A DNA stretch of 64,000 bases from NCBI GenBank assembly GCA_050253075.1, contig JBFWJS010000002.1, positions 352,001-416,000 of the forward strand, read 5' to 3'. The translations under genes were made by a program, and so were the position numbers. The stretch comes from Deferribacterales bacterium (GTDB lineage: Bacteria > Chrysiogenota > Deferribacteres > Deferribacterales > Geovibrionaceae). Positions 1 to 64,000 of this stretch are shown here, piece by piece. How positions within the stretch are numbered: the first letter of the stretch is position 1; each line of letters opens with the position of its first letter. The notes beneath the pieces were generated by a model. It did not search any database, was not told the origin of the DNA, and was given only the letters and a program-made list of their open reading frames with translations.

Positions 1-245
1 GCAAGTGGATGAAAGCGTCGGGCTTCTCACTCGGCAGTGACGAACGTCAGGACAGATGCGCACGTGTTTCAGCATCCGTGGCGTATAAGCTGGTGGAAAA
101 GCTGAACGAATGGAAAGATCAGGGTGAAGACTTCTTCGAAGAAAAGGCATGGTCAGGTCCGAAAAAATCAGGAATCACAGCCCAATACAACTGCGCATCC
201 TGCCACGGCGAAAATGTGCCGAAACCACCTCTTGCCAAAAAATAA
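1..245 (+). CDS. C-terminal part of a c-type cytochrome, split-Soret cytochrome c-like (5' end outside the window)
   Basis: Frame is open from the window edge. ERQDRCARVSASVA segment and C-terminal CASCH heme motif resemble split-Soret cytochrome c / C_GCAxxG_C_C family proteins (from recall). Confidence 0.65.
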   Translation, partial: KWMKASGFSLGSDERQDRCARVSASVAYKLVEKLNEWKDQGEDFFEEKAWSGPKKSGITAQYNCASCHGENVPKPPLAKK

Positions 246-263
246 TCTATAAGGAGTGGTTAG

Positions 264-953
264 ATGAAAAGAAGAGATTTCGTAAAAGGAATGACCGGCG
301 TGACCGTTCTGTCGCTCTCGCCTATGCCCATAATCTTTAAGAACAGGGACAAGTGGAACGGCTTCAACACCCTGACAGCAGACAGACCGGAGAAAGAGCA
401 TCACTATGCTATGGTTATCGTTCAGAACAACTGCATAGGGTGCAGAGCATGCGAAAAGGCGTGCAAGGGCGCATGGGACATATCCGAAGAGAGCGGACAT
501 TTCCGCACCAGAGTGCTCTATGGCGCTCAGGCGCAGAGTAACAATACAAAGATGACATGGCTGCCTGTGCTCTGTAACCAGTGCGACAACGCTCCATGTG
601 TAAAAGTATGCCCCACAAAGGCAAGCTATAAAAGATCAGAAGACGGTGTGATACTGGTGGATGCGGCAAAGTGCATCGGGTGCAAGACATGCATCGTAGC
701 ATGCCCCTACGACGCCAGATATTATTCCGAAGAAAAGCATACGGTCGACAAGTGTACGTTCTGTCTTCCAAAAGTCCAGCAGGGGCAGCTGCCGGCATGT
801 GTCGAACGCTGTCCTATGCAGGTCAGGTTTTTCGGCGACCTGCTCGACCCGCACTCTAAGGTGTCTAAGATACTCAAAGAGGCTGTCTCCTATCATGTGC
901 TGAAACCTGAGGCAGGTACAAAATCTAATGTGTTCTATACACAGGAAATATAG
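264..953 (+). CDS. Tat-exported 4Fe-4S dicluster electron-transfer protein (NrfC/DmsB/PsrB family)
   Basis: MKRRDFVK twin-arginine motif; four Cys groups (CIGCRACEKAC, CNQCDNAPCVKVC, CIGCKTCIVAC, KCTFC..PACVERC); AAGGAG RBS. Confidence 0.92.
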   Translation: MKRRDFVKGMTGVTVLSLSPMPIIFKNRDKWNGFNTLTADRPEKEHHYAMVIVQNNCIGCRACEKACKGAWDISEESGHFRTRVLYGAQAQSNNTKMTWLPVLCNQCDNAPCVKVCPTKASYKRSEDGVILVDAAKCIGCKTCIVACPYDARYYSEEKHTVDKCTFCLPKVQQGQLPACVERCPMQVRFFGDLLDPHSKVSKILKEAVSYHVLKPEAGTKSNVFYTQEI

Positions 954-960
954 GGGGGCG

Positions 961-2136
961 ATGATGTCTGTAAACATAAAGAATAAACAAATCTCGGCTA
1001 TGCCTTTCATACTGCTCGGGCTGGTGCTCGTGGCTGTCGGCGGCATTTCGGCGATTACAGTTTTCATAAAAGGTCACGAGACTATGTACGGCGTTACACG
1101 TCAGATGCCGTGGGGGCTGCTCATCGCTACCTATGCGTATTTTGTAATAACCTCCACAGGGCTCGCATTCATAGGCGGGCTGGGGCACGCATTCGGATAT
1201 GAGAAATATGCCGTCATCAGCAGACGCATCGTCGTCCTCGCTACCGTTGTGCTCCTTGCCGGCTTCACACAGATACTCATGGAGATAGGCCAGCCGCTGA
1301 AGATGGTGTATATGATGATATCGCCAAACCCTACGGCGCCTATATTCTGGATGGGCATATTCTACAGCGTAGAGCTGGTGATACTCGCCTTTGAGCTTTA
1401 CCTCATATTCAAACCGAATCAAACGGAAAGAGACCATAAAATGGCGGCCGGTGCGGGATTCATGGCGCTTTTAGTCGGTGTTTTAGCCACCAGCAACCTC
1501 GGGTTCGTTTTCGGATCTATCTCAGCCAGAGCGTGGTTTCAGGGGATATATTTTTCGACATTTCTGGTGATATCAGGCATATCCGCAGGCGCAGGCCTCC
1601 TTATACTTGTGCACTATGTAATATATAAAGGCAGAGTGCCCGAAGACACCAAAGATGCACTTATCTCACTCGGTAAATTGATGGGCGGCGGCATCGCACT
1701 GATGCTTTTCCTGTATGTATGGAAAATGTTCTCATCCGTGTTCATAGGCTCAGGCGATGCCTACGCTTCCGCAATGGCGCTTCTCAACGGTGCATACAGC
1801 CTTAATTTCTGGGTGGGGGAGATACTCATGGCAGTTGTCATACCTCTCCTGCTGATAATGACAGCGAAAGGACGCATAGGCAGACTTGCCTTTGGCGGGT
1901 TCATATTCCTCATCGGGCTGTTTTTCACCAGATACGACTTTGTCGTGGTGGGTCAGCTTCCGCCGATGCGTGCGGGCTTTTTCGGCTCGGGCGCACTGAC
2001 AGATGTTGTGGGGCTGGATTTCTATTCGCCTTCCATGACGGAGTGGCTGATATACCTTTTAGGTTTCGGTGTATTTTTCCTCTTATATTTCTCTGCGGAA
2101 AAGTTTCTGAACCTCGAAACAATGGACAAACACTAG
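961..2136 (+). CDS. NrfD/PsrC family membrane anchor (quinol-interacting subunit)
   Basis: PWGLLIATYAYF, EIGQP, SPNPTAPIFW and RYDFVVVGQ motifs; about 10 hydrophobic helices. Start placed at ATG 961 after a G-rich RBS. Confidence 0.9.
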   Translation: MMSVNIKNKQISAMPFILLGLVLVAVGGISAITVFIKGHETMYGVTRQMPWGLLIATYAYFVITSTGLAFIGGLGHAFGYEKYAVISRRIVVLATVVLLAGFTQILMEIGQPLKMVYMMISPNPTAPIFWMGIFYSVELVILAFELYLIFKPNQTERDHKMAAGAGFMALLVGVLATSNLGFVFGSISARAWFQGIYFSTFLVISGISAGAGLLILVHYVIYKGRVPEDTKDALISLGKLMGGGIALMLFLYVWKMFSSVFIGSGDAYASAMALLNGAYSLNFWVGEILMAVVIPLLLIMTAKGRIGRLAFGGFIFLIGLFFTRYDFVVVGQLPPMRAGFFGSGALTDVVGLDFYSPSMTEWLIYLLGFGVFFLLYFSAEKFLNLETMDKH

Positions 2137-2163
2137 CGAATTAGGGACCGCTGGTATAATATG

Positions 2164-2191
2164 CGGGGCTTCTTTTGCCAGGGAGGCCCCG
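2164..2191. terminator. Hairpin between convergent genes, probable intrinsic terminator
   Basis: CGGGGCTTC...GAGGCCCCG stem. Confidence 0.6.
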
Positions 2192-2199
2192 TTATTTAA

Positions 2200-2586
2200 T
2201 CAGAATTTATCCAGAATATCCTTCTGAGAATCGAGGAACCCTTCAAAGTTTTCACACAGCTCCCAGTAAAGTTTGATGACACGCATCCCCTCCTCCGTGA
2301 GCTCTGCTCCGCCTCCGCCTGTTCCGCCGGTGCTCTTTATCACCAGAGGCTTTTCAGACATGGAGTTTATGCTCTCCACCAGCTTCCACGCACGGCTGTA
2401 AGACATCTTTTCAGAAGATGCCGCCTTTGATATCGAGCCGTATTCGAGTATCTTTTCCAGAAAGATGATCTTGCCCAGACCGAGGAAGTTTTTGTCGTCA
2501 CGGTCTATCCATATACGCCCGCTGAGGGTCGTGTTTCCCGAGCGTTTTTTCAGTTCTATTCGTTTTGTCATATCATTTCTTCGCAT
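2200..2586 (-). CDS. ModE-family winged-helix regulator without molybdate-binding domains
   Basis: GRIWI..FLGLGKI..GSISKAA..MSYSRAW..GGTGGGGAELT pattern of the ModE N-terminal domain; only about 125 aa. Confidence 0.85.
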   Translation of the reverse strand: MRRNDMTKRIELKKRSGNTTLSGRIWIDRDDKNFLGLGKIIFLEKILEYGSISKAASSEKMSYSRAWKLVESINSMSEKPLVIKSTGGTGGGGAELTEEGMRVIKLYWELCENFEGFLDSQKDILDKF

Positions 2587-2631
2587 TTATAGAGTTTATT
2601 GAACTTATCATTGTTTTTATACCAAGGCAAA

Positions 2632-3510
2632 TCAGTCTTTCCACACTGTCCTTATGGTTTGCCCGAAAGACTTGAATATCCGGTCGCTCCCTCTGCTCAT
2701 CAGCCAGCCTATATACAGAGAGACCATATATGTCTTCACCGGCCATATGGCCACATAGCCCTCTTCCACCAGCTTTTCGGCTATGCTCTGCTGCATGATG
2801 GCAGCGCCCTGCCCCTCCTTCACCAGCTCACGCACGATGTTTTCATCCTCTGTGGTGATGACCTTATCCGGCTCTATCCCCCTCTCCTCAAACTCTCTCC
2901 GAAGCTCCTGATAAAATGGACATCCTTTGAACGTCCACACCCACGGCAGCTTCACGATATCCTCATGGGACAGCTTCGAAGGGTCGTCACAAAATGATTT
3001 CGGTATTACCACACAGATAGGCACATCCGCCACCTTTGACCTTTCGATATCTTCAGACATCTCGTATTCGAAGTAAAAACCGAGGTCGATCTTTCCACGC
3101 TTCAGCATATCTTCCGTTTTTCTGGTTTCGCTGACCATGAAGATGATGTTCAGCTGAGGAAAGCAGGCGGAGAGCTTTGCGTTCATAGCGGCTATTTTAA
3201 GGGATGCGGGGTCTGTGTTCAGCCCTATGGTGAGGGTTGTGACATGCTCATCGCTGAGGGAGAACGCCTTGCTCTTCATAGATTCGGCAGAGGTCAGTAT
3301 GTTTCGGGCATAGCTTATCAGCTCTTCTCCGCTGACGGTCAGCTCCATCCCCTTCGAGGACCTTTCGAAAAGGCTCAGCCGCAGCTCTTCCTCCAGCTGT
3401 CTCAGCTTTGTGCTCAGTGCCGACTGGCTTATGTTCAGGTTGCACGCCGCCTTTGTGAGATTCCCCGTGTCTGCTATCTCTGTGAAAGCGTAAAGCTGGC
3501 TTATCTCCAT
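2632..3510 (-). CDS. LysR-family transcriptional regulator
   Basis: N-terminal HTH LTKAACNLNISQSALSTKLRQLEEEL..LFER; 292 aa; GGAGGGAG RBS. Confidence 0.95.
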   Translation of the reverse strand: MEISQLYAFTEIADTGNLTKAACNLNISQSALSTKLRQLEEELRLSLFERSSKGMELTVSGEELISYARNILTSAESMKSKAFSLSDEHVTTLTIGLNTDPASLKIAAMNAKLSACFPQLNIIFMVSETRKTEDMLKRGKIDLGFYFEYEMSEDIERSKVADVPICVVIPKSFCDDPSKLSHEDIVKLPWVWTFKGCPFYQELRREFEERGIEPDKVITTEDENIVRELVKEGQGAAIMQQSIAEKLVEEGYVAIWPVKTYMVSLYIGWLMSRGSDRIFKSFGQTIRTVWKD

Positions 3511-3520
3511 AGCTCCCTCC

Positions 3521-3537
3521 GTTCTGTTTTACAGAAC
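3521..3537. promoter_or_regulatory. LysR-type T-N11-A palindromic box in the divergent promoter
   Basis: GTTCTG-TTTTA-CAGAAC just upstream of the lysR start. Confidence 0.6.
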
Positions 3538-3654
3538 GCATTGTTCTGATTATTCGATTTGACTACACATATAATTACTTATATTAAAATAGATTACAAG
3601 ATATACATTACATCGGCAAACAGCTAGATGTTTCGAAATACCGAATGAGGAACA

Positions 3655-4866
3655 ATGATGGACAACAAAAAGATAGGCACTGCAAAACTGTGCGGGCTCA
3701 TAGTAGGCCCCATATTAGGATCGGGGATAATCATACTGCCGCCTATCAGTCTGAACATTATGGGTGAGTGGGCGATATACGGCTGGATAACCATCATGTG
3801 CATCAGCTTCATGTTCGCCCATGTTTTCGGAAAGCTGTCTGTGATGTTCCCCGGGGATGCGGGTGTTTCAAACGCTGTGGAGCAGGCATTCGGCAAAGGG
3901 GTGAAACAGCTCACGTCTTTTTATCTGGCCGGTGCGGCATGCTTCGGTCCTGTGGCGGTACTGCTGACCGCATCGGATTATGCAAATGTATCAGGCACTT
4001 TAAACGAACACCTCTTGGCCGCAGGCTTCCTTATCCTCTCCATGTTCTTACTGCTGAGGAGGCTGACTCACATAGGCACCGTGTCCTTCATACTGACATC
4101 TGCCGCAGCCGTCATACTCTTCATAGGGAGCGCATCGGGGCTTTCAGACGGAGGTCTCAGCCTCAGCCCCACAGAGCCTTTCAGCGTTCAGAGCTTTGGC
4201 TACGGACTGCTTCTGCTCTTCTGGACTATCGTAGGATGGGAGATAATAGGAAACTTTTCAAATGATATAAAAGACCCCGAAAGAACAATGCCGAGGGCAA
4301 TATTCATCAGCGTGCTTCTGATAGCGGGCATAAGCCTGATAGTGGTCGCCGCCCTTCAGACCAGATATCCGCAGCAGGATATCTCGATCACACTGCTGCT
4401 GAAGCCCATCTTCGGCGGTACTGCCCCGTATGTAACTGCTTTCCTCACACTGTCACTGTGCATCACGACATATCTGGCATTCACGGGTGCAGTGGCGAGG
4501 CTCCTTAACGCCCTATCCACAGACGGAAAGCTCCCCCGGTGGCTGAAAATACGAAACACGTCAAACGCCCCCGCAGCAGGCATTTATGTCATGATATCCA
4601 TACACGCCCTTGCGCTTATAATGGTTTCAGGCGGTTGGCTGAATGTAGAAAAGCTGGTCTCCATAGCCGACGGATTCTTTCTGGCGAATGCTCTGACGGG
4701 TATCCTGGCGGGAATAAAGATATTTAAAAGCAAGAGGGAGAAATGGCTCTCAGTCTTTTTAGCAGTCCTGCTGTGCATCATCCTGCTCTTTTCAAACATC
4801 TATGTGATAGCAGTCATCATAATAATGGCATTTGCCATACCGAAGATGGTCTCCGCCGACCGCTAA
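3655..4866 (+). CDS. APC-family amino acid permease/exporter (YjeH-like)
   Basis: ILGSGI and FWTIVGWE motifs, KDPERTMPRA, about 12 TM segments; divergent from the LysR gene. Confidence 0.8.
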   Translation: MMDNKKIGTAKLCGLIVGPILGSGIIILPPISLNIMGEWAIYGWITIMCISFMFAHVFGKLSVMFPGDAGVSNAVEQAFGKGVKQLTSFYLAGAACFGPVAVLLTASDYANVSGTLNEHLLAAGFLILSMFLLLRRLTHIGTVSFILTSAAAVILFIGSASGLSDGGLSLSPTEPFSVQSFGYGLLLLFWTIVGWEIIGNFSNDIKDPERTMPRAIFISVLLIAGISLIVVAALQTRYPQQDISITLLLKPIFGGTAPYVTAFLTLSLCITTYLAFTGAVARLLNALSTDGKLPRWLKIRNTSNAPAAGIYVMISIHALALIMVSGGWLNVEKLVSIADGFFLANALTGILAGIKIFKSKREKWLSVFLAVLLCIILLFSNIYVIAVIIIMAFAIPKMVSADR

Positions 4867-4984
4867 CACTATAATGGCATTATACATATAAATACTTTCC
4901 GGTTCATTTACTGCCGCCTTTATTGTGACAATTAGTGTAGCAAATTTAGCTATGAAATTCTCATAATGGGGGGTAACATATTTC

Positions 4985-5839
4985 ATGAAAAACATACTGA
5001 CTATTTTATTTATATTACTCAGCCTGAACCTGTATGCCGAGCCTCTGCGCTTCGGCATAGCTTCTATAATATCACCCGAGGAGTCCCTCGCCCTTTATCA
5101 CGACTTTAACGACTATATAGGCGACAAGCTCGGACGTGATGTAGAAACAGTGATCAAAAGAGACTACGACGTCATGAACCAGATGCTGAAAAGCTCCAGT
5201 GTGGACATAGCATCGATATGCACGGGTGCTGTGGCTTATCTGGACGATTCGGACATCCGCATAATAGCCGTGCCCGAAGTTCAGGGGAAGCACTCGTATC
5301 AGTCGTACATCATAACAAACACCGAAAGCGGCATAAAGGATGTGAACGGTCTGAAAGGGAGCACATTCGCCTTTACGGACAGGCTTTCAAACAGCGGGAC
5401 GATATACCCGACATTCCTTATCATCAAAATTTTCAGCAAAACACCCGAAGAGATATTCAAAAACGTCTATTACACCAAGAGCCACGACAAGTCTATCTAT
5501 CTGGTGAATAAGGGTGTTGTGGATGCTGCAGCAGTGGACAGCCTTATATACGACTATATAAAGAAGACCCGCCCGGCAGAGGTCTCCAACACAGAGATAA
5601 TACATAAATCTCCTGAGATAATAGCTCCGCCGATAGTCGCATCGGGCACTCTGGATGAGACGATTTTCTTGAAGATACAGGACATTCTGCTGAATATGCA
5701 CAAAACAAACGAAGGCTCAGAGATACTTAAACATCTGAACATAGACAAGTTTGTAAAGGCGGACATGGCGGATTTTAAAACTATCAGAGAGATAAGGCAG
5801 GCAGTTGAAACATTTAATTCTGAAAGTAATACCAAATAG
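4985..5839 (+). CDS. Periplasmic oxyanion-binding protein, PhnD/phosphonate-binding fold (AioX/ArxX-like role inferred)
   Basis: Signal peptide; YQSYII, FAFTDRLSNSG, SHDKSI..V..G.VDAAAV motifs; Cys in DIASICTGA. No ABC permease or ATPase adjacent; overlaps the kinase gene. Confidence 0.8.
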   Translation: MKNILTILFILLSLNLYAEPLRFGIASIISPEESLALYHDFNDYIGDKLGRDVETVIKRDYDVMNQMLKSSSVDIASICTGAVAYLDDSDIRIIAVPEVQGKHSYQSYIITNTESGIKDVNGLKGSTFAFTDRLSNSGTIYPTFLIIKIFSKTPEEIFKNVYYTKSHDKSIYLVNKGVVDAAAVDSLIYDYIKKTRPAEVSNTEIIHKSPEIIAPPIVASGTLDETIFLKIQDILLNMHKTNEGSEILKHLNIDKFVKADMADFKTIREIRQAVETFNSESNTK

Positions 5840-7187
5840 TTTCAGCAAGAGGATAGCATTCCTTATACTCATCCTCGCTTTCCTGACAATGAGCATAAAT
5901 GTCATTGTGACCATATTCTACGAGTATTCAAACACATACAACAACGCCCGAAAGATGATAGACTCTCAGTTCAGCATCATGTCGAAAGACATATCCGAAG
6001 CCATCATCACAGACGACATCTACAGGCTGTATACTATGACAGAGGAAGTATCCAGCAATATCAGCCACATAGACAACATCATCATATTCGACTCCAAGAA
6101 GGGCTACATCACAGATGCGAAGGTGCGCAAAACCCCGCCTGAAAGAAATGAGCTGTTCGTCACCATAGAAAAAGAGCTTTTCGTAGGGTCACATAAGACT
6201 GTGGGCTATATAGATTTTTACATCAGCAGACAGTCGATACTTAACAGCGTGCTGAAGAATGTCGCCGTACTCATCCTCATAAACGGGCTGGTGCTGATAT
6301 TCGGTGCGATGGCGGGTATGTTCATCAGCAACAAGCTGACATGGCCTATGCTCTCGCTATCGGAGCAGATATCAAAGCTGGATGTTCTCAATCTGCCTTA
6401 CAAGGTCTCACTGCCGATATACAGCTCGAAAGAAACGCAGCAGCTGAAGAACGTTATCGAAGACCTGTCTGAAAACCTGAAAGAATCGCTGGATAAGATA
6501 AGCCAGCAGCAGAAGGACATATCAAGGTCTGAGAGGCTGGCATACATAGGCACTATGTCTGCGGGGCTGGCGCACGAGCTGAAAAACCCGATAATGTCCA
6601 TAAACCTGATACTGGAGTCGCTGGCGGCTGATTATAAGAACGATAAACAGTTTCAGGAGGACTACCGTATAATAAAGGCACAGGCGGACAAGCTTGTCTA
6701 CAGGATAAACGAATTCCTCAATTACTCTAAACCTATCAGCCTGAACAACAAACCCGACATGCTCTTTGACATAATATCTGAGATAAAGCGTCAGAGCTAT
6801 TCGATGAAGCTGTCCGGGCTGGATATCATCACCGACGCAAAGGCAGATATCCCGATGAACATAGACAGGGATAAATTTATACAGATATTCGAAATACTGC
6901 TGAACAACTCCAAGGATGCAGGAGCATACAAGGTTTCGCTGGAGTTTTATGAAGCCGAAGAGAAACTGAATGTGACATATGAAGACAACGGACCGGGCTT
7001 TGCCGAAAGCGAAGTTGCTAAGATAATGCTCCCCTTCTACAGCACAAAGAAAGAGGGCTCAGGTCTCGGGCTTGCCATCTGCTCTGCCATAATAGATGCC
7101 ATGGGCGGTATCATCACTGCTGAAAACCTCTCCGCCGGGGGCGCATGCTTCAAAATGAACATACCGCTCGAGTCTCAGCAGCCGTAA
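5805..7187 (+). CDS. Membrane sensor histidine kinase (HAMP, NtrB-like H-box)
   Basis: Two TM helices, AGLAHELKNP H-box, DNGPG, PFYSTK, GSGLGL. Confidence 0.92.
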   Translation: MKHLILKVIPNSFSKRIAFLILILAFLTMSINVIVTIFYEYSNTYNNARKMIDSQFSIMSKDISEAIITDDIYRLYTMTEEVSSNISHIDNIIIFDSKKGYITDAKVRKTPPERNELFVTIEKELFVGSHKTVGYIDFYISRQSILNSVLKNVAVLILINGLVLIFGAMAGMFISNKLTWPMLSLSEQISKLDVLNLPYKVSLPIYSSKETQQLKNVIEDLSENLKESLDKISQQQKDISRSERLAYIGTMSAGLAHELKNPIMSINLILESLAADYKNDKQFQEDYRIIKAQADKLVYRINEFLNYSKPISLNNKPDMLFDIISEIKRQSYSMKLSGLDIITDAKADIPMNIDRDKFIQIFEILLNNSKDAGAYKVSLEFYEAEEKLNVTYEDNGPGFAESEVAKIMLPFYSTKKEGSGLGLAICSAIIDAMGGIITAENLSAGGACFKMNIPLESQQP

Positions 7188-7528
7188 TCTCTCTCTTCCA
7201 ATATCACCTTATCCAGCTTCAGCTTTACTGCTTCGCTTTTCTCGCCTGACTTTATAGTAATGATGACCTCGTCACCTTCGAAACAGCCGTTTTCAAAATA
7301 TATCGCCCCTTCGTCTGAGCGGTAGGTCTCGCCGTTTTTCGTGATATTCTCCATACGCTGGATTTTGATGCAGGGCATGTTTATATCTATATTAAAGCTC
7401 TCTATGCTGTTCAGTTTTATACGAAAGTTTTCGAACTCCCTCACCTTCTCAGGCTTTGCGTTTATGAGATCGCCCGCATTGGCTGTCAGTGCTGTCATCA
7501 GGAGCATCAGTGATAAAAAGTATTTCAT
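7175..7528 (-). CDS. Hypothetical exported protein
   Basis: MKYFLSLMLLMTALTANA signal peptide after a GAGGT RBS. Confidence 0.65.
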   Translation of the reverse strand: MKYFLSLMLLMTALTANAGDLINAKPEKVREFENFRIKLNSIESFNIDINMPCIKIQRMENITKNGETYRSDEGAIYFENGCFEGDEVIITIKSGEKSEAVKLKLDKVILEERDYGC

Positions 7529-7540
7529 AACGAACCTCAT

Positions 7541-7573
7541 AAAAAAAGGCGGGGCACACTTCTGCACCCCGCC
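7541..7573 (-). terminator. Intrinsic terminator of the reductase operon
   Basis: GGCGGGG/CCCCGCC stem followed by a 7-U tract on the minus strand, 9 nt after the stop codon. Confidence 0.85.
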
Positions 7574-7582
7574 GTGATTGAT

Positions 7583-10500
7583 CTATGCTTTTACAATAGT
7601 TACTTTTGTATCATAGAAGGATGCGCTTCCTCCTATCTTGTCTGTTGCGCACATGTTCTTCAGCACGGGGTCAACGGCATTTGCAGCATTACTGCAAAGT
7701 CCTTTTGCCCGCTTAGGCTCGCCCTTGATCACCTCTCCGTCGAGGATGATGTCGGATGAACCGTATGCCCAGTGTCCATAGTGCCATGATACTGCCACTG
7801 TTCCGGGGCGGATGGTCTCTGTGACAACCAGCTTGCCTGTCATTGGGACTTTACGTCCGTTATTCAGATCCCATACTCCGTCAGGGTTGAAAGCAGATAC
7901 TATAGTGCCCATTTCGCCGTCTTTCAGACCGAGCCTTTTAGCATCGCTTGTGTGTATCATTATGCCGTTTTCAGGCATATGGAGTTCGTTCGACCAGTAG
8001 TTGCCTATTGTTCTGGACTGACCGCCTGTTATCTCTTTGAAAGTGATAAGGTCGAGGTCTGCACCTTTGAAATCAAAAGGTCTGTCGAACATGTCGCCTG
8101 CGATGGTATAGACAGGGTATCCGAGGAAGCGTTTACCTGTCATGGAGTCCTTCGCAGTGGCTACACGAGGCACATAGAGGCTGATCTTATTCTTGAACTT
8201 ATGCGCCACCTTGTCTCCGCTGTATGCCTTCGGCAGGAATTCGAAACGTCCGCCCCTGTTCAGGGTGTAGACTATCTGCGCCCAGTTTTTGGTATGAGAC
8301 TTTGCTCTCTCCATGTCGAATGCCGCAGGTGAAAGATGCTTTCTAGCATTGAGGAAAGTTTTCATCTCTTCGGCATCGGCAGCAGGTACACCGTCCCCTT
8401 CCATGGCGATGTTTTCTATCAGCTTCATGAAGAAGTCTTCCTCACGCATGTTGTCCATGCCTTCGCCGAATCCGTCTTTGCCGAATCCGCCGAGGCCGAG
8501 TCTCTCAGCGATGGCATATGCCACAGCTTCCATAGAGAGGTGTACTGTCTGGCCGTATACGGTTGTGGTGTCTGTCATCGGCTCTACGATAGGCTGTCTT
8601 ATCTTCGATATCTTCGAAGCTACGTCAGGTGTTGTATGGGATGTTCCCCATCTTTCCCAGATGGCCTTATCAGGGAAGATGTAGTCTGCGTACATACTTG
8701 TCTCGCCCACGACGATATCTGATGATATGTGCAGAGGGAGCTTTTTAGTATCGCAGAGCATCTCGATAAACACGTTACCCGCAGGAGAAGCATAAGCCGC
8801 TGTTCCCATGTGTGTGAACAGACACTTGATACCGTAAGGATATTTGTCGTCGCCTGACGGTATGATCTCCTGATACACATTGCCTGTGAACGGATAGAAA
8901 GGACGTTTTGCAGGGTATCCGTTGAAGAATGAAGTCTTTTCATAGACAGTCTTCTCCCTTGTGATAGGATATCCGAATTTTCCGAGCTTGTTATTAACGA
9001 GCTTGCCCATGTCGTATGGGTTTCCGCCTTTACCGCCGTATTCGTGCCAGTGGCCTCCGCCTATCATCATACCGCCTGTCCAGTCTGCATTACCCATGAG
9101 AACGTTCAGGGCGATGATAGCCGTAGCGTTGTAGTATCCGTTAGTATGCTGTACAGGGCCTCTGTAGAAATCTATCGATGTCTGCTTGCCATAGTTTGTG
9201 TATTCCTTAGCTACGAGCTCTATGTCGCTCGCAGGCACACCGCATATCTCTGCCCATTCTGAGACAGTCTTCTCAAATGCAGACTCTTTATAGATAGTGA
9301 ATGCCGATTTAACCTTGATACCGTTTATAACTGTATCAACTTCAAGCTCGCCTGTCACAGCGTCGCCCTTCTCGGTTCCTGCGACAGCTTTTCCGCCGCT
9401 CATGACGACAAAGTCGCCTTCCATGCCGATGTCGGACGGTTTAAGTATATCCGCAGGGCCGTCTTTCTCTATCTTCACCAGCCATGAAGAGTTAGAGAAT
9501 GTTGTCTCGCTGAGTGCTGCGCCCGCCTTAAAGTTTGCAGCGGCGAGGTATTTTGCGTCAAATCTGCCTTTTTCGATCATCCATCTGGCCATACCCAGAG
9601 CAAATGCGGCGTCTGTGCCCGCTTTGATAGGTATCCACTTTGTAGCTTTCGCTGCTGTTTTGGAGAATCTAGGGTCAATGACGTAAACCTTCATACCGCG
9701 CTCTGTCAGACCCTGTGTGATCTTTTCACTGAGCGGCGGTGGTCCGAAGTTTGCTTCGAATCCCCCTGTTCCAAAGTAAAGAACGCATTTGGTATTCATG
9801 ATATCAGGCTTCAGGTGTGTCTTGCCCGAATACATCTCTGCGTATCCGATGTGGTGGGACTGCTCGCATATTGTTGTATGCTCAAAGAAGTTTGGCGAGC
9901 CGAAGCAGTCCTGCATAAAGCGTTTCATAAACTCTTTACGTCCGTGCTCGATACGTCCGCCCATAAAGACGAACTGAGCGTTTGCAGGGCCGGCATCAGG
10001 ATGCTCAGGGTTCGCAAACATGTCCATCATGCCTGCGTACTTCGCTTTAAAGTCTGCCATAGACATCTTTTTGCCTGCGACAGCTTTTGCATCTTCTGCC
10101 ATCTTCTTCATTGTTTTAGAGTCGCGTACTTTATATATGTCTTTGAGACCTTCTACGTTTCTGCTCTCTTCACCGGGGACTTTCGCAAAGATGTTTCCGC
10201 CGTTTACGATCTCGTCCACAGCCTGATTGAAGTCTATGCTCTCCCACTTATTCTCGCCCCTTTTACCCGCTCTTTTCAGCACTTTTGTCACTCTGTACGG
10301 GTCATAAAGGGACTGTATGCCTGCCTGACCTTTCGGGCATATCTTTGCATCTATGCGTGCGCTCCTCTCGAGGGGCTCTGTCATTTCGATGTTAGGATAA
10401 AGGTTCTGCGCTGCGTATGGGTTTCCGTCTATTTTCAGAAGCACGCCTTCCGCCACCTTGCCTTTGATAGCGCAGGCAGTGTGACACTGCAGACAGATGG

Positions 10501-10693
10501 AGTATATTACATTTTCGGGTGAAGCGAGCTCGTATTTACTCTTGCTGGAGTTATCCATCATCTTTTCGATCTTTTTACCGGCACAGCCCAGATTGGTCGT
10601 CAGGAGAGCCGAGCCGCCCAGAAGCGCAGATGTCTTCATGAAGCATCTACGGTTCAGTGTTATCTTATCTATTATATCTTTATATCTGCTCAT
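7583..10693 (-). CDS. Tat-exported DMSO-reductase-family molybdoenzyme catalytic subunit, TtrA/SrdA (tetrathionate/selenate/arsenate reductase) clade
   Basis: LNRRCFMK Tat motif; CLQCHTAC..KIDGNPY..ICPKG FS0 motif; HTTICEQ Cys-ligand region; GETSMYADYIFPD; WHYGHW; 1036 aa. Confidence 0.85.
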   Translation of the reverse strand: MSRYKDIIDKITLNRRCFMKTSALLGGSALLTTNLGCAGKKIEKMMDNSSKSKYELASPENVIYSICLQCHTACAIKGKVAEGVLLKIDGNPYAAQNLYPNIEMTEPLERSARIDAKICPKGQAGIQSLYDPYRVTKVLKRAGKRGENKWESIDFNQAVDEIVNGGNIFAKVPGEESRNVEGLKDIYKVRDSKTMKKMAEDAKAVAGKKMSMADFKAKYAGMMDMFANPEHPDAGPANAQFVFMGGRIEHGRKEFMKRFMQDCFGSPNFFEHTTICEQSHHIGYAEMYSGKTHLKPDIMNTKCVLYFGTGGFEANFGPPPLSEKITQGLTERGMKVYVIDPRFSKTAAKATKWIPIKAGTDAAFALGMARWMIEKGRFDAKYLAAANFKAGAALSETTFSNSSWLVKIEKDGPADILKPSDIGMEGDFVVMSGGKAVAGTEKGDAVTGELEVDTVINGIKVKSAFTIYKESAFEKTVSEWAEICGVPASDIELVAKEYTNYGKQTSIDFYRGPVQHTNGYYNATAIIALNVLMGNADWTGGMMIGGGHWHEYGGKGGNPYDMGKLVNNKLGKFGYPITREKTVYEKTSFFNGYPAKRPFYPFTGNVYQEIIPSGDDKYPYGIKCLFTHMGTAAYASPAGNVFIEMLCDTKKLPLHISSDIVVGETSMYADYIFPDKAIWERWGTSHTTPDVASKISKIRQPIVEPMTDTTTVYGQTVHLSMEAVAYAIAERLGLGGFGKDGFGEGMDNMREEDFFMKLIENIAMEGDGVPAADAEEMKTFLNARKHLSPAAFDMERAKSHTKNWAQIVYTLNRGGRFEFLPKAYSGDKVAHKFKNKISLYVPRVATAKDSMTGKRFLGYPVYTIAGDMFDRPFDFKGADLDLITFKEITGGQSRTIGNYWSNELHMPENGIMIHTSDAKRLGLKDGEMGTIVSAFNPDGVWDLNNGRKVPMTGKLVVTETIRPGTVAVSWHYGHWAYGSSDIILDGEVIKGEPKRAKGLCSNAANAVDPVLKNMCATDKIGGSASFYDTKVTIVKA

Positions 10694-10711
10694 TGTTTCC
10701 TCCGGTTGACC

Positions 10712-11437
10712 TTATCCGTGGCACTTTTTACAAAGCTCAACACTGTCGGTGATGTACTTTGTAGTCGGCACGGTTTTCTCATTCTGCATGTATACGTATA
10801 CATCCAGCTCTTTCGCCTTTTGAGCGATGAGGCTCTCAGGGTCGTTGATATCTCCGAAGTATGTCGCTCCGCCGAGGCATGTTGTGGCACATGTGGGGAG
10901 CATTCCCGCCGTGAGTCTGTGCAGACAGTAGTGGCACTTTCTGCAGCTGTTTACAGGAAGCGTATCTTTATCTCTCTTATACTTGTTTCCGTATTCATAG
11001 ACAGGTCCGTTCTCATAGGCTTTATCAGTGTAGAAGTCGCCCTTATCGAGAGAAACAGCACCGTAAGGACATGCTGCAACGGCATTACCCCCGCAGCCCA
11101 CACACTTGGAATAGTCTATGGCTACGATACCGTCGGCTCTTTTGATTATGGCGCCTGATGTGCAGGCCTTGATGCAGGGAGCGTCGTCGCACTGCATACA
11201 CATGCCCGGCATGAAATAACGCTGAACATTAGGGAATGTACCGTCCTCCGTCTCCTTAACCCACCTGTAATTAACGCCCTCGGGGGTTTTGTTCTCTGCT
11301 TTGCATGATACTGAGCATGCATGACACCCTGTACACTTTCTGATGTCAATCAACATGGCCCATTTCCGATTCTTTTCAGGCTTCAGAAGAGCTCTTTCGA
11401 GGTCTCTCTGCATCCTTAGGATATTGGATTCATTCAT
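10712..11437 (-). CDS. 4Fe-4S electron-transfer subunit (TtrB/SrdB-like) with C-terminal CxxCH
   Basis: WAMLIDIRKCTGCHACSVSCKAEN, CMQCDDAPC, KCHYC..PTCATTC; ends LCKKCHG; no signal peptide; GGAGG RBS. Confidence 0.9.
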   Translation of the reverse strand: MNESNILRMQRDLERALLKPEKNRKWAMLIDIRKCTGCHACSVSCKAENKTPEGVNYRWVKETEDGTFPNVQRYFMPGMCMQCDDAPCIKACTSGAIIKRADGIVAIDYSKCVGCGGNAVAACPYGAVSLDKGDFYTDKAYENGPVYEYGNKYKRDKDTLPVNSCRKCHYCLHRLTAGMLPTCATTCLGGATYFGDINDPESLIAQKAKELDVYVYMQNEKTVPTTKYITDSVELCKKCHG

Positions 11438-11474
11438 ATCGGAACCTCCATTGTATTATGGTCCGTATATACTA

Positions 11475-11491
11475 ATGCAATGGGTGTGCCA
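11475..11491 (-). promoter_or_regulatory. sigma54 (-24/-12) promoter
   Basis: Minus strand reads TGGCACACCCATTGCAT, matching TGGCAC-N5-TTGCA. Confidence 0.92.
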
Positions 11492-11504
11492 GATATTATC
11501 GGCG

Positions 11505-11517
11505 TAAGTTATTGATA
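11505..11517 (-). promoter_or_regulatory. IHF binding site
   Basis: Minus strand reads TATCAATAACTTA, matching WATCAA-N4-TTR, between the enhancer boxes and the sigma54 site. Confidence 0.75.
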
Positions 11518-11539
11518 AATGACTACGAGAGGAGCAGAC

Positions 11540-11579
11540 TGTAAAGAATGTTTACACAGAAGTGTAAGGATATCTTACT
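11540..11579. promoter_or_regulatory. Tandem palindromic enhancer (UAS) boxes for the sigma54 activator
   Basis: TGTAAAGAATGTTTACA (11540-11556) and TGTAAGGATATCTTACT (11563-11579), both TGTAA-N7-TTAC. Confidence 0.7.
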
Positions 11580-12936
11580 CTATGCCGTATCTTTTGATCT
11601 TGTCATACAGGGTCACTCTGCTTATGCCCAGCTTTTTTGCTGCTGCGGTGTGGTTTTCGGATTCGGCGAGAATCTTTTTAATAAGAGTCACTTCCAGCTC
11701 TTCCACAGAGTTGCCCAAAACAGACTCGGGATATTTAGCAATGAAATAAGAGTAGATATCGCCCGATTCAGGCTTTTCACCTGTTATTATCGATGAGATA
11801 AGCTCATATGAGATTATATTTTTATTTGCCATCACGGCGGCTTTCGCCATGATATTTTTCAGTTCACGAACATTACCTTTCCAGATATGAGACTCCAGAA
11901 TGTCCCTGCATGTATTCTCTATGGCAGTTATATTCTTCTTCAGCTCGTCTTTCTGTCTGCTGAGATAATAGAGCGACAGAGGCCAGATATCCCCCTTTCT
12001 CTCCCGAAGCGGCGGGATGTTCATCTTAAATGCGTTTATCCTGTAGTAGAGGTCTTCGCGGAAACCGCCTTCCTCCACCAGAGTCTCCAGACATTTGTTG
12101 GTGGCTGAGATTATGCGGATGTCCACCTTCTGAAATGAGTTGTCGCCAACCCTCTGTATCAGCCCGTCCTGAAGCACATGCAGCAGTTTTGCCTGAAGCT
12201 GAAGGGGCATGTCGCCTATCTCATCCAGAAAGATAGTCCCCTTGTCTGCCATCTGAAATTTACCCTGCTTGTTCGTAGCGGCACCTGTGAAGGAGCCCTT
12301 AACATGACCGAAAAGTTCGCTCTCCAGAAGTGTCTCGGGGATAGCTGCGCAGTTTATACTTACAAAAGGGCTGTTCTTCCTCGGGCTGTATCTGTGTATC
12401 AGCTTCGCCATGACATCCTTCCCTGTCCCGCTCTCTCCCGTCAGCAATACGGGCGATCTGGTCTCTGATATCACAACGATATTTTTCAGGATATCACGCA
12501 TATCCTCAGACTCGGCGATGACTATATCCTCAGCGGAACTCTTTATAGCCGTATACTTGTCGCTGTTTATGTCTATCTGCGGGGCACCTGCATATTTTTC
12601 GACTATTTCCTTCAGCTTTCCGCTGTCCACGGGCTTTGCGAGGAAGTCCACGGCACCGAGACGTATGGCATCCATCAGCACCTCGGACGTTCCGTGGGCG
12701 GTGAGGAAGGCAACGGGGATGTCTTTTTTCACAGACCTCAGCTTCTTCATGACGTCTATGCCTGTCTCGTTTTCGAGCTGATAGTCGAGGAATATGAAAT
12801 CGATATCCTCGTTATTAAGAAATGGGAGCGCATCTTCATATGAGAGCGCAGTGAATATGTCAAAGTCCTTTGATAAAGACCGTTTTATCCCGTAGCAAAT
12901 CGACTCATCGTCATCAATCAACAGTATCTTCAGCAT
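11575..12936 (-). CDS. sigma54-dependent response regulator (NtrC/AtoC family)
   Basis: Receiver domain (LLIDDD, FLDY), GESGTGKD, GSFTGA variant of GAFTGA, FLDEIGD, C-terminal Fis-type HTH. Confidence 0.96.
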   Translation of the reverse strand: MLKILLIDDDESICYGIKRSLSKDFDIFTALSYEDALPFLNNEDIDFIFLDYQLENETGIDVMKKLRSVKKDIPVAFLTAHGTSEVLMDAIRLGAVDFLAKPVDSGKLKEIVEKYAGAPQIDINSDKYTAIKSSAEDIVIAESEDMRDILKNIVVISETRSPVLLTGESGTGKDVMAKLIHRYSPRKNSPFVSINCAAIPETLLESELFGHVKGSFTGAATNKQGKFQMADKGTIFLDEIGDMPLQLQAKLLHVLQDGLIQRVGDNSFQKVDIRIISATNKCLETLVEEGGFREDLYYRINAFKMNIPPLRERKGDIWPLSLYYLSRQKDELKKNITAIENTCRDILESHIWKGNVRELKNIMAKAAVMANKNIISYELISSIITGEKPESGDIYSYFIAKYPESVLGNSVEELEVTLIKKILAESENHTAAAKKLGISRVTLYDKIKRYGIE

Positions 12937-13200
12937 GTTTCTACCTTATGTCTTCTCTCTTTTATAAACAGATAGTAGCATAACTAATCCCTATCTGCGA
13001 TTTCCAATATTCAGACAAGCCGTAATATTTTGATGAGTGCATAACTAAGGCTTCGAACCATATAAAATAAAAGCAGACACCTGTACCCGTGTTTTCAGTG
13101 TAATTAATATCCTCATAAACAACAAACAAGAGCATAGCCATCTGCTAGGCATAGTGAAATTAAAATTTAAGAAGAGATCTATACCTGAGTATCGAAACGT

Positions 13201-13227
13201 AAAAAAGGCGGTCCTTATAAGACCGCC
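13201..13227 (-). terminator. Intrinsic terminator
   Basis: GGCGGTC/GACCGCC stem plus U-tract on the minus strand. Confidence 0.8.
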
Positions 13228-13258
13228 CCTGACATAGTAAAGTAAATTTTACAGTTAA

Positions 13259-14449
13259 CTATTTTGCTGATTTAAGAACACCTACGATGTCTTCCACGCT
13301 CATAGGCGGACGGCTGAGGAGTTTTCCGCTTCCGTCATTTACCACTAGCATAGAGTCCTTCGCATACTGCTCAAAGAGTGACTCGTCTTTTATGCCGACC
13401 TCTGAAAGCCTTGTGGGACATCCGATCTCTTTAAGGAATGCCTCGAAAACGTCAATCCCCTCAAGAGCGAAATCCACATCAGACTTTCCGCCCTGCTCCA
13501 GATCAAGCACATTCTTAGCGAAAAGTACGAAACGCTCAGGGTGAACCTTCGCAGCGAATCTCATCCATGCAGGATTTACAATGGCAAGCCCCGCACCGTG
13601 TGTGATGTCATGATGCGCAGATAGAGCATGCTCTATCATATGCACAGGAGGGAGGAAATTCACGCCGGATGTTATCCATCCGTTCAGCGCAAGGATAGAT
13701 GCCCACTGGAGCTGTGCTCTCGCCTCGAGGTTGCTTCCGTCTTTCACTGCTATTTTTCCGTATTCCATAGTAGTGCGGATAACTCCCTCGGCGAAGCTGT
13801 CCTGAATAGGAGTACCGCCGAGACCGTTAAAGTATCCTTCTGTGACGTGTGTGATGATGTCACAAACACCGTATGCCGTCTGGTCAACCGGCACGGTAAG
13901 AGTCAGCTCGGGGTCTACCACGGCTTCCACAGGATAGAGATTTTCGTTTTGTATGAAAGACTTGATCTTTGTCTCGTCATTACTGATAACAGAGCCGCAG
14001 TTCATCTCTGAGCCTGTGGCGGCGAGTGTCGGCACTGTGATAACAGGGAGAGCTTTCTGCGGAATATACACATCGGCCTGACCGTGAAATATCATGTCCC
14101 ACGGGTCGCCGTCGTAATAGAAAGCCGCAGCCATAACCTTTGCCGCATCCATGACACTGCCTCCGCCTAGAGCGATAACAACATCACACCCCTCAGCTTT
14201 TGCTGTTTTACCGCCACGATCCACTGTGGTGATGCGAGGGTTCGGCTCTACGCCTGCACACTCGACATAGTCAACGCCGGCTTCTTTAAGGCTGGCTACA
14301 GCCTTGTCGAAAACGCCTGTCTTTTTCACACTGCTTCCGCCTGTCACGATGAGCGCTTTCTTACCGTATTTAGCTGTTACGGCACCGAGCTCTGCGAGCT
14401 TGCCTGCGCCGAAGTTCAATCTTGTGGGATTATAATACTGGAAATTCAT
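13259..14449 (-). CDS. Iron-containing alcohol dehydrogenase (butanol dehydrogenase/YqhD-like)
   Basis: GVEPNP, ALGGGSVMDAAK, PTLAATGSE, HMIEHALSA..HGAGLA. Confidence 0.95.
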   Translation of the reverse strand: MNFQYYNPTRLNFGAGKLAELGAVTAKYGKKALIVTGGSSVKKTGVFDKAVASLKEAGVDYVECAGVEPNPRITTVDRGGKTAKAEGCDVVIALGGGSVMDAAKVMAAAFYYDGDPWDMIFHGQADVYIPQKALPVITVPTLAATGSEMNCGSVISNDETKIKSFIQNENLYPVEAVVDPELTLTVPVDQTAYGVCDIITHVTEGYFNGLGGTPIQDSFAEGVIRTTMEYGKIAVKDGSNLEARAQLQWASILALNGWITSGVNFLPPVHMIEHALSAHHDITHGAGLAIVNPAWMRFAAKVHPERFVLFAKNVLDLEQGGKSDVDFALEGIDVFEAFLKEIGCPTRLSEVGIKDESLFEQYAKDSMLVVNDGSGKLLSRPPMSVEDIVGVLKSAK

Positions 14450-14506
14450 TCATTTCTCCTTGATCTGCTTTTGTATAATTCAATATAGCCCTCTTATATA
14501 TAATAC

Positions 14507-14541
14507 GTTAGCCCGATACACCGTGATTATTGCCTATTACT
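14507..14541 (-). promoter_or_regulatory. 35-bp operator, copy 1 (AraC-type)
   Basis: AGTAATAGGCAATAATCACGGTGTATCGGGCTAAC on the minus strand; TATATT -10 element 19 nt downstream. Confidence 0.75.
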
Positions 14542-14617
14542 ATTTAACATCACCACGACATCTTGCGCTCATCATTCTTTACGAATATATTTAGACTATC
14601 AAAAAGGAGCGCAAACA

Positions 14618-15535
14618 ATGACTAATGAGGCAGATAACAACCAGCACCTAACAAACGGCAGGAAACAGCTCGCCGAAATAATTGAACAATTAACCAAAGA
14701 CACGACAACCCTTGAAACAGGTATCCCCGGTCTTATACTTCACAGATGGGAGCACCCCACAGACCCCGTAAGCTATATGCACGACCCGAGCCTGTGTCTC
14801 ATCGCTCAGGGGAAAAAGCGTGTCGTCCTCGCCGAGGAAGACTATCACTACAGCGAAAACCAGTTTCTGCTCTCCTCCCTCGATCTGCCTATTATAGCAA
14901 ACATTGTAGAAGCCTCAAAAGACAGACCCTATCTGGGCATAACATACCGCCTGAATCAGAAAGAGATATCCCATCTGCTGGTGGATAACAACCTGCCGAA
15001 AAGCAGCAAAAGGGAAACATCAAAAAGTATTGGCGTTGGCGATGCATCCACAGAAATGATGGACGCCTTCATCAGGCTGGTAAGCCTCATAAAAGAACCG
15101 GACAATATAAACATGCTCGCTCCGCTGATACAGAAAGAGATACTCTTCAGACTGCTGATGAGCGATCAGGGGCCGAGGCTCAGAGAGCTCGCCATGGCAG
15201 GCAGCAAAGAGAGCCAGATAGCCAAAGCTATCGAATGGCTTAAAAAGAATTACAACACACAGCTGAAAATAGAGAATCTGGCAAACCACGCCCGCATGAG
15301 TTCGTCATCTCTTCATCAGCATTTCCGTGAAATGACAAACATGAGCCCGCTTCAGTATCAGAAATGGATACGCCTGCACGAGGCAAGAAGGCTTATGCTT
15401 GCGGAGAAATACGATGCATCAAACGCCGCTTTCGAAGTGGGATATGAGAGCCCCTCGCAGTTCAGCCGTGAATACAAAAGGCTCTTCGGCAACCCCCCGC
15501 TCAGAGACATAAAGCTGATGAGCGCTAACGGCTGA
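14618..15535 (+). CDS. AraC-family regulator (YqhC-like, AraC_N domain)
   Basis: PSLCLIAQGKKRV, MSPLQYQKWIRL, VGYESPSQFSREYKRLFG. Confidence 0.95.
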   Translation: MTNEADNNQHLTNGRKQLAEIIEQLTKDTTTLETGIPGLILHRWEHPTDPVSYMHDPSLCLIAQGKKRVVLAEEDYHYSENQFLLSSLDLPIIANIVEASKDRPYLGITYRLNQKEISHLLVDNNLPKSSKRETSKSIGVGDASTEMMDAFIRLVSLIKEPDNINMLAPLIQKEILFRLLMSDQGPRLRELAMAGSKESQIAKAIEWLKKNYNTQLKIENLANHARMSSSSLHQHFREMTNMSPLQYQKWIRLHEARRLMLAEKYDASNAAFEVGYESPSQFSREYKRLFGNPPLRDIKLMSANG

Positions 15536-15540
15536 TAAAT

Positions 15541-15575
15541 AGTATCAGGCAAGAATATAGCAGTATCGGTATAAC
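15541..15575 (+). promoter_or_regulatory. 35-bp operator, copy 2
   Basis: AGTATCAGGCAAGAATATAGCAGTATCGGTATAAC; TATAAT at 15596-15601. Confidence 0.8.
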
Positions 15576-15627
15576 ACTTTCACAACCTGCACGCTTATAA
15601 TAATAAGAGATAATCAGAGGTGAAAAA

Positions 15628-16098
15628 ATGGAAAACAGAATACTGATCGCCTATTACTCATGGAAGGGAAACACTAAGAGGATAGCCGAGCTGATACAGA
15701 AGCAGACTGGCGGAGACCTTTTCGAGATAAAACCCGCAGAAGCATATACAATAGACTATAACGCATTAACCAAGCAGGCAAAGACCGAGATCCGCTCAGG
15801 ATTTCTCCCCGAGCTTGCCCAGATGCCTGATACAGCCCCATACACTACCATATTCCTCGGCACTCCTAATTGGTGGAACACTATGGCACCGCCGCTCGCA
15901 TCATTCATCTCCGAATGCGACACAAGAAGTAAAACCATAATACCATTCCTGACCCACGGAGGAGGCGGCTCGGGAACCATAGAAAAAGACATATCCGCAA
16001 TGTGCCCGCAGGCAGTTATGAAAAAAGGCTTTGCAGTGTATAACCGAGGCGGCAGTGATGTCGCAGATGAAATAAACGACTGGCTGGATAAACTATGA
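15628..16098 (+). CDS. Flavodoxin (Flavodoxin_4 type)
   Basis: AYYSWKGNT, LGTPNWW, PFLTHGGGG. Confidence 0.92.
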   Translation: MENRILIAYYSWKGNTKRIAELIQKQTGGDLFEIKPAEAYTIDYNALTKQAKTEIRSGFLPELAQMPDTAPYTTIFLGTPNWWNTMAPPLASFISECDTRSKTIIPFLTHGGGGSGTIEKDISAMCPQAVMKKGFAVYNRGGSDVADEINDWLDKL

Positions 16099-16520
16099 AA
16101 AAGATAACGGTAATTCTGCTGATGCTGACAACCATGACAGGCTTTATCCTTAAATCACACGCCGAAGGAGACAAAAGCACAATGATGATAAAAGTGACAT
16201 CAAATGGCAAAGTTACAGAATTCAGGCTGAATAACAGCACTGCGTCAAAGGATCTCTATGACCAGCTCCCCATGACCATAAAAGTCGAGAACTTCGGAGG
16301 GAACGAAAAGATTTTTTACCCGCCGAAAAAGCTGAATACGGCAGATACTCCCAAAGCAAATGCAAAGAACGGAACACTCGCATACTATGCTCCGTGGGGC
16401 GATGTCGTTATGTTTTACGAAGATTTCGGCTCGGCATCCGGTCTGTATGAACTGGGCGAGGCGACATCAGGCAAAGAACTCATCAGTAAAATGTCAGGCA
16501 ATATCTTAATAGAAAAATAA
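16095..16520 (+). CDS. Cyclophilin-like fold protein with signal peptide
   Basis: LYDQLP..NEKIFY..LAYYAPWG.VVMFY motif; N-terminal signal ending SHA. Confidence 0.8.
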   Translation: MKKITVILLMLTTMTGFILKSHAEGDKSTMMIKVTSNGKVTEFRLNNSTASKDLYDQLPMTIKVENFGGNEKIFYPPKKLNTADTPKANAKNGTLAYYAPWGDVVMFYEDFGSASGLYELGEATSGKELISKMSGNILIEK

Positions 16521-16572
16521 CACTCAGAGCCTTAATAAACTTTAAGGCTCTATTCCTCCCTTCCACTTTCAC

Positions 16573-16607
16573 AGTATCAGGCAAAAATTACGCTGTATCG
16601 GTCTAAC
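16573..16607 (+). promoter_or_regulatory. 35-bp operator, copy 3
   Basis: AGTATCAGGCAAAAATTACGCTGTATCGGTCTAAC; TATATT at 16628-16633. Confidence 0.8.
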
Positions 16608-16661
16608 ACTCTGCTCAATGACGGGCTTATATTAATTACATAAGAAAAACGGAGGAGTTTT

Positions 16662-17723
16662 ATGAAGAAAAAAATAACAGCCGCAAGCCTTTCGACAGGC
16701 TTTCTCAGGCTGGCAGCCATAATGGCTCTGACAATAGGCATGATGGGAGTAATGAACATGAACGCACATGCTGAGAATCCCGAAGGATGGGATAAAACAT
16801 TCGACAAAAGCGATAAGGTACAACATCAGAAGGTACAGTACCGCAACAGATACGGCATAACACTCGTGGCCGACATGTATTCACCTTTGAAAATGACAGC
16901 AGGCAGGAAATATCCCGCACTGATCGTCGGCGCACCATACGGCGGCGTTAAAGAGCAGGGACCCGGCAGATATGCACAGGAAATGGCAGAAAGAGGCTAT
17001 GTCGCCATCGCCTTTGACCCTTCATACAACGGTGAAAGCGGAGGCTATCCGAGACAGGTATCTTCCCCTGACATCTTTGTCGAGGACTTCAGCGCAGGTG
17101 TAGACTTCCTCGGCACACGTCCATACATAGACAGGGAGCGCATCGGCGTAATAGGCATATGCGGAAGCGGAGCATTCTCCATCAGCGCAGCAGCTATAGA
17201 CCCACGCATCAAAGCCGTGGCGACTGTCAGCATGTATGACATGACAAGGGTAAAGGCAAAAGGCTGGATGGACTCCATGACAAAAGAGCAGCGTCAGGAA
17301 TACCTTGTAAAACTCGGTGAACAGCGCTGGAAAGAGTTCGACGGGGCGAAGCCTGTGACTCTGGGACTGCCCCCTGCAATAGACGAAAACACAGACCCTA
17401 TCACAAGGGAGTTCTATGAATATTATCTGATGCCGCGCGGTTACCACCCACGCTCCACAGCACACTTTACCATGACCAGCGACACGGCTTTCATGAACTT
17501 TCAGCTCTTTAACCATATAAAAGAGATTTCTCCACGCCCGGTACTCTTCATCATGGGCGAAAACGCACACTCACGCTACTTCACAGAGGATGCATACGAG
17601 ATGGCAGCAGAGCCGAAAGAGCTCTATATAGTTAAAGGCGCAGGACACGTTGACCTTTATGACAAAATGGATATTATCCCTTTTGACAAGCTGGAGTCAT
17701 TCTTCAACACTAATCTGAAGTAA
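16662..17723 (+). CDS. Alpha/beta hydrolase (YcjY-like) with signal peptide
   Basis: GAPYGGVKEQ, FDPSYNGESGG, GICGSG (Cys nucleophile elbow), GHVDLYD. Confidence 0.9.
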   Translation: MKKKITAASLSTGFLRLAAIMALTIGMMGVMNMNAHAENPEGWDKTFDKSDKVQHQKVQYRNRYGITLVADMYSPLKMTAGRKYPALIVGAPYGGVKEQGPGRYAQEMAERGYVAIAFDPSYNGESGGYPRQVSSPDIFVEDFSAGVDFLGTRPYIDRERIGVIGICGSGAFSISAAAIDPRIKAVATVSMYDMTRVKAKGWMDSMTKEQRQEYLVKLGEQRWKEFDGAKPVTLGLPPAIDENTDPITREFYEYYLMPRGYHPRSTAHFTMTSDTAFMNFQLFNHIKEISPRPVLFIMGENAHSRYFTEDAYEMAAEPKELYIVKGAGHVDLYDKMDIIPFDKLESFFNTNLK

Positions 17724-17747
17724 CACGGACACCCATATTAAAACTCT

Positions 17748-17824
17748 GAGCCTCGCTGATTCGGGGCTCTTTTTTTGACCGGGGAGACATAATGAAAAAG
17801 CCCGCCATAAAGACGGGCTTTTTT
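17748..17824. terminator. Two intrinsic terminators between convergent genes
   Basis: GAGCCTCG/CGGGGCTC followed by a T-run (17748-17776), and bidirectional AAAAAGCCCG/CGGGCTTTTT (17795-17824). Confidence 0.8.
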
Positions 17825-17868
17825 CTACTAGGAGGTTTGCAGTTAAATTGCGTTGCTTATTGCTTCTG

Positions 17869-18501
17869 TTAGAATGAAACGGCGAGCTCTCTCGCTTTAA
17901 CTTTCGCACTTTCCACCGTATCTGCTGTTTTAGCAGGGACAGCGTCCAGACCGTCAGCCACGATGGACTGTACGTCGGTGATACCGAGAAACTTCAGAAG
18001 AGATTCTACGTAAGGTGTGCAGAAATCCTCTGAATTACCGAAGTGGAATCCGCCGTAAGTGGAAACCAGAATTGCCTTCCTCGGCTTATCATTCAGGAGC
18101 CCTATCGGACCCTTCTCTGTGTATCTGAATGTTTTGCCTACTATTGTGATGTTGTCTATGTACTTCTTCATCTCTGCGGGACAGGAGAGGTTCCACATTG
18201 GGAAAGAAAAAACATATACATCTGCAGACATGAACTGCTCTGTCAGTTCGCCCACTCTCGCGAGCTTATGTTTCTGGATATCAGAGAGTTCATCAAATCC
18301 CTTACCCTGCTGAAGCATGCCCCAGGCATTGAATATATCTTTATCAAGTCCGGGCAGTTCACAGGAGAAAAGGTCCAGCTCTTCGACCTCTGCGTCAGGA
18401 TGCTTCTCTGAGAAGTTTTTGATAAATTCATCACTGATCGCGATAGTTCTGGAGCTGTTGCTGTCCTTCATATTACATTTTACATAAAGAACTTTTTTCA
18501 T
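17869..18501 (-). CDS. azoR: FMN-dependent NADH-azoreductase
   Basis: FPMWNLSCPAEMKKYID, GKTFRYTEKGPIGL, LKFLGI. Confidence 0.9.
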   Translation of the reverse strand: MKKVLYVKCNMKDSNSSRTIAISDEFIKNFSEKHPDAEVEELDLFSCELPGLDKDIFNAWGMLQQGKGFDELSDIQKHKLARVGELTEQFMSADVYVFSFPMWNLSCPAEMKKYIDNITIVGKTFRYTEKGPIGLLNDKPRKAILVSTYGGFHFGNSEDFCTPYVESLLKFLGITDVQSIVADGLDAVPAKTADTVESAKVKARELAVSF

Positions 18502-18520
18502 TTTCTCACCTCGAAATAAA

Positions 18521-19135
18521 TTATTTACCTAAGATACGCAGGAACAGTGTCTTGAGTTTTTCCGGAACTTCTTCCGTTGTCACTGTTCCCAAAATGGCTT
18601 CGTCACATCCGCCACGAAAGCTGTAAAACATTGTGACCGCTGTCCAGTGCGGATCTTCTATATTCCACACACCTGCATCGGCGCCGTCTATTATTATAGT
18701 TTTAAGACTCTTTGTTATCTCTGCATCTGCCATGGTGTTTCTGAAAGGCATACCGGAACCGTATATAGCAACGTCGTGCATCTCGTTCAGTTCGAAATAT
18801 GCCCTGACGGCACCGTCCACCCACGCCTTTATCTTTGATATATGGTCGTCAGGCTCACAGGCCGAAACCGCAGGAATGACACGAGCCATAGCCTCTTTTT
18901 CAAAGTCCTCACGCATAGCCTGAAGGAGCTCTGCCTTGTTTTTGAAATAATGATAAAGCGTCCCCTTCGCCACATTTGCGGCGGAGGCTATCTCGTCCAT
19001 GGTTGCTTTGTCGTAGCCCTTTTCTATAAACAGACTGCTGGCTGCCTCAAGCAGAAGAGATCTTTTCCCGTCGGCATTGCGGGGTCCTGTCGGAGCGCCT
19101 ATCTTACGTGATTTCTTTATCTTTTTAGCTTCCAA
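18521..19135 (-). CDS. TetR-family regulator
   Basis: GYDKATMDEIA..VAKGTLYHYFKNK HTH. TTG start at 19135 chosen for its AGGAG RBS; ATG 19183 is an alternative. Confidence 0.9.
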   Translation of the reverse strand: MEAKKIKKSRKIGAPTGPRNADGKRSLLLEAASSLFIEKGYDKATMDEIASAANVAKGTLYHYFKNKAELLQAMREDFEKEAMARVIPAVSACEPDDHISKIKAWVDGAVRAYFELNEMHDVAIYGSGMPFRNTMADAEITKSLKTIIIDGADAGVWNIEDPHWTAVTMFYSFRGGCDEAILGTVTTEEVPEKLKTLFLRILGK

Positions 19136-19194
19136 AACATACTCCTGAAATGCATCTTCATGCGGCTTTCTATGATTTAACATAATACCAATTC

Positions 19195-19227
19195 GACCAT
19201 TAGTCAATTTTAAATTGACTCTTAGTC
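19195..19227. promoter_or_regulatory. Two GAC-N5-GTC operators overlapping back-to-back TTGACT -35 boxes
   Basis: GACCATTAGTC (19195-19205) and GACTCTTAGTC (19217-19227). TTGACT-N17-TAAATT on plus and TTGACT-N17-TATGTT on minus. Confidence 0.65.
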
Positions 19228-19291
19228 TATTTTTATATAAATTAGCATCAGGAACACAGCATAAACACATTTATTTAAACAGGAGACGCAT

Positions 19292-21472
19292 ATGAGCGAG
19301 ATCAGAAAAAGCTATTGTGGACTATGCCACCCGAGATGCGGAACACTGCTGCATATCGAAGACGGCAAAGTTGTCAAAGTAACAGGCGACCCGGAACACC
19401 CCATAAACAGAGGCTCCATATGTGAGCGCGGACGCCTTATGCTGGACCACCTATATCACCCCGACCGCATAAACTACCCTATGAAGAGAGTCGGAGAAAA
19501 AGGCGAAGGAAAGTGGGAACGTATAAGCTGGGATCAGGCTCTCGATGAAGTCGCAGAAAAACTGCAGACATTAAAAGATAAATACGGAGCAGAGACACTC
19601 ACCTTTACCCACGGGACAAAACGCACATACCACTGGGACTGCCGCAGGTTCTTTAACCTTTTCGGCTCCCCAAACACATGCGGAGTGAATACCATATGCA
19701 TGTGCCCCAGCTATGCCACAGAGTTCGCCACATACGGCGGTATGATAATGGGCAGTGAAGTGCCTATGTCTAAGTGCATAGTGCTCTGGGGGTGCAATGC
19801 TTCACAGTCAGACCCTAACCTGCTCTATCCTATGATAATACACGCCAGAAAAGCAGGCGCGAAGCTCATCGTCATAGACCCCAGAAAGACGAGAGAAGCA
19901 GGCATGGCCGACCTGTGGCTGCAGATACGCCCCGGTACAGACCTCGCCCTCATGCTCGGCTGGATAAACCTCATCATTCAGGACGAGATGTATGATAAAG
20001 AATTTGTAAAAAACTATACCGTGGGCTTCGACGAGCTGAAAACGGAAGTTCAGAAATACACACCTAAATATGTCTCTGAGATAACAGGCGTTCCCGTTGA
20101 GGCCATTGTCGAATCCGCCACAATGTATGCCACCACAAAGCCAGGCGTCATTCCGTTCGGCTTCGGCATTGATAAGCAGGGGATAAACGCTACACAGTGC
20201 GCCAGAGCAAAAGCCATCATAAGAGCTATCACGGGCAACCTCGAAGTTCCCGGCGGTGAAGTGTTCAGTATGGCAGAAAACATAGGCAACATCCGTGACT
20301 GGACATACCTGGAGCTGAACGAAGCCATGCCCGAAGAGCAAAAAAGCAAACAGCTCGGTGCTGACAAGTATCCATTCTTCGGATATCCCGGATGGGAAAT
20401 GAACTCCGAGGCAAACAGTAAGCTCCCCGAAGGATATATGATGCCGCCTGAAAGCTGGCACAGCAACCTCGCCCACGCAAGGGAAGTCATGGATGCCATA
20501 GTCACAAAGAAACCGTATCCCGTGACAGCCGCCATAACACTTGCGAACAACCCGATGGTGGCACTGCCGAACACTCAAAAGGTATTCGAGGCTCTTAAAG
20601 CTCTTGAGCTTTATGTTGTGGTCGAATATTACATGACACCGTCTGCCGCACTGGCAGACTACATATTCCCTGCCGCCTCCACTGTGGAGACATCCGAGCT
20701 GTGGCTGACAAACAGGTTCTGCATGGCTTGTCCGCAGGGGATAGAGCCCCTTTACGAGCGCAGAAACAGCTATGACTTCTACAGAGGTCTCGGCATGCGC
20801 CTCGGACAGGCGGACCAGTGGCCCTGGGAAACAATAGAGGAAGTCTACGATCATTGTCTTGAGCCCGTGGGACTGACATTCAAACAACTGTCAGACCAAC
20901 ACGGTATCTTTGGCAGGATGGAATATAAGAGATACGAAAAATACGGCTTCGGCACACCATCCGGTAAGGTAGAGCTGAAATCGTCTATATTTGAAAAACT
21001 GGGCAACGACCCGCTGCCTAGATATAAAGAACCGCTCTGGAGCCCGAACGGCGACAAAGCCCTCACAGATGAATACCCGCTCATCCTTATAACAGGGAGC
21101 AGATTCATGCCTATGTACCAGTCCGAGCAGAGACAGATAGAAAAGGCACGTAAGAAGATGCCCGATCCTCTGGTCTCCATGCACCCCGATACAGCGAAAA
21201 AGCTGAAACTGGCAGAAGGCGACTGGGCAAAAATATCAACACTGCAGGGCTCTATACGCCAGCGTGTGAGGATAACAGATGCAATGGATCCGGGCATGGT
21301 GGACGTACAGCATTCATGGTGGTTCCCCGAGAGGAGTCCGAAGCTGCCAGAGCTATTCGGCGTGTTTGAGTCAAATGCAAACATGCTGTGCCCGGACGAC
21401 CATGAGCTATGCAGTCCGGAGATAGGGAGCTGGCCTCACTCGGCTCTGATGTGTAAGGTTGAAAAAGAGTAA
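19292..21472 (+). CDS. Stand-alone cytoplasmic Mo/W-bisPGD enzyme, acetylene hydratase-like
   Basis: CGLCHPRC..C FS0 motif, no Tat signal, 726 aa. FFNLFGSPN..ICM, EAMPEEQKSKQLGADKYPF and TPSGKVELKSSIFEKLGNDPLP resemble Pelobacter acetylene hydratase (from recall). Confidence 0.82.
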   Translation: MSEIRKSYCGLCHPRCGTLLHIEDGKVVKVTGDPEHPINRGSICERGRLMLDHLYHPDRINYPMKRVGEKGEGKWERISWDQALDEVAEKLQTLKDKYGAETLTFTHGTKRTYHWDCRRFFNLFGSPNTCGVNTICMCPSYATEFATYGGMIMGSEVPMSKCIVLWGCNASQSDPNLLYPMIIHARKAGAKLIVIDPRKTREAGMADLWLQIRPGTDLALMLGWINLIIQDEMYDKEFVKNYTVGFDELKTEVQKYTPKYVSEITGVPVEAIVESATMYATTKPGVIPFGFGIDKQGINATQCARAKAIIRAITGNLEVPGGEVFSMAENIGNIRDWTYLELNEAMPEEQKSKQLGADKYPFFGYPGWEMNSEANSKLPEGYMMPPESWHSNLAHAREVMDAIVTKKPYPVTAAITLANNPMVALPNTQKVFEALKALELYVVVEYYMTPSAALADYIFPAASTVETSELWLTNRFCMACPQGIEPLYERRNSYDFYRGLGMRLGQADQWPWETIEEVYDHCLEPVGLTFKQLSDQHGIFGRMEYKRYEKYGFGTPSGKVELKSSIFEKLGNDPLPRYKEPLWSPNGDKALTDEYPLILITGSRFMPMYQSEQRQIEKARKKMPDPLVSMHPDTAKKLKLAEGDWAKISTLQGSIRQRVRITDAMDPGMVDVQHSWWFPERSPKLPELFGVFESNANMLCPDDHELCSPEIGSWPHSALMCKVEKE

Positions 21473-21480
21473 CAGACATA

Positions 21481-21518
21481 AAAAAAGGTCAGTTAGAAAT
21501 GACTGACCTTTTATTTTT
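21481..21518. terminator. Bidirectional intrinsic terminator
   Basis: AAAAGGTCAGT/ACTGACCTTTT between convergent genes. Confidence 0.85.
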
Positions 21519-21744
21519 ATAACTTATAGCCCGGCTTTTTATATAGCTTGTCCAGATTCGGCCTGATATCGACATCATAGACCTCTGATTTCCAGTCGGA
21601 AGGCTCGATCTCTTCTATCGCTACAGAGACAGAGCTTTCGCCTGCACCTGAATGCTTCATGATATCCTGAACGATGGCGTCGGCCATGCGCTCCTTCTCC
21701 TCTTCTGACCTGCCGGGGTACATTTTGATTATCACATGCGGCAT
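21517..21744 (-). CDS. 4-oxalocrotonate tautomerase-family protein (in-frame upstream Tat-like extension to 21873)
   Basis: MPHVIIKMYPGRSEEEK..VSVAIEEI with Pro-1; GAGGTA RBS 6 nt upstream of ATG 21744. Confidence 0.85.
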   Translation of the reverse strand: MPHVIIKMYPGRSEEEKERMADAIVQDIMKHSGAGESSVSVAIEEIEPSDWKSEVYDVDIRPNLDKLYKKPGYKL

Positions 21745-21883
21745 AATACTTACCTCTTTATTCGTTTCTCCTGCGTGTGCCTTTGGCAATGAGTATGTAA
21801 AGACAACTGCACTACCGATATAGGTAACACATTTTTTAAGAAACGTCCTCCTGGAGTATTCGTTTTCAGACATAGCTTTCAAA

Positions 21884-22609
21884 TTACTTTCTGTCTGCCA
21901 GCACGTTTTTCAGCACTTCGGCGGCCGTATCGCCCTCTTCTGTGCCGACTTTTTCTGCTATGAGGGTTACGAACTCAGTGAGCTCTGCTTCCGTATTCCC
22001 CACGTTCATAGCTGCGCCTATATGATACTTGAGCTGTCCTGCCGTGCCTGAAAGGCTTGCGAGGGCCGATATTGTCACCAGCTCTCTCGTCTTATGATCG
22101 AGGACATCACGGATGAAGATATCCGCAAAGAGATGTTCCTTAAGGAACTGATCCATAACAGGGTTAAACTTCTGCCACTTAGCCTCAGGCGGAACCTCAT
22201 CCAGCCCTGAAAGCATCGCTCTTATCTTTGCGCCGTATTCATCTCTGTTTATATCAGTTGGCACGGGTGAGGCTGTCCTGCCCTCCACGTCTTTGATCCC
22301 CTGCTTTACCCTTTCATCCATCAGAACCATAAAGGCTGTCTGGGCATTCAGCGCACAGGGGAAGCCCACATAGGCATAAAGATGTGCGACGATCTCTTTT
22401 ATCTCGTTCACAGTGAGCCCCGACTCCAGACCTTTAACAAGGGCGGGCTTCAGCTTTGCTATATCTCCGTTTGCGGTGTAGGCTGAAATAAGCACTACAC
22501 TCTGCTCTTTCTTATCCAAGGCTTTATACTCCTTCGCATTTGATGTCACTGCCGTGACGATGAAGAGCGCGGCGGATAACACAAGTGTGATTATCTTTTT
22601 ATAATTCAT
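21884..22609 (-). CDS. Carboxymuconolactone decarboxylase-family protein (two domains) with signal peptide
   Basis: EIKEIVAHLYAYVGFP, EHLFADIF.R.VLD..RELVTISALA. Start is uncertain (22609 or 22624). Confidence 0.85.
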   Translation of the reverse strand: MNYKKIITLVLSAALFIVTAVTSNAKEYKALDKKEQSVVLISAYTANGDIAKLKPALVKGLESGLTVNEIKEIVAHLYAYVGFPCALNAQTAFMVLMDERVKQGIKDVEGRTASPVPTDINRDEYGAKIRAMLSGLDEVPPEAKWQKFNPVMDQFLKEHLFADIFIRDVLDHKTRELVTISALASLSGTAGQLKYHIGAAMNVGNTEAELTEFVTLIAEKVGTEEGDTAAEVLKNVLADRK

Positions 22610-22616
22610 GGCTGAC

Positions 22617-23105
22617 CTACTCACCTTTATACTGCTTGTCGGTCACATGCTCCATCCATTCGACAGCCGAGCCTTCCACCACTTCCTGAATGGCGACATG
22701 AACGAGAGGAGTGCTCTCGGATGCGCCGTGCCAGTGCTTCACGCCCTTAGGGAAAAAGACGACATCGCCCGCTGAGACAGCTCTTTTAGGAAATCCTTCC
22801 TGCTGGACAAAGCCCGAGCCTGAAGTAACGACAAGCACCTGACCCGCAGGGTGTGTGTGCCATGCTGTTCTTGCGCCCGGCTCAAATGTTACATAGGCAC
22901 TGGTCACCCTTGTGGGTGCTTCAGGTTTAAGGAAGAGAGGGTCAACACTGACATCTCCCGTGAAAACTTTTTCCGAGCCTTTGAATGATGCCTGAGTGCC
23001 GTTTTTGAGCACTTTGATCTGTTCTTCGGCAGCGAAACCCGTGGCCGCCATTGATACGATCATGATTCCCATTGTGGAAACAAATAATAATTTTCTCAGA
23101 TTCAT
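22617..23105 (-). CDS. Cupin domain protein with signal peptide
   Basis: [24 protein letters not shown]-terminal signal ending GFA. Confidence 0.9.
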   Translation of the reverse strand: MNLRKLLFVSTMGIMIVSMAATGFAAEEQIKVLKNGTQASFKGSEKVFTGDVSVDPLFLKPEAPTRVTSAYVTFEPGARTAWHTHPAGQVLVVTSGSGFVQQEGFPKRAVSAGDVVFFPKGVKHWHGASESTPLVHVAIQEVVEGSAVEWMEHVTDKQYKGE

Positions 23106-23119
23106 GTTACCTCCAAAAG

Positions 23120-23518
23120 TTATGATTTATACTGTTCGTCGGACACCTTCTCCATCCATGCGACAGAGGATCCGTCGATCGATTCCTGTATTGCGATGTG
23201 CGTCATGGCCGTGTCCGGGCCTGCGCCGTGCCAGTGTTTTTCCCCTGCGGGGAACCACACGACATCCCCTGCCCTGATCTCTTCTATATCTCCGCCTTCA
23301 CGCTGAACTCTCCCGCAGCCGAATGTCACTATCAGTGTCTGGCCTGCGGGGTGCGTATGCCACGCTGTTCTTGCGCCCGGTTCGAATGTTACATAAGCAC
23401 CGGATGTCCTTGACGGGTCTTCCGGTTTAAGAAAGAGCGGATCCAGCCTGACAGTCCCTGTGAACCAGTCTTCGGGTCCTTGCATAGATGCCTGCGCTCC
23501 ACTTCTTGTAATCTTCAT
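23120..23518 (-). CDS. Cupin domain protein (cytoplasmic paralog)
   Basis: Same [18 protein letters not shown] and HWHGA motifs; AAGGAG RBS. Confidence 0.92.
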
Positions 23519-23577
23519 TTAGATGCTCCTTTGTATTTGATCTTATTATTAAATATAGGGGCTGGATGTGCGTAATC

Positions 23578-23612
23578 GTTAGACCAATACTGCTGAATTC
23601 TTGCCCGATACA
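23578..23612 (-). promoter_or_regulatory. 35-bp operator, copy 4
   Basis: TGTATCGGGCAAGAATTCAGCAGTATTGGTCTAAC on the minus strand; TATATT 20 nt downstream. Confidence 0.8.
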
Positions 23613-23799
23613 GCAAATCGGATATGGAGTGATAATTTTATCTGAGAATATGATGACGGTGCTTTTCTATGATCTATGTTCAGAAATCTTTCAAATACAT
23701 GACATTTATAAATCCCTACGGTTAAACCCGTGGTTCTATGCTTCGCACATGCTAATGCACGGAATTATGACTTCGTTGTCACAAGCTAGAGTATATGAA

Positions 23800-24063
23800 A
23801 AAAGCAAAGTAGAGATCAGCTTTTACCGTACATCTGACGGTAAAGAAATAGACTTTATACTGGACAACGGAAGCTCACTCACTGCCATAGAGATAAAGAG
23901 TGCAAAAACAGTAACCATGTCAGACTTTTAACATATCAAATATTTTGCAGAATCTACAAAAGGATTGCTGAAAACAGGTTACGTCATGTACAACGGCAAT
24001 AAAGTTCTCAGCTTCGGCGAACATGCCGGAACAAAACTTTACGCTGTACCCATATACCTTTAA
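23800..24063 (+). pseudogene. Remnant of the C-terminus of an AAA_14/DUF4143 ATP-binding protein
   Basis: FYRTSDGKEIDFI..AIEIKS motif; in-frame TAA at 23929-23931, after which plausible coding continues (HIKYF..GYVMYNG..AVP) to 24063. The 5' part is missing and the start coordinate is approximate. Confidence 0.75.
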
Positions 24064-24084
24064 ACAAATCCCAGCAATGTAAAA

Positions 24085-25566
24085 TCATTTAAGTTTTTCT
24101 TCTAAAAAGGATACTAGTTTTTGAACATCTTCACTTTGTTCATCCAATAAAAACTCAACAATTTTATTAATAAGCAAAACTCTCGGCTTAGAAACATTTT
24201 CTAACTCATTTTCAATTCTATCAAATAGTTTTTTACCATTTGAATCGTTCAAATACTCTTTACTATTTTTATATTCCTGAATTAAATTACGTAAGCTTTT
24301 CAACATAAAAACGCTATCTTGTAAATGCTCATAAAGGTCTTGGTTAACATTATCGAACAAGTGATACTTTAAATATTTCTCTAAGCTTTTAATTGGTAGA
24401 TAGTTTAGAGGTATTACATTTTTAGAAATATTTTTTCTAATAAACTTTTGCGCATCATCTTTAACATCTGCATCTAAAATAATTATAATATTTGACATAT
24501 GAGATAATATTTTATTTCTAGTAACATCATAAGCCAGCGTAATTACATTTGTATATCCACCACAAGGTAAAACATGTACAAGCTTACTCGAACGTAATTT
24601 ATTTCTATCTAGCAAGTTGTCAATTAAATCTTTAGCTAACTCATCCTCAGCTAGTATCACATAGTCAAAACCAGCATGTACATACAAATCCCTTGTGGCG
24701 TAAGCAGGGTAGCAAGGGTTAATGACTTTCATCGAATTGTCATGAAATCTCTCTAAGTAGTATATATTCTCTGGTCTAATTGAACTAATTAATTCAATTG
24801 AATGAGTTGAAAAGTAAACTACAAAATTGTATTCTTCAGCAATTGACTCAATAAAACTGAGCAACCTCAGCAGTGCAGAAGGATGAAGTGCTAATTCGAT
24901 TTCATCAAGAAGAATAAGTTTTGGTTCAAGAGTGTCAGCTCCCCTCTCAATTCTTTTGTGCAAAGAATTCAATATACTTATCAGTAAGTTTTCCCCAGTT
25001 GACATATGGAACTGATTTATAATAATATTATTTTTTTTATAACAGAAAATCTCACCTTTAAGCCCAAGCTCTTCAGTAACATAGCGTTTATGAACTCTAT
25101 ATATTACTTCGTAGAACTCTGGATCATCCTGAAGAATCCTTCCTAAATTCTCCCGAATAAATTCATTGTAAACATTTAACTTGCTTTCATCAATACCAGA
25201 TAATTTACGGAGTGTTTCAACATTAGCATTTCTAAATCTATTTCCATAAATCAGACTACCCTCATAAAACCCTTTCAAATTGAAGCCATCGTCTTTTTTT
25301 GCTCCCCATTCCATATTATCTTTCACATAGTAATTTTTAGAAAATCCATTATAAGAAAAAGATATACGAGAATCTGAATTAGGAAATCCAAAATAATCAT
25401 CAAGAGCATTATTCCTATTAAAAAATGCACAGGATGCACAGGATATTAAGGTACTCTTACCAGAACCATTTAAGCCAGTTATAGCATATAGCCCTTTTTT
25501 TAAAGGAAGCTTGACTGTAAGTTTTTCTACAGACTTAATGTTATTTATTTCAACTATTAAATTCAT
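24085..25566 (-). CDS. AT-rich ABC/AAA ATPase fused to a TOPRIM domain (OLD-like, candidate defence protein)
   Basis: GLNGSGKST Walker A, MSTGE signature, LLDEIELALHP, STHS; TOPRIM-like ILAED..CGG..LDAD; AGAGG RBS before ATG 25566. Confidence 0.85.
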   Translation of the reverse strand: MNLIVEINNIKSVEKLTVKLPLKKGLYAITGLNGSGKSTLISCASCAFFNRNNALDDYFGFPNSDSRISFSYNGFSKNYYVKDNMEWGAKKDDGFNLKGFYEGSLIYGNRFRNANVETLRKLSGIDESKLNVYNEFIRENLGRILQDDPEFYEVIYRVHKRYVTEELGLKGEIFCYKKNNIIINQFHMSTGENLLISILNSLHKRIERGADTLEPKLILLDEIELALHPSALLRLLSFIESIAEEYNFVVYFSTHSIELISSIRPENIYYLERFHDNSMKVINPCYPAYATRDLYVHAGFDYVILAEDELAKDLIDNLLDRNKLRSSKLVHVLPCGGYTNVITLAYDVTRNKILSHMSNIIIILDADVKDDAQKFIRKNISKNVIPLNYLPIKSLEKYLKYHLFDNVNQDLYEHLQDSVFMLKSLRNLIQEYKNSKEYLNDSNGKKLFDRIENELENVSKPRVLLINKIVEFLLDEQSEDVQKLVSFLEEKLK

Positions 25567-25652
25567 AATAACCTCTGATATAAAATAACTTAATCTCTCA
25601 TAAAAATATATTAGAATAATTGAATGGATTTTGCACCAGAAATGCACCAAAT

Positions 25653-25679
25653 AAAAAAGCGGCTCTTGGGAAGCCGCTT
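25653..25679 (-). terminator. Terminator following the duplicated tRNA 3' end
   Basis: AAGCGGCT-CTTGGGA-AGCCGCTT hairpin with an A-run (U-tract on minus). Confidence 0.8.
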
Positions 25680-25696
25680 CAGTCAAATCCTTAAGT

Positions 25697-25714
25697 AATC
25701 GGGGTGAAAGGATT
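25697..25714 (-). repeat. 18-bp direct repeat of the tRNA-Pro 3' end (att-like)
   Basis: AATCGGGGTGAAAGGATT, identical to 25819-25836. Confidence 0.9.
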
Positions 25715-25774
25715 GAGCCCGAAACGAGTTCGGGCAATCACGAATATAACCTGACGAAATATGATTTTTAACGT

Positions 25775-25803
25775 AAAAAAGGCGATCCTTGGGAGATCGC
25801 CTT
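25775..25803 (-). terminator. tRNA-Pro terminator
   Basis: AAGGCGATC-CTTGGGA-GATCGCCTT hairpin with U-tract on minus. Confidence 0.85.
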
Positions 25804-25820
25804 AACTCTTTTCCTATAAA

Positions 25821-25894
25821 TCGGGGTGAAAGGATTTGAACCTTCGACCCCCTGTTCCCAAGACAGGTGCGCTACCAACCTGCGCTACACCCCG
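25821..25894 (-). tRNA. tRNA-Pro (TGG), CCA not encoded
   Basis: CGGGGTGTAGCGCAGGTTGGTAGCGCACCTGTCTTGGGAACAGGGGGTCGAAGGTTCAAATCCTTTCACCCCGA cloverleaf; TTGACA at 25930-25935 upstream. Confidence 0.97.
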
Positions 25895-26303
25895 TAAGGA
25901 GAACTATGTATATATGACGTAAAAAGAATTGTCAAGCATATAGATAGATTTTTTTTACCTCTTTATACATTTTTTTGTATTTCCCCCGTCATCTCTCTGA
26001 CACATCCTATATATATTATTCTCGTACTTATTATTTTCAGGAGATTTCGTCCATGAAAAGTTACAAAATACTGCCCATAACCACCCTCGCATATACCCCT
26101 GCTTGCGGGCTGTAACAAGAATGAACGACAACGACTTCGGCATAGCAGATGCCGAGACAGTCTTTTATATAATATCACTCCCTATTCATTAATAACCCCC
26201 TATTCGTTTGTTTAAGCCGGTGCTGAAAGGTGCCGGCACTTTTTTTCATTGACAAAGCCTTATCCCCCAAGTATCTACATATTTTCAGCAATGCGGGTGA
26301 CAA

Positions 26304-27170
26304 ATGATCAAAGGTATACTTATCGCTCTTATTTCAGCTTGTGCATACGCCACTCTGCCGATATTCGGAAAGATGGGCTACGAGGTCGGCTTATCCGCCG
26401 TAAACATGCTCGCATACAGGTTTACCTTTGGGGCGGCTGCCCTTGCCCTGCTTCTGGCTTTTTCGAAACCTAAGGCACTGGTGCCGTCTTTCAGACTGTT
26501 GCTTAAGTGCGCAGGGCTCGGCATAGGTCTTTATATGATGCAGAGCTTCTTCTTTTTCAAAGCGGTGCAATACATCCCAGCATCCACCACATCACTGATA
26601 CTATACATATATCCCCTTGTGGTGCTGATACTTTCCACTGTTTTCCTTAAGATAAAGTTCCGCATGGCTTCACTGATATCCATCGTTCTCATAATGATCG
26701 GGTGCTGTCTGGTGTTTTACGATGCGTTCCAGCGCGAGCTGAACCTCACAGGGCTGATATTCGCCCTCGCCGCACCGATAACATTCGGAGCATACCTAAC
26801 ACTCAGTCAGGTAGTGCTTAAGAATGAAAAGCCGACGACGGTGGCGCTTTACATGATGCTTCTCACAGGGATAGGCTTCACCATCATCAACGGCGGTCTG
26901 CCTATAACCACGGCGACAAGCTCACAGCTTATGGTCGGGCTTGGGCTCGGTCTGATACCTGCGGCGATAGCCATACTCACACTTTATATATCCATAGAGA
27001 TGATAGGAGCGACATACGTATCCGTCTTCAGCTCCATAGAGCCTGCGGTGACGCTGCTTCTTGCGGGTATGCTGCTGGGTGAAAATATCGTGATATACCA
27101 GATATACGGCGTAGGTCTCCTGATGCTAGGCATCATCGTGCCGAATATGAAGCTGATCAAAAACAGATAA
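26304..27170 (+). CDS. EamA/DMT family transporter
   Basis: 10 TM helices in two repeats; IGATYVSVFSSIEP..LLGE. Confidence 0.9.
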   Translation: MIKGILIALISACAYATLPIFGKMGYEVGLSAVNMLAYRFTFGAAALALLLAFSKPKALVPSFRLLLKCAGLGIGLYMMQSFFFFKAVQYIPASTTSLILYIYPLVVLILSTVFLKIKFRMASLISIVLIMIGCCLVFYDAFQRELNLTGLIFALAAPITFGAYLTLSQVVLKNEKPTTVALYMMLLTGIGFTIINGGLPITTATSSQLMVGLGLGLIPAAIAILTLYISIEMIGATYVSVFSSIEPAVTLLLAGMLLGENIVIYQIYGVGLLMLGIIVPNMKLIKNR

Positions 27171-27174
27171 ACCA

Positions 27175-27624
27175 TTAAAGCAGCTTATCTATCTTATCCT
27201 TCCAGTCGTCAGAATCTTTTATGATGACAGGGTCATACCCCTTTGCTTTTATGTGTGACGTGATGCGTGCAAGAGTCGCTCTGTCCTTCGCATGGACGAC
27301 GACAACCTTGTCACCGCCTTCAACAGTCCCTCCGATGGATTCTCTCACCTGCTCCAACAGCTCGATGAGCTTCTCCACCCCGCTTTCAAAGACGCTCCTT
27401 TTGATATGTTCCTCGCTCGCACCGAGACTGCCGTAGACAGCGCTGTCCCTCGGAGAGAACACTATAAGCCCGAGCTTCTGCATATATACGCTGGAGTGAC
27501 CGAATTCGTCCGAGATCAGCTTCCCCGCATACTGCAAAACCTTGTCTTTGGCGTCATAGTCGTCATATTTAAGACTGCACGCCATTTTCACCAGATTGTC
27601 TGCTATGTCGTATGTTTTTCCCAT
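27175..27624 (-). CDS. Hypothetical protein ending in a degenerate start of a TIR-like nucleotide-binding domain
   Basis: 149-aa ORF; C-terminal KVVVVHAKD..GYDPVII resembles the KVFIVHGHD..GLEPII motif. Confidence 0.55.
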   Translation of the reverse strand: MGKTYDIADNLVKMACSLKYDDYDAKDKVLQYAGKLISDEFGHSSVYMQKLGLIVFSPRDSAVYGSLGASEEHIKRSVFESGVEKLIELLEQVRESIGGTVEGGDKVVVVHAKDRATLARITSHIKAKGYDPVIIKDSDDWKDKIDKLL

Positions 27625-27664
27625 ATACTAATAATACTTTGAAATACAGATATTGAAACAGGAA

Positions 27665-29383
27665 TTATAACTTTACAGGTACATCGGCGTAAAAAGCGTA
27701 CCTGTTCTTCCCTGTTGCTTTGACATAATACATGGCTCTGTCCGCCATAACCATAAGGTCTGAGTGGTCTTTGGAATCATCAGGATAAACACTCACGCCG
27801 AGGCTGGCCCCGACGAGAAACTCATATCCATCTATGTTCAGTGGTTCATTTATCTTATTTAAGATGCGCTCAGCCACGGCTGATACCTCATTAAGTCCCG
27901 TCACGCCCTCAAGGAGAATTACAAATTCATCCCCGCCGATGCGTGCCGCCGTGTCGCTGGCTCTTATGCTGTCTTTCAGCCTTACGGCTATCTCCTGCAG
28001 AGCCTTGTCCCCTGCATCGTGTCCGAGGGTGTCGTTTATAGGTTTGAATCCGTCGAGGTCGAGGTATATCACGGCATTCTTCAGGCTGTCTCTGCTGCGC
28101 CTCTTCATGGCTTTTGATATCCTGTCGGCTAGGAGCTCCCTGTTCGGCAGCCCTGTCAGCTTGTCGTGCAGGGCGAGGTATCTTATATATTCATCCTGCT
28201 TCTTTTTTTCAGTCACGTCTCTGATGACTACCTGCACGGCTGTGGTACCGTCCATTTCAAAAGGCATGGCGGCGTATTCCACATGTATCAGGCTTCCGTC
28301 CACACGCAGCATATCTGTCTCTATCAAAGGGAGCGAACGCTTTTTAACATAAAGCTCATCAAGACGTTCTTTGACAGCCTCGTGCCTCTCCTCGGGGAAG
28401 AAGCCTATGACATCACGTCCGAGTATCTCTTCCTCTGTTTTTGCGCCTAAGATAGCAGCCCCCGCGGGATTGATGTATTTCAGCACGCCCTTCTTATGTA
28501 TTACGATGCCGTCGGGTGACAGCTCCACAAGCTGTCTGTATCTGCTCTCTGAGCTTCTCAGGCTGTCCTCTATCACTTTTTTATCGGTGATGTCTTTTAC
28601 GGTTACGAGCAGAACTTCGTCGCCCATCTTATTTATACGTGTGACAAAAACCTCGACGTCTATAACGCTCCCGCAGGCAGGCTTTTTCAGCTGCCATGTG
28701 AAGAACTGGTCTGTACCGTTGAAAGCATCTTTCAGCAGTTTATCAGCCACTTTGATGTTTATCTCTTTCGGTGTAATGTTTGCGATGTTGCCTATGTCAG
28801 ACATCTGCTCTATGTCTATATCCAGCATTTCGAGCAGCTTCATGTTATAGCTGATGATATTGCCGTTTATGTCCAAGATTAAGATAGAGTCCTGTATGCC
28901 GTGGAAAATGTTGCAGAGGAACTCTTCCTTGCGGTCTTTGTCCTCGATGGCGACCCATTTCTTTTCGCCGTTTTCGTCTACATAGCTTTTGGTGAGGCTC
29001 TCACCCGTATATTTATCGAAAAAGAGCACATGACCTGCGATCTTTCCGTTTTCGTCGTTGAGATTTACGATGTTCAGTATGCAGTCGATGTATTGACCGC
29101 CTTTTTTGCGGAATTTTATAAATATGCCAGATCTGTTTCGCCTCTGCCCCGGCATATGACTACAGCTGGCGTAGAGGTCCTCCACGTTATCGGGGTGTAC
29201 GAGGGTGTCGAGGCATAGCCCTCTGAGGTCTTCGTCTGCATAGCCTGTCACGGCGCACATCTTACCGTTCACACGGACTATCTTCCCCGCTTCGGTCACA
29301 AGGATAATGCCTGTAAATGGGTTCTCAAACAGCCTTTCGTCTGCAATAGTTTCGATTTTCACTTTAATACCCGATGTTTTCAT
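27665..29383 (-). CDS. PAS-domain diguanylate cyclase
   Basis: Three PAS-like repeats, HDKLTGLPNR, DLDGFKPIND, RASD I-site, intact GGDEF. Confidence 0.95.
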   Translation of the reverse strand: MKTSGIKVKIETIADERLFENPFTGIILVTEAGKIVRVNGKMCAVTGYADEDLRGLCLDTLVHPDNVEDLYASCSHMPGQRRNRSGIFIKFRKKGGQYIDCILNIVNLNDENGKIAGHVLFFDKYTGESLTKSYVDENGEKKWVAIEDKDRKEEFLCNIFHGIQDSILILDINGNIISYNMKLLEMLDIDIEQMSDIGNIANITPKEINIKVADKLLKDAFNGTDQFFTWQLKKPACGSVIDVEVFVTRINKMGDEVLLVTVKDITDKKVIEDSLRSSESRYRQLVELSPDGIVIHKKGVLKYINPAGAAILGAKTEEEILGRDVIGFFPEERHEAVKERLDELYVKKRSLPLIETDMLRVDGSLIHVEYAAMPFEMDGTTAVQVVIRDVTEKKKQDEYIRYLALHDKLTGLPNRELLADRISKAMKRRSRDSLKNAVIYLDLDGFKPINDTLGHDAGDKALQEIAVRLKDSIRASDTAARIGGDEFVILLEGVTGLNEVSAVAERILNKINEPLNIDGYEFLVGASLGVSVYPDDSKDHSDLMVMADRAMYYVKATGKNRYAFYADVPVKL

Positions 29384-29411
29384 AGATTTGACTTTATAAA
29401 ATTCATCTAAC

Positions 29412-29438
29412 TAATCGACCATTAAATTCAAGAGTTTA
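29412..29438 (-). promoter_or_regulatory. sigma28-like promoter of the diguanylate cyclase gene
   Basis: TAAA-N15-GTCGATTA on the minus strand. Confidence 0.65.
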
Positions 29439-29498
29439 ATTATATTCTGCGCTTCACAATCACTCCTCATAGCTTTATAATCACATAACGGAGGAGCA

Positions 29499-32400
29499 AT
29501 GCTGAAAGTATACACGGGCAACCGTCTGGACGACCTGCTTTTACAGATGGACGGAAACATCACGGCTAGCTGTGTGAACCCTCTGGCGAAGGTTCCCGTA
29601 TGCATCCAGACCCCCGGTATGCAGCGATGGATAGGCATAAAACTGGCAAAGCTGACAGGCATCAGCGCAAACCTCGACTTCATATTCCCCGGAGCCCTGA
29701 TGAAGAGGCTCTCGGGCGTCGGCGCAGGGGAAAAAGCTCCATGGGCAGAGAAAGATGATCTGGTCTGGCGGGTGATGCATGCCCTGCTCTCTCTACCCGA
29801 CGAGCCGATCTATAAAAACATAAACAATTATCTGAAAGACGACACCGACGGCATAAGATCATTCCGTCTGGCACGCCGTGTTGCGGACGTCTTCGACCAA
29901 TACCAGATATACAGACCAGAGATGGTGCTCGGCTGGCTGAAACCAAAGGCTGAGAACCTACCCAATGAAGATAGCGACCTATGGCAGCCGGAAGTATTCC
30001 GAAGGATATTCAGCAAACCCGACAGCTGTAAGACATCCGTATTCGACAAAACTATCCGCAGATGTAAAACATGCTATGAAGGGACAGAAAACACAGTGCA
30101 CGTATTCGGCATCAGCGTACTGCCGAAGTACTTCATAGACATGCTTAAAGCCGCATCGAAACACATAGACATATGCTTCTATCTGCTGAACCCCAGCATG
30201 GAATACTGGGGGGACAGCCTCACGAATAAAGAGAAACGCTGGAGGGAAAAACGCCAGCCCGATACAGAATTTTACGAACTGCACGAACTCCTCGACAACC
30301 TCGGGGTGATAGGCAGAGATTTCTTTGACTATATATACAGCTCCGACGACGAGATGATCACAGACGAACATTTCGAAGAGATAGAGCCCGTCAGCCTGCT
30401 TTCATCCATCCAGCATGAGATACTGCACCTATCACGCTCAGAGGCAAGCCCGTCCAACGACGGATCGATAATCATAAACAACTGTCACAACCCCCTCCGA
30501 GAACTGGAGACACTGTACGACACACTCCTAGACCTGTTCAACACAGATAAAACCCTCGAGGCATCAGACATCCTAATCATGACGCCCGAGATAGAGAGCT
30601 ATGCTCCGTATATAAAGTCAGTATTCGACAATCCATACGGAGAGCGTGAACGCATCCCGTACTCCATAGCTGACGTCAGCGAGAAACATGTGAATAAGCC
30701 CGCAGGTATATTCCTCGAGCTTCTGGAAACAGTAAGGGGCGACTTCACCCTTTCTGATGTGGCAAAGCTGATGGCGAACGAACCCGTCGCAAACAAATTC
30801 GGCATAAACAGCGCAGACCTCGCCACCATAACAAACATGCTGAACACGGCAGGAGCCTTCTGGGGATACGGCGCAGACCATCTGAAAGCCGAAGGACTCA
30901 GCATAGATGACAAATTCACATGGGAACGTGCACTCCGCAGGATAGCACTCGGGCTGGCCGAGGGGAACACATGCGGGGTATATAACGATGCCTCAGCAAT
31001 TAACGTACCTTTCAGCATGTCTGCACAGATAGGCGGTCTAATGAAATTCACAGACCTCGCAAAGACATATGCCTCAAAGCTCACATGTAAAAAGACCGTA
31101 TCCGAATGGTGCGCAGTTTTGCAGTCTATGGCGCAGGACTTCCTTCTTGAAACATTTGAAAACGCAGACGACATCCTCTACCTGAATAAATGCATAACAG
31201 ACATAAACACAGAGTCAGAGAAAGGCGGCTTTGACAAAGCTATCCCATCGGAGCCTGTATTAGAGAGGCTCACTGATAAACTAAACGAGACACGGGGCGC
31301 AAAAGGCTTCATCTCTGGCAGAGTAACATTCTGTGCTATGCTCCCCATGAGGAGTATCCCTTTCAAAGTTATATGCATCATAGGCTTGAACGAAAACACT
31401 TTCCCCCGACAAAAGTCCTCTCTGGAATTTGACCTGATGGCGAAACACCCCGCAAAGGGGGATAGAAACAACAGAGACAGCGACAGATACCTCTTTCTGG
31501 AGACACTGATATCAGCGAAAGAAAGACTCATACTCAGCTATGTGGGGCAGAGCGAAAGGGACAACAAGGAGCTTCCTCCGTCAACCCTGATAACGGAACT
31601 GACAACACACATCAACTCCCGCTTTGGCATAGACGACATTATAGCAAAGCAGAAGCTGCACAGTTTCTCCAAAGACTACTTTAAAAATGATAGACTGTTC
31701 ACTTATTCAAGCGATAAGTATAATACCGCTTTGGCTTTCTCATCGGCAAAGTCTCAGCATAGATTCTGCACCGAGATGCCCGATGTGGACGATATATCCG
31801 AAGTCACTCTTTCAGACTTTGAGAACTTCTTTATAAGCCCTCCTGAACAGTTCCTTAAAAAGACTCTGGGTATAAGGCCGAAGATGTACGACGACACACT
31901 CCCCGAAACAGAAGTGCTCAGCATGGACAGCCTTCGTAAATACGGCATAACAAACGAAGCCCTGACAGAAAGATTAGCGGGGAAAGACCCTGACAATATG
32001 CTCGAATACCTCTATGAGACAGCACAGCTTCCTCTGGAGAACCTAGGCACATACCATATATCAGATACGAAATCGACCACTGCCCATCTTGCGGAAAAAG
32101 CATTTGAGGCACTTGGCGGACTGCCTGAGGATAAGAGTATTGATATAGACGTAGAAGGACTGCGCATTACGGGTAAAGTTTCGGGCGTCTCAGAGGACCA
32201 GCATGTTTACATGTGCATATCTTCAATAAAGCCGAAGTACATTATGCGTGGATGGATACGGCATCTCATCCTGAACAGCATACGCCCCACTAAAACCACC
32301 GTAATGACAGCGGAGAAACCAATCGAGTTTCAGCCTGTCAGCCCTGATCACCTGAAAGTGCTGGCAGAATACTTTAAACAGGGGCAGAAACTGCCTATAA

Positions 32401-32585
32401 AGTTCCACATAACTGATGCTATGGACGCTGTAATGTCTAAAAGACCGTATAAGCCTGATGATTTTAATAATATGTCTGAAGACTATGCATACCGCATATG
32501 CTACGGCAGAGCACGGGATTTAGATATGGACGCTGTCAGAGATATCATAACGCCGATAGCGGATATCATCGGAGGCGGGAAATGA
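29499..32585 (+). CDS. recC: Exodeoxyribonuclease V gamma subunit
   Basis: GNRLDDL, VADVFDQYQIYRP, CHNPLRELE, VTFCAMLPMRSIPF, DRYLFLE. Confidence 0.95.
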   Translation: MLKVYTGNRLDDLLLQMDGNITASCVNPLAKVPVCIQTPGMQRWIGIKLAKLTGISANLDFIFPGALMKRLSGVGAGEKAPWAEKDDLVWRVMHALLSLPDEPIYKNINNYLKDDTDGIRSFRLARRVADVFDQYQIYRPEMVLGWLKPKAENLPNEDSDLWQPEVFRRIFSKPDSCKTSVFDKTIRRCKTCYEGTENTVHVFGISVLPKYFIDMLKAASKHIDICFYLLNPSMEYWGDSLTNKEKRWREKRQPDTEFYELHELLDNLGVIGRDFFDYIYSSDDEMITDEHFEEIEPVSLLSSIQHEILHLSRSEASPSNDGSIIINNCHNPLRELETLYDTLLDLFNTDKTLEASDILIMTPEIESYAPYIKSVFDNPYGERERIPYSIADVSEKHVNKPAGIFLELLETVRGDFTLSDVAKLMANEPVANKFGINSADLATITNMLNTAGAFWGYGADHLKAEGLSIDDKFTWERALRRIALGLAEGNTCGVYNDASAINVPFSMSAQIGGLMKFTDLAKTYASKLTCKKTVSEWCAVLQSMAQDFLLETFENADDILYLNKCITDINTESEKGGFDKAIPSEPVLERLTDKLNETRGAKGFISGRVTFCAMLPMRSIPFKVICIIGLNENTFPRQKSSLEFDLMAKHPAKGDRNNRDSDRYLFLETLISAKERLILSYVGQSERDNKELPPSTLITELTTHINSRFGIDDIIAKQKLHSFSKDYFKNDRLFTYSSDKYNTALAFSSAKSQHRFCTEMPDVDDISEVTLSDFENFFISPPEQFLKKTLGIRPKMYDDTLPETEVLSMDSLRKYGITNEALTERLAGKDPDNMLEYLYETAQLPLENLGTYHISDTKSTTAHLAEKAFEALGGLPEDKSIDIDVEGLRITGKVSGVSEDQHVYMCISSIKPKYIMRGWIRHLILNSIRPTKTTVMTAEKPIEFQPVSPDHLKVLAEYFKQGQKLPIKFHITDAMDAVMSKRPYKPDDFNNMSEDYAYRICYGRARDLDMDAVRDIITPIADIIGGGK

Positions 32586-35500
32586 GCCACAAACAGATAG
32601 ACCTGCTCACCGCTCCGCTCAAAGGAACTGCGCTCATCGAGGCAAATGCAGGCACGGGAAAAACGTATAACATCACAGCCCTCTTCACCCGCATGGTAAC
32701 AGAGGAAAAGACCCATCAGGGACTCCCCGTACCTGTCGAATCTATACTGGTCGTGACATACACTAAGGCAGCAGTATCCGACCTGAAATCTAAGATATAT
32801 AAACGTCTTAACGATGTACTCAGTGCTATGTCAGCCCTTGAAAACGGACTTGATAAAACATTCGATGATCCTTTCCCTATGGAATATGCAGAGCACCGCA
32901 AAGAACACCTGACAGAAGATATCAAAAATATAAAGAACGCCATAAGAGACTTTGACCAATGCTCCGTATTCACCATACACGGCTTTTGCCAGCGGATGCT
33001 GAAAGAGAATGCTTTCAGCGGTGACGTCGCCTACGATGTGGAGCTAACAGGCAACAGCGCAGAGCTTATACGAAAGCCCGTGTATAACTACTGGCGGATG
33101 AATGTGTATAAAGCTCCCGTTGCCGTCATGCCCCTGCTGACAAAGACAGACCCCGAAGGGCTCATTAAATTCTATAAAAACGTTCAGAGCAACCAGGCCA
33201 TAGAGATAGCAGAGCCTGAAAAGCTGATAACGTCTGACGACATACTCAGATGTGAAGAGGAGCTGACCTCAATGCTCTCTGAGATAAAGACCTGCTACGC
33301 ATCGTCTGAAGCAGAGCTGAAAGAACTGATGGATACATCCCGCAAGGACTTTCCGTTAAATAAGAAAGTGTACCGTAAGGATCTGGTGCCGAAATCATTC
33401 GAAGAGATAGAATCTGTAATAACAAACAATACTATCCACTGCCCGCAGGATACGAAATCCATATATAGATTTACCAACGAATGCATCACAGAAAACAGCA
33501 AAGACGTAACTGTCAGCCACATTTTCTTTGACCTGATATCAAAGTGGTACGCCAAGGAGCTTGAGTTTCAGGAGATTTTAAAGGGCTTCGACGCTACTTT
33601 CAAATATAACATGTGCGTGTACATGGACGGCGTGCTGGAAAAGCATAAGGAAAAGCAGAACCTGCAGTCATACGACGACCTGATAGGCAGGATGCGGAAT
33701 GCCGTGCTGGATAACGAAGGGCACAGCAGCATGACGTCCAGCCTCCACAGGAAGTTTCAGGCGGCGCTCATTGACGAATTTCAGGATACTGACCCGTATC
33801 AGTACGACATATTCTTTAACGTTTTCGGACGGCATAACAAGCCTTTCTTTATGATAGGCGACCCGAAGCAGGCTATATACTCCTTCCGTGGTGCAGATGT
33901 CTTCGCATATCTGAAAGCTGCAGGGGCAAAGGGGAACAAATATACCCTGACAGAGAACTTCCGCTCGGACAAGGGGCTGATAGAAGGTGTGAACGCATTC
34001 TTCAAACGGGAGAACGCATTCATGCTGGAGCAGATCAGCTATATACCGTCTGTCAGTGAAAAGGACATGAAGCTGACCGTGGACGGCTCAATCCACCCGC
34101 CTATGACAGTATGGGAATGCGACAAACAGAAGCATGAAGAGATAGCCGCCTCCACAGCAAGACATATAGCTGAATTACTGAACAAATCTTCACTTAATAA
34201 TGCAAGTATCAACGGTGAACCGGTAAAACCATCAGACATAGCCGTACTCTGCCGTAAAAAAGATGAGATGATAGCCGTGAAAAATGCTCTGTCCGCTTGC
34301 AGAGTGTCCGCTGTTATGTCGGGCTCAGAGAGCGTGTTTGAGAGCGACGAGGCGAAAGAGATGGCGAGCATACTAGCAGCCGTGCTCTCGCCGTTCAGCC
34401 AGCAGATGATAAAAACGGCTCTCGCCACCACCATATTCGGATACACGGCAAAGCAGATATACGGCATAACCGAAACAGACGAATGGGACGACATCACAGA
34501 AGAATTCCGTGGGTATAACGACCTGATAAACCTGCGTGGATTTGCGCCGATGTTCTTCAGCCTTGCTTCAAAACGTGGGCTTTATAAAAATACAGCATCC
34601 ATGGATCAGGGAGAGCGGAAGCTCACAAACATGATACACATAACAGAGCTGGCGCAGACGTTCGAAGCAGACAGAAAGGCAGTGCCCGCTGACATTCTGA
34701 AATGGCTGAAAGAAAAAATAGCAAACCCGAAAGAGCGGGACGACGAAGCAGAGCTTAAGATGGACAGCGACGAAAACGCTGTGACCATCATCACCATACA
34801 TAAAAGTAAAGGTCTGGAGTATAACATCGTCTATACCCCTTTCCTGATGTATACATCGGGCGGTAAAGACATTATCCCGAAATACCATGACGGGGACAGA
34901 TTCATCATGGACCTGACAAGGTCTGACACGTCAAAAGAACTGCATAAGAAAGAAGAGCAGGCAGAAAGGCTCCGCATAGCCTACGTTGCTCTCACAAGGG
35001 CAAAGTGCGCATGTTTCACCGCATGGGGCGGTGTAACAGGGCATGATAATTCGCCCCTCGCATATCTGATAAACGGCAGTTACTCAAAATTTGACCATAG
35101 TGCAATGCACGCATACTTCACAGAGCAGTCTGTAGATATAAAGGCACTCCCGTTGCCCGATGTGCAGACATATACGGCATCAGACTCAAAACCTGAGGGC
35201 TCAAACAGAACCTTCACAGGAGAGATACCGCAGATATGGCAGCTCAACAGTTTCTCCCGTCTGATACACTCATCATCCACGGCAAAGGACACTGATCAGT
35301 TTACGAAACCCGCTACAGAAGATATAAGTGACGAACTGAACATATTTTCATTTCCAAAAGGAGCAAAGGCGGGAACATGCCTCCACGACTGTATGGAAGC
35401 TGTACATTTCGAGTCATTCACCAAAGAATCCGTTACGGAGACCGTGATGGAAAGGCTGTCTGCATACTCTTTTGACACTGACTATACTCCTGCCGTAGCG

Positions 35501-36046
35501 GGGAACATATACACCATACTGAACAAAGACATGCACGGCACAAAGCTCTCATCCCTGAAAAAAGGCGAATACGTCGCAGAGATGGAGTTTCAGATGTCGG
35601 CTAAGCCCTTTACGGCGGAAGCTCTTGCCGAGATATTTGCCAGACACGGAGAGGAAGACTATGCAAAGGCAGCGTCCACCCTCAGCTTTGAAACTGTGAA
35701 CGGCTTCATAAACGGCTTTGCCGACCTGATATTCAGCCAGAACGGCAGATACTATGTGCTGGACTGGAAGTCGAACCATCTGGGGAACAGCACATCGGCA
35801 TACTCAAACGAACGAATGCACGCTGAGATGCTCGGAAGCCACTATTACCTGCAGATGTATATATACACCCTCGCTCTGGACAGACACATGAGCAGATATA
35901 TGCATGGCTACAGCTATGAAAAGCACATAGGCGGAGGCATATACGTCTTCATGCGTGGGGTGAATGCAGAGGGTGACGAAGGGCTCTATTTCCACAGACC
36001 GAACGAAAACGTGATAAGAGATATGCAGGAGCTGACAAAGGGATGA
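32582..36046 (+). CDS. recB: Exodeoxyribonuclease V beta subunit
   Basis: IEANAGTGKT, DEFQDTD, IGDPKQAIYSFRGAD, TIHKSKGLE, nuclease motif DLIF..DWKSN. ATGA overlap with the recC stop. Confidence 0.96.
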   Translation: MSHKQIDLLTAPLKGTALIEANAGTGKTYNITALFTRMVTEEKTHQGLPVPVESILVVTYTKAAVSDLKSKIYKRLNDVLSAMSALENGLDKTFDDPFPMEYAEHRKEHLTEDIKNIKNAIRDFDQCSVFTIHGFCQRMLKENAFSGDVAYDVELTGNSAELIRKPVYNYWRMNVYKAPVAVMPLLTKTDPEGLIKFYKNVQSNQAIEIAEPEKLITSDDILRCEEELTSMLSEIKTCYASSEAELKELMDTSRKDFPLNKKVYRKDLVPKSFEEIESVITNNTIHCPQDTKSIYRFTNECITENSKDVTVSHIFFDLISKWYAKELEFQEILKGFDATFKYNMCVYMDGVLEKHKEKQNLQSYDDLIGRMRNAVLDNEGHSSMTSSLHRKFQAALIDEFQDTDPYQYDIFFNVFGRHNKPFFMIGDPKQAIYSFRGADVFAYLKAAGAKGNKYTLTENFRSDKGLIEGVNAFFKRENAFMLEQISYIPSVSEKDMKLTVDGSIHPPMTVWECDKQKHEEIAASTARHIAELLNKSSLNNASINGEPVKPSDIAVLCRKKDEMIAVKNALSACRVSAVMSGSESVFESDEAKEMASILAAVLSPFSQQMIKTALATTIFGYTAKQIYGITETDEWDDITEEFRGYNDLINLRGFAPMFFSLASKRGLYKNTASMDQGERKLTNMIHITELAQTFEADRKAVPADILKWLKEKIANPKERDDEAELKMDSDENAVTIITIHKSKGLEYNIVYTPFLMYTSGGKDIIPKYHDGDRFIMDLTRSDTSKELHKKEEQAERLRIAYVALTRAKCACFTAWGGVTGHDNSPLAYLINGSYSKFDHSAMHAYFTEQSVDIKALPLPDVQTYTASDSKPEGSNRTFTGEIPQIWQLNSFSRLIHSSSTAKDTDQFTKPATEDISDELNIFSFPKGAKAGTCLHDCMEAVHFESFTKESVTETVMERLSAYSFDTDYTPAVAGNIYTILNKDMHGTKLSSLKKGEYVAEMEFQMSAKPFTAEALAEIFARHGEEDYAKAASTLSFETVNGFINGFADLIFSQNGRYYVLDWKSNHLGNSTSAYSNERMHAEMLGSHYYLQMYIYTLALDRHMSRYMHGYSYEKHIGGGIYVFMRGVNAEGDEGLYFHRPNENVIRDMQELTKG

Positions 36047-37797
36047 CAGACATTTTAAAAACCATGCTCGAAAAGAAACAGCTTAGAGATATAGACGCAT
36101 ATTTCGCCCACCATATCTCTGCGAGCTTTGACGCACCCGAAGGAGAGCTACTCTTTGCGCTTATATTCAGCGCAACCGAAGGGGGGAACACATGCCTCGA
36201 CATGTCAGCGATATCATCTCTAACATTCTATAAATATTATGAAAAAGAGATAAACGAAGCCGTAAGTGATAAAACAATATCCAGCCTCATCATAAAAGGT
36301 GCGCTGTGTGAAGCACCCGCCATGACAGCACCGTTCATCCTGCGGGGTGAAAAGCTGTATATGAAGAGCTTCTATATGGATGAAAACAGCGTAGCTCAGT
36401 TCATACGCAAAAGGAGCACTATTTCATGCAATGTGCGTGACATACTGCCTATGCTGGATAAATATTTCAGCGAAAACAGCATGCAGAAAGCCGCCGCCCT
36501 TAACGCCGCCGTGAACAGCTTCTCCATCATATCAGGAGGCCCCGGCACAGGGAAGACATCGACAGTTTTCAAACTGCTCGCCGTGCTGGCAGAAATATCT
36601 GCCGAACCACTGAAAATAGCCGTATGCGCCCCGACGGGCAAGGCAGCATCGAGACTAACGGAATCTATGCAGAGCCAGAGAGAGGCGTATCAGAACGAAC
36701 CATTCATAGACCGGATACCCGAAAAGGCATACACCATCCACCGACTGCTGGGTATGGCGGGGGACAGCCGTGCGCCAATGTATAATAAAGATAATAAGCT
36801 ACCTTATGATATATTGATCACCGACGAGGCATCCATGGTGGACATCAGCACCATGGCGAAGCTGACCGACGCCATAAAGGACGAATGCAAGCTGATACTG
36901 CTGGGTGATAAAGACCAGCTGGCATCCGTACAGCCGGGTGCAGTACTCGGCGATATATGCGGGCTAGCACCTGTTGATATATTTACCGATGAACGCTCAG
37001 ATATGCTCTCAAAACCTGCCGGAAAGTCACTTGGCAAGGGCGGAAATATTTATTCTAACATATCGATAATGCTGGATAAGAGCTGGCGATACCATGAAAG
37101 CCCAGGCATAGGTAACCTTGCATCTGCATCAGGCAAAGGCGACTGGCAGACTGCTATGGATGTTCTCCAGCATGACGAAAGCGGTTGTGTCGATTTCATT
37201 GAGATGACTGATTTATTTGAAAATATCACATCTGAACATATATTGAATCATTATAGAAACTATGCCTCTATAGAGTGCCCCATAACAGCACTGGATGCTT
37301 TTAACACCTTTCGCATTTTAACACCGCATAGGCAGAGCACGGGAGGCACAGAGCACATCAACGCCATCGCCCAAAGAACACTCTTTCGTGCGGGATACTC
37401 GGATAATACGAAGCGTTTCTATCACGGTATGCCTGTTATGATAGTTGAGAACGACTATTCGCTTCAGCTTTTCAACGGCGAGACGGGACTCATCATGGGT
37501 GATAAGGATATGAAGGCGTGCTTCGCACTTGAAAAAGAGACCGTGAGGCGCATAACCCCCGCGAGGCTCCCCGCACATGTGCCTGCATACGCAATGACAG
37601 TGCATAAGAGTCAGGGGTCTGAATTTGAACATGTATTATTTGTTTTACCCGAATCAGACAGCAGAATACTCACCAGAGAGCTCTTCTATACCGCCGTGAC
37701 AAGGGCAAAGAGCAGGCTAACCGTTATATCCACAAAAGAAGCTGTAAGAAAATGCCTCACCGGCAGGATAGAAAGGGCCTCGGGGCTGTCTCTTTAG
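36043..37797 (+). CDS. recD: Exodeoxyribonuclease V alpha subunit
   Basis: SGGPGTGKT, APTGKAA, DEASMVD, GDKDQLASV, AMTVHKSQGSE. Confidence 0.96.
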   Translation: MTDILKTMLEKKQLRDIDAYFAHHISASFDAPEGELLFALIFSATEGGNTCLDMSAISSLTFYKYYEKEINEAVSDKTISSLIIKGALCEAPAMTAPFILRGEKLYMKSFYMDENSVAQFIRKRSTISCNVRDILPMLDKYFSENSMQKAAALNAAVNSFSIISGGPGTGKTSTVFKLLAVLAEISAEPLKIAVCAPTGKAASRLTESMQSQREAYQNEPFIDRIPEKAYTIHRLLGMAGDSRAPMYNKDNKLPYDILITDEASMVDISTMAKLTDAIKDECKLILLGDKDQLASVQPGAVLGDICGLAPVDIFTDERSDMLSKPAGKSLGKGGNIYSNISIMLDKSWRYHESPGIGNLASASGKGDWQTAMDVLQHDESGCVDFIEMTDLFENITSEHILNHYRNYASIECPITALDAFNTFRILTPHRQSTGGTEHINAIAQRTLFRAGYSDNTKRFYHGMPVMIVENDYSLQLFNGETGLIMGDKDMKACFALEKETVRRITPARLPAHVPAYAMTVHKSQGSEFEHVLFVLPESDSRILTRELFYTAVTRAKSRLTVISTKEAVRKCLTGRIERASGLSL

Positions 37798-37850
37798 GGC
37801 TGAAACGGCTTTCATCTGACACAGCATAAGCGCAAAATAATCAGCCAGAG

Positions 37851-40007
37851 CTATTGTTTTGACATTACCTCAAGCATACCTTCGATGGTCTTCAGCTTTC
37901 TCATCACAGATTCCAGCTCGTTCTTATTCTTTACCTCTATGCAGAAGTCGAGTGCTGCTGTCCCCTCTTTATCACGCTTTGAGGCTAGTTCGAGGATGTT
38001 CAGCCCCATATCTTTCAGCACAGTGGTGAGAGAGTTCAGCATACCTGTGCGGTCCTCGATATTCGCATGGATCTTAACAGGCATCTTATAATTCTTCTTA
38101 TCATCCCACTGAACGTCCACTAGGCGTTCGTTGCTGAAAACGGTGTTTTTGAGGTTGTCGCAGTCTGTCCTGTGGACGACAATGCCCCGCCCACGGCTGA
38201 TGTATCCTATGACATCCTCGCCCGGCAGAGGTGAGCAGCATTTCGCTATCTTCACCATGACATCGTCTATCCCCTCTATGATGAAAGGGTTGCTGGATTT
38301 CTTTCTAGGCTGCTGCGGTGCAGGCTTTGAAACGTCCTCAGGTTTGAGTTCCTTCGGCTCGGAGAACATATGCACTATCTGCTTCGGCGATATACGTCCG
38401 AAACCGACAGTGGCGAAAATGTCGTCCTCGTCCTGCAGCTTATATCTTTCGAGAATCTTTTTAATATTATCAGGTTTGTTGAAGATCTCACGCACTTCGA
38501 GGTTTTCTGCCTTGAACTCCTTATCCAGAAGCTCGAAGCCTACATTTCGGCTGAAATCCGCATCCACTTTACGCAGGAATGCACGTATGCGCGTCTTCGC
38601 ACGTGACGTTTTCACAAAGCTGAGCCAGTCACGGCTTGGCTTATGATCGTCGCCCGTGATGATGGATATACGGTCTCCGTTGCGGAGCTTGTATTTCAGA
38701 GGGACAATGCGTCCATCGACTTTTGCGCCCTTGCACTTGTTGCCCACCTCGGTGTGGATGCTGTATGCGAAGTCCACCGGTGTCGAGCCGACAGGGAGCT
38801 CCATAACGTCGCCGTTCGGAGTGAAGACGTATATCTGCGTAGGCAGAACGTCCTCTTTGAGCGCTTCGACGAGGTCTTCGGGCTTTTGCAGCTCGTGTTG
38901 TTCAAGGAGCGTGCGGAGCCATGTGAAGGTTTTGTCTTCCTGAGGGTCAAAAACTTTCCCCTCTTTATATTTCCAGTGGGCGGCGATACCTTCCTCGGCC
39001 ACCTTATGCATTTCGTGTGTACGGATCTGGAACTCGACTGTAACGCCCCGCTTTGTGATTATCGTTGTGTGCAGAGACTGATAAAGGTTTGTCTTCTGCA
39101 TGGCGATATAGTCTTTAAACCTGTGCTGGATAGGGTTCCAGAGGTTATGCAGGATACCCATCACGGCATAGCATGTGGGCACGTCGTCCACTAGCACCCT
39201 GAGGGCAAGCAGGTCGTATATCTCTTCGAAGCTGACCTTCTTCTTCTTCATCTTGTTGTAAATGCTGAAGAAGTGCTTTGGTCTGCCTGTTACGCTGGCT
39301 TTTATATTGTGTTTCTGAAGCTCGTCCACGACCTTTTCACGGACGTCTATGAGGAGCTCTTCACGCTCGCCACGCTTCAGCTTAACTTTTTCGTATATTT
39401 CGTAATAGTTCTCAGGCTCGAGTATGCGGAAGCACCTGTCCTCCAGCTCCCACTTTATCCATGCGATACCGAGTCGGTGTGACATCGGTGCATAGATGTC
39501 CATTGTCTCCTGCGCTATGCGGCGTTTCTTTTCGTCGCTGAGGAAATCAAGGGTGCGCATGTTGTGCAGACGGTCTGCGAGCTTTATAAGGATAACACGC
39601 ACGTCCTTAGACATGGATATGAGCATCTTGCGGAAGTTCTCCGCCTGCTTTTCCTGCTGGGATTTGAACTCGATCTTACCAATCTTTGTAACGCCGTCGA
39701 CGATGAATGCGACTTCCTCGCCGAAGAGGTTAGATATCTCGGCAAATGTGGCGTCCGTGTCCTCTACGGTGTCGTGGAGCAGACCGCCGATGACGGTGTC
39801 TACGTCCATGTTCATCTGGGCAAGGATATAAGCGACATTCAGGGGGTGTGAAAGGTACGGCTCGCCGCTCTTACGCAGCTGTCCCCTGTGTTTCTGTGCG
39901 GCATAGACGTATGCTGTATGCACCTTTTCAAAGCCGTCTTTGATGCCGTTCTTTATCAGTCTGTCCTGTATGTCCATCAAACGGACTACGCGTTCTCTGC
40001 TACCCAT
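37851..40007 (-). CDS. spoT: Bifunctional (p)ppGpp synthetase/hydrolase (RelA/SpoT)
   Basis: HD motif LLHDTVED, KLADRLHNMRT, YQSLHT, EFQIRT; TGS and ACT domains. Confidence 0.95.
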   Translation of the reverse strand: MGSRERVVRLMDIQDRLIKNGIKDGFEKVHTAYVYAAQKHRGQLRKSGEPYLSHPLNVAYILAQMNMDVDTVIGGLLHDTVEDTDATFAEISNLFGEEVAFIVDGVTKIGKIEFKSQQEKQAENFRKMLISMSKDVRVILIKLADRLHNMRTLDFLSDEKKRRIAQETMDIYAPMSHRLGIAWIKWELEDRCFRILEPENYYEIYEKVKLKRGEREELLIDVREKVVDELQKHNIKASVTGRPKHFFSIYNKMKKKKVSFEEIYDLLALRVLVDDVPTCYAVMGILHNLWNPIQHRFKDYIAMQKTNLYQSLHTTIITKRGVTVEFQIRTHEMHKVAEEGIAAHWKYKEGKVFDPQEDKTFTWLRTLLEQHELQKPEDLVEALKEDVLPTQIYVFTPNGDVMELPVGSTPVDFAYSIHTEVGNKCKGAKVDGRIVPLKYKLRNGDRISIITGDDHKPSRDWLSFVKTSRAKTRIRAFLRKVDADFSRNVGFELLDKEFKAENLEVREIFNKPDNIKKILERYKLQDEDDIFATVGFGRISPKQIVHMFSEPKELKPEDVSKPAPQQPRKKSSNPFIIEGIDDVMVKIAKCCSPLPGEDVIGYISRGRGIVVHRTDCDNLKNTVFSNERLVDVQWDDKKNYKMPVKIHANIEDRTGMLNSLTTVLKDMGLNILELASKRDKEGTAALDFCIEVKNKNELESVMRKLKTIEGMLEVMSKQ

Positions 40008-41770
40008 TAATCCTCATCCGCAGGTTTTATATCTTTCAAAACAAGCTGAGTATAACGTCCGTTATAATATCCTGTCACAGCAGGAGAAAAGATAATATCA
40101 AACTTCTCGTTCTGCTCAACTATGTCTTTGTATATTTTCATATTGTATCCGATGCAGTCGAATACCTTTTCGTCCCTTTCCAGAAGTATCTTTAGATGCA
40201 TGTTGTCACGCCCGACAAATGCCGCAGGCTGAAACTTCCGCACTCCGCGCATGCAGAACACGGGCTCTCTGTTTCCTGCGCCGTAGGGCTCCATGCGCTC
40301 AAGCCACTTCATTAGCTCCAGCCCGAAGTCCGAAGGCTTCATAATCGCATCGATCTTTATCTCTGCAACATAATCCTCAGGCTCCAGAAGATCCTTCACA
40401 GCATTGTGAAACCTCTTCTGCAGACTGCCGATGTGCTGCTCCTCTATCTTGAGACCTGCGGCATATTTATGCCCGCCGAAGGAGAGCAGGATGTCCTGCA
40501 TCTGCTCCAGACCTTTATACAGGTCAAAAGACGGTATGCTCCGCCCCGAGCCTTTCCCCACGCCGTCATCGAATGTTAGCACGATGGCGGGCAGGTGATA
40601 CTTTTCCACAAGTCGGGAGGCGACGATGCCTATCACGCCCTGATGCCACTCCTCGGAGTAGAGCACCAGACCTTTATATTTCTCGTGGAGCTTGTTTTTC
40701 TCCACACGGTGAAACGACTCTTCTATTATCTGCCTTTCAATGTCCTGACGGGATTTATTCTCCTTATCCAGCTGATCTGCCAGATAGGCGGACTGCTGTC
40801 TGTCGGATGTGATGAGGAGCTTCAGCCCCTTATCCGATGCACCCATACGCCCCACTGCATTTATCCTCGGCGCAAGCCCGAATCCGACATGGGTTGTGGT
40901 GACCTTCTGCCCGTCTATCCCCGCCACACGCTTAAGCTCTTTCAGACCAGGGCGGCAGTTCTGCCCGGAGAGTATCTCAAGCCCGTGCTTGACTATTATC
41001 CTGTTTTCCCCGACAAGGGGCACCACGTCGGCTATAGTGCCGAGTGTCACCAGATCGAGGTATTTTTTAATATTCGGTATCTTGCCTTTGAAAAGTCCCG
41101 ACTCGTTCAGCTTATAGCGGAGAGCCATAACGACCTTAAAGGCGACGCCGACCCCTGAGAGCCCTTTAAAGGCACTCGTATCGTCTTTCTGCATGGGGTT
41201 TACTATCGCATAGGCGTCTAAAGGCATATTTTCTTCGGAGGGCTGATGATGATCAGTCACGATGACCTTCATACCGAGCGCCACGGCATGCTTCACTTCT
41301 TCCAGTGCGTTTATGCCGCAGTCTACTGTTATAATAAGCTTACTGCCGGAAGATGCAATATCATCTATCGCAGCAATATTCAGCCCATAGCCCTCTTCCA
41401 GCCTGTTTGGTATGTAATAGCAGGCATCCGCACCCACCTCTTCCAAAAAGAGATACATGAGGGCAACAGATGTCACACCGTCTACGTCGTAGTCGCCGTA
41501 TATGCAGATACGTTCTTTATTCTTTATAGTTTCGGCTATCAGATCGGCAGCCTTTTCCATGTCCTTCATCAGAAATGGAGAAGAAATGCCCTTCAGAGGA
41601 GTTTTAAAGAAAGATTCCAGTGTCTCTTTCCGGTACAGGTCTCTTTTATGCAGGACTTCGGTAATACACAGGGGCATTCCCAGCTCGGAAGCGAGCTGGT
41701 GGATATCGTCGCACTCGGCGTCTTTATACACCCATTTGTATTTTAAACTTTTATAGCTGATGTCAGACAT
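40007..41770 (-). CDS. recJ: Single-stranded DNA exonuclease RecJ
   Basis: YGDYDVDG, TVDCG, TDHH, GTIADVVPL, GGHKYAAG; start at 41770 after AGGAG. Confidence 0.96.
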   Translation of the reverse strand: MSDISYKSLKYKWVYKDAECDDIHQLASELGMPLCITEVLHKRDLYRKETLESFFKTPLKGISSPFLMKDMEKAADLIAETIKNKERICIYGDYDVDGVTSVALMYLFLEEVGADACYYIPNRLEEGYGLNIAAIDDIASSGSKLIITVDCGINALEEVKHAVALGMKVIVTDHHQPSEENMPLDAYAIVNPMQKDDTSAFKGLSGVGVAFKVVMALRYKLNESGLFKGKIPNIKKYLDLVTLGTIADVVPLVGENRIIVKHGLEILSGQNCRPGLKELKRVAGIDGQKVTTTHVGFGLAPRINAVGRMGASDKGLKLLITSDRQQSAYLADQLDKENKSRQDIERQIIEESFHRVEKNKLHEKYKGLVLYSEEWHQGVIGIVASRLVEKYHLPAIVLTFDDGVGKGSGRSIPSFDLYKGLEQMQDILLSFGGHKYAAGLKIEEQHIGSLQKRFHNAVKDLLEPEDYVAEIKIDAIMKPSDFGLELMKWLERMEPYGAGNREPVFCMRGVRKFQPAAFVGRDNMHLKILLERDEKVFDCIGYNMKIYKDIVEQNEKFDIIFSPAVTGYYNGRYTQLVLKDIKPADED

Positions 41771-41912
41771 AACGAAACCTACAGTTCTCCTATTATTAAT
41801 GATTATGTAACCAAAATCACTGGAATGCAAGAACTTTTCCGCTTTGAGACACCTATATTGCGAAAGGTGAAAAAATAATCTTTCTATTTTAGATACAGCG
41901 TCCGAAATGAAC

Positions 41913-42131
41913 TTAGTCTAAAAACTTGATCGGTTTCTTCGGCTTGTATGATTTGGAGATAGGGAGACGCTCCGGAGCCGTCATAGTATTGGCATTAACG
42001 TCCTTTGTACCTATCACTTTACCGCTTGTATCATACGCTGTGAGCTCGTACTCACGCACGGCAGAGTTGTTTACCAGGTTGATAGTGAACCATATGATAA
42101 CAACGGCAAAAGCGATGTACCAATAGCGCAT
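41913..42131 (-). CDS. Small hypothetical membrane-anchored protein
   Basis: N-terminal hydrophobic helix YWYIAFAVVIIWFTI. Confidence 0.55.
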   Translation of the reverse strand: MRYWYIAFAVVIIWFTINLVNNSAVREYELTAYDTSGKVIGTKDVNANTMTAPERLPISKSYKPKKPIKFLD

Positions 42132-42219
42132 ATAATCGCCGCCGAAGTATTTTGTAAAATCTTTATATCTCATAACGACCTTTTACTTTATTTTTATTCA
42201 AAACTCAACAGTTATAAAC

Positions 42220-43566
42220 CTAATTACCGTTCATCACATAAACACTGAGACGCCTTGTACGGAATATCTCCGTACCGCCCTCCAGCTTGTTGCTGTTATG
42301 CACGACCTCTATCCAGTTCCCCTCTGCAGGCGGTTCCGAGAGTCGTTTATCTAGGTAAAAGTTCACCGCTGCCTTATCGGATTTATCGGTGATATATTCG
42401 TCACGCACCACAACCGGAGTGTGCCTTTTATGGCTGATCTCCGAGACCTCCTGAAGTACGCCGTAGGTGCTCCAGTTCAGCTCGCCCGGGTATATGGTGA
42501 TAAAAAGCAGCAGAGCTATCGCAGCGTATTTAACATACTTCGCCACATCCCTCTTTATCATAGAGCCGAGCCCGTATGCGCCTATCACCCAGAAGAATAC
42601 ATAGAACTGATAAAGGTATCTCTGCTCTCTGGTGGAGATGAAATGTATGATGACAGTGTATATGACGCCTGTAAGTATGATGTATTTCAGCCCTGAGGAG
42701 ATAACGCCGTCACGCCTGATCTTATATATCCCGTATGGGAAAAAGATGAGGAAGAGCCCGCCGTATTTCAGTATATATTCGAGGTATGCCCAGACGGGGC
42801 GTACTTTATATGTGGCTCCTGTCAGGTTCAGGCTGTTATTGCCCACCCTGTCCACTATCTGATTCAGGAAGAATGTCTCGAAGAAAGGCGTATGCGCCAT
42901 AACATATGCAAACCACCACCCGGGCACGGCCAGAGTGATGATAAATATCAGGAAAAAGTGTCTGTAGTATTTAAAATTGAGCAGAGCCCTGTCCACAAAA
43001 GGGAACAGCCCCATGCCGATAAGAGGAACCAGCCCGAGAGGACCTTTCGAAAAAACAGCAAGCCCGCTGAAAAGACCTATCAGCAGCACATAGGTCAGCC
43101 GTCCGTCTTTCAGATATTTTATATAAAAATAGATAGCACCTGTCATGAAGGCCGTGACAAAAGCCTCGAATTTAAGCATGTGCGTATTCTTATAAACGAT
43201 ATAAGTGGAAAACAGCAGTATCGGCAGAAGTATCGCCGTATTAGTATCTTCGAAGAGCTCCATGGCTATCTTATAAAGGAAATAGCCGATGAGCATTGCC
43301 GCAAGCAGCGTAGAGAGCTTCACACTAAAGGGGACGGCCCCGAAGAGCTTTATGAAGAGCGCATTCACCCAGAAAAACAGAGGCGGCTTATTCATATAAA
43401 TATCGCCGTTCAGAGAGAGTATCATAGGGTCTGCGGCGGTGAGTACATTTTTAGATATGGAGGCATAGTTCATGCTGTCGCCTCTGATATCCGTACTGCC
43501 CATGTTCGCACCGAAAATGGCTACCAAAAGCAGCATAAGCGAGCCAATATTTTTATTTATTTTCAT
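42220..43566 (-). CDS. ArnT/PMT-like (GT39/83) membrane glycosyltransferase
   Basis: YMNKPPLFFW, LAVFSKGP, many TM helices. Confidence 0.85.
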   Translation of the reverse strand: MKINKNIGSLMLLLVAIFGANMGSTDIRGDSMNYASISKNVLTAADPMILSLNGDIYMNKPPLFFWVNALFIKLFGAVPFSVKLSTLLAAMLIGYFLYKIAMELFEDTNTAILLPILLFSTYIVYKNTHMLKFEAFVTAFMTGAIYFYIKYLKDGRLTYVLLIGLFSGLAVFSKGPLGLVPLIGMGLFPFVDRALLNFKYYRHFFLIFIITLAVPGWWFAYVMAHTPFFETFFLNQIVDRVGNNSLNLTGATYKVRPVWAYLEYILKYGGLFLIFFPYGIYKIRRDGVISSGLKYIILTGVIYTVIIHFISTREQRYLYQFYVFFWVIGAYGLGSMIKRDVAKYVKYAAIALLLFITIYPGELNWSTYGVLQEVSEISHKRHTPVVVRDEYITDKSDKAAVNFYLDKRLSEPPAEGNWIEVVHNSNKLEGGTEIFRTRRLSVYVMNGN

Positions 43567-43651
43567 ATATCCCTCAGAATATTCATGTTACAATAGCAAA
43601 TCTTCAAAAGTATAGTATATCACTCAGGTGTAAACAATATAATTTAATACT

Positions 43652-44569
43652 ATGGTTCAGATACTACAGATCGTACTGCCTGTTTTCATCGTGCTCGGGC
43701 TGGGATGGTTCATCAGGCGGATAAACCTCATCGACGGAGACTTCATCGCAAAGGCTAATAAGCTGATATTCAACGTATGTCTCCCTGTTCTACTTTTTTA
43801 TAAGATATCTGCCGCTGACCTGCGTGCAGTTTTCAGCATAAATCACCTGCTCATCATGATAGCCACCATCATCGTAATGTTCGTGCTGTCATACGCAGGG
43901 GCAAAGGTCATGAGCCTCGGACCTTCCTCAGGCACATTCTCCATGAACACATTCAGGGCAAACTACGCTTATATGGGTCTCCCCGTCAGTGCGTATGCAT
44001 ACGGCGATCAGGGTCTGGTCATAGCGTCCGTCCTTATGGCGTTTGTTGTGCCTATGGTGAACTTCATGTCTGTGGTGGCGCTCAGTATGTCTATGACAAG
44101 CGGACGATCCCTTAAACCTCTGCTGAAAAACACACTGCTGAACCCGCTGGCGATAGCATGCATTGCCGGTATTGCCGCATCATGGTTCGGGCTGAAATTC
44201 CCCGTATTTATAGACAGATCACTCCTTATCATCAGCGGAGTGACACTCCCCCTCGCCCTCTTCTGTGTGGGCGGAAGCATGACGAAAAAGCAGATGACGG
44301 GTGAGTTCGCACACTCTATGACTGCTTCCGCTATGAAGCTGCTCCTTATGCCTTTTATCGCTTTTATGCTTATCAGATATTTCGGAATGGATCTTTCCAT
44401 CACGTCAAAGACCCTCGTGATAATGCTGTCCGCACCGACTGCCACAGTGAACTATGTTCTCGCATCACAGATGCAGGGAGACACAGACATGGCAGGCAGT
44501 ACGATAGTTTTCAGCACACTGCTTTCCATCTTCACATTTTCATTATGGCTTTTTGTTCTCGGGGTATAA
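43652..44569 (+). CDS. AEC (auxin efflux carrier) family transporter
   Basis: CLPVLLF, NYAYMGLP, PLALFCVG, APTA. Confidence 0.9.
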   Translation: MVQILQIVLPVFIVLGLGWFIRRINLIDGDFIAKANKLIFNVCLPVLLFYKISAADLRAVFSINHLLIMIATIIVMFVLSYAGAKVMSLGPSSGTFSMNTFRANYAYMGLPVSAYAYGDQGLVIASVLMAFVVPMVNFMSVVALSMSMTSGRSLKPLLKNTLLNPLAIACIAGIAASWFGLKFPVFIDRSLLIISGVTLPLALFCVGGSMTKKQMTGEFAHSMTASAMKLLLMPFIAFMLIRYFGMDLSITSKTLVIMLSAPTATVNYVLASQMQGDTDMAGSTIVFSTLLSIFTFSLWLFVLGV

Positions 44570-44572
44570 AAG

Positions 44573-44674
44573 CAGATTCTTCGCTCTGCTCAGAATGACA
44601 ATTCAGACGTCACTGCGAAGCCCATAGGGCTATATTTTCACCCTAAGATTGCTTCACATTCGTTCGCAATGACA
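44573..44674. repeat. Cluster of REP-like palindromes
   Basis: CAGATTCTTCGCTCTGCTCAGAATGACAA (44573-44601) and AGATTGCTTCACATTCGTTCGCAATGACA (44646-44674), with an inverted partial copy between them. Confidence 0.7.
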
Positions 44675-44803
44675 ATTAATGTAAACTAAGAATGATTTTT
44701 ATATTATTCATAAGCCACAGGGATGTGGCTCGCGAAGCGTAAGAGAGCCTTGCTTTCAACAAGGCGAACGACAGAATAAAAAATGCAGGACGCATTTCTT
44801 ATA

Positions 44804-46708
44804 TTACTTAATCGGAAGTTTCAGGGTGAATTCTGTCCCCTTTCCTTCCACACTTTTGAATTCTATCGTGCCTTTATGGCGTTTCACTACTATATCGTAA
44901 ACTATCGCCAGACCGTTCCCAGTGACACGTCCGAGCTGTTTCGTGGTGAATCCCTGATCAAATATGCGTGTGTAGTCTTCCTTCTTTATGCCTATCCCCG
45001 TGTCGGACAGCTTCACTTCGAAGAATGAGCCGATGGTACGGCTAGCGATGTTTATAGAGCCCCGCTCGCCGTCCGCCTCAAACTTTTTCCGCACGGCATA
45101 TGCCGCATTCACCAAGAGGTTAAGAAACACCTGCCCCATCTCGTCCGGAGCGCAGTGTATCCCCTTGTTTCCATTACCGAGCCTGACGCCGAAGTCAGCA
45201 TAAGGATACCATTTGTCCCGTGTGAGGATGATGCAGTTCTTTATGAGCTGGTTCATGTCGATGCATGCTGTCTCTGTCTCGTAATGAACGAGGGATTCCA
45301 GCGCATCGATTACCTCTTTCACTTCGTTCACCTTATTTATCGCTCTGTCGATGTCTTCGTCCGAGCAGTCTGATGTCTTTGCCATATTTACTATGGAGGC
45401 GAGGTCGTTCACGCTGTCACCCAGCATATCGGGGAGAGACCCTGCTATATCGCCCAATATCTCAAGGTGCTGAAGGTGATTGGCACGTTTCTCCAGCATC
45501 TTTTCACGGGAAATATCAAAGATGATAAGTATCTTATGCCTTTTGGAATGAAACCATACCTCAACGGAAAAGAGCCTGACGGGCTTATGCCCGATACGGC
45601 ATATCTCCACGAAGCGTTCTTCGTTATTAATAGAGCTTTCGGCGAGGTCATACATGGATGTTCCCTTCCCGCCCTGCATCTCGTAAAAGACAGGCTCGGA
45701 ATTTATAAAGTCGCACCCTGCGAACAGCTCCTCCGCTCTGGAATTATAATCGGCGACACGCCTCACATCCATATCCAGAACAAATGCCGCAGCATCTATC
45801 CCCTCCATAAAGGCTTTTCTGAGGGCTTCACTCTCTTTCAGATATCCTTCGGTATTACATTTATCCGTGATGTCGTTCATGATGACGGCGAGCCCGATAA
45901 ACTTTCCGCTGACATCCTTCATCCGTGAGAACGAAACGTCAAATATGCGCCCGCCCATAGATATGGAGACATCGCCCGACTGTTTATGGCTTTTGAAGAA
46001 TTCCTCGACACTTTTCAGCAGAAGCGGCGACACTTTTACCTTCTGACCGCCGTAATACACGGCTCCGGGTGAAGAGCTCCCTGCGAAAAGCTCCGCAGCA
46101 GCCTCGTTCATAACCTTCACTTCGTTTGTCTCGCTGAAAACCATCACCGGCTGGGTAAGGCTCTCCAGAGTGGTGAGGTAAAGGGACTTCGCATTTGTCA
46201 GACGGCGGTTTGCATCTGCCATCTCCTGATTTATACCTTCGCCAGACAGAGCCATCCACCCGTCTATGAAGCCGAGCTCTACCCTGTCGAAATATCTTTT
46301 TATAAAAGTACGGCAAGCCTTCACATCCGTAAGGCTCATGTCTATCTTAAACAGCAGGTCTTCGTAAGCCTGTCTGTAATATTTGAAAAGACCGAGAAAC
46401 ATGATGAGATCTATCCCGCGCTCCCTGTGCTTCTTCGCCTCGACTATGCCGAACTGGGCGTAGTGGTCGCTCTTAAAGTCGAAGTGCGGATGCAGCTCGG
46501 GCATCCAGAAGGATGTGCTGGGAGTATCAAGAAGCGGCTTGCTCAGCCCGACAATGGACGCACGCCATGCCTCCTCGAGTGTAGAGGTATACGCCGTATA
46601 AGCATTCTTCTTAGCATAAAAGAGTATTCGCTTGACCAGCCAGTCCTCGTGCTCTGCAATTTGTTTCTTAAGCTCAGAGGCCAGCTCTTGGTTCAGACCT
46701 TTATCCAT
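44804..46708 (-). CDS. Cytoplasmic PAS histidine-kinase-like protein lacking the phosphoacceptor His
   Basis: HATPase N, G1, F and G2 boxes present; H-box position reads IAGSLPDML. Start is uncertain (46708 or 46726). Confidence 0.8.
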   Translation of the reverse strand: MDKGLNQELASELKKQIAEHEDWLVKRILFYAKKNAYTAYTSTLEEAWRASIVGLSKPLLDTPSTSFWMPELHPHFDFKSDHYAQFGIVEAKKHRERGIDLIMFLGLFKYYRQAYEDLLFKIDMSLTDVKACRTFIKRYFDRVELGFIDGWMALSGEGINQEMADANRRLTNAKSLYLTTLESLTQPVMVFSETNEVKVMNEAAAELFAGSSSPGAVYYGGQKVKVSPLLLKSVEEFFKSHKQSGDVSISMGGRIFDVSFSRMKDVSGKFIGLAVIMNDITDKCNTEGYLKESEALRKAFMEGIDAAAFVLDMDVRRVADYNSRAEELFAGCDFINSEPVFYEMQGGKGTSMYDLAESSINNEERFVEICRIGHKPVRLFSVEVWFHSKRHKILIIFDISREKMLEKRANHLQHLEILGDIAGSLPDMLGDSVNDLASIVNMAKTSDCSDEDIDRAINKVNEVKEVIDALESLVHYETETACIDMNQLIKNCIILTRDKWYPYADFGVRLGNGNKGIHCAPDEMGQVFLNLLVNAAYAVRKKFEADGERGSINIASRTIGSFFEVKLSDTGIGIKKEDYTRIFDQGFTTKQLGRVTGNGLAIVYDIVVKRHKGTIEFKSVEGKGTEFTLKLPIK

Positions 46709-46845
46709 ACATACTTTATACCACATTTTTGTATGTAAAATTATTTTAGCCTGTTTAAAAAGGTAACAATTATTATTATTTAAACAAGACAGTTATTATC
46801 CGAATACACAAAAGGCTTTTAATGCTGATTAAATTGAGGTTAGAC

Positions 46846-48789
46846 ATGAAAATATCCAAGCTTATAATATTTGGTTTCTCTATAACCATTTTAATTTTAA
46901 CAGCAGTTTCTGCTGTATCAATCTACGGAACATTCTCATCAAGCACAGGCTTTAAAGAGTACAGAGCGCTGGCGAGAGATACAAACCTTGCTGGCAGACT
47001 TCAGGCGAATATGCTCATGGTCAGGCTGATGGTGAAGGATTTCCTTATTAGCAACTCACAGGCATCAAGAGACTCATACCACGGGTATGTAGAAGAGATG
47101 CATAAATATCTGGAAGAAGCAAAAGGCGAGATACTCAACCCCCAAAGGGCTGAAAAGATATCTTTCATCACACGCAGTGTGGGCGATTATGAAAGAGCTT
47201 TTGAAAGTGTCGCCGACATAATAAATAAAAGAAACGACAAGATGAACGACCTGCTCCAGCATGGTCTCAAAATGCGCAAAGACCTGACAGACATAATGGT
47301 GTCTGCTTATCAGGACGGAGACCCTGAGGCATCATACTATGCAGCCAGAATGCAGGAACACATACTCCTTGCTAGGTATTATGCGCTGAACTTCATGAAG
47401 ACAAGCTCTGACAAAGACCTTGAAACTGTTCACGCAGAAATAGGCGAACAGCTGGATAAGCTGATACCCATAGCGGACAAAAACATACAAAACCCTAACC
47501 GTAGGAACCTTTTAAAAGATTTTATCAATGAAAGAGAGCTCTTTATCCAGACAGTGAACGAGCTGGCTGGCTATGTGAAAGAACGAAACGATATAGTCTA
47601 TAAAACCCTGGACAAGATCGGCCCGCAGATAGCTCAGGCTGTCGAGGATGTAGAGCTCTCAATAAAAGCAGATCAGGATGCCCTGGGGCCACAGCTTCAG
47701 AAAAGCAATCAGAAGATAACGACTGTCACGTTAACCTCCTCGGTAACAGGGCTCCTGATCGCAATTTTCTTCGCCTTTTATATAAAGAGAAAGGTGATGC
47801 TGCCACTCGGCGGAGAGCCTGCCGACATGGGCAAAATAGCTGAAAAGATAGCTCAAGGCGACCTCGCCATAGACACATCGGGTGCAGAGGATGCCAAAGG
47901 GCTCTATTCATCTATGCTCCGAATGGTCAACAACCTGACAGACATAGTGACCATAATAAGAAGCGGCTCGGGAAGCGTGGCATCAGGCACAATACAGCTA
48001 GCCAGTGCCAGCGAACAGCTCACCACCACAGTGGACGACCAGACCCTGCAGATGAACGCTATAGCAAGCGCTATGGAAGAGATGGCAGCGGCATCAGTAA
48101 ACGTACTGAGCAACCTGAGCATGATAATAGAGAAAAGTACCGACGCAAAACATAAGGCTGACGAAGGGATGAATAAACTCGGCGACACAAACAACAGCAT
48201 CGAGGCTATCAGGAACACCTCGATGGAGCTGTCGCAGACGATAGACAGCCTCAGCCAGTCTTCCGCACATATCAGTGAGATACTGGTAGTGATAAACGAC
48301 ATAGCTGACCAGACAAACCTCCTTGCGCTGAACGCCGCAATAGAAGCGGCACGAGCCGGGGACTCGGGCAGGGGGTTTGCCGTGGTGGCCGAAGAGGTGA
48401 GGAAACTCGCAGAAAGGACACAGACTGCCACACAGGAAGTCGAAGGGATCATAAAGTCTCTGCAGACAGAAGCTGCCAGTGCATCCAGAAACATGGACAG
48501 AACCGAATCAGAAGTCGAGAAAGGCGTTGCTGCCCTTAAGTCCACAGTGGAATCATTCAATGTCATAGCAGCAGCCATTGCAGATGTTGTGAATGCGAAT
48601 GAAATGATAAACACGTCTGTCTCTGAGCAGAACCTCGCAATAGACAACGTGAACGAGAGCATACAGTCGATATCATCAGGGCTGGAGGAGAGCTCCGCAT
48701 CGGTCAGAGAGATAACCATGACCATAGACGAGCTGAGCCGTCAGGCCGAAGAGATGAACACCACTGTCGAAAGATTTAAACTGAACTAA
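46846..48789 (+). CDS. Methyl-accepting chemotaxis protein with a large periplasmic domain
   Basis: Two TM helices; [33 protein letters not shown]. Confidence 0.96.
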
Positions 48790-48792
48790 GCT

Positions 48793-48822
48793 AAAAAGGC
48801 GGGGGAATTTCTCCCGCCTTTT
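48793..48822 (+). terminator. Intrinsic terminator
   Basis: AAAAGGCGGG/CCCGCCTTTT stem. Confidence 0.8.
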
Positions 48823-48892
48823 CCATATCCGTTTGTAAATTCCTTAACCAAAGTATATATTGTGTTCATAATTTACTTTTCAGGGACGGGAT

Positions 48893-49846
48893 ATGAAATT
48901 TGAACGCTTTATAGCTACATTTGTAATGATGAACATAGTGCTCCTGCTCGGCGTGGTATTCACCGCAAAGAACCATCTTATGATGATGAAAATGTCCGAG
49001 ATGATATACGGAAAGTCTGTGCCTGTGGCATATTTCGACACTCCGCCGTCTGAGCTGGACACATTCGCCTCCGACACTCCCGAGGACATATCAGACACAA
49101 TGGAGCAGGTATACTCCATAATCCCCGAGGAAGACCTGCTGAAGCTGGCCGACCTGCCCCCCTATGAAAAAGCCGTAGAGATCATAAGAAACTTCAGCCT
49201 GATGGGCGACGGCGAATGTCTGACAGATAAAACTATCCCCGAAAAGCTGAAACTGGCGGAAAAGAAAGAGGGATGCTCCAAAGACTATGCCGAAGTTTTC
49301 ATACTGCTGGGCTCTGCAATCGGTCTGGAATCCAGAATGGTGTCAAACGGGCTCCACTATGCCGCCGAGATATTCAACGGGAAGAAATGGGTATACATAG
49401 ACCCATACTATGCCATGTCCGTATCATCTGAAACATCAATGCTCTCTTTCAGAGAACTGGCGGAAAGGATGATAGCCGACGGATGGATGCGCTTTAACTT
49501 TTTCGGAGGCGAGGAACACTGCATGAGCGGAAAACCTCTGGAAAACCACCCGTACTTCGGAGACAAGATGCAGTTCGCCACGCTATATGCATATAACGGC
49601 GACAATGTGATACAGATATCAAAGCTGGATAAGCAGTATGCAAAGAAACCTGCATTTATCAAATACATCAAACCATACAAAAACGGAATGCCTGAAATGA
49701 TTTACGCTGATCTGGGGCAGAATGAGAACACGATTACAAAGAAATATGTGATGGGATTACTCGGTGTGCTGGCAGCAATTTTCATCGGTACAAACATAGT
49801 CCTCCCCGCTTATTTCATCCTCGGACTGATAAGCAGAAAGAAGTAA
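48893..49846 (+). CDS. Membrane-anchored transglutaminase-like protein
   Basis: Candidate Cys-His-Asp triad: GCSKDYA, HYAAE, WVYIDP; TM helices at both ends. Confidence 0.65.
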   Translation: MKFERFIATFVMMNIVLLLGVVFTAKNHLMMMKMSEMIYGKSVPVAYFDTPPSELDTFASDTPEDISDTMEQVYSIIPEEDLLKLADLPPYEKAVEIIRNFSLMGDGECLTDKTIPEKLKLAEKKEGCSKDYAEVFILLGSAIGLESRMVSNGLHYAAEIFNGKKWVYIDPYYAMSVSSETSMLSFRELAERMIADGWMRFNFFGGEEHCMSGKPLENHPYFGDKMQFATLYAYNGDNVIQISKLDKQYAKKPAFIKYIKPYKNGMPEMIYADLGQNENTITKKYVMGLLGVLAAIFIGTNIVLPAYFILGLISRKK

Positions 49847-49937
49847 ACGAAAAAAGCCCGCCTGAACGGGCTTGATTTTCATTTCTTTTTCAGATCGGGT
49901 CATAGGGGTTTCCCCATGATACCCTAAAGGCAGTAAA

Positions 49938-50126
49938 CTACGCTTTCTGTACTTTACCAGCTTTCATGCATTTTGTGCATACTGTTTTGCGGACCACAGC
50001 GCCTGCTTCAACGACTCTGATTCTATGTACATTTGGGTAGAAAACCCTTCTGCTTACATTATGAGCGTGGCTAATCTGGTGACCGAACATAGGGCCTTTA
50101 CCGCAGATCTCACATCTTTTGGCCAT
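49938..50126 (-). CDS. rpmB: 50S ribosomal protein L28
   Basis: MAKRCEICGKGPMFGHQISHAH..PN..VCTKC. Confidence 0.97.
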   Translation of the reverse strand: MAKRCEICGKGPMFGHQISHAHNVSRRVFYPNVHRIRVVEAGAVVRKTVCTKCMKAGKVQKA

Positions 50127-50252
50127 CTTACCTACCTCCTTGATTTCAAGAGCTTAAAATGCTAGCATAAATCCCATTTTTAAATCAAGCACTTTTTTTA
50201 AAAAGTTATATACTTGATAAACAAAGAAAAATACAAATTCTTAGGAGAATTT

Positions 50253-50942
50253 ATGACTGATATTAAAAAGGTCAAACTCGACCTCAACTGGAAGGATGAT
50301 ATTTACATATTTTCGCAAGAAATCAAAGCACAAACAGAGCGTATTCAAAAATATGGTCACGGCGGAGAGTATGAAAATTATAAACGTCTAACAGGCAAAG
50401 ACTTTTTCGGAGATGAAAAACCATTCAATATCGAGATAGGAATAGGCAACGGCGAATTTCTCTCTGAATATGCAAAAAAGCACCCCGAGCAGAATTATCT
50501 CGGCTTTGAAGTGATGAAAAGAATATTTTTAAGAGCCGTAACAAAAGCGAAGCAGGTGGAGAAGAAAAATATCCGTCTGATGCACTTCGATGCGACATTC
50601 TTCGTATCTATATTAGAGGATGGATGCGTGGACAACTTTTACGTGAATTTCCCCGATCCCTGGCCGAAGAAGAAGCATAAGAAGAGACGCCTGCTGAAGA
50701 CACAGTTCATAGAGCTGCTGGTGAAAAAGCTCAAACCCGGAGGAACCCTCTGCATGGCAACAGACCAGATAGACTATGCCGAAGAGATAGTGGAAAACCT
50801 GAAGCCCGTAAAACAGCTCGAAAGCGTGTATGACACCATATACATTAAAGAGCTAGACGACTATATTCCTACAAAGTACTACCGTAAGTTCGTGCCCGAG
50901 CTAGGAGTGCATTTTTTCCGTATGAAGAAAGTTGCAGAATAG
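50253..50942 (+). CDS. trmB: tRNA (guanine-N7)-methyltransferase
   Basis: EIGIGNG, NFPDPWPKKKHKKRR, ATD; start after AGGAG. Confidence 0.93.
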   Translation: MTDIKKVKLDLNWKDDIYIFSQEIKAQTERIQKYGHGGEYENYKRLTGKDFFGDEKPFNIEIGIGNGEFLSEYAKKHPEQNYLGFEVMKRIFLRAVTKAKQVEKKNIRLMHFDATFFVSILEDGCVDNFYVNFPDPWPKKKHKKRRLLKTQFIELLVKKLKPGGTLCMATDQIDYAEEIVENLKPVKQLESVYDTIYIKELDDYIPTKYYRKFVPELGVHFFRMKKVAE

Positions 50943-50982
50943 GTTAAAAGTATTATTATACAGGAAGGAGTATTAACTGATT

Positions 50983-51240
50983 ATGTCTGAGAATATGAAA
51001 GAAATGATTGAGTTCCCCGTCATATACACATTTAAGGCGATGGGGCATAATTCAGATACTTTTATTAAAGGTATCAAAGATGTATTTAGTGGAAAGGAAG
51101 TAGAATCTATTGAAGAAAAACCAAGCAGCAAAGGCAACTATGTCTCCGTCTCCGTGACGGTAGAGGTGGTTGACTTTAATGAGCTGCAAACTTTTTACAC
51201 TTCTATAACAAAAGTGGAAGGTTTAAAGTTTCACCTTTAA
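50983..51240 (+). CDS. DUF493/YbeD family protein
   Basis: IEFP..YTFKAMG..SSKGNYVSVSV. Confidence 0.88.
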   Translation: MSENMKEMIEFPVIYTFKAMGHNSDTFIKGIKDVFSGKEVESIEEKPSSKGNYVSVSVTVEVVDFNELQTFYTSITKVEGLKFHL

Positions 51241-51347
51241 TAAATTCTATTATTTATAGACATTTATAAACCATGATTATTGATTGCATAACTACAGTAT
51301 ATTAAATATAATACGCTGTAGAACACTATTCTAATTGGGGCAACATT

Positions 51348-53156
51348 ATGTTTAAAGAGATTTACGTTAGCCTGGAGAAAAACATCTTCAACACTCTCAC
51401 TAAAAAACTGGTGGGAAACATATTATTCATTGTATTTCTACAAACTATAGCGCTTATAACATTCGCTATGACAAGGGACGACATCACCGCAGCCCTTTAC
51501 GCACTACCTGTTGAAAGGGAAGCCGTAGAGGCGATACTGCTTCTATGTAAGCAGAAGTTCATGATACCGCTTGCGTTCATGCTGATGACATTCGGCGGGC
51601 TTTTCTTCATGATGTTCTTCTTCTCTATACTTATCGTTCGCCCGATAAAGAAGATAGCCGCTGTTTTCGCCGAGATAGGCGAAGGCGGAAACGACCTTTC
51701 AAAAGACATGCCTCTCCTCACATACGACGAGATGCGTGATCTTTCACACAACTATAACCTCTTCATGCAGAAACTGCGTAAGATACTTTTAAAAGTACGT
51801 ATGCTTAGCGTCAATATAGGCGTGGAATCCGCACAGGTTGTTCTCAGTGTTAAGCAGGCCACAAACGAAGTGGACAAACAGAGCGACCTTTCGCACCAGA
51901 TATATGAATCCAGCTCACGCACAAACGAATCCATCGAGACGATACGCTCCACAGCCGTCACAATCAGCGCAGCGGCAAATCAGAACCTGGTGAATGCCCA
52001 GTCATCAAAAGACGAAATGACAGCTCTGACAGGCAATATGGACTCCATATCGAACATGCTGGAGGAGTTCCACACTACCGTCGGAGACCTTACTAAAAAT
52101 TCTGAAAACATCAGAGACATAGTATCCCTCATCGAGGATATCTCAGACCAGACAAACCTGCTCGCACTTAACGCAGCCATCGAGGCGGCGAGAGCGGGTG
52201 AGGCGGGAAGAGGCTTTGCCGTGGTGGCAGACGAAGTAAGAAAACTCGCAGAAAGAGTTAAATCTGCCACAGAAGAGATATCGAAGAACATCAACGACAT
52301 GATAAAGCAGGTTCGCCATACCGAAGATCAGACGGAGCAGATAGGCGACTATATCAATAAGACAAGAGACGTGGTGGACAGCACTGCGTCCAGCTTTGAA
52401 AACATGGTGCACGACTTCGAAGAGACAGGCCACGGGGTAAACGAGATAACAGTATCCCTCGACGAGTTCTCCTCCATCAATTCCGTAGTATTTGAAAATG
52501 TAAATATGATAAATAACATCGCCGCTCAGGTTACGGACAAGATGGACAGATCAAACGACAACACCATGAGCCTTAACCAGCGCATAGAAGAGATTCAGGA
52601 CAATGTGACCCAGTTCCGCATCGGCATGGGATACATGGAAGTGATACTCGAAAAAGCGTGCAGCATTAAAAAGCAGTATGAAGACTACCTCACCGACCTT
52701 GCGAAACAGGGCGTAGATGTATTTGATAAAAACTATAGAGAAATCCCCGGTACTAATCCGAAGAAATTTAAGACCGGCTATGACTCAAAGGTCGAGAAGT
52801 ATTTTCAGGATATATCCGAGCAGCTTCTCAACTCTATAAACGGCTGTATCTTCACACTGGCGGTGGACATAAACGGATATGCACCGACACATAATAAGAA
52901 GTATTCCAGAAAGCCCACAGGCGATATCCAGCAGGATACTATAAACAGCAGGGACAAGCGTATCTTTAAAGACCACGCAGGTCTCAGAGCGGCTAAGAAT
53001 GTACTGCCGTTCCTTATGCAGACATACGCCAGAGACACCGGAGAGATACTCAATGACCTCAGCATACCTATCGAAGTAAACGGTAAGCACTGGGGTGCTC
53101 TCAGAATAGGCTTTGACCCGAATGCGCTCCTTAACGAAGGTAAAAAACTTACTTAA
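51348..53156 (+). CDS. Methyl-accepting chemotaxis protein with an extra C-terminal domain
   Basis: [25 protein letters not shown]-terminal [26 protein letters not shown]. Confidence 0.95.
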
Positions 53157-53932
53157 AGAAAGAGAACCATCAGCAGGAGCAGACAAAGTGCTCCGATGAT
53201 ATTCAGAAGAAGAGTGATGAACTGGTCTTTTTCGAAACGGTTAAAGACCTTGTTCTTATCTTTGAAGTCTGTCTTGATGCGTGCGATATCTGCTGTCAGC
53301 TTTGCTCTGTCGGCGAAAAGGCTTCTCACAAACGGAGCTATCTCTAGCTCTGTGATAGTGTCTTTCCTTATATTCAGCTTAAGCATCTCGGCACGCTCGA
53401 TATTCAGGATACCTTTATTATTATCGTTTCCGTCGAAACTGAACCAGAAGCCGAACTTCTCCATAAAAGCGAAAAATGCACTTCTATCCACATCCTCGTC
53501 GGCATCGCCGAATGAGAAATGTATCGGCTCAATAGCAAAGTCGTGGTAGTTATTTTTAAGTATGGTCGCTATCTCGTTCAGAGCGTATGAGCTGAGCCCA
53601 TAGCCTCTGTAGTTCTTCGATAGCTTATATCTGTTCAGATGGGGAAACTTTATCGAATGTGATATCAGATCCACGGAGCATGACAGCTTATTCTCTTTTT
53701 TAAAGATGTTTGTCTGAGCGGCGGGACCGTCATGGGCATAGTCATCCAGCAGCGGGTCACCCTCGGGAGAGTTCTTCACTATCGGCACGATCGAAGCAGT
53801 GATGTTCACTTCGCTGTTGGTCTTTATCACTTCCATCTCAAAGAGCACATAGCCCATAGTGATGGTTCTGGTATCTGTAACTTTGCCCGAGACTTTAAGG
53901 AGTTTCATCTCCTTAGATGTTTCTTTAGCCAT
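53153..53932 (-). CDS. Hypothetical protein with a GNAT-like motif and C-terminal TM helix
   Basis: 259-aa [14 protein letters not shown]; hydrophobic C-terminus. Confidence 0.6.
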
Positions 53933-53948
53933 TTGTTTTATTCACCGG

Positions 53949-54515
53949 TTATTTAAAGATCCTCAGCAGTTTTCCGCCCAGGATGCCCTTGTCGAAATCG
54001 ATAGGCATAAGCATGCTCCTCGCCTCTTCATTCTTCATAATGTTAGGTATGATGGATGAAAACGAGTTAAGCTGCTGCATGAGCAGTATCTGCGGCAGTC
54101 TGTTGGTGCTGGAGCCCGACTCTATTATATCGGAGACAAACACCTTCAGCACGACCATAAATATATTTATAGTTTCGGCTGAATCCTGCTCTAACTGAAT
54201 TAAAAATTTCTTATTTAAAAATATATCCTTTATCGCTTTTGAAAAGGGCATCTTTTTCGTGTGCCCGGTGAACTGTCTTTTGCTCCTTCCCGTAGCAAGC
54301 GATAGGACAAAATTGTAATAGCATATAAAGTATTGAATACGATAGTCCTCGAGCGGATCGAGGTCCTGAGAGATGACATTGTCCAGACTGACCGAGGCCT
54401 CTATGGACATAGCCGTGGCGGCTGTCATCTTTGAATATAGTTTCTTTGTGAAGTCGGTAAGGGACAGCTCATATTCGCCGTCGATCACCTGCTCCGCCGT
54501 GAACTCCCACTCCAT
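53949..54515 (-). CDS. Hypothetical protein
   Basis: 188-aa ORF with AAGGAGA RBS. Confidence 0.7.
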   Translation of the reverse strand: MEWEFTAEQVIDGEYELSLTDFTKKLYSKMTAATAMSIEASVSLDNVISQDLDPLEDYRIQYFICYYNFVLSLATGRSKRQFTGHTKKMPFSKAIKDIFLNKKFLIQLEQDSAETINIFMVVLKVFVSDIIESGSSTNRLPQILLMQQLNSFSSIIPNIMKNEEARSMLMPIDFDKGILGGKLLRIFK

Positions 54516-54728
54516 TCACTTCTCCTTAAATCACTCCAGTATATATTACACTGAAACCGGACTGTATTCCACAGCTCATTTCAGAAGCTGTCTAAATTTT
54601 ATCGGCCGAGCCATAGAAAAAAATACCCCTAATCCTCGGCATGTTTTTTGCGATATTATATATATCACAATAATATCCGATAAGTCATCAACAACAGACA
54701 CAAAAGACACAATCGGATTCAGGCAATA

Positions 54729-54826
54729 AGAAGGTCACCCTTCTCCGGTCTTTGAACCGGCGTGTAGAATTGTTCCTCTATATTACACGGGGAATGTGAT
54801 ATTTCCCCATACGTATTGTGGAGAAG
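54729..54826. ncRNA. Candidate structured RNA (leader or sRNA), family unassigned
   Basis: Four abutting hairpins plus an alternative long-range pairing in a 420-bp intergenic region. Confidence 0.4.
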
Positions 54827-54935
54827 CGAGGGTTTTACCATGTTCGGGCTTGAGATTTTTAGCAAATTAGTAGACTTTAATAATAAGAGCAACGACGACA
54901 CGTTGGAAATTTTTTTTACTGAGGGCAATGTAATT

Positions 54936-55613
54936 ATGCAGGAGAAAGTAAAGAACCTTGAGGACTTCCTCAATGTTAACACCAGAATAAACATCACTTT
55001 GAACAGAACAGATTATCCGGGTGTTTACGACTCCAGAGTTGAAGATATAGATAAGAAACACATACTCATCTCGCACCCTTCCGATGAAGGAGTGCCTATA
55101 CCTATGCTGCCAGGCACAAAGGTCAAAGTAGAATACGTCAGCAACGACGGACGCTTCAGCTTCGACTCCGAAGTGATAGGTAAACATACGGAAGGCAGCC
55201 TCAGCTTCATACAGATATCTGTTCCCAAAACCGTAGGAAGGAACCAGCTTAGAGAGTTTTTCCGTGTACCTACGAACATCAGGGGGAGCGTAAAGATATT
55301 CTATGCGAAAGTACCCGACATAAGCATGAAGATACCTCATAAGAAGGTCGACTGCAGGGTCATAGACCTCTCAGGCGGCGGCGGAAAGCTGATCACGGAG
55401 GCATACTTTGAAAAAGGTCAGGTCTTCGGGCTGGATATGTCCGCAGATATAGAGGATGCGTCAGATGTCCGCTGTACTTGCATACGCTCAAAGCGCATAG
55501 CGGATAAATCGGAGGTCAGCTTCAAGTTCAACGTGGCAAAGGACTCCGAGCGGAACCCTATCATAAAATACGTCTTTAAAAGGCAGATAGAGCTTAAACA
55601 GCTCCTCGGCTAA
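54936..55613 (+). CDS. Flagellar brake protein (YcgR_2 + PilZ)
   Basis: PilZ motifs QLREFFR and DLSGGG; GAGGG RBS. Confidence 0.9.
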   Translation: MQEKVKNLEDFLNVNTRINITLNRTDYPGVYDSRVEDIDKKHILISHPSDEGVPIPMLPGTKVKVEYVSNDGRFSFDSEVIGKHTEGSLSFIQISVPKTVGRNQLREFFRVPTNIRGSVKIFYAKVPDISMKIPHKKVDCRVIDLSGGGGKLITEAYFEKGQVFGLDMSADIEDASDVRCTCIRSKRIADKSEVSFKFNVAKDSERNPIIKYVFKRQIELKQLLG

Positions 55614-56119
55614 TCAGGGAATACTATATCGGGGTTGTGCTTCACGGCCTTATACCTCACCAGCACGGAGAGAGCCTTTGCAGCCTTTATGGTGTACAGG
55701 TCTGTCTCTTTCATCCATATGGTGCGCAGACCGTGTGCTACCTCTGTCCCCTGTATGTCGGGCTCGTCTATGACGGTTGAGTTGTTTATCTCGACGGCGA
55801 AAAGCCTGACCTCTTCGTTGGTCATCCCCACACCGCTGTATATGCTCCCCAGATCCATCAGATCAGACTGTGTGATACGCACGCCTGTCTCTTCGTAAAG
55901 TTCGCGCACGGCGGTCTCTATGGGCTCCTCGCCTTCGTCTATGAGCCCCGCAGGCCATTCCTGAACCCTGCACCCCACAGGCGGTCTGTACTGTTCCACC
56001 ATCAGATATTCCTGTCTGTCCGTGTGGTACACCAGTATGATCACGGCGCCTGCACAATTCACACGCCTCACATACTCCCAGCCCGATTCTGTAGTTACAA
56101 GTTCCAGAAATTTACCCAC
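55610..56119 (-). CDS. NUDIX hydrolase (ADP-ribose pyrophosphatase-like)
   Basis: EQYRPP..EWPAGLIDEGE..AVRELYEETG. Confidence 0.92.
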   Translation of the reverse strand: MGKFLELVTTESGWEYVRRVNCAGAVIILVYHTDRQEYLMVEQYRPPVGCRVQEWPAGLIDEGEEPIETAVRELYEETGVRITQSDLMDLGSIYSGVGMTNEEVRLFAVEINNSTVIDEPDIQGTEVAHGLRTIWMKETDLYTIKAAKALSVLVRYKAVKHNPDIVFPD

Positions 56120-56195
56120 TTTATTCTCCTGTCTATATCATATCAGTTCAGTTTTAGTGTATGGTCATCTGTTTGTCAGAAACAGTTCAAAGGTT

Positions 56196-56993
56196 TCACT
56201 CGCCGAATTCAGCCCATACGGGCGCATGGTCGGACGGTTTTTCCATACCTCTGATATCGTAATCTATGCCCACGGCAGAGCACTTCTCCGCCAGCGGACT
56301 GCTGACCATTATGTGGTCTATGCGGAGCCCTCTTTTCGGCTCGGCCTCGAATCCTTTGCTGCGATAGTCAAACCAGCTCATGTATTCGCCGCAGTCGGGG
56401 CGCAGCTTTCTGTATACGTCTGTGAGACCCCAGTCGGCAACCTTCTGAAGCCATTCCCTCTCCTCAGGCAGGAAAGATGTCTTCCCCTGCTTCAGCCATC
56501 TTTTGACGCTGTCGGGGTTTATCCCTATGTCGAGGTCTGTGGGAGCGACATTCATATCGCCGACAAGAATGACATTTTCAGCTTTATCCAGAGTGTTCAT
56601 GTATCCGATCAGATCGGCATAGAACTTTTCCTTTGCGGGGAATTTTACGGGGTGGTCTCTGCTCTCCCCCTGAGGGAAGTATCCGTTGATGAATTTCAGA
56701 TCGCCGTAGTCGCACATGATGAATCTGCGCTGGGCATCGGCATCGTCAGAGGGGAATCCCTTCTGAACAGCCACAGGCTCCTTCTTGGACATCACGGCAA
56801 CTCCGTAGTGGGTCTTCTGTCCGAAGAACTCCACGTGGTATCCCATTGCCTTTATATCCTCTACGGGGAATTCCTCGTCACGGACCTTTGTCTCCTGAAG
56901 CCCTATGATGTCAGGGCTATGCGTCTCTATTAGTTTATCCAGCTGATGCAGTCTGGTTCTGATACTGTTTACGTTGAATGTTACTACCTTCAT
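56196..56993 (-). CDS. xthA: Exodeoxyribonuclease III
   Basis: TFNVNSIR, LQETK, GDMNVAP, SWFDYR, GLRIDH, SDHAPV. Confidence 0.96.
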   Translation of the reverse strand: MKVVTFNVNSIRTRLHQLDKLIETHSPDIIGLQETKVRDEEFPVEDIKAMGYHVEFFGQKTHYGVAVMSKKEPVAVQKGFPSDDADAQRRFIMCDYGDLKFINGYFPQGESRDHPVKFPAKEKFYADLIGYMNTLDKAENVILVGDMNVAPTDLDIGINPDSVKRWLKQGKTSFLPEEREWLQKVADWGLTDVYRKLRPDCGEYMSWFDYRSKGFEAEPKRGLRIDHIMVSSPLAEKCSAVGIDYDIRGMEKPSDHAPVWAEFGE

Positions 56994-57060
56994 AATAACT
57001 CCGATTTAGTGTTTTTATGAGTGTATCGCACTTTGCCGTAAATGTATAGGAGGGGAAAAA

Positions 57061-57090
57061 CAGATTCTTCGACTTCGCTCAGAATGACAA
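57061..57090. repeat. REP-like palindrome, same family as 44573
   Basis: CAGATTCTTCGACTTCGCTCAGAATGACAA. Confidence 0.75.
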
Positions 57091-57140
57091 AATGATAAAT
57101 TGAAGTTTTTGAGGGAAACGAAGGATATAGAAAGAAAAAG

Positions 57141-57165
57141 AAAAGGCGGGCTAGATGCCCGCCTT
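57141..57165 (-). terminator. Terminator of the flagellin operon
   Basis: AAGGCGGGC/GCCCGCCTT stem with U-rich tail on the minus strand. Confidence 0.85.
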
Positions 57166-57171
57166 GTTACT

Positions 57172-57339
57172 CTATATTTTCATTGACTCAGTCTTGCGTA
57201 CGATTGTTACTCGTCCCGCTTCGAACTTTACCTCTACTGAGCCGTAGAAACTTGTTTGAAACATCTCCTTGAGCATGTCTTGGAGCTGCTCCATCTGGTT
57301 CTTATTATTGTCTTTTTTCTGTACACTCATAGCAGCCAT
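57172..57339 (-). CDS. Small DUF2292/YezD-like protein
   Basis: FYGSVEVKFEAGRVTIVRKTESMKI; GGGAGG RBS. Confidence 0.7.
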   Translation of the reverse strand: MAAMSVQKKDNNKNQMEQLQDMLKEMFQTSFYGSVEVKFEAGRVTIVRKTESMKI

Positions 57340-57376
57340 ATTACTACCTCCCAAATTAGTCTACGTCAGTTCTTGT

Positions 57377-59788
57377 TTACTGAAGCAGCTGAAGAGCCAT
57401 TTGCGGAATCTGGTTAGCCTGTGCCAGCATCGAAATACCCGCTTGTGAAAGCATCTGGTATCTTGTGAATGTGGTCATTTCTTCGGCCATATCCAGGTCC
57501 CTGATCCTTGATTCAGAAGCTGTCATGTTCTCTTCTGCAGTTTCAAGGTTTACAATAGTGTGTTCAAGTCTGTTGATCTGAGCACCTATTGTAGCTCTGA
57601 TGCTTACCACCATGTCGATAGCAGCATCGATATCCGGGATAGCTCTCTGAGCCAGTTCCTGAGAAACGAGAGTTACATCGTCGAGTCCCAGACCTGTCAC
57701 GTCGAGCTGAGGGATGCTTACAGAGAGTGTTTGTCCTTCGTTTGCACCTATCTGCAGGTCAGTGGAGTTATCCACGATATGCAGGAAGTACTCGTCGTTA
57801 GCGGCGGCTTCGTTAGTAGTGAAGAAGATCTCCTGTGCGGAGCTGTTCCAGCTTTCTGTCACGCCTGCTCTGGAGTCGATAACGATCTCCACGCCGTCGA
57901 TAAGTCCGTACACTCTGTCGTTACCTGTTTCGTCTGTGCCGATCAGGTCGCCTGTGTGAGCATCATAAACCTCTACCTTAGTAGTATTATTTGTCGCTTC
58001 CTGAATTTCGTTCAGGGAGAGACCGTCTATGAGTCTCTGGTCACCGGAGAAAGCGATCTCGCCCTGCTCTCCTGTGAGCGCTGATTGAATGATGAAAGTA
58101 CCTTTAACTGTTCTGGAGCCTTCACTCTCAGGGTTTGAAACATAGTCTACAAGGTGGTTGTTAACGTTGTTGTTATCAGAGCCCATACCGAGGTCGTTCA
58201 CGAGTGCATCTGTCAGTTTTTCTTCAACGTCAGCAATAGTGTCGTCACCTTCGAGGTATATAGTAGCGCTTGTTCCGTTACCCCATATTGTGAGTTCCTG
58301 TTTGTTCTCGAAGAGACTGTTTCCGTCTGCATCGATAAACACTGAAAGGTCTTTCAGTTTTGTTGTAGTCGCAGCTGCCTCGCCTGATCCTGTGATCTGG
58401 AGAGAAAGGTCGCCTGTGAGGGTCAGACCTGATGTTGCAACTGTTGCGGATGTATTTTCTCTGAAGTTCAGAGTGATATTACCTATATCAATGTTACCTG
58501 TCTGCTCATTTATCGTAGCATGATAAATAGTTACATCGTTTGTATCGATGAAGTTATCACCATTATCATGCTGTGTGAGCGATTCCGCACTTGAGAAGAC
58601 GATCGTCGGTCCGTCCTGATCATCAGGACCGCCTGTGATCTGGATAGTACCGCCGCCTGAGCTTGTGAGTCCCGCTGTTACAGCAGCACCGGCAGGCATA
58701 GGAGAAATGTTGAAAAGTATCTTATCTCCTGAGTTGAGAGCGCCTGTTGCGATATCGATTGCAAAGCCGAAGTCGACGGCAACGCCATCTGTGTTTTTCA
58801 GATTTGTACCGAACTCTGTCGCTCCCGCTGTGAAAATACCTGTAGCACTAGCTGTGAGAGTAACCTCACCCCAGTCGCCTTTCTCACCTGTGAGGGCATT
58901 GATAAAGCGTACGCTTATGGTTGTGGTTGTACCTGCTGAAACATCATCCCCGTCGAAAGAGTCCTGAAATTCAAGCTCGATATAGCCAGGGATACTGCCT
59001 GTTGAAGCAGCTGTTACTGCAGAGTTAATGACGAAACCTGAACCAGCCTGCTGATACATACCTGTCACGCCTACATCTGCTGTTGATGCGGATGTTGTGT
59101 CACCTACTGTTACAGTGTAATAAGCTGTGCCTGTCGCATTCAGAGACTCAGGGTCAGTGATTGTCATGATGTTAGACTCGTTAGTATCTGTCTCAGTCAT
59201 GATCTCTGCACCGATAACACCTTCTTTAAGTGTCATGATGTCAGATTTGAATATCTGGTTCTGACCTGCTTCGGTTTCAAGTTTGATCTTGTAGTTACCT
59301 TCTGCGACGTTGTCGCGGATGATAGCTTCGACTTTGTCAGTACTGGCTGACCAAAGTGCTGTTCCGTCTCCGTTAAGGAGCTTCTTTGTGTTGAATTCTG
59401 TGGATGAGGAAATTCTGTCGATCTCATCCTTAAGCTGCTCTACTTCCTTTTGGATTTCCACACGGTCGTTAGAAGTGTAAGTACCGTTGGATGCCTGTAC
59501 CGCAAGCTCACGCATTCTGCTGAGCATTGTGTTAACTTCACCGAGAGCACCTTCTGCTGTTTGCAACATCGATATACCGTCTTGTGCGTTCATAGTCGCA
59601 CGTTGAAGACCGGCAATTTGACCTCTTAATTTTTCTGATATTGCAAGTCCAGAAGCATCATCTGCAGCGGAGTTAATGCGGAGCCCTGAAGAGAGCTTTT
59701 CGATAGATTTGGTAAGCTCGTTCTGAGATACACCAACATTACGTTGTGCATTCAGAGACATTACGTTTTGATAGATTCTTATAGCCAT
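57377..59788 (-). CDS. fliC: Flagellin (803 aa, large variable region)
   Basis: LSSGLRINSAADDASGL, LQIGAN, ASESRIRDLD, MLAQAN; start after AGGAGG. Confidence 0.97.
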   Translation of the reverse strand: MAIRIYQNVMSLNAQRNVGVSQNELTKSIEKLSSGLRINSAADDASGLAISEKLRGQIAGLQRATMNAQDGISMLQTAEGALGEVNTMLSRMRELAVQASNGTYTSNDRVEIQKEVEQLKDEIDRISSSTEFNTKKLLNGDGTALWSASTDKVEAIIRDNVAEGNYKIKLETEAGQNQIFKSDIMTLKEGVIGAEIMTETDTNESNIMTITDPESLNATGTAYYTVTVGDTTSASTADVGVTGMYQQAGSGFVINSAVTAASTGSIPGYIELEFQDSFDGDDVSAGTTTTISVRFINALTGEKGDWGEVTLTASATGIFTAGATEFGTNLKNTDGVAVDFGFAIDIATGALNSGDKILFNISPMPAGAAVTAGLTSSGGGTIQITGGPDDQDGPTIVFSSAESLTQHDNGDNFIDTNDVTIYHATINEQTGNIDIGNITLNFRENTSATVATSGLTLTGDLSLQITGSGEAAATTTKLKDLSVFIDADGNSLFENKQELTIWGNGTSATIYLEGDDTIADVEEKLTDALVNDLGMGSDNNNVNNHLVDYVSNPESEGSRTVKGTFIIQSALTGEQGEIAFSGDQRLIDGLSLNEIQEATNNTTKVEVYDAHTGDLIGTDETGNDRVYGLIDGVEIVIDSRAGVTESWNSSAQEIFFTTNEAAANDEYFLHIVDNSTDLQIGANEGQTLSVSIPQLDVTGLGLDDVTLVSQELAQRAIPDIDAAIDMVVSIRATIGAQINRLEHTIVNLETAEENMTASESRIRDLDMAEEMTTFTRYQMLSQAGISMLAQANQIPQMALQLLQ

Positions 59789-59820
59789 CTCTATCCTCCT
59801 TGATTCTTTCAATAGAGGTC

Positions 59821-59836
59821 TGCGCATCCTTGCGCA
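59821..59836 (-). promoter_or_regulatory. Candidate CsrA-binding hairpin in the flagellin leader
   Basis: Minus strand TGCGCA-AGGA-TGCGCA, with GGA in the loop. Confidence 0.65.
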
Positions 59837-59842
59837 TTTTTA

Positions 59843-59869
59843 AATTCGACCAAGAATTAGAAAACCTTA
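59843..59869 (-). promoter_or_regulatory. sigma28-like promoter of flagellin
   Basis: TAAG-N15-GTCGAATT on the minus strand. Confidence 0.65.
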
Positions 59870-59930
59870 AAGAAATTTTTTTACTTTTTTTAAAATTTCT
59901 TATAAGTGCTTCATATCAAACGTGAAAAAA

Positions 59931-60989
59931 TTATTTAAAAAATCTCATGATATCGTTGTAGAAAGCGAAAAACATGACAAAAAGCAGGATTGAGAGACCA
60001 ACCATGTTGGCATATTCACGTATTTTTATGCTCACGGGACGGCGTATTATCGCCTCGAGAGTAAAGAACATAAGATGCCCTCCGTCGAGCACGGGGATGG
60101 GCAGCAGATTGAGTATGCCGAGGTTTATACTGATGATGGCCATGAAGCTGAGGAAGCTGATAATGCCTGTCTCCGCTGAGTCCTTAGCCATCTTTACGAT
60201 CATTATAGGGCCGCCGAGACTGTCGGCAGGCACGACTTTCTGGAATATCTTTACCACACCCATGACCATCAGCTCAGACACTCTGTATGTCTGCTGTACG
60301 CCTTTATACAGCGCAGTGAAGGGGTTCAGCACACGGGAAGTCTCTGTCAGGTCGCCACGTTCAATGCCGATGCGTCCTATACTTATCTCTTCGCCGAATA
60401 CATTCTTATCCACCACCGCCTCAGGTGTCGCCTGTATATCCATTATACTGCCGTCACGGTCTATGGTGAATGTGATGGTCTCGCCAGGCTTTTCGCTGAT
60501 GTACGAGCTCATCTCGTCCCAGTACTTCATCTCTTTACCGTCGAGAGCCTTTATGATGTCCCCGTCCATGAGCCCTGCGGCCTGAGCGGGAGCGCCTTCG
60601 ACTATACCGCCGATGGATGCGAGAAAGCGTGGAGTGCCTATCATGAATATCGCCATATATATAAGGATAGCGAGCAGGAAGTTAAACAAAGGTCCTGCGA
60701 AAACTATCGCAAATCTTGCTTTCAAAGGTTTGTGCGAAAAGGATCTGTTCTTGAGGCTTTCCTCTATTTCAGCGTCGATTGATTCTCCGTACATTTTTAC
60801 AAATCCGCCGAGAGGTATGGCAGAGAGGGCGTATTCCGTCTCGCCCTTCTTTTTAGACCATATCACGGGTCCGAAGCCGATGGAGAACTTCTCCACCAGT
60901 ACGCCGTTCTTCTTTGCCAAGAGAAAATGTCCGAGTTCGTGTATGAATATCAATACTCCGAGGAGTACGATTGCTGAAATTATTCCCAT
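59931..60989 (-). CDS. rseP: RIP metalloprotease RseP
   Basis: HELGH, PDZ domain, NLLPIPVLDGG. Confidence 0.96.
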   Translation of the reverse strand: MGIISAIVLLGVLIFIHELGHFLLAKKNGVLVEKFSIGFGPVIWSKKKGETEYALSAIPLGGFVKMYGESIDAEIEESLKNRSFSHKPLKARFAIVFAGPLFNFLLAILIYMAIFMIGTPRFLASIGGIVEGAPAQAAGLMDGDIIKALDGKEMKYWDEMSSYISEKPGETITFTIDRDGSIMDIQATPEAVVDKNVFGEEISIGRIGIERGDLTETSRVLNPFTALYKGVQQTYRVSELMVMGVVKIFQKVVPADSLGGPIMIVKMAKDSAETGIISFLSFMAIISINLGILNLLPIPVLDGGHLMFFTLEAIIRRPVSIKIREYANMVGLSILLFVMFFAFYNDIMRFFK

Positions 60990-62120
60990 TTATAATCCTT
61001 TTGTAAATATAGCAAAAGATGCTTCCCTTGCCTTTATGTCTGTTTCTAGGACAGCTTCGACACAGCAAGGTTCATCAAAATCGCAAACATTAAGCGTTTC
61101 TTTTATCAGCTCCGGTATCGCCAGATACTTCAGCCCGCCTTTTATAAACGCTTCTACAGCCACTTCATTCGCGGCGTTCATAATTATCATAGGTGCAGCC
61201 TTATCATTTTTCAATACTTCCATAGCCGTTTTCAGGCAGAGGTATTTATCCAGATCCGGCTTTGAAAATGTGAGCATTCCCACTGCGCTCATGTCCAGAG
61301 GCTTCACCCCTGATTCTGTCCTTTCGGGGTATGCCATAGCATATGATATAGGTGTGCGCATGTCGGGGTCGCCCATCTGGGCTATCATGCTGCCGTCTCT
61401 GAATGTGACAAATGAATGCACCACAGACTGAGGATGTATCACCACGTCCAGCTTATCCGGCGGGGTATCAAAGAGGAATCTCGCCTCTATGAGCTCCAGC
61501 CCCTTATTCATCATAGTGGCACTGTCTACGGTGATCTTCGCCCCCATGCTCCAGTTCGGATGCTTTAAGGCTTCCGCCTTTGTGACATAGCCGAGAGCGT
61601 CCAGAGGAGTATTGCGGAAAGCTCCGCCGCTGGCAGTGAGGACTATCCTGTTAAGATGCTCCTTATTCTGCCCGTGCAGACACTGGAATATTGCGGAATG
61701 TTCCGAATCCACGGGAATGACCCTGCTCCCTGTCTCTTTCGCTTTGGAGAGTATCAGCGAGCCCGCAGCCACTATGGACTCCTTATTAGCCAGTGCGAGG
61801 TCTATCCCACGTTTCACTGTCTCGTATGCAGGCAGTATACCTGCGGCACCCACGGCAGCGAGAAGCACAAGGTCAAGCTCCTCTTCACGTATAAGTTTCA
61901 GCAGGCTGTCAAGACCGAGCAAAGCACCGTCTGTATGACAGTCGCCTGTTATACATATATATTTAGGACGGAATTCTTCCGCCTGTTCTTTCAGAAGGGT
62001 TATATTGCTGTTACAGCTGAGAAAGACAACTTCGTATCTGTCAGGATTCAGCCTGACCACATCGAGTGCCTGTGTACCTATGGAACCGGTAGAGCCTATG
62101 ATGCCTATCTTTTTAGGCAT
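60990..62120 (-). CDS. dxr: 1-deoxy-D-xylulose-5-phosphate reductoisomerase
   Basis: GSTGSIG, LANKES, PVDSEHSAIFQ, HPNWSMG. Confidence 0.97.
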   Translation of the reverse strand: MPKKIGIIGSTGSIGTQALDVVRLNPDRYEVVFLSCNSNITLLKEQAEEFRPKYICITGDCHTDGALLGLDSLLKLIREEELDLVLLAAVGAAGILPAYETVKRGIDLALANKESIVAAGSLILSKAKETGSRVIPVDSEHSAIFQCLHGQNKEHLNRIVLTASGGAFRNTPLDALGYVTKAEALKHPNWSMGAKITVDSATMMNKGLELIEARFLFDTPPDKLDVVIHPQSVVHSFVTFRDGSMIAQMGDPDMRTPISYAMAYPERTESGVKPLDMSAVGMLTFSKPDLDKYLCLKTAMEVLKNDKAAPMIIMNAANEVAVEAFIKGGLKYLAIPELIKETLNVCDFDEPCCVEAVLETDIKAREASFAIFTKGL

Positions 62121-62121
62121 G

Positions 62122-62928
62122 TCACTGCACCACGTATATTACATATAGGTACAGCGCAGGAGCGCCGAAAAGTAGTGAATCCACCCTGTCAAGGAATCCG
62201 CCGTGCCCGGGGATCATGGAGCCGCTGTCTTTGATGTCGGCTCTGCGTTTGAACATGGATTCCACAAGGTCGCCCACCATGCCCGCCGTCACCACGAGGA
62301 ATGATGCGAAGGCAGCATGATAAACTGATATCTCCTCCATGAGGAAATAACTGTATAAAACACCCGAAACAACACCGCCGATGTATGCGGCAAATGCCCC
62401 TTCGATGCTCTTTTTAGGGCTTATTTTTTCATATAGTCTGTGCTTTCCGTATCTGCACCCGAAGAAATAGGCGCATGTGTCGCTCATCCATATGATAGCG
62501 CAGAGGAGGAATATATAATGTACCCCCGTGTGGCGCAGAAGGATGATGAAGGAAAACATAAGCGGTGCGTAAAGCACTGTGAGCAGCGTAGAACCTATGA
62601 CGATGAAGGTGTCCTCCAGAGGAGCCCTGTCGAACAGCTTGAATATCATGGAAAGCCCCGCCGTCACCACAAGTGCAGCGGAAAAGATGCTCACGTCGCC
62701 GGTATATATACTGTATGGTAAGAGAACAGAGCCGAAAAACGCAGGGAAGTATAATATCTTTATCCCCGCATGCTCCAGCATGTTCATGAATTCTTTCGCA
62801 GATATGAGTATGACGGCAAGAACCGCCACGAAGAAGACTATATTGTCGAAGTAGATTATCAGCGCAGCAATGGGAGGTATGGCGATGAGAGCCGTAAGGA
62901 TTCTTTTATTACGCTCGCTCATCTTCAC
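62122..62928 (-). CDS. cdsA: Phosphatidate cytidylyltransferase
   Basis: [34 protein letters not shown]. Confidence 0.96.
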
Positions 62929-63649
62929 CCGTCACTTGCTCGTCTGTCATGCCGAATCTTCTGATGCGGCTGCTGTATTCGCTGAAAGCATCGTCCAGCA
63001 CGGCGGATGAAAAATCCGGCCAGAGGACATCTGTGAAATACAGCTCGCTGTATGCGGAGCGCCACAGCATGAAGTTACTTATGCGGATCTCTCCGCTGGT
63101 TCTTATCAGCAGGTCTATGTCCGGTATCTCAGGGTTATACATGAACTGACCGAATTCGTCCCGCTCTATCTTATCCAACTCTATCTCGCCCTGAATGGCG
63201 AGCTTTGCCATCTTGCGTGCGGCGTCGACTATCTCGCTTCTACCGCCGTAGGATATGGCGAGGTTAAGCACCATGCCGTCGTTCTTTTCGAGCTTGGCTA
63301 CGGATTCCTTAACCACATTCTGGATATGCTCAGGCAGAAGATGCGTTCTGCCGGATATCACAAGCCTGACATTGTTCTTATCAAGCTCTACGGTCTCCTG
63401 CTTAAGATAGCTCTCGAGCAGATTCATCAGAAAGCCGACCTCGTCCTTCGGACGCAGCCAGTTCTCCATTGAGAATGTATAGAGGGTCAGATAACCGACC
63501 CCCTTTTCCGAACAGTATTTAACAATATCACGAACAACCTCGGCACCCTTCTGATGACCGAAAACACGGGCAAGCCCCTGTTTTTTCGCCCATCGTCCGT
63601 TGCCGTCCATAATTATGGCGAGGTGTTCAGGTATACTTATTTCCTGCAC
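62909..63649 (-). CDS. uppS: Undecaprenyl diphosphate synthase
   Basis: [30 protein letters not shown]. Confidence 0.97.
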
Positions 63650-64000
63650 TAGATCTCCATTACCTCTTTTTCTTTGATAGCGGTAATATCTTCGACTTTT
63701 TTTATGTAGTCGTTTGTGATGTTCTGGATATCGTCTACAAACTTTTTAGAGTCGTCTTCGGATATCTCTTTATCTTTTTCCAGTTTTTTGATCTTGTCAT
63801 TACCTTCACGGCGAAGGTTTCTGACAGCGACCTTGTTGTCCTCAGACATCTTTTTCACGAGCTTCACTATCTCCTTTCTGCGCTCTTCTGTGAGCTGAGG
63901 GATAGGGATGCGGATGATCTTACCGTCGTTGGACGGGTTGAATCCCATGTTTGAGTTCTGGATAGCTTTTTCTATAACACCTATCAGGCTGACGTCCCAA
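63649..64000 (-). CDS. frr: Ribosome recycling factor (5' end outside the window)
   Basis: NPSNDGKIIRIPIPQLTEERRKE..VAVRNLRR..KEKEVMEI. Confidence 0.96.
   Translation of the reverse strand, partial: WDVSLIGVIEKAIQNSNMGFNPSNDGKIIRIPIPQLTEERRKEIVKLVKKMSEDNKVAVRNLRREGNDKIKKLEKDKEISEDDSKKFVDDIQNITNDYIKKVEDITAIKEKEVMEI

Follow-up and report, generated by a model that had tools for sequence, protein, structure and literature searches.

A sensor-controlled, anchorless Ttr-like enzyme of Deferribacterales as a probable alternative respiratory arsenate reductase

Analysis of a locus from a Deferribacterales bacterium, contained in a window (i.e. the whole stretch of DNA analysed) of 64,000 nucleotides, suggests that it encodes an arsenate-inducible respiratory arsenate reductase of the non-Arr ('Ttr-like') type, which lacks a membrane anchor and may receive electrons through a haem c on a CxxCH tail of its Fe-S subunit. 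Judging from sequence comparisons, we assign this reading a probability of roughly 0.7. Considered separately, arsenic is quite likely the element acted upon and, provided that it is, the reducing direction appears highly likely. An alternative arsenate reductase is probable because the binding protein X carries all seven arsenic-pocket residues, the catalytic subunit A contains the Gly-Arg pair, no ArrA was found in the genome (99.9% complete), and the sensory trio, promoter and enhancer as well as the genomic slot are shared with arrAB loci of relatives. The initial annotation of this DNA had proposed a three-component sensor governing a Ttr-clade oxyanion reductase, which our analysis supports. 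Its description of the substrate as unknown was overcautious, since sensor type, active-site motif and cassette exchange with arrAB favour arsenic.

Organization of the locus

The locus comprises the following features (window coordinates, strand):

4985-5839, plus: X, binding protein (PF12974; DIASICTGA motif with Cys79)
5805-7187, plus: S, sensor histidine kinase (HisKA and HATPase_c)
7175-7528, minus: third gene, 117 aa, no Pfam/NCBIfam family
7548-7573, minus: terminator-like hairpin separating the third gene from A
7583-10693, minus: A, Mo/W-bisPGD catalytic subunit (TtrA model match, alignment to 6cz7, motif table, trees)
10712-11437, minus: B, DmsB/TtrB-type Fe-S subunit
10718-10732, minus: CKKCH tail of B (C236-H240), candidate haem c attachment site
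11476-11491, minus: sigma54 (-24/-12) promoter consensus
11540-11579, strand-neutral: tandem palindromes TGTAA-N7-TTACA, candidate R sites
11575-12936, minus: R, sigma54 activator of the NtrC/AtoC type, carrying Asp51 in its receiver domain, a GSFTGA loop and HTH_8

As annotated initially, the gene for X, a Cys-containing protein of the PhnD fold, overlaps the kinase gene (by 35 nt), the NtrC-type sigma54 regulator lies on the far side, and no ABC transporter is near. None of the 14 PF00528 ABC-permease matches of the genome falls within the window, and X as an ABC substrate-binding protein was rejected on this ground. Anchor and chaperone genes are likewise absent from the locus: the three NrfD and five PF02613 (TorD-family) matches of the genome are all located elsewhere, the nearest NrfD gene lying at 928-2136 of the window. 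A split-Soret-like/NrfC/NrfD module at the window start was considered as a dedicated anchor and rejected as part of the system because it is not seen beside eight orthologous loci; it might still supply electrons. Genes for the assembly of c-type cytochromes are present in the genome, as are multihaem cytochromes; no ars genes adjoin the locus. The proposed two-gene B-A operon between a sigma54 promoter and a terminator requires amendment. B, A, promoter and hairpin are all present, but the unit exceeds two genes, as a conserved ORF (7175-7528) follows the terminator. This third gene, the enhancer pair, the CxxCH end of B and a lipoprotein-like Cys behind the Tat signal of A had been missed.

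The sensory module and its target promoter

X is an ArrX-like member of the AioX/ArxX/ArrX subfamily and thus predicted from sequence to be a periplasmic arsenic-oxyanion sensor. ArrX is its best match in the PDB (E 3e-45), followed by AioX (1e-26) and PhnD (2e-14), and X is encoded, as is characteristic of the subfamily, together with kinase and regulator and without an ABC permease. Alignments against the residue list of PMC5908839 recovered 7/7 residues of the arsenic pocket, namely Y61, C79, Y105, S135, S137, H167 and D185 (AioX numbering: Y88, C106, Y131, S161, S163, H192, D210). The pocket YCYS[ST]HD is present in all 26 Deferribacterales X proteins paired with a Mo enzyme, whichever enzyme that is. 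Pocket residues by themselves do not determine the ligand (PMC5908839); homology to ArrX suggests that X binds arsenate. S is a membrane kinase with two TM helices predicted by hydropathy (about residues 13-40 and 145-176) and with His257.

The sigma54 site TGGCAC-N5-TTGCA starts 54 nt ahead of the B start; exact matches to TGGCAY-N5-TTGCW number 18 in the 3.04-Mb genome. Upstream, TGTAA-N7-TTACA occurs exactly at 11540-11556 and with one mismatch at 11563-11579. The sigma54 site is kept in 8/9 loci of subclade II (the subclade of A, see below) and in 10/11 arrA loci, and the enhancer in 8/9 and, upstream of arrA, in 9/11, respectively; the arrA counts score genome G018 as a miss, its arrA start being misplaced.

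Position and active site of the catalytic subunit

A (1036 aa, gene order B-A) possesses a Tat signal (motif at residue 14), LGC at 35-37, the FS0 motif CxxCxxxC at 67, G246-R247, H272 and Cys276, the predicted Mo ligand. In trees that included neither SrdA nor the Pyrobaculum enzyme, A falls into subclade II of the Ttr-like arsenate-reductase group, apart from true TtrA and ArrA. Subclades I and II form a joint clade (SH-aLRT 100), and the subclade of A is sister to five proteins of PMC11462812 Table S2. Proxies of the characterized PSR-1/OR-1 enzymes and those Melioribacter-family loci that show the published arrangement all belong to sister subclade I; no characterized member of subclade II was found. 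The active-site signature reads EHTxxCEQSHH in subclade II versus GHTTVCQGSLY in subclade I, and GR[IVM]EHGR is matched by 164 of 178 subclade II proteins.

A lies outside ArrA/ArxA: it groups apart from the ArrA clade, differs from the length of about 850 aa and the A-B order of these enzymes, reaches 147 bits with the ArrA model NF041714 and is 25% identical to ArrA-like proteins of relatives. G246-R247 aligns with the arsenate-binding Gly-Arg of ArrA (6cz7), a pair which, according to PMC12949373, is present in all arsenic enzymes, Arx included, and missing from true Ttr. The observed lipobox of A is non-canonical at -3 and missing in 3 of the 15 closest full-length homologues; A would probably be tethered through a lipid on Cys37. 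A structure model of A, built from a 10-sequence alignment, was of low confidence (pLDDT 43.5) and was left out of the evidence.

The Fe-S subunit and its CxxCH tail

B has no Tat signal of its own. The third Cys of cluster group III is gone, with C92, C112 and C115 remaining, i.e. one ligand of the quinol-side cluster has been lost, and the protein terminates in CKKCH one residue ahead of the stop. Such CxxCH tails occur in 34 of 74 loci without NrfD versus none of 79 with NrfD; a test on independent pairs comprised only five pairs (p 0.0625). Attachment of a haem to the B tail appears reasonably likely. A literature search, which mostly did not extend to subscription papers, retrieved no printed report of a CxxCH tail.

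A conserved third gene

The third gene lies directly behind the terminator. It is located downstream of A in 8/8 relatives with an orthologous enzyme and is present in 9 of 61 genomes, exactly those known to carry this enzyme. Hairpin, T-rich tract, RBS-like site and ATG follow each other in 9/9 orthologous loci. The product has a signal-peptide-like N-terminus and, by alignment, invariant C53, C82 and C-terminal C117 (homologues: 12 full-length representatives among 13 matches). Modelling predicts an Ig-like beta sandwich (pLDDT 86.8), the C-terminal Cys being free on a flexible tail. A fold search yielded generic Ig-like matches only, the best being cohesin (Z 8.3), and in family searches the window copy had no counterpart in Pfam at E 10, NCBIfam contributed no family and the Atlas no usable match. 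A rhodanese gene is found downstream of the third gene in 3/8 orthologous loci.

Distribution and exchange with arrAB

Among 40 relatives, 11 contain an ArrA-like protein and 13 an enzyme of subclade II or its sister; one (G002) contains both. An X homologue is present in all 23 relatives with either enzyme and in 26 relatives overall, and X-S-R accompanies 11/11 arrAB loci. Between the same flanking genes, G022 carries the enzyme described here and G029/G035 carry arrAB plus a TorD-like gene, with X, S and R being 89%, 91% and 96% identical, respectively. A second exchange with common flanks distinguishes G025/G032/G038 from G018 (X 65-79% identical); slot exchange is thus seen in two genera. 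ars genes are located near 5/8 orthologous loci (19.5 kb examined each). In G002, arrAB and the subclade II enzyme each have their own X-S-R, and the subclade II promoter lacks the common enhancer; the double set and the missing enhancer would fit a response to distinct signals. A third, distant Ttr-like enzyme has this module beside it in G016.

Proposed mechanism and alternative readings

In the favoured model of an arsenate reductase, X would bind periplasmic arsenate as expected from ArrX, and S would phosphorylate R, which may act from the TGTAA-N7-TTACA pair to activate the sigma54 promoter. B and A would be exported jointly via the Tat signal of A and probably stay lipid-tethered at Cys37. 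Electrons may pass from periplasmic cytochromes to the tail haem and from there through the Fe-S clusters to Mo, the site at which As(V) would be reduced to As(III). The three-cysteine protein would arise from terminator read-through, probably at low level, and may be an accessory factor; at a guess, it could act on thiols in dealing with arsenite or with the tail of B. Weighing against the model are the position of all proxies of characterized enzymes in subclade I with its other signature, the limited power of pocket residues to fix the ligand, the double set in G002, the distant enzyme in G016, the rhodanese genes and the lack of ars genes beside the locus.

The alternative that survives best, albeit improbable, assumes that the system is arsenic-induced and that subclade II converts a related species, e.g. 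antimonate or a thioarsenate, with sulfur or the trivalent product being handled by rhodanese and the three-cysteine protein. The separate active-site signature of subclade II, the retention of the enzyme next to arrAB in G002, the rhodanese genes and the free C-terminal Cys on the flexible tail would agree with this idea. However, it is opposed by the one-for-one swap with arrAB next to a sensor of 89% identity and by the failure of ArrX to bind antimonite or thiosulfate (PMC5908839). Moreover, comparison of the third gene with five SoxY sequences revealed no kinship (hhalign probability 0.1%), GGCGG is absent, and SoxY is not among the fold matches listed. The literature search, with its limited coverage of subscription papers, retrieved no link to thioarsenate.

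Less probable still, the enzyme could be an Arx-like anaerobic arsenite oxidase delivering electrons to cytochromes. AioR and ArxR are sigma54 activators like R (PMC5908839), Arx shares the Gly-Arg pair (PMC12949373), and a tail with haem would link the enzyme to cytochromes instead of menaquinol. An acceptor of higher potential would be in keeping with a lost quinol site and an added haem. Yet X is far nearer to ArrX than to AioX and lacks the AioX Val-Phe-Leu loop, and the cassette replaces arrAB, whose regulators are of the sigma54 type here, too. Comparably unlikely is that the sensor has been co-opted by a reductase of tetrathionate or, as in SrdA, of selenate: SrdA is of this lineage, too (PMC7331816), and TtrA is the best NCBIfam match of A, but the score is 441 bits at a cut-off of 1750, identity to an annotated TtrA devoid of Gly-Arg (L174) is 29%, B has no Tat signal, TtrC is missing, ArrX binds neither selenate nor tetrathionate (PMC5908839), and X scores only 88 against a putative selenate-binding model with a cut-off of 250.

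Comparison with known systems

Chrysiogenes arsenatis ArrXSR-ArrAB (PMC5908839) likewise combines a Cys-pocket binding protein with the seven pocket residues, a kinase and a regulator with an exported two-subunit Mo enzyme; however, its ArrR is CitB-like without an AAA+ domain, whereas R is of the sigma54 type, and the present enzyme is Ttr-like. The Ttr-like arsenate reductases of Anaeromyxobacter PSR-1 and Geobacter OR-1 share Gly-Arg, HTxxC and the B-A order, and anchorless proxies, e.g. L104, occur there as well. They differ in the residues after Gly-Arg and the Mo ligand; in their group, a small c7 cytochrome is encoded upstream and all four clusters are retained, but there is neither CxxCH tail nor third gene. 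In Anaeromyxobacter PSR-1, the operon reportedly has the order cyt-B-A. Salmonella-type TtrBCA resembles the locus in lineage and in B preceding A. The locus departs from it by its different sensor and does not show the features of true TtrBCA, i.e. an anchor (TtrC), Tat signals on both A and B, and absence of Gly-Arg. SrdBCA selenate reductase has an anchor as well, unlike the locus described here.

The claim of an undescribed system was overstated. In Melioribacter roseus, an X-S-R module ahead of a Ttr-like enzyme has been published as ars-ArrTSR-ttr (PMC5492636); that paper reports a transcript increase with arsenate that was not statistically significant. An anchor subunit is present there, and family loci of this arrangement (L205, L207) belong to subclade I; no named M. 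roseus protein was among the 120 matches listed in a homologue search from L084. For Deferribacter desulfuricans and D. autotrophicus, an anchorless 'Ttr' was called a tetrathionate reductase of uncertain function and, in the relevant passages of both genome papers (PMC2885270, PMC6896113), is not tied to arsenic, sensor, tail or third gene. In that of D. desulfuricans, 'arsenate' appears only in a reference title calling the species arsenate-reducing. The possibility, raised initially, that the enzyme is an ortholog of a characterized system of the same architecture holds only in part: A falls into the sister group to the PSR-1/OR-1 enzymes, is 46% identical to their proxies and, by this comparison, is no ortholog; B and the third gene also differ. 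Hence, the design itself is not new; new are the subclade II signature, the CxxCH tail and lost cluster ligand of B, and the conserved exported three-cysteine protein.

Arsenate respiration mobilizes arsenic, and arrA is the usual survey marker. The arrAB swap under a near-identical sensor provides comparative evidence on the substrate of the large subclade II and suggests what the two genes left open by the Deferribacter genome papers may do. A haem on the Fe-S subunit tail, if true, would represent a third feeding route, the other two being an NrfD anchor and a cytochrome of its own. More tentatively, and with somewhat less than even odds, subclade II may be a widespread reductase for the respiration of arsenic, possibly as thioarsenate, whose Fe-S subunit, exported via Tat, bears a covalent haem on its last residues in lieu of the quinol-side cluster and anchor. 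The Deferribacterales form would then be a lipid-tethered intermediate with three of four cluster ligands and a recruited three-cysteine Ig-like accessory protein, and would also be the arsenate reductase of Deferribacter desulfuricans, overlooked by arrA surveys. Cultured named carriers (Denitrovibrio acetiphilus, P0368, and the Deferribacter species) make direct testing possible; the proteins of D. desulfuricans (P0364) and D. autotrophicus (P0014), putatively the 'Ttr' of the genome papers, are both subclade II members with 69% identity to A.

Organization of the locus and proposed function

Gene calling placed X, S, A, B and R exactly where the initial annotation had positioned them, and the promoter and terminator proposed there correspond to a sigma54 consensus and a terminator-like hairpin, respectively:

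4985-5839 (+), X, ArrX-like periplasmic sensor (gene call)
5805-7187 (+), S, sensor histidine kinase (gene call)
7175-7528 (-), third gene, ORF of 117 aa
7548-7573, terminator-like hairpin between A and the third gene
7583-10693 (-), A, molybdenum catalytic subunit (gene call)
10712-11437 (-), B, Fe-S subunit (gene call)
11476-11491 (-), sigma54 consensus; the 3.04-Mb genome contains 18 exact matches, this one included
11540-11579, two TGTAA-N7-TTACA palindromes (enhancer pair), exact form 9 times in the genome
11575-12936 (-), R, sigma54 activator (gene call)

Anchor, chaperone and ABC permease genes are indeed absent from the locus, as had been stated, and the conserved third gene following A had been overlooked. 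A ModE-like regulator is encoded at 2200-2586 (-) and a second molybdopterin enzyme of 726 aa, unrelated to A, at 19292-21472 (+).

We consider an arsenate-inducible, non-Arr respiratory arsenate reductase, controlled by an ArrX-type sensor and carrying a haem-motif tail in place of the anchor, to be the best explanation, with a probability of roughly 0.7. The system would work like ArrXSR-ArrAB, but differs in its catalytic cassette. New here are an uncharacterised subclade, the haem-motif tail with a partly retained cluster and the putative accessory protein encoded by the third gene. None of the papers listed by the literature searches deals with the tail, with the third gene or with a part played by the Deferribacterales enzyme in arsenic metabolism. 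Subclade II or the tail may already be included in Fig. 2 of PMC12949373 or Table S9 of PMC13490349.

The sensor

Judged by its sequence, X belongs to the AioX/ArxX/ArrX sensor family. Its best match is ArrX of Chrysiogenes arsenatis (E 3e-45), followed by AioX (1e-26) and then transport proteins. According to PMC5908839, the pocket of this family comprises seven residues, ArrX binds arsenate and weakly phosphate, selenate, tetrathionate, thiosulfate and antimonite are not bound, and specificity is not fixed by the pocket residues alone. In the alignment X carries 7/7 of these residues, and the preceding loop reads SxISPxE, which is ArrX-like, rather than Val-Phe-Leu as in AioX.

Orphan X paralogues with a changed pocket (YCYTSND; L190:5743-6585 and L191:7852-8694) adjoin ArsC and ArsP-like genes, with neither kinase nor Mo enzyme nearby. 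In the relative G024 a shortened X (L192:7928-8515) precedes apparent insertion-element genes, and the G024 genome yielded no partner enzyme for it. At several loci (L029:4774-5550, L030, L031, L179, L180, L188), a gene for an exported protein of the alkaline-phosphatase family (PF01663) separates X from S or adjoins the cassette; its product may modulate the interference of phosphate with sensing.

The catalytic subunit

A can be assigned to the Ttr-like Gly-Arg group and not to TtrBCA or ArrA; its scores are 441 bits for the TtrA model, which has a cut-off of 1750, and 147 bits for the ArrA model. Its residues G246-R247, H272, T273 and C276 align with G124-R125, H149, S150 and C153 of the chain in 6cz7, a solved ArrA, in which R125 equals ArrA R165 by an inferred offset of 40. 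H149 and C153 would then carry the labels H189 and C193. PMC12949373 names R165 as the arsenate-binding arginine of a Gly-Arg motif that it places in arsenic enzymes and not in true Ttr; the motif is missing from the annotated TtrA of locus L174, which shares 29% identity with A. Among named proteins, A is most similar to P0368 of Denitrovibrio acetiphilus (82%) and to homologues in Deferribacter species (69%), from which we take the host to be a member of the Deferribacterales. An anchorless 'Ttr' of uncertain function is mentioned for two Deferribacter species in PMC2885270 and PMC6896113.

Trees of 95 and 32 A sequences, built by a quick method and containing neither SrdA nor the Pyrobaculum enzyme, resolved two sister subclades (SH-aLRT 99 and 100, joint clade 100), with low support for subclade I in FastTree runs. 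Subclade I has the signature xGRxKxGR and GHTTVCQGSLY, subclade II, which includes the window's A, GRIEHGRK and EHTxxCEQSHH. Table S2 of PMC11462812 gives five proteins as >70% similar to the arsenate-linked enzymes of PSR-1 or OR-1; these fall into subclade I, as do Melioribacter-family loci with an ars-X-S-R-B-C-A layout. ArrTSR and ars genes are reported upstream of the Melioribacter roseus ttr locus in PMC5492636. The window's A is 46% identical to the subclade I proxies, and no characterised member of subclade II was found in these trees lacking SrdA and the Pyrobaculum enzyme. Two Ttr-like clades are marked unknown in Fig. 2 of PMC12949373.

In 9/9 orthologues the Tat signal of A terminates in Leu/Ile-Gly-Cys, a non-canonical lipobox that hints at tethering by a lipid. 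The Tat signal likewise ends in Gly-Cys in 4/4 ArrA N-termini examined. A distant Ttr-like operon with Gly-Arg (L173:7019-12414) resides in an ars island of a Citrobacter arsenatis plasmid, and the same 34% match occurs in at least 9 enterobacterial plasmids.

Exchange with arrAB in relatives

The window's genome contains no ArrA. Among 40 relatives, an ArrA-like enzyme is present in 11 (1102-1182 bits, below the 1600 cut-off), subclade II in 8 and subclade I in 5; only G002 combines an ArrA-like with a Ttr-like subclade enzyme. X homologues occur in 26 relatives, including all 23 with any of these enzymes; no p-value is attached to these counts, as relatives are not independent. All 11 arrAB loci comprise X-S-R and arrA-arrB followed by a small gene (a TorD-family member at the single locus where it was scanned), and none of these 11 operons contains an anchor gene. 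Thus, anchorlessness is the rule for arsenate reductases of Deferribacterales. X-S-R at 11/11 ArrA-like loci (L177-L187) is contrary to PMC5908839, which states that arrXSR is absent from Deferribacteres.

In G022, B-A-third gene occupies the slot held by arrAB in G029 and G035, with the same neighbouring genes on either side, and X, S and R are 89%, 91% and 96% identical to those of G029. A like exchange distinguishes G025, G032 and G038 from G018 (X 65-79% identical). With up to 2 mismatches, the sigma54 site was detected in 8/9 subclade II and 10/11 arrA promoters, and the enhancer in 8/9 and 9/11, respectively. Against an arsenic role count G002, where both systems are retained and the enhancer is missing from the promoter of subclade II, G016 with a third enzyme type beneath the same X-S-R module, and the absence of ars genes adjoining the window's locus; such neighbours are present at 5/8 orthologous loci. 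The G016 enzyme (L035:7808-11236, 1142 aa, Ttr-like with Gly-Arg) occupies the slot of the subclade I enzyme in G023 and G030.

Possible electron supply through B

B ends in CKKCHG, a candidate haem c site. The survey covered 177 loci from the window, relatives, genomes (80) and metagenomes (80), in which 153 B-A pairs were scorable. An NrfD gene separates B and A in 79 pairs, none of which has the tail (0/79). The tail is present in 34 of the 74 pairs without NrfD; another 23 lack the tail and have a multihaem c gene directly upstream. The remaining 17 fit neither class, and some of these are truncated or contain overlapping frames. Subclade II divides cleanly into 27 anchored and 17 tailed pairs. 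Independent tail-versus-anchor pairs agree in 5/5 cases (p 0.0625, unclassified rows left out). As tail changes number 3 on the B tree versus 6 on the A tree, tailed B looks like a module that has combined with different A subunits.

By analogy with DmsB, we presume that the scored four-Cys cluster of B is the quinol-side FS4. All four ligands are present in 77/79 anchored and 23/23 cytochrome-type B, whereas the 34 tailed B retain none (24), one (2) or three (8), the last being the Deferribacterales including the window. With three of four ligands retained, the Deferribacterales cluster may persist in [3Fe-4S] form or be in the process of loss. The window's genome encodes cytochrome c assembly genes and many multihaem cytochromes.

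Tail-clade B of L048 and L245 carry a decayed CxxCH (CKSQHP, AAYHP), and through an extra Cys at residue 165 the window's B (11437-10712) gains an additional, internal CxxCH (CRKCH) that overlaps one of the cluster ligands. At 264-2136 (+) and G000:C2:351466-352245, a split-Soret-like Tat-signal protein with one CxxCH is followed by NrfC-type Fe-S and NrfD genes. This orphan quinol-to-periplasm module, which lacks a catalytic subunit, is located 2.9 kb from X.

The third gene

Of 61 genomes searched, 9 have the third gene behind A, in single copy; they coincide with the genomes in which subclade II is known, A having been sought in all but the 20 added ones. The gene is absent from subclade II loci outside Deferribacterales. 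When 1.84 billion representative sequences were searched with a profile, the matches comprised 12 full-length members plus a single repeat protein. The protein has a signal-peptide-like start and, in the alignment, invariant C53, C82 and terminal C117; its confident model is all-beta and matches only generic Ig-like folds. It is a putative new accessory protein, and the hairpin, found between A and the third gene at 9/9 loci, indicates that it is probably made at a low level.

Follow-up and report, generated by a model that had tools for sequence, protein, structure and literature searches.

An invariant terminator loop behind tRNA-Pro(UGG) is the complement of the anticodon loop: a possible contact between a tRNA and its own 3′ trailer in one genus of the Deferribacterales

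Results

The tRNA-Pro(UGG) Gene and the Two Hairpins Behind It

In one genus of the Deferribacterales, the terminator that follows the tRNA-Pro(UGG) gene carries a seven-base hairpin loop, UCCCAAG, which is the complement of the anticodon loop of the preceding tRNA, CUUGGGA. Comparison of the copies of this terminator indicates that the loop sequence is very probably maintained by purifying selection within the genus. The genus sample consists of four genomes (G000, to which the sequence analyzed here belongs, to G003) and one metagenome contig (L151), counted together as five genomes.

The window, that is, the whole stretch of 64,000 nucleotides analyzed, contains a single tRNA gene, which ARAGORN calls as tRNA-Pro(tgg) (Table 1). 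The body of this tRNA is the same in G001–G003 and in L151. A putative promoter precedes the gene; it was recognized by reading and was not called by a strict promoter scan. On the minus strand, hairpin B is separated from the tRNA by a spacer of 17 nt. About 35 nt beyond it comes a hairpin of 7 bp, followed by a copy of the last part of the tRNA (18 nt) and, after another spacer of 18 nt, by hairpin A with two direct repeats behind it. Direct reading, ARAGORN and a terminator scan agree with the coordinates and sequences of the anticodon loop, the hairpins and their loops that had been given in a preliminary description of this DNA. Besides the tRNA, the Rfam search yielded just three sub-threshold matches (15–19 bits, against cut-offs of 42–57).

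Table 1. Features of the tRNA-Pro(UGG) locus, with their positions in the window.
Feature	Positions	Strand	Remarks
Promoter-like region: TTGACA (25930-25935) and AT-rich -10	25907..25935	(-)	Conserved in five genomes; putative, from reading
tRNA-Pro(UGG) gene, without encoded CCA	25821..25894	(-)	ARAGORN tRNA-Pro(tgg); Rfam RF00005, 66.1 bits
Anticodon loop CUUGGGA, positions 32-38	25856..25862	(-)	Read from sequence
Terminator B: AAGGCGATC / UCCCAAG / GATCGCCTT + six U	25775..25803	(-)	First hairpin 3′ of the intact tRNA; stem 25779-25787 / 25795-25803; -14.2 kcal/mol
Loop of terminator B, UCCCAAG, complement of the anticodon loop	25788..25794	(-)	
Conserved hairpin GCCCGAA-CTCGT-TTCGGGC, directly before the tRNA 3′ fragment	25717..25735	(-)	93-97% matches in other genera
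18-nt direct repeat of the tRNA 3′ end + 2 nt (= 25819-25836), att-type	25697..25714	(-)	Starts in the T-loop
Terminator A: GAAGCGGCT / UCCCAAG / AGCCGCTTT + U run	25653..25680	(-)	3′ of the tRNA fragment; stem 25657-25664 / 25672-25679; -14.3 kcal/mol
Loop of terminator A, UCCCAAG	25665..25671	(-)	
Direct repeats ATTTGGTGCA / TTTCTGGTGCA, right after terminator A	25632..25652	(-)	Arm-site-like; putative

Judged by their form, hairpins A and B are ordinary intrinsic terminators: each has a GC-rich hairpin, a loop within the range of 3–8 nt and a U run on the transcribed strand. Both were called on the minus strand by the terminator scan, which found 4 sites where shuffled sequence would give 0.6. 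The scan includes a U.G closing pair and hence reports 10 pairs and a 5-nt loop; such closure could reduce the UCCCAAG loop to 5 nt, which is a point against a full 7-nt contact. Between this loop and the anticodon loop all 7 positions are complementary, so that Watson–Crick pairing can extend over the whole of both loops, as in kissing pairs. The 7-bp duplex has four G–C pairs and, calculated as a plain duplex by nearest-neighbour rules, a free energy of -9.5 kcal/mol. The codon CCA occupies loop positions 3–5 and is followed by a purine.

Other features of the gene and its precursor were recorded in passing. None of the listed tRNA genes of G000 and G002 encodes a 3′ CCA, and most have T-rich sequence directly 3′. 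The leader (25895-25902, minus strand) is short and CU-rich, UCUCCUUA, and variants of it are found at the same place in G001–G003 and L151. In the minimum-energy fold of the precursor, this leader is predicted to pair with the GGGA of the anticodon loop, and in read-through transcripts the second 3′-end copy can, by prediction, pair with the 5′ acceptor strand. Both pairings may be artefacts of folding an unmodified tRNA.

The Loop Is Invariant Among Cassettes With Different Stems

The core CCTTTCACCCCGA is present in 13 copies in the four genomes of the genus and in one copy in L151, which makes 14. A terminator with the TCCCAAG loop follows all five intact tRNA-Pro(UGG) genes and six of the nine tRNA 3′-end fragments, the spacer being of 17–22 nt and the distance from discriminator to loop of 26–31 nt. 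The three fragments that lack the terminator are decayed or cut copies: one is cut after the spacer and adjoins an ORF that, read by eye, resembles a Mutator-family transposase, another has unrelated DNA behind it and the last one is decayed.

The 11 terminator copies represent seven distinct spacer/stem versions, here termed cassettes, some of which recur almost unchanged in a second genome (b: G000/G002; f: G003/G002; g: G003/L151). The copies were aligned without gaps and invariance was counted over the seven cassettes, leaving out the T run. All seven loop columns are invariant, as against none of the 29 other columns (hypergeometric p about 1e-7). Averaged over pairs of cassettes, the loop has an identity of 1.00, the two stem arms of 0.47 and 0.51 and the spacer end of 0.29. 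The stems nevertheless pair in 97% of the cells, and eight of the nine stem pairs have changed on both sides; in 500 shuffles the covariation score of the stem was never reached, and six slid registers all fell far short of it. Taking into account that all columns share one tree, kinship cannot explain why it is the loop, and nothing else, that is frozen. The suggestion of selection, which the preliminary description had drawn from two diverged but paired stems around a common loop, is thus borne out by seven cassettes from five genomes.

The anticodon loop is constant within the genus, and no variant of it with a matching change in the terminator loop was found, so that there is no covariation between the two loops. 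In relatives with the anticodon loops CTTGGGC or TTTGGGC, the terminator loop does not match either of them.

The Complement Is Confined to One tRNA and One Genus

The heptamer as such is not avoided in the genome. On both strands of the 3.04-Mb genome, TCCCAAG occurs 81 times, against 83.6 expected from a Markov model. Just three of these 81 copies lie in a loop closed by at least four pairs. Two are those of hairpins A and B; the third is the anticodon arm read in antisense, which leaves the anticodon loop as the sole structured partner. In G001–G003 the pattern TCCCAAG-N5-12-TTTTT is not enriched over a backward control (11, 11, 10 vs. 13, 13, 4), and long stems form only at the copies beside the tRNA-Pro core.

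A downstream hairpin that presents the complement of the tRNA's own anticodon loop was found for one of 36 tRNAs in G000 and one of 41 in G002, and in both cases it is that of tRNA-Pro(UGG). A single plain complement match behind a tRNA-Met of G000 has no stem. Among the observations that the preliminary description had named as speaking, together, against a link with the anticodon are a lack of such correspondence at other tRNAs and the presence of the same loop in terminators unrelated to tRNA-Pro. The former is indeed the case (0 of 35 other tRNAs in G000, 0 of 40 in G002), which makes the feature special to tRNA-Pro(UGG), but not void. The latter was not found, since no other hairpin of this genome has a TCCCAAG loop save the antisense of the anticodon arm.

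The tRNA-Pro(GGG) locus of the same genome is also a hotspot and has in common with the UGG locus the presence of 3′-end fragments, the GCCCGAAC hairpin and direct repeats of a similar kind. The loops of its three terminators are TTTAC, TTATATA and TATA, none of which complements the anticodon loop TTGGGGT. The distance from the tRNA end to the loop, 26–31 nt at the UGG locus, is not clearly different from that at the GGG locus (20–25 nt). The tRNA-Pro(GGG) gene (G000:C9 45510-45585) lies at a contig end with repeats ATTTGTCAC-ATATTTGTCAC behind it, and its 3′ fragments are found on another contig (G000:C3, about 465,700-465,800); this is a second island hotspot, which the assembly has probably split.

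Outside the genus, the TCCCAAG hairpin was found at none of the 26 tRNA-Pro(UGG) loci of the other three genera of the family and of the order; in a further genome of the family (G004) the terminator loop is TTTTT. A pattern search throughout the phylum for the anticodon arm followed by TCCCAAG, which was conditioned on the exact anticodon arm, matched four of four genomes of the genus and none of 64 others in 22 genera. Among 112 tRNA-Pro genes listed from many phyla, which share a common 22-nt 3′ end, two have the hairpin and both are from the genus. A metagenome scan with a 52-nt tRNA pattern returned one contig (L151), and the hairpin was absent from all 21 viral contigs that carry the 17-nt core. 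Relatives outside the genus that have the same anticodon loop do without a complementary terminator loop.

One comparison with another genus is informative about the loop itself. G013 (genus g4; L255, G013:C6:117100-117500) has a homologue of hairpin A with the same stem, T run and repeats, but with the loop TTCAAAC. In this one comparison, three of the seven loop positions are changed, as against one substitution and one indel in the other 41 positions, and the spacer has diverged. As this module works elsewhere with another loop, the constraint belongs to the genus and not to the element. The G013 loop matches the tRNA-Pro T-loop, TTCAAAT, at six of seven positions and is therefore a second terminator loop at such a site that looks like a tRNA loop; this likeness is probably due to chance.

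Islands Have Integrated Repeatedly at the tRNA 3′ End

The 18-nt copy of the tRNA 3′ end lies between terminators A and B and was overlooked in the preliminary description. Its presence makes the locus a tRNA integration hotspot and hairpins A and B successive layers, rather than two terminators of one unit. Each layer carries its own tRNA 3′-end copy, spacer and terminator; the most recent insertion, at present about 120 bp in length, brought B, and A was part of the state before it. The 3′-end direct repeat begins in the T-loop and the fragments begin inside TTCAAAT, as is the case for att sites of the T-loop class.

The complete genome G002 has a convergent tyrosine integrase gene (PF00589, 5.7e-19; Arm-DNA-bind_2) directly 3′ of the tRNA-Pro terminator, and L151 contains a stretch that, read by eye, is homologous to this integrase region. 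Further copies of tRNA fragment plus terminator are located in G002 77 and 100 kb downstream, and both are 99% identical to the fragment and hairpin A of the window. The repeats ATTTGGTGCA and TTTCTGGTGCA are also present 3′ of the homologous terminator in G002 and in G013.

No integrase is found among the 17 ORFs scanned between positions 7583 and 25569 of the window. Right behind the att site, 24085-25569 (minus strand) encodes a 494-amino-acid AAA_21/AAA_23 (AbiEii/OLD-like) ATPase, possibly a defence gene; a DUF4143 fragment is found at 23566-23931 (plus strand) and metabolic genes come after it. The ATPase and the DUF4143 remnant, without an integrase, look like a decayed island.

In G002, a tandem array of islands lies behind tRNA-Pro(UGG) (G002:C1, about 546,000-662,000; L004, L158, L161, L192). 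Within it, a Transposase_mut ORF is located just before the tRNA fragment at about 645,900, and an inverted, truncated tRNA fragment at 662,157 adjoins an ORF that by eye resembles Mutator-family transposases. Two more tRNA fragments are found 8 kb apart at 2.73 Mb, without an intact tRNA-Pro nearby. When L151, L158, L161 and L169 are compared, the spacer/terminator cassettes and the trailing direct repeats appear shuffled: one cassette stands before different repeats and the same repeats stand after different cassettes. The junction is at the T run, which points to recombination also between terminator and repeats.

A further conserved element of these sites is the hairpin GATTGCCCGAACTYGTTTCGGGCTCAATC (window 25717-25739, minus strand), which is found directly before tRNA-Pro 3′-end fragments or just behind tRNA-Pro terminators. 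It is present as well at G000:C3, about 465,700, and beside tRNA-Pro genes in G006, G010, G012, G014 and G015. Its identity across genera (93–97%) exceeds that of the tRNA itself (91%). It may represent the inner end of attP or a site for an accessory protein.

Discussion

A Possible Contact Between Trailer Loop and Anticodon Loop

The simplest account of a loop that is both frozen and complementary would be RNA–RNA pairing between the trailer loop and the anticodon loop. The probability that a loop matches by chance is about 1e-5 to 6e-5 per loop; as the finding was picked for its complementarity, that part of the evidence carries a selection effect. What makes pairing credible is that an independent property, the freezing of the loop, coincides with complementarity. 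We put the claim that UCCCAAG pairs as a kissing contact with the anticodon loop CUUGGGA of tRNA-Pro(UGG) at a little below even odds.

The fuller reading, to which we assign a probability of roughly one in three, is that the trailer hairpin is an anti-anticodon that makes the tRNA-Pro(UGG) precursor self-masking, and that the same loop is required of integrating islands as a kind of password imposed by the host. The 3′ trailer hairpin would dock on the anticodon loop of a tRNA-Pro(UGG) that has just been made and is not yet modified, either within the precursor or just after cleavage of the trailer, and would mask positions 32–38 until the trailer is removed or degraded. The methylated base m1G37 is made by TrmD on tRNAs with G36–G37. 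It would break the central C–G37 pair, and modification of the wobble base would also weaken the pairing; the contact is thus predicted to be specific to the immature tRNA. Islands that replace the tRNA 3′ end would have to bring the same loop in order to keep an essential tRNA working. As to the physiological benefit, our best guess is that the anticodon loop stays masked for as long as the trailer is present.

Whether such a contact could form within one molecule depends on the spacer. By our own estimate from the dimensions of tRNA, a spacer of 17–22 nt would have to span roughly 95–130 Å, which would be possible only with an extended spacer and a bent kissing complex and would be tight for the 17-nt spacer. 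A contact between molecules is free of this limit.

Two other effects of the hairpin were considered and rejected. Regulated read-through is unlikely to be the selected effect, since the DNA 3′ of the terminator differs from copy to copy. Attenuation by a leader peptide was discarded, the spacers having no start codon and no shared frame.

Alternative Explanations

Selection on the loop does not itself name the partner, and the loop might be kept for some other reason at the RNA level, such as a protein-binding site or the C-rich seed of a trailer-derived small RNA directed against ribosome-binding sites of the GGGA type, the match to the anticodon being a coincidence or a relic. Precedents are at hand, as regulatory tRNA 3′ trailers (the 3′ETS sponge) are known. 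In Staphylococcus, UCCC loops target Shine–Dalgarno sequences. A conserved 7-mer would nevertheless equal the complement of a neighbouring anticodon loop by coincidence at about 1 in 16,000, and less often still given its frequency in this genome (81 in 6.1 million positions). Furthermore, a crude count showed no enrichment before ORF starts: with ORFs of 80 codons or more, CTTGGGA stands 3–11 nt ahead of the start at 5 of its 81 sites, and the reversed motif at 18 of 328. No Rfam family matches. Taken together, we regard this explanation as unlikely. The same relation between the two sequences would result if the opposite strand were the functional one: an antisense transcript would form a GC-rich stem with a CUUGGGA loop, which could act as a decoy of the anticodon loop for a synthetase, a modification enzyme or an anticodon nuclease. 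In G002, and probably in L151, transcription of a convergent integrase gene could run into the hairpin. The T run, however, is on the tRNA strand in all 11 copies, the neighbouring gene in G000 runs in the same direction as the tRNA, and a scan of 25300-26200 found no promoter-like site on the plus strand; gene direction and the lack of such a site mean that antisense transcription is not a constant of the locus, and a decoy is accordingly improbable.

The preliminary description had also considered that the loop is recognized as DNA by integrating elements. It could then be the crossover (overlap) segment of the recombination machinery of the islands or a site for an accessory protein. The setting would fit: the locus is an integration hotspot with att repeats, tandem islands are present in G002, and an integrase with an arm-binding domain is encoded there directly behind the terminator. 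Integrases that target tRNA genes, besides, usually cross over in a seven-base tRNA loop. The repeats at the island boundaries nevertheless start in the T-loop and not in the terminator, and hardly any position is common to all the stems, which would have to serve as the arms bound by protein. Crossover in the loop between cassettes would have left mismatched stems, yet 97% of the cells pair; with every stem matched, no crossover took place in the loop, and this variant was rejected. As loops vary at the tRNA-Pro(GGG) hotspot, where repeats of this kind also occur, and the module of G013 carries another loop, recognition at the DNA level appears the least probable of the explanations considered here. 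It could be argued, finally, that the loop has no function: all copies would descend from one terminator whose loop has not yet changed, or templated (palindrome-correcting) mutation would have made the stems look variable. The evidence comes from five genomes of a single genus, the copies are related and some cassettes are near-identical between genomes. The same tree, however, holds for all columns, of which the spacer ends are 29%, the stem arms 47–51% and the loop 100% identical, and templated mutation accounts for perfect stems but not for a frozen loop, so that we give the absence of function little credence.

Relation to Known Systems

The hairpins share with other Rho-independent terminators of tRNA genes a GC-rich stem, a short loop, a U run and a location on the tRNA strand, 17–22 nt behind the gene. 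In ordinary terminators the loop is the free part; here it is the only invariant part and complements the anticodon loop. At the tRNA-Pro(GGG) locus and in other genera, the terminator loops differ in sequence and length.

T-box riboswitches likewise present a codon to the anticodon of a specific tRNA, which in the present case would be CCA at loop positions 3–5. T-box forms with the specifier in a terminal loop exist. The features proper to the T-box, namely a location in the 5′ leader of amino-acid genes, a second contact with the tRNA 3′ end and an antiterminator, are all lacking here. No T-box match was obtained from Rfam at E up to 1, and the spacers of the genus copies share no motif and no conserved UGG. 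Unlike the T-box, the present element lies in the 3′ trailer of the tRNA itself and has all seven loop bases complementary.

Fully complementary 7-nt hairpin loops are also a feature of ColE1 RNA I/RNA II and of tRNA pairs with complementary anticodons, and the anticodon loop is a proven good kissing partner. ColE1 RNAs are antisense regulators of plasmid replication and the anticodon pairs are in vitro complexes, whereas here both loops are on one primary transcript. With the 3′ETS-leuZ sponge the locus would share a functional RNA derived from a tRNA 3′ trailer that includes the terminator. That sponge pairs with the small RNAs RyhB and RybB. Its partners are thus small RNAs and not the tRNA made together with it, while the partner proposed here is the co-made tRNA.

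Att sites of the T-loop class share with this locus a tRNA 3′-end repeat that begins in the T-loop, tandem islands and, in G002 and probably in L151, a tyrosine integrase next to the site; the attB of Ms6 is reported to lie in the T-loop (PMC1762012). This likeness explains the presence of two terminators and the shuffled cassettes, but not the frozen loops.

Titles and abstract openings of the literature contain, in our search, no description of a loop in a tRNA terminator or trailer that is complementary to the anticodon loop. On sequence grounds, what appears to be new is a hairpin loop of a terminator/trailer that is under selection and is an anti-anticodon, so far in one genus and for one tRNA.

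Significance

It is customary to regard the loop of a terminator as free to vary and the trailer of a tRNA as discarded material. At this locus, which changes fast and is riddled with islands, a trailer loop is conserved more strongly than any other part, and it complements exactly the anticodon loop of the preceding tRNA. The case is small, being limited to one genus and one tRNA, but clean. Should the contact prove real, a tRNA would be interacting in a new way with sequence of its own precursor, and this could bear on the order in which tRNA processing and modification of the anticodon loop take place in the most frameshift-prone of the proline tRNAs. A real contact would also mean that an RNA feature of the host constrains what integrating islands carry at their attachment sites.
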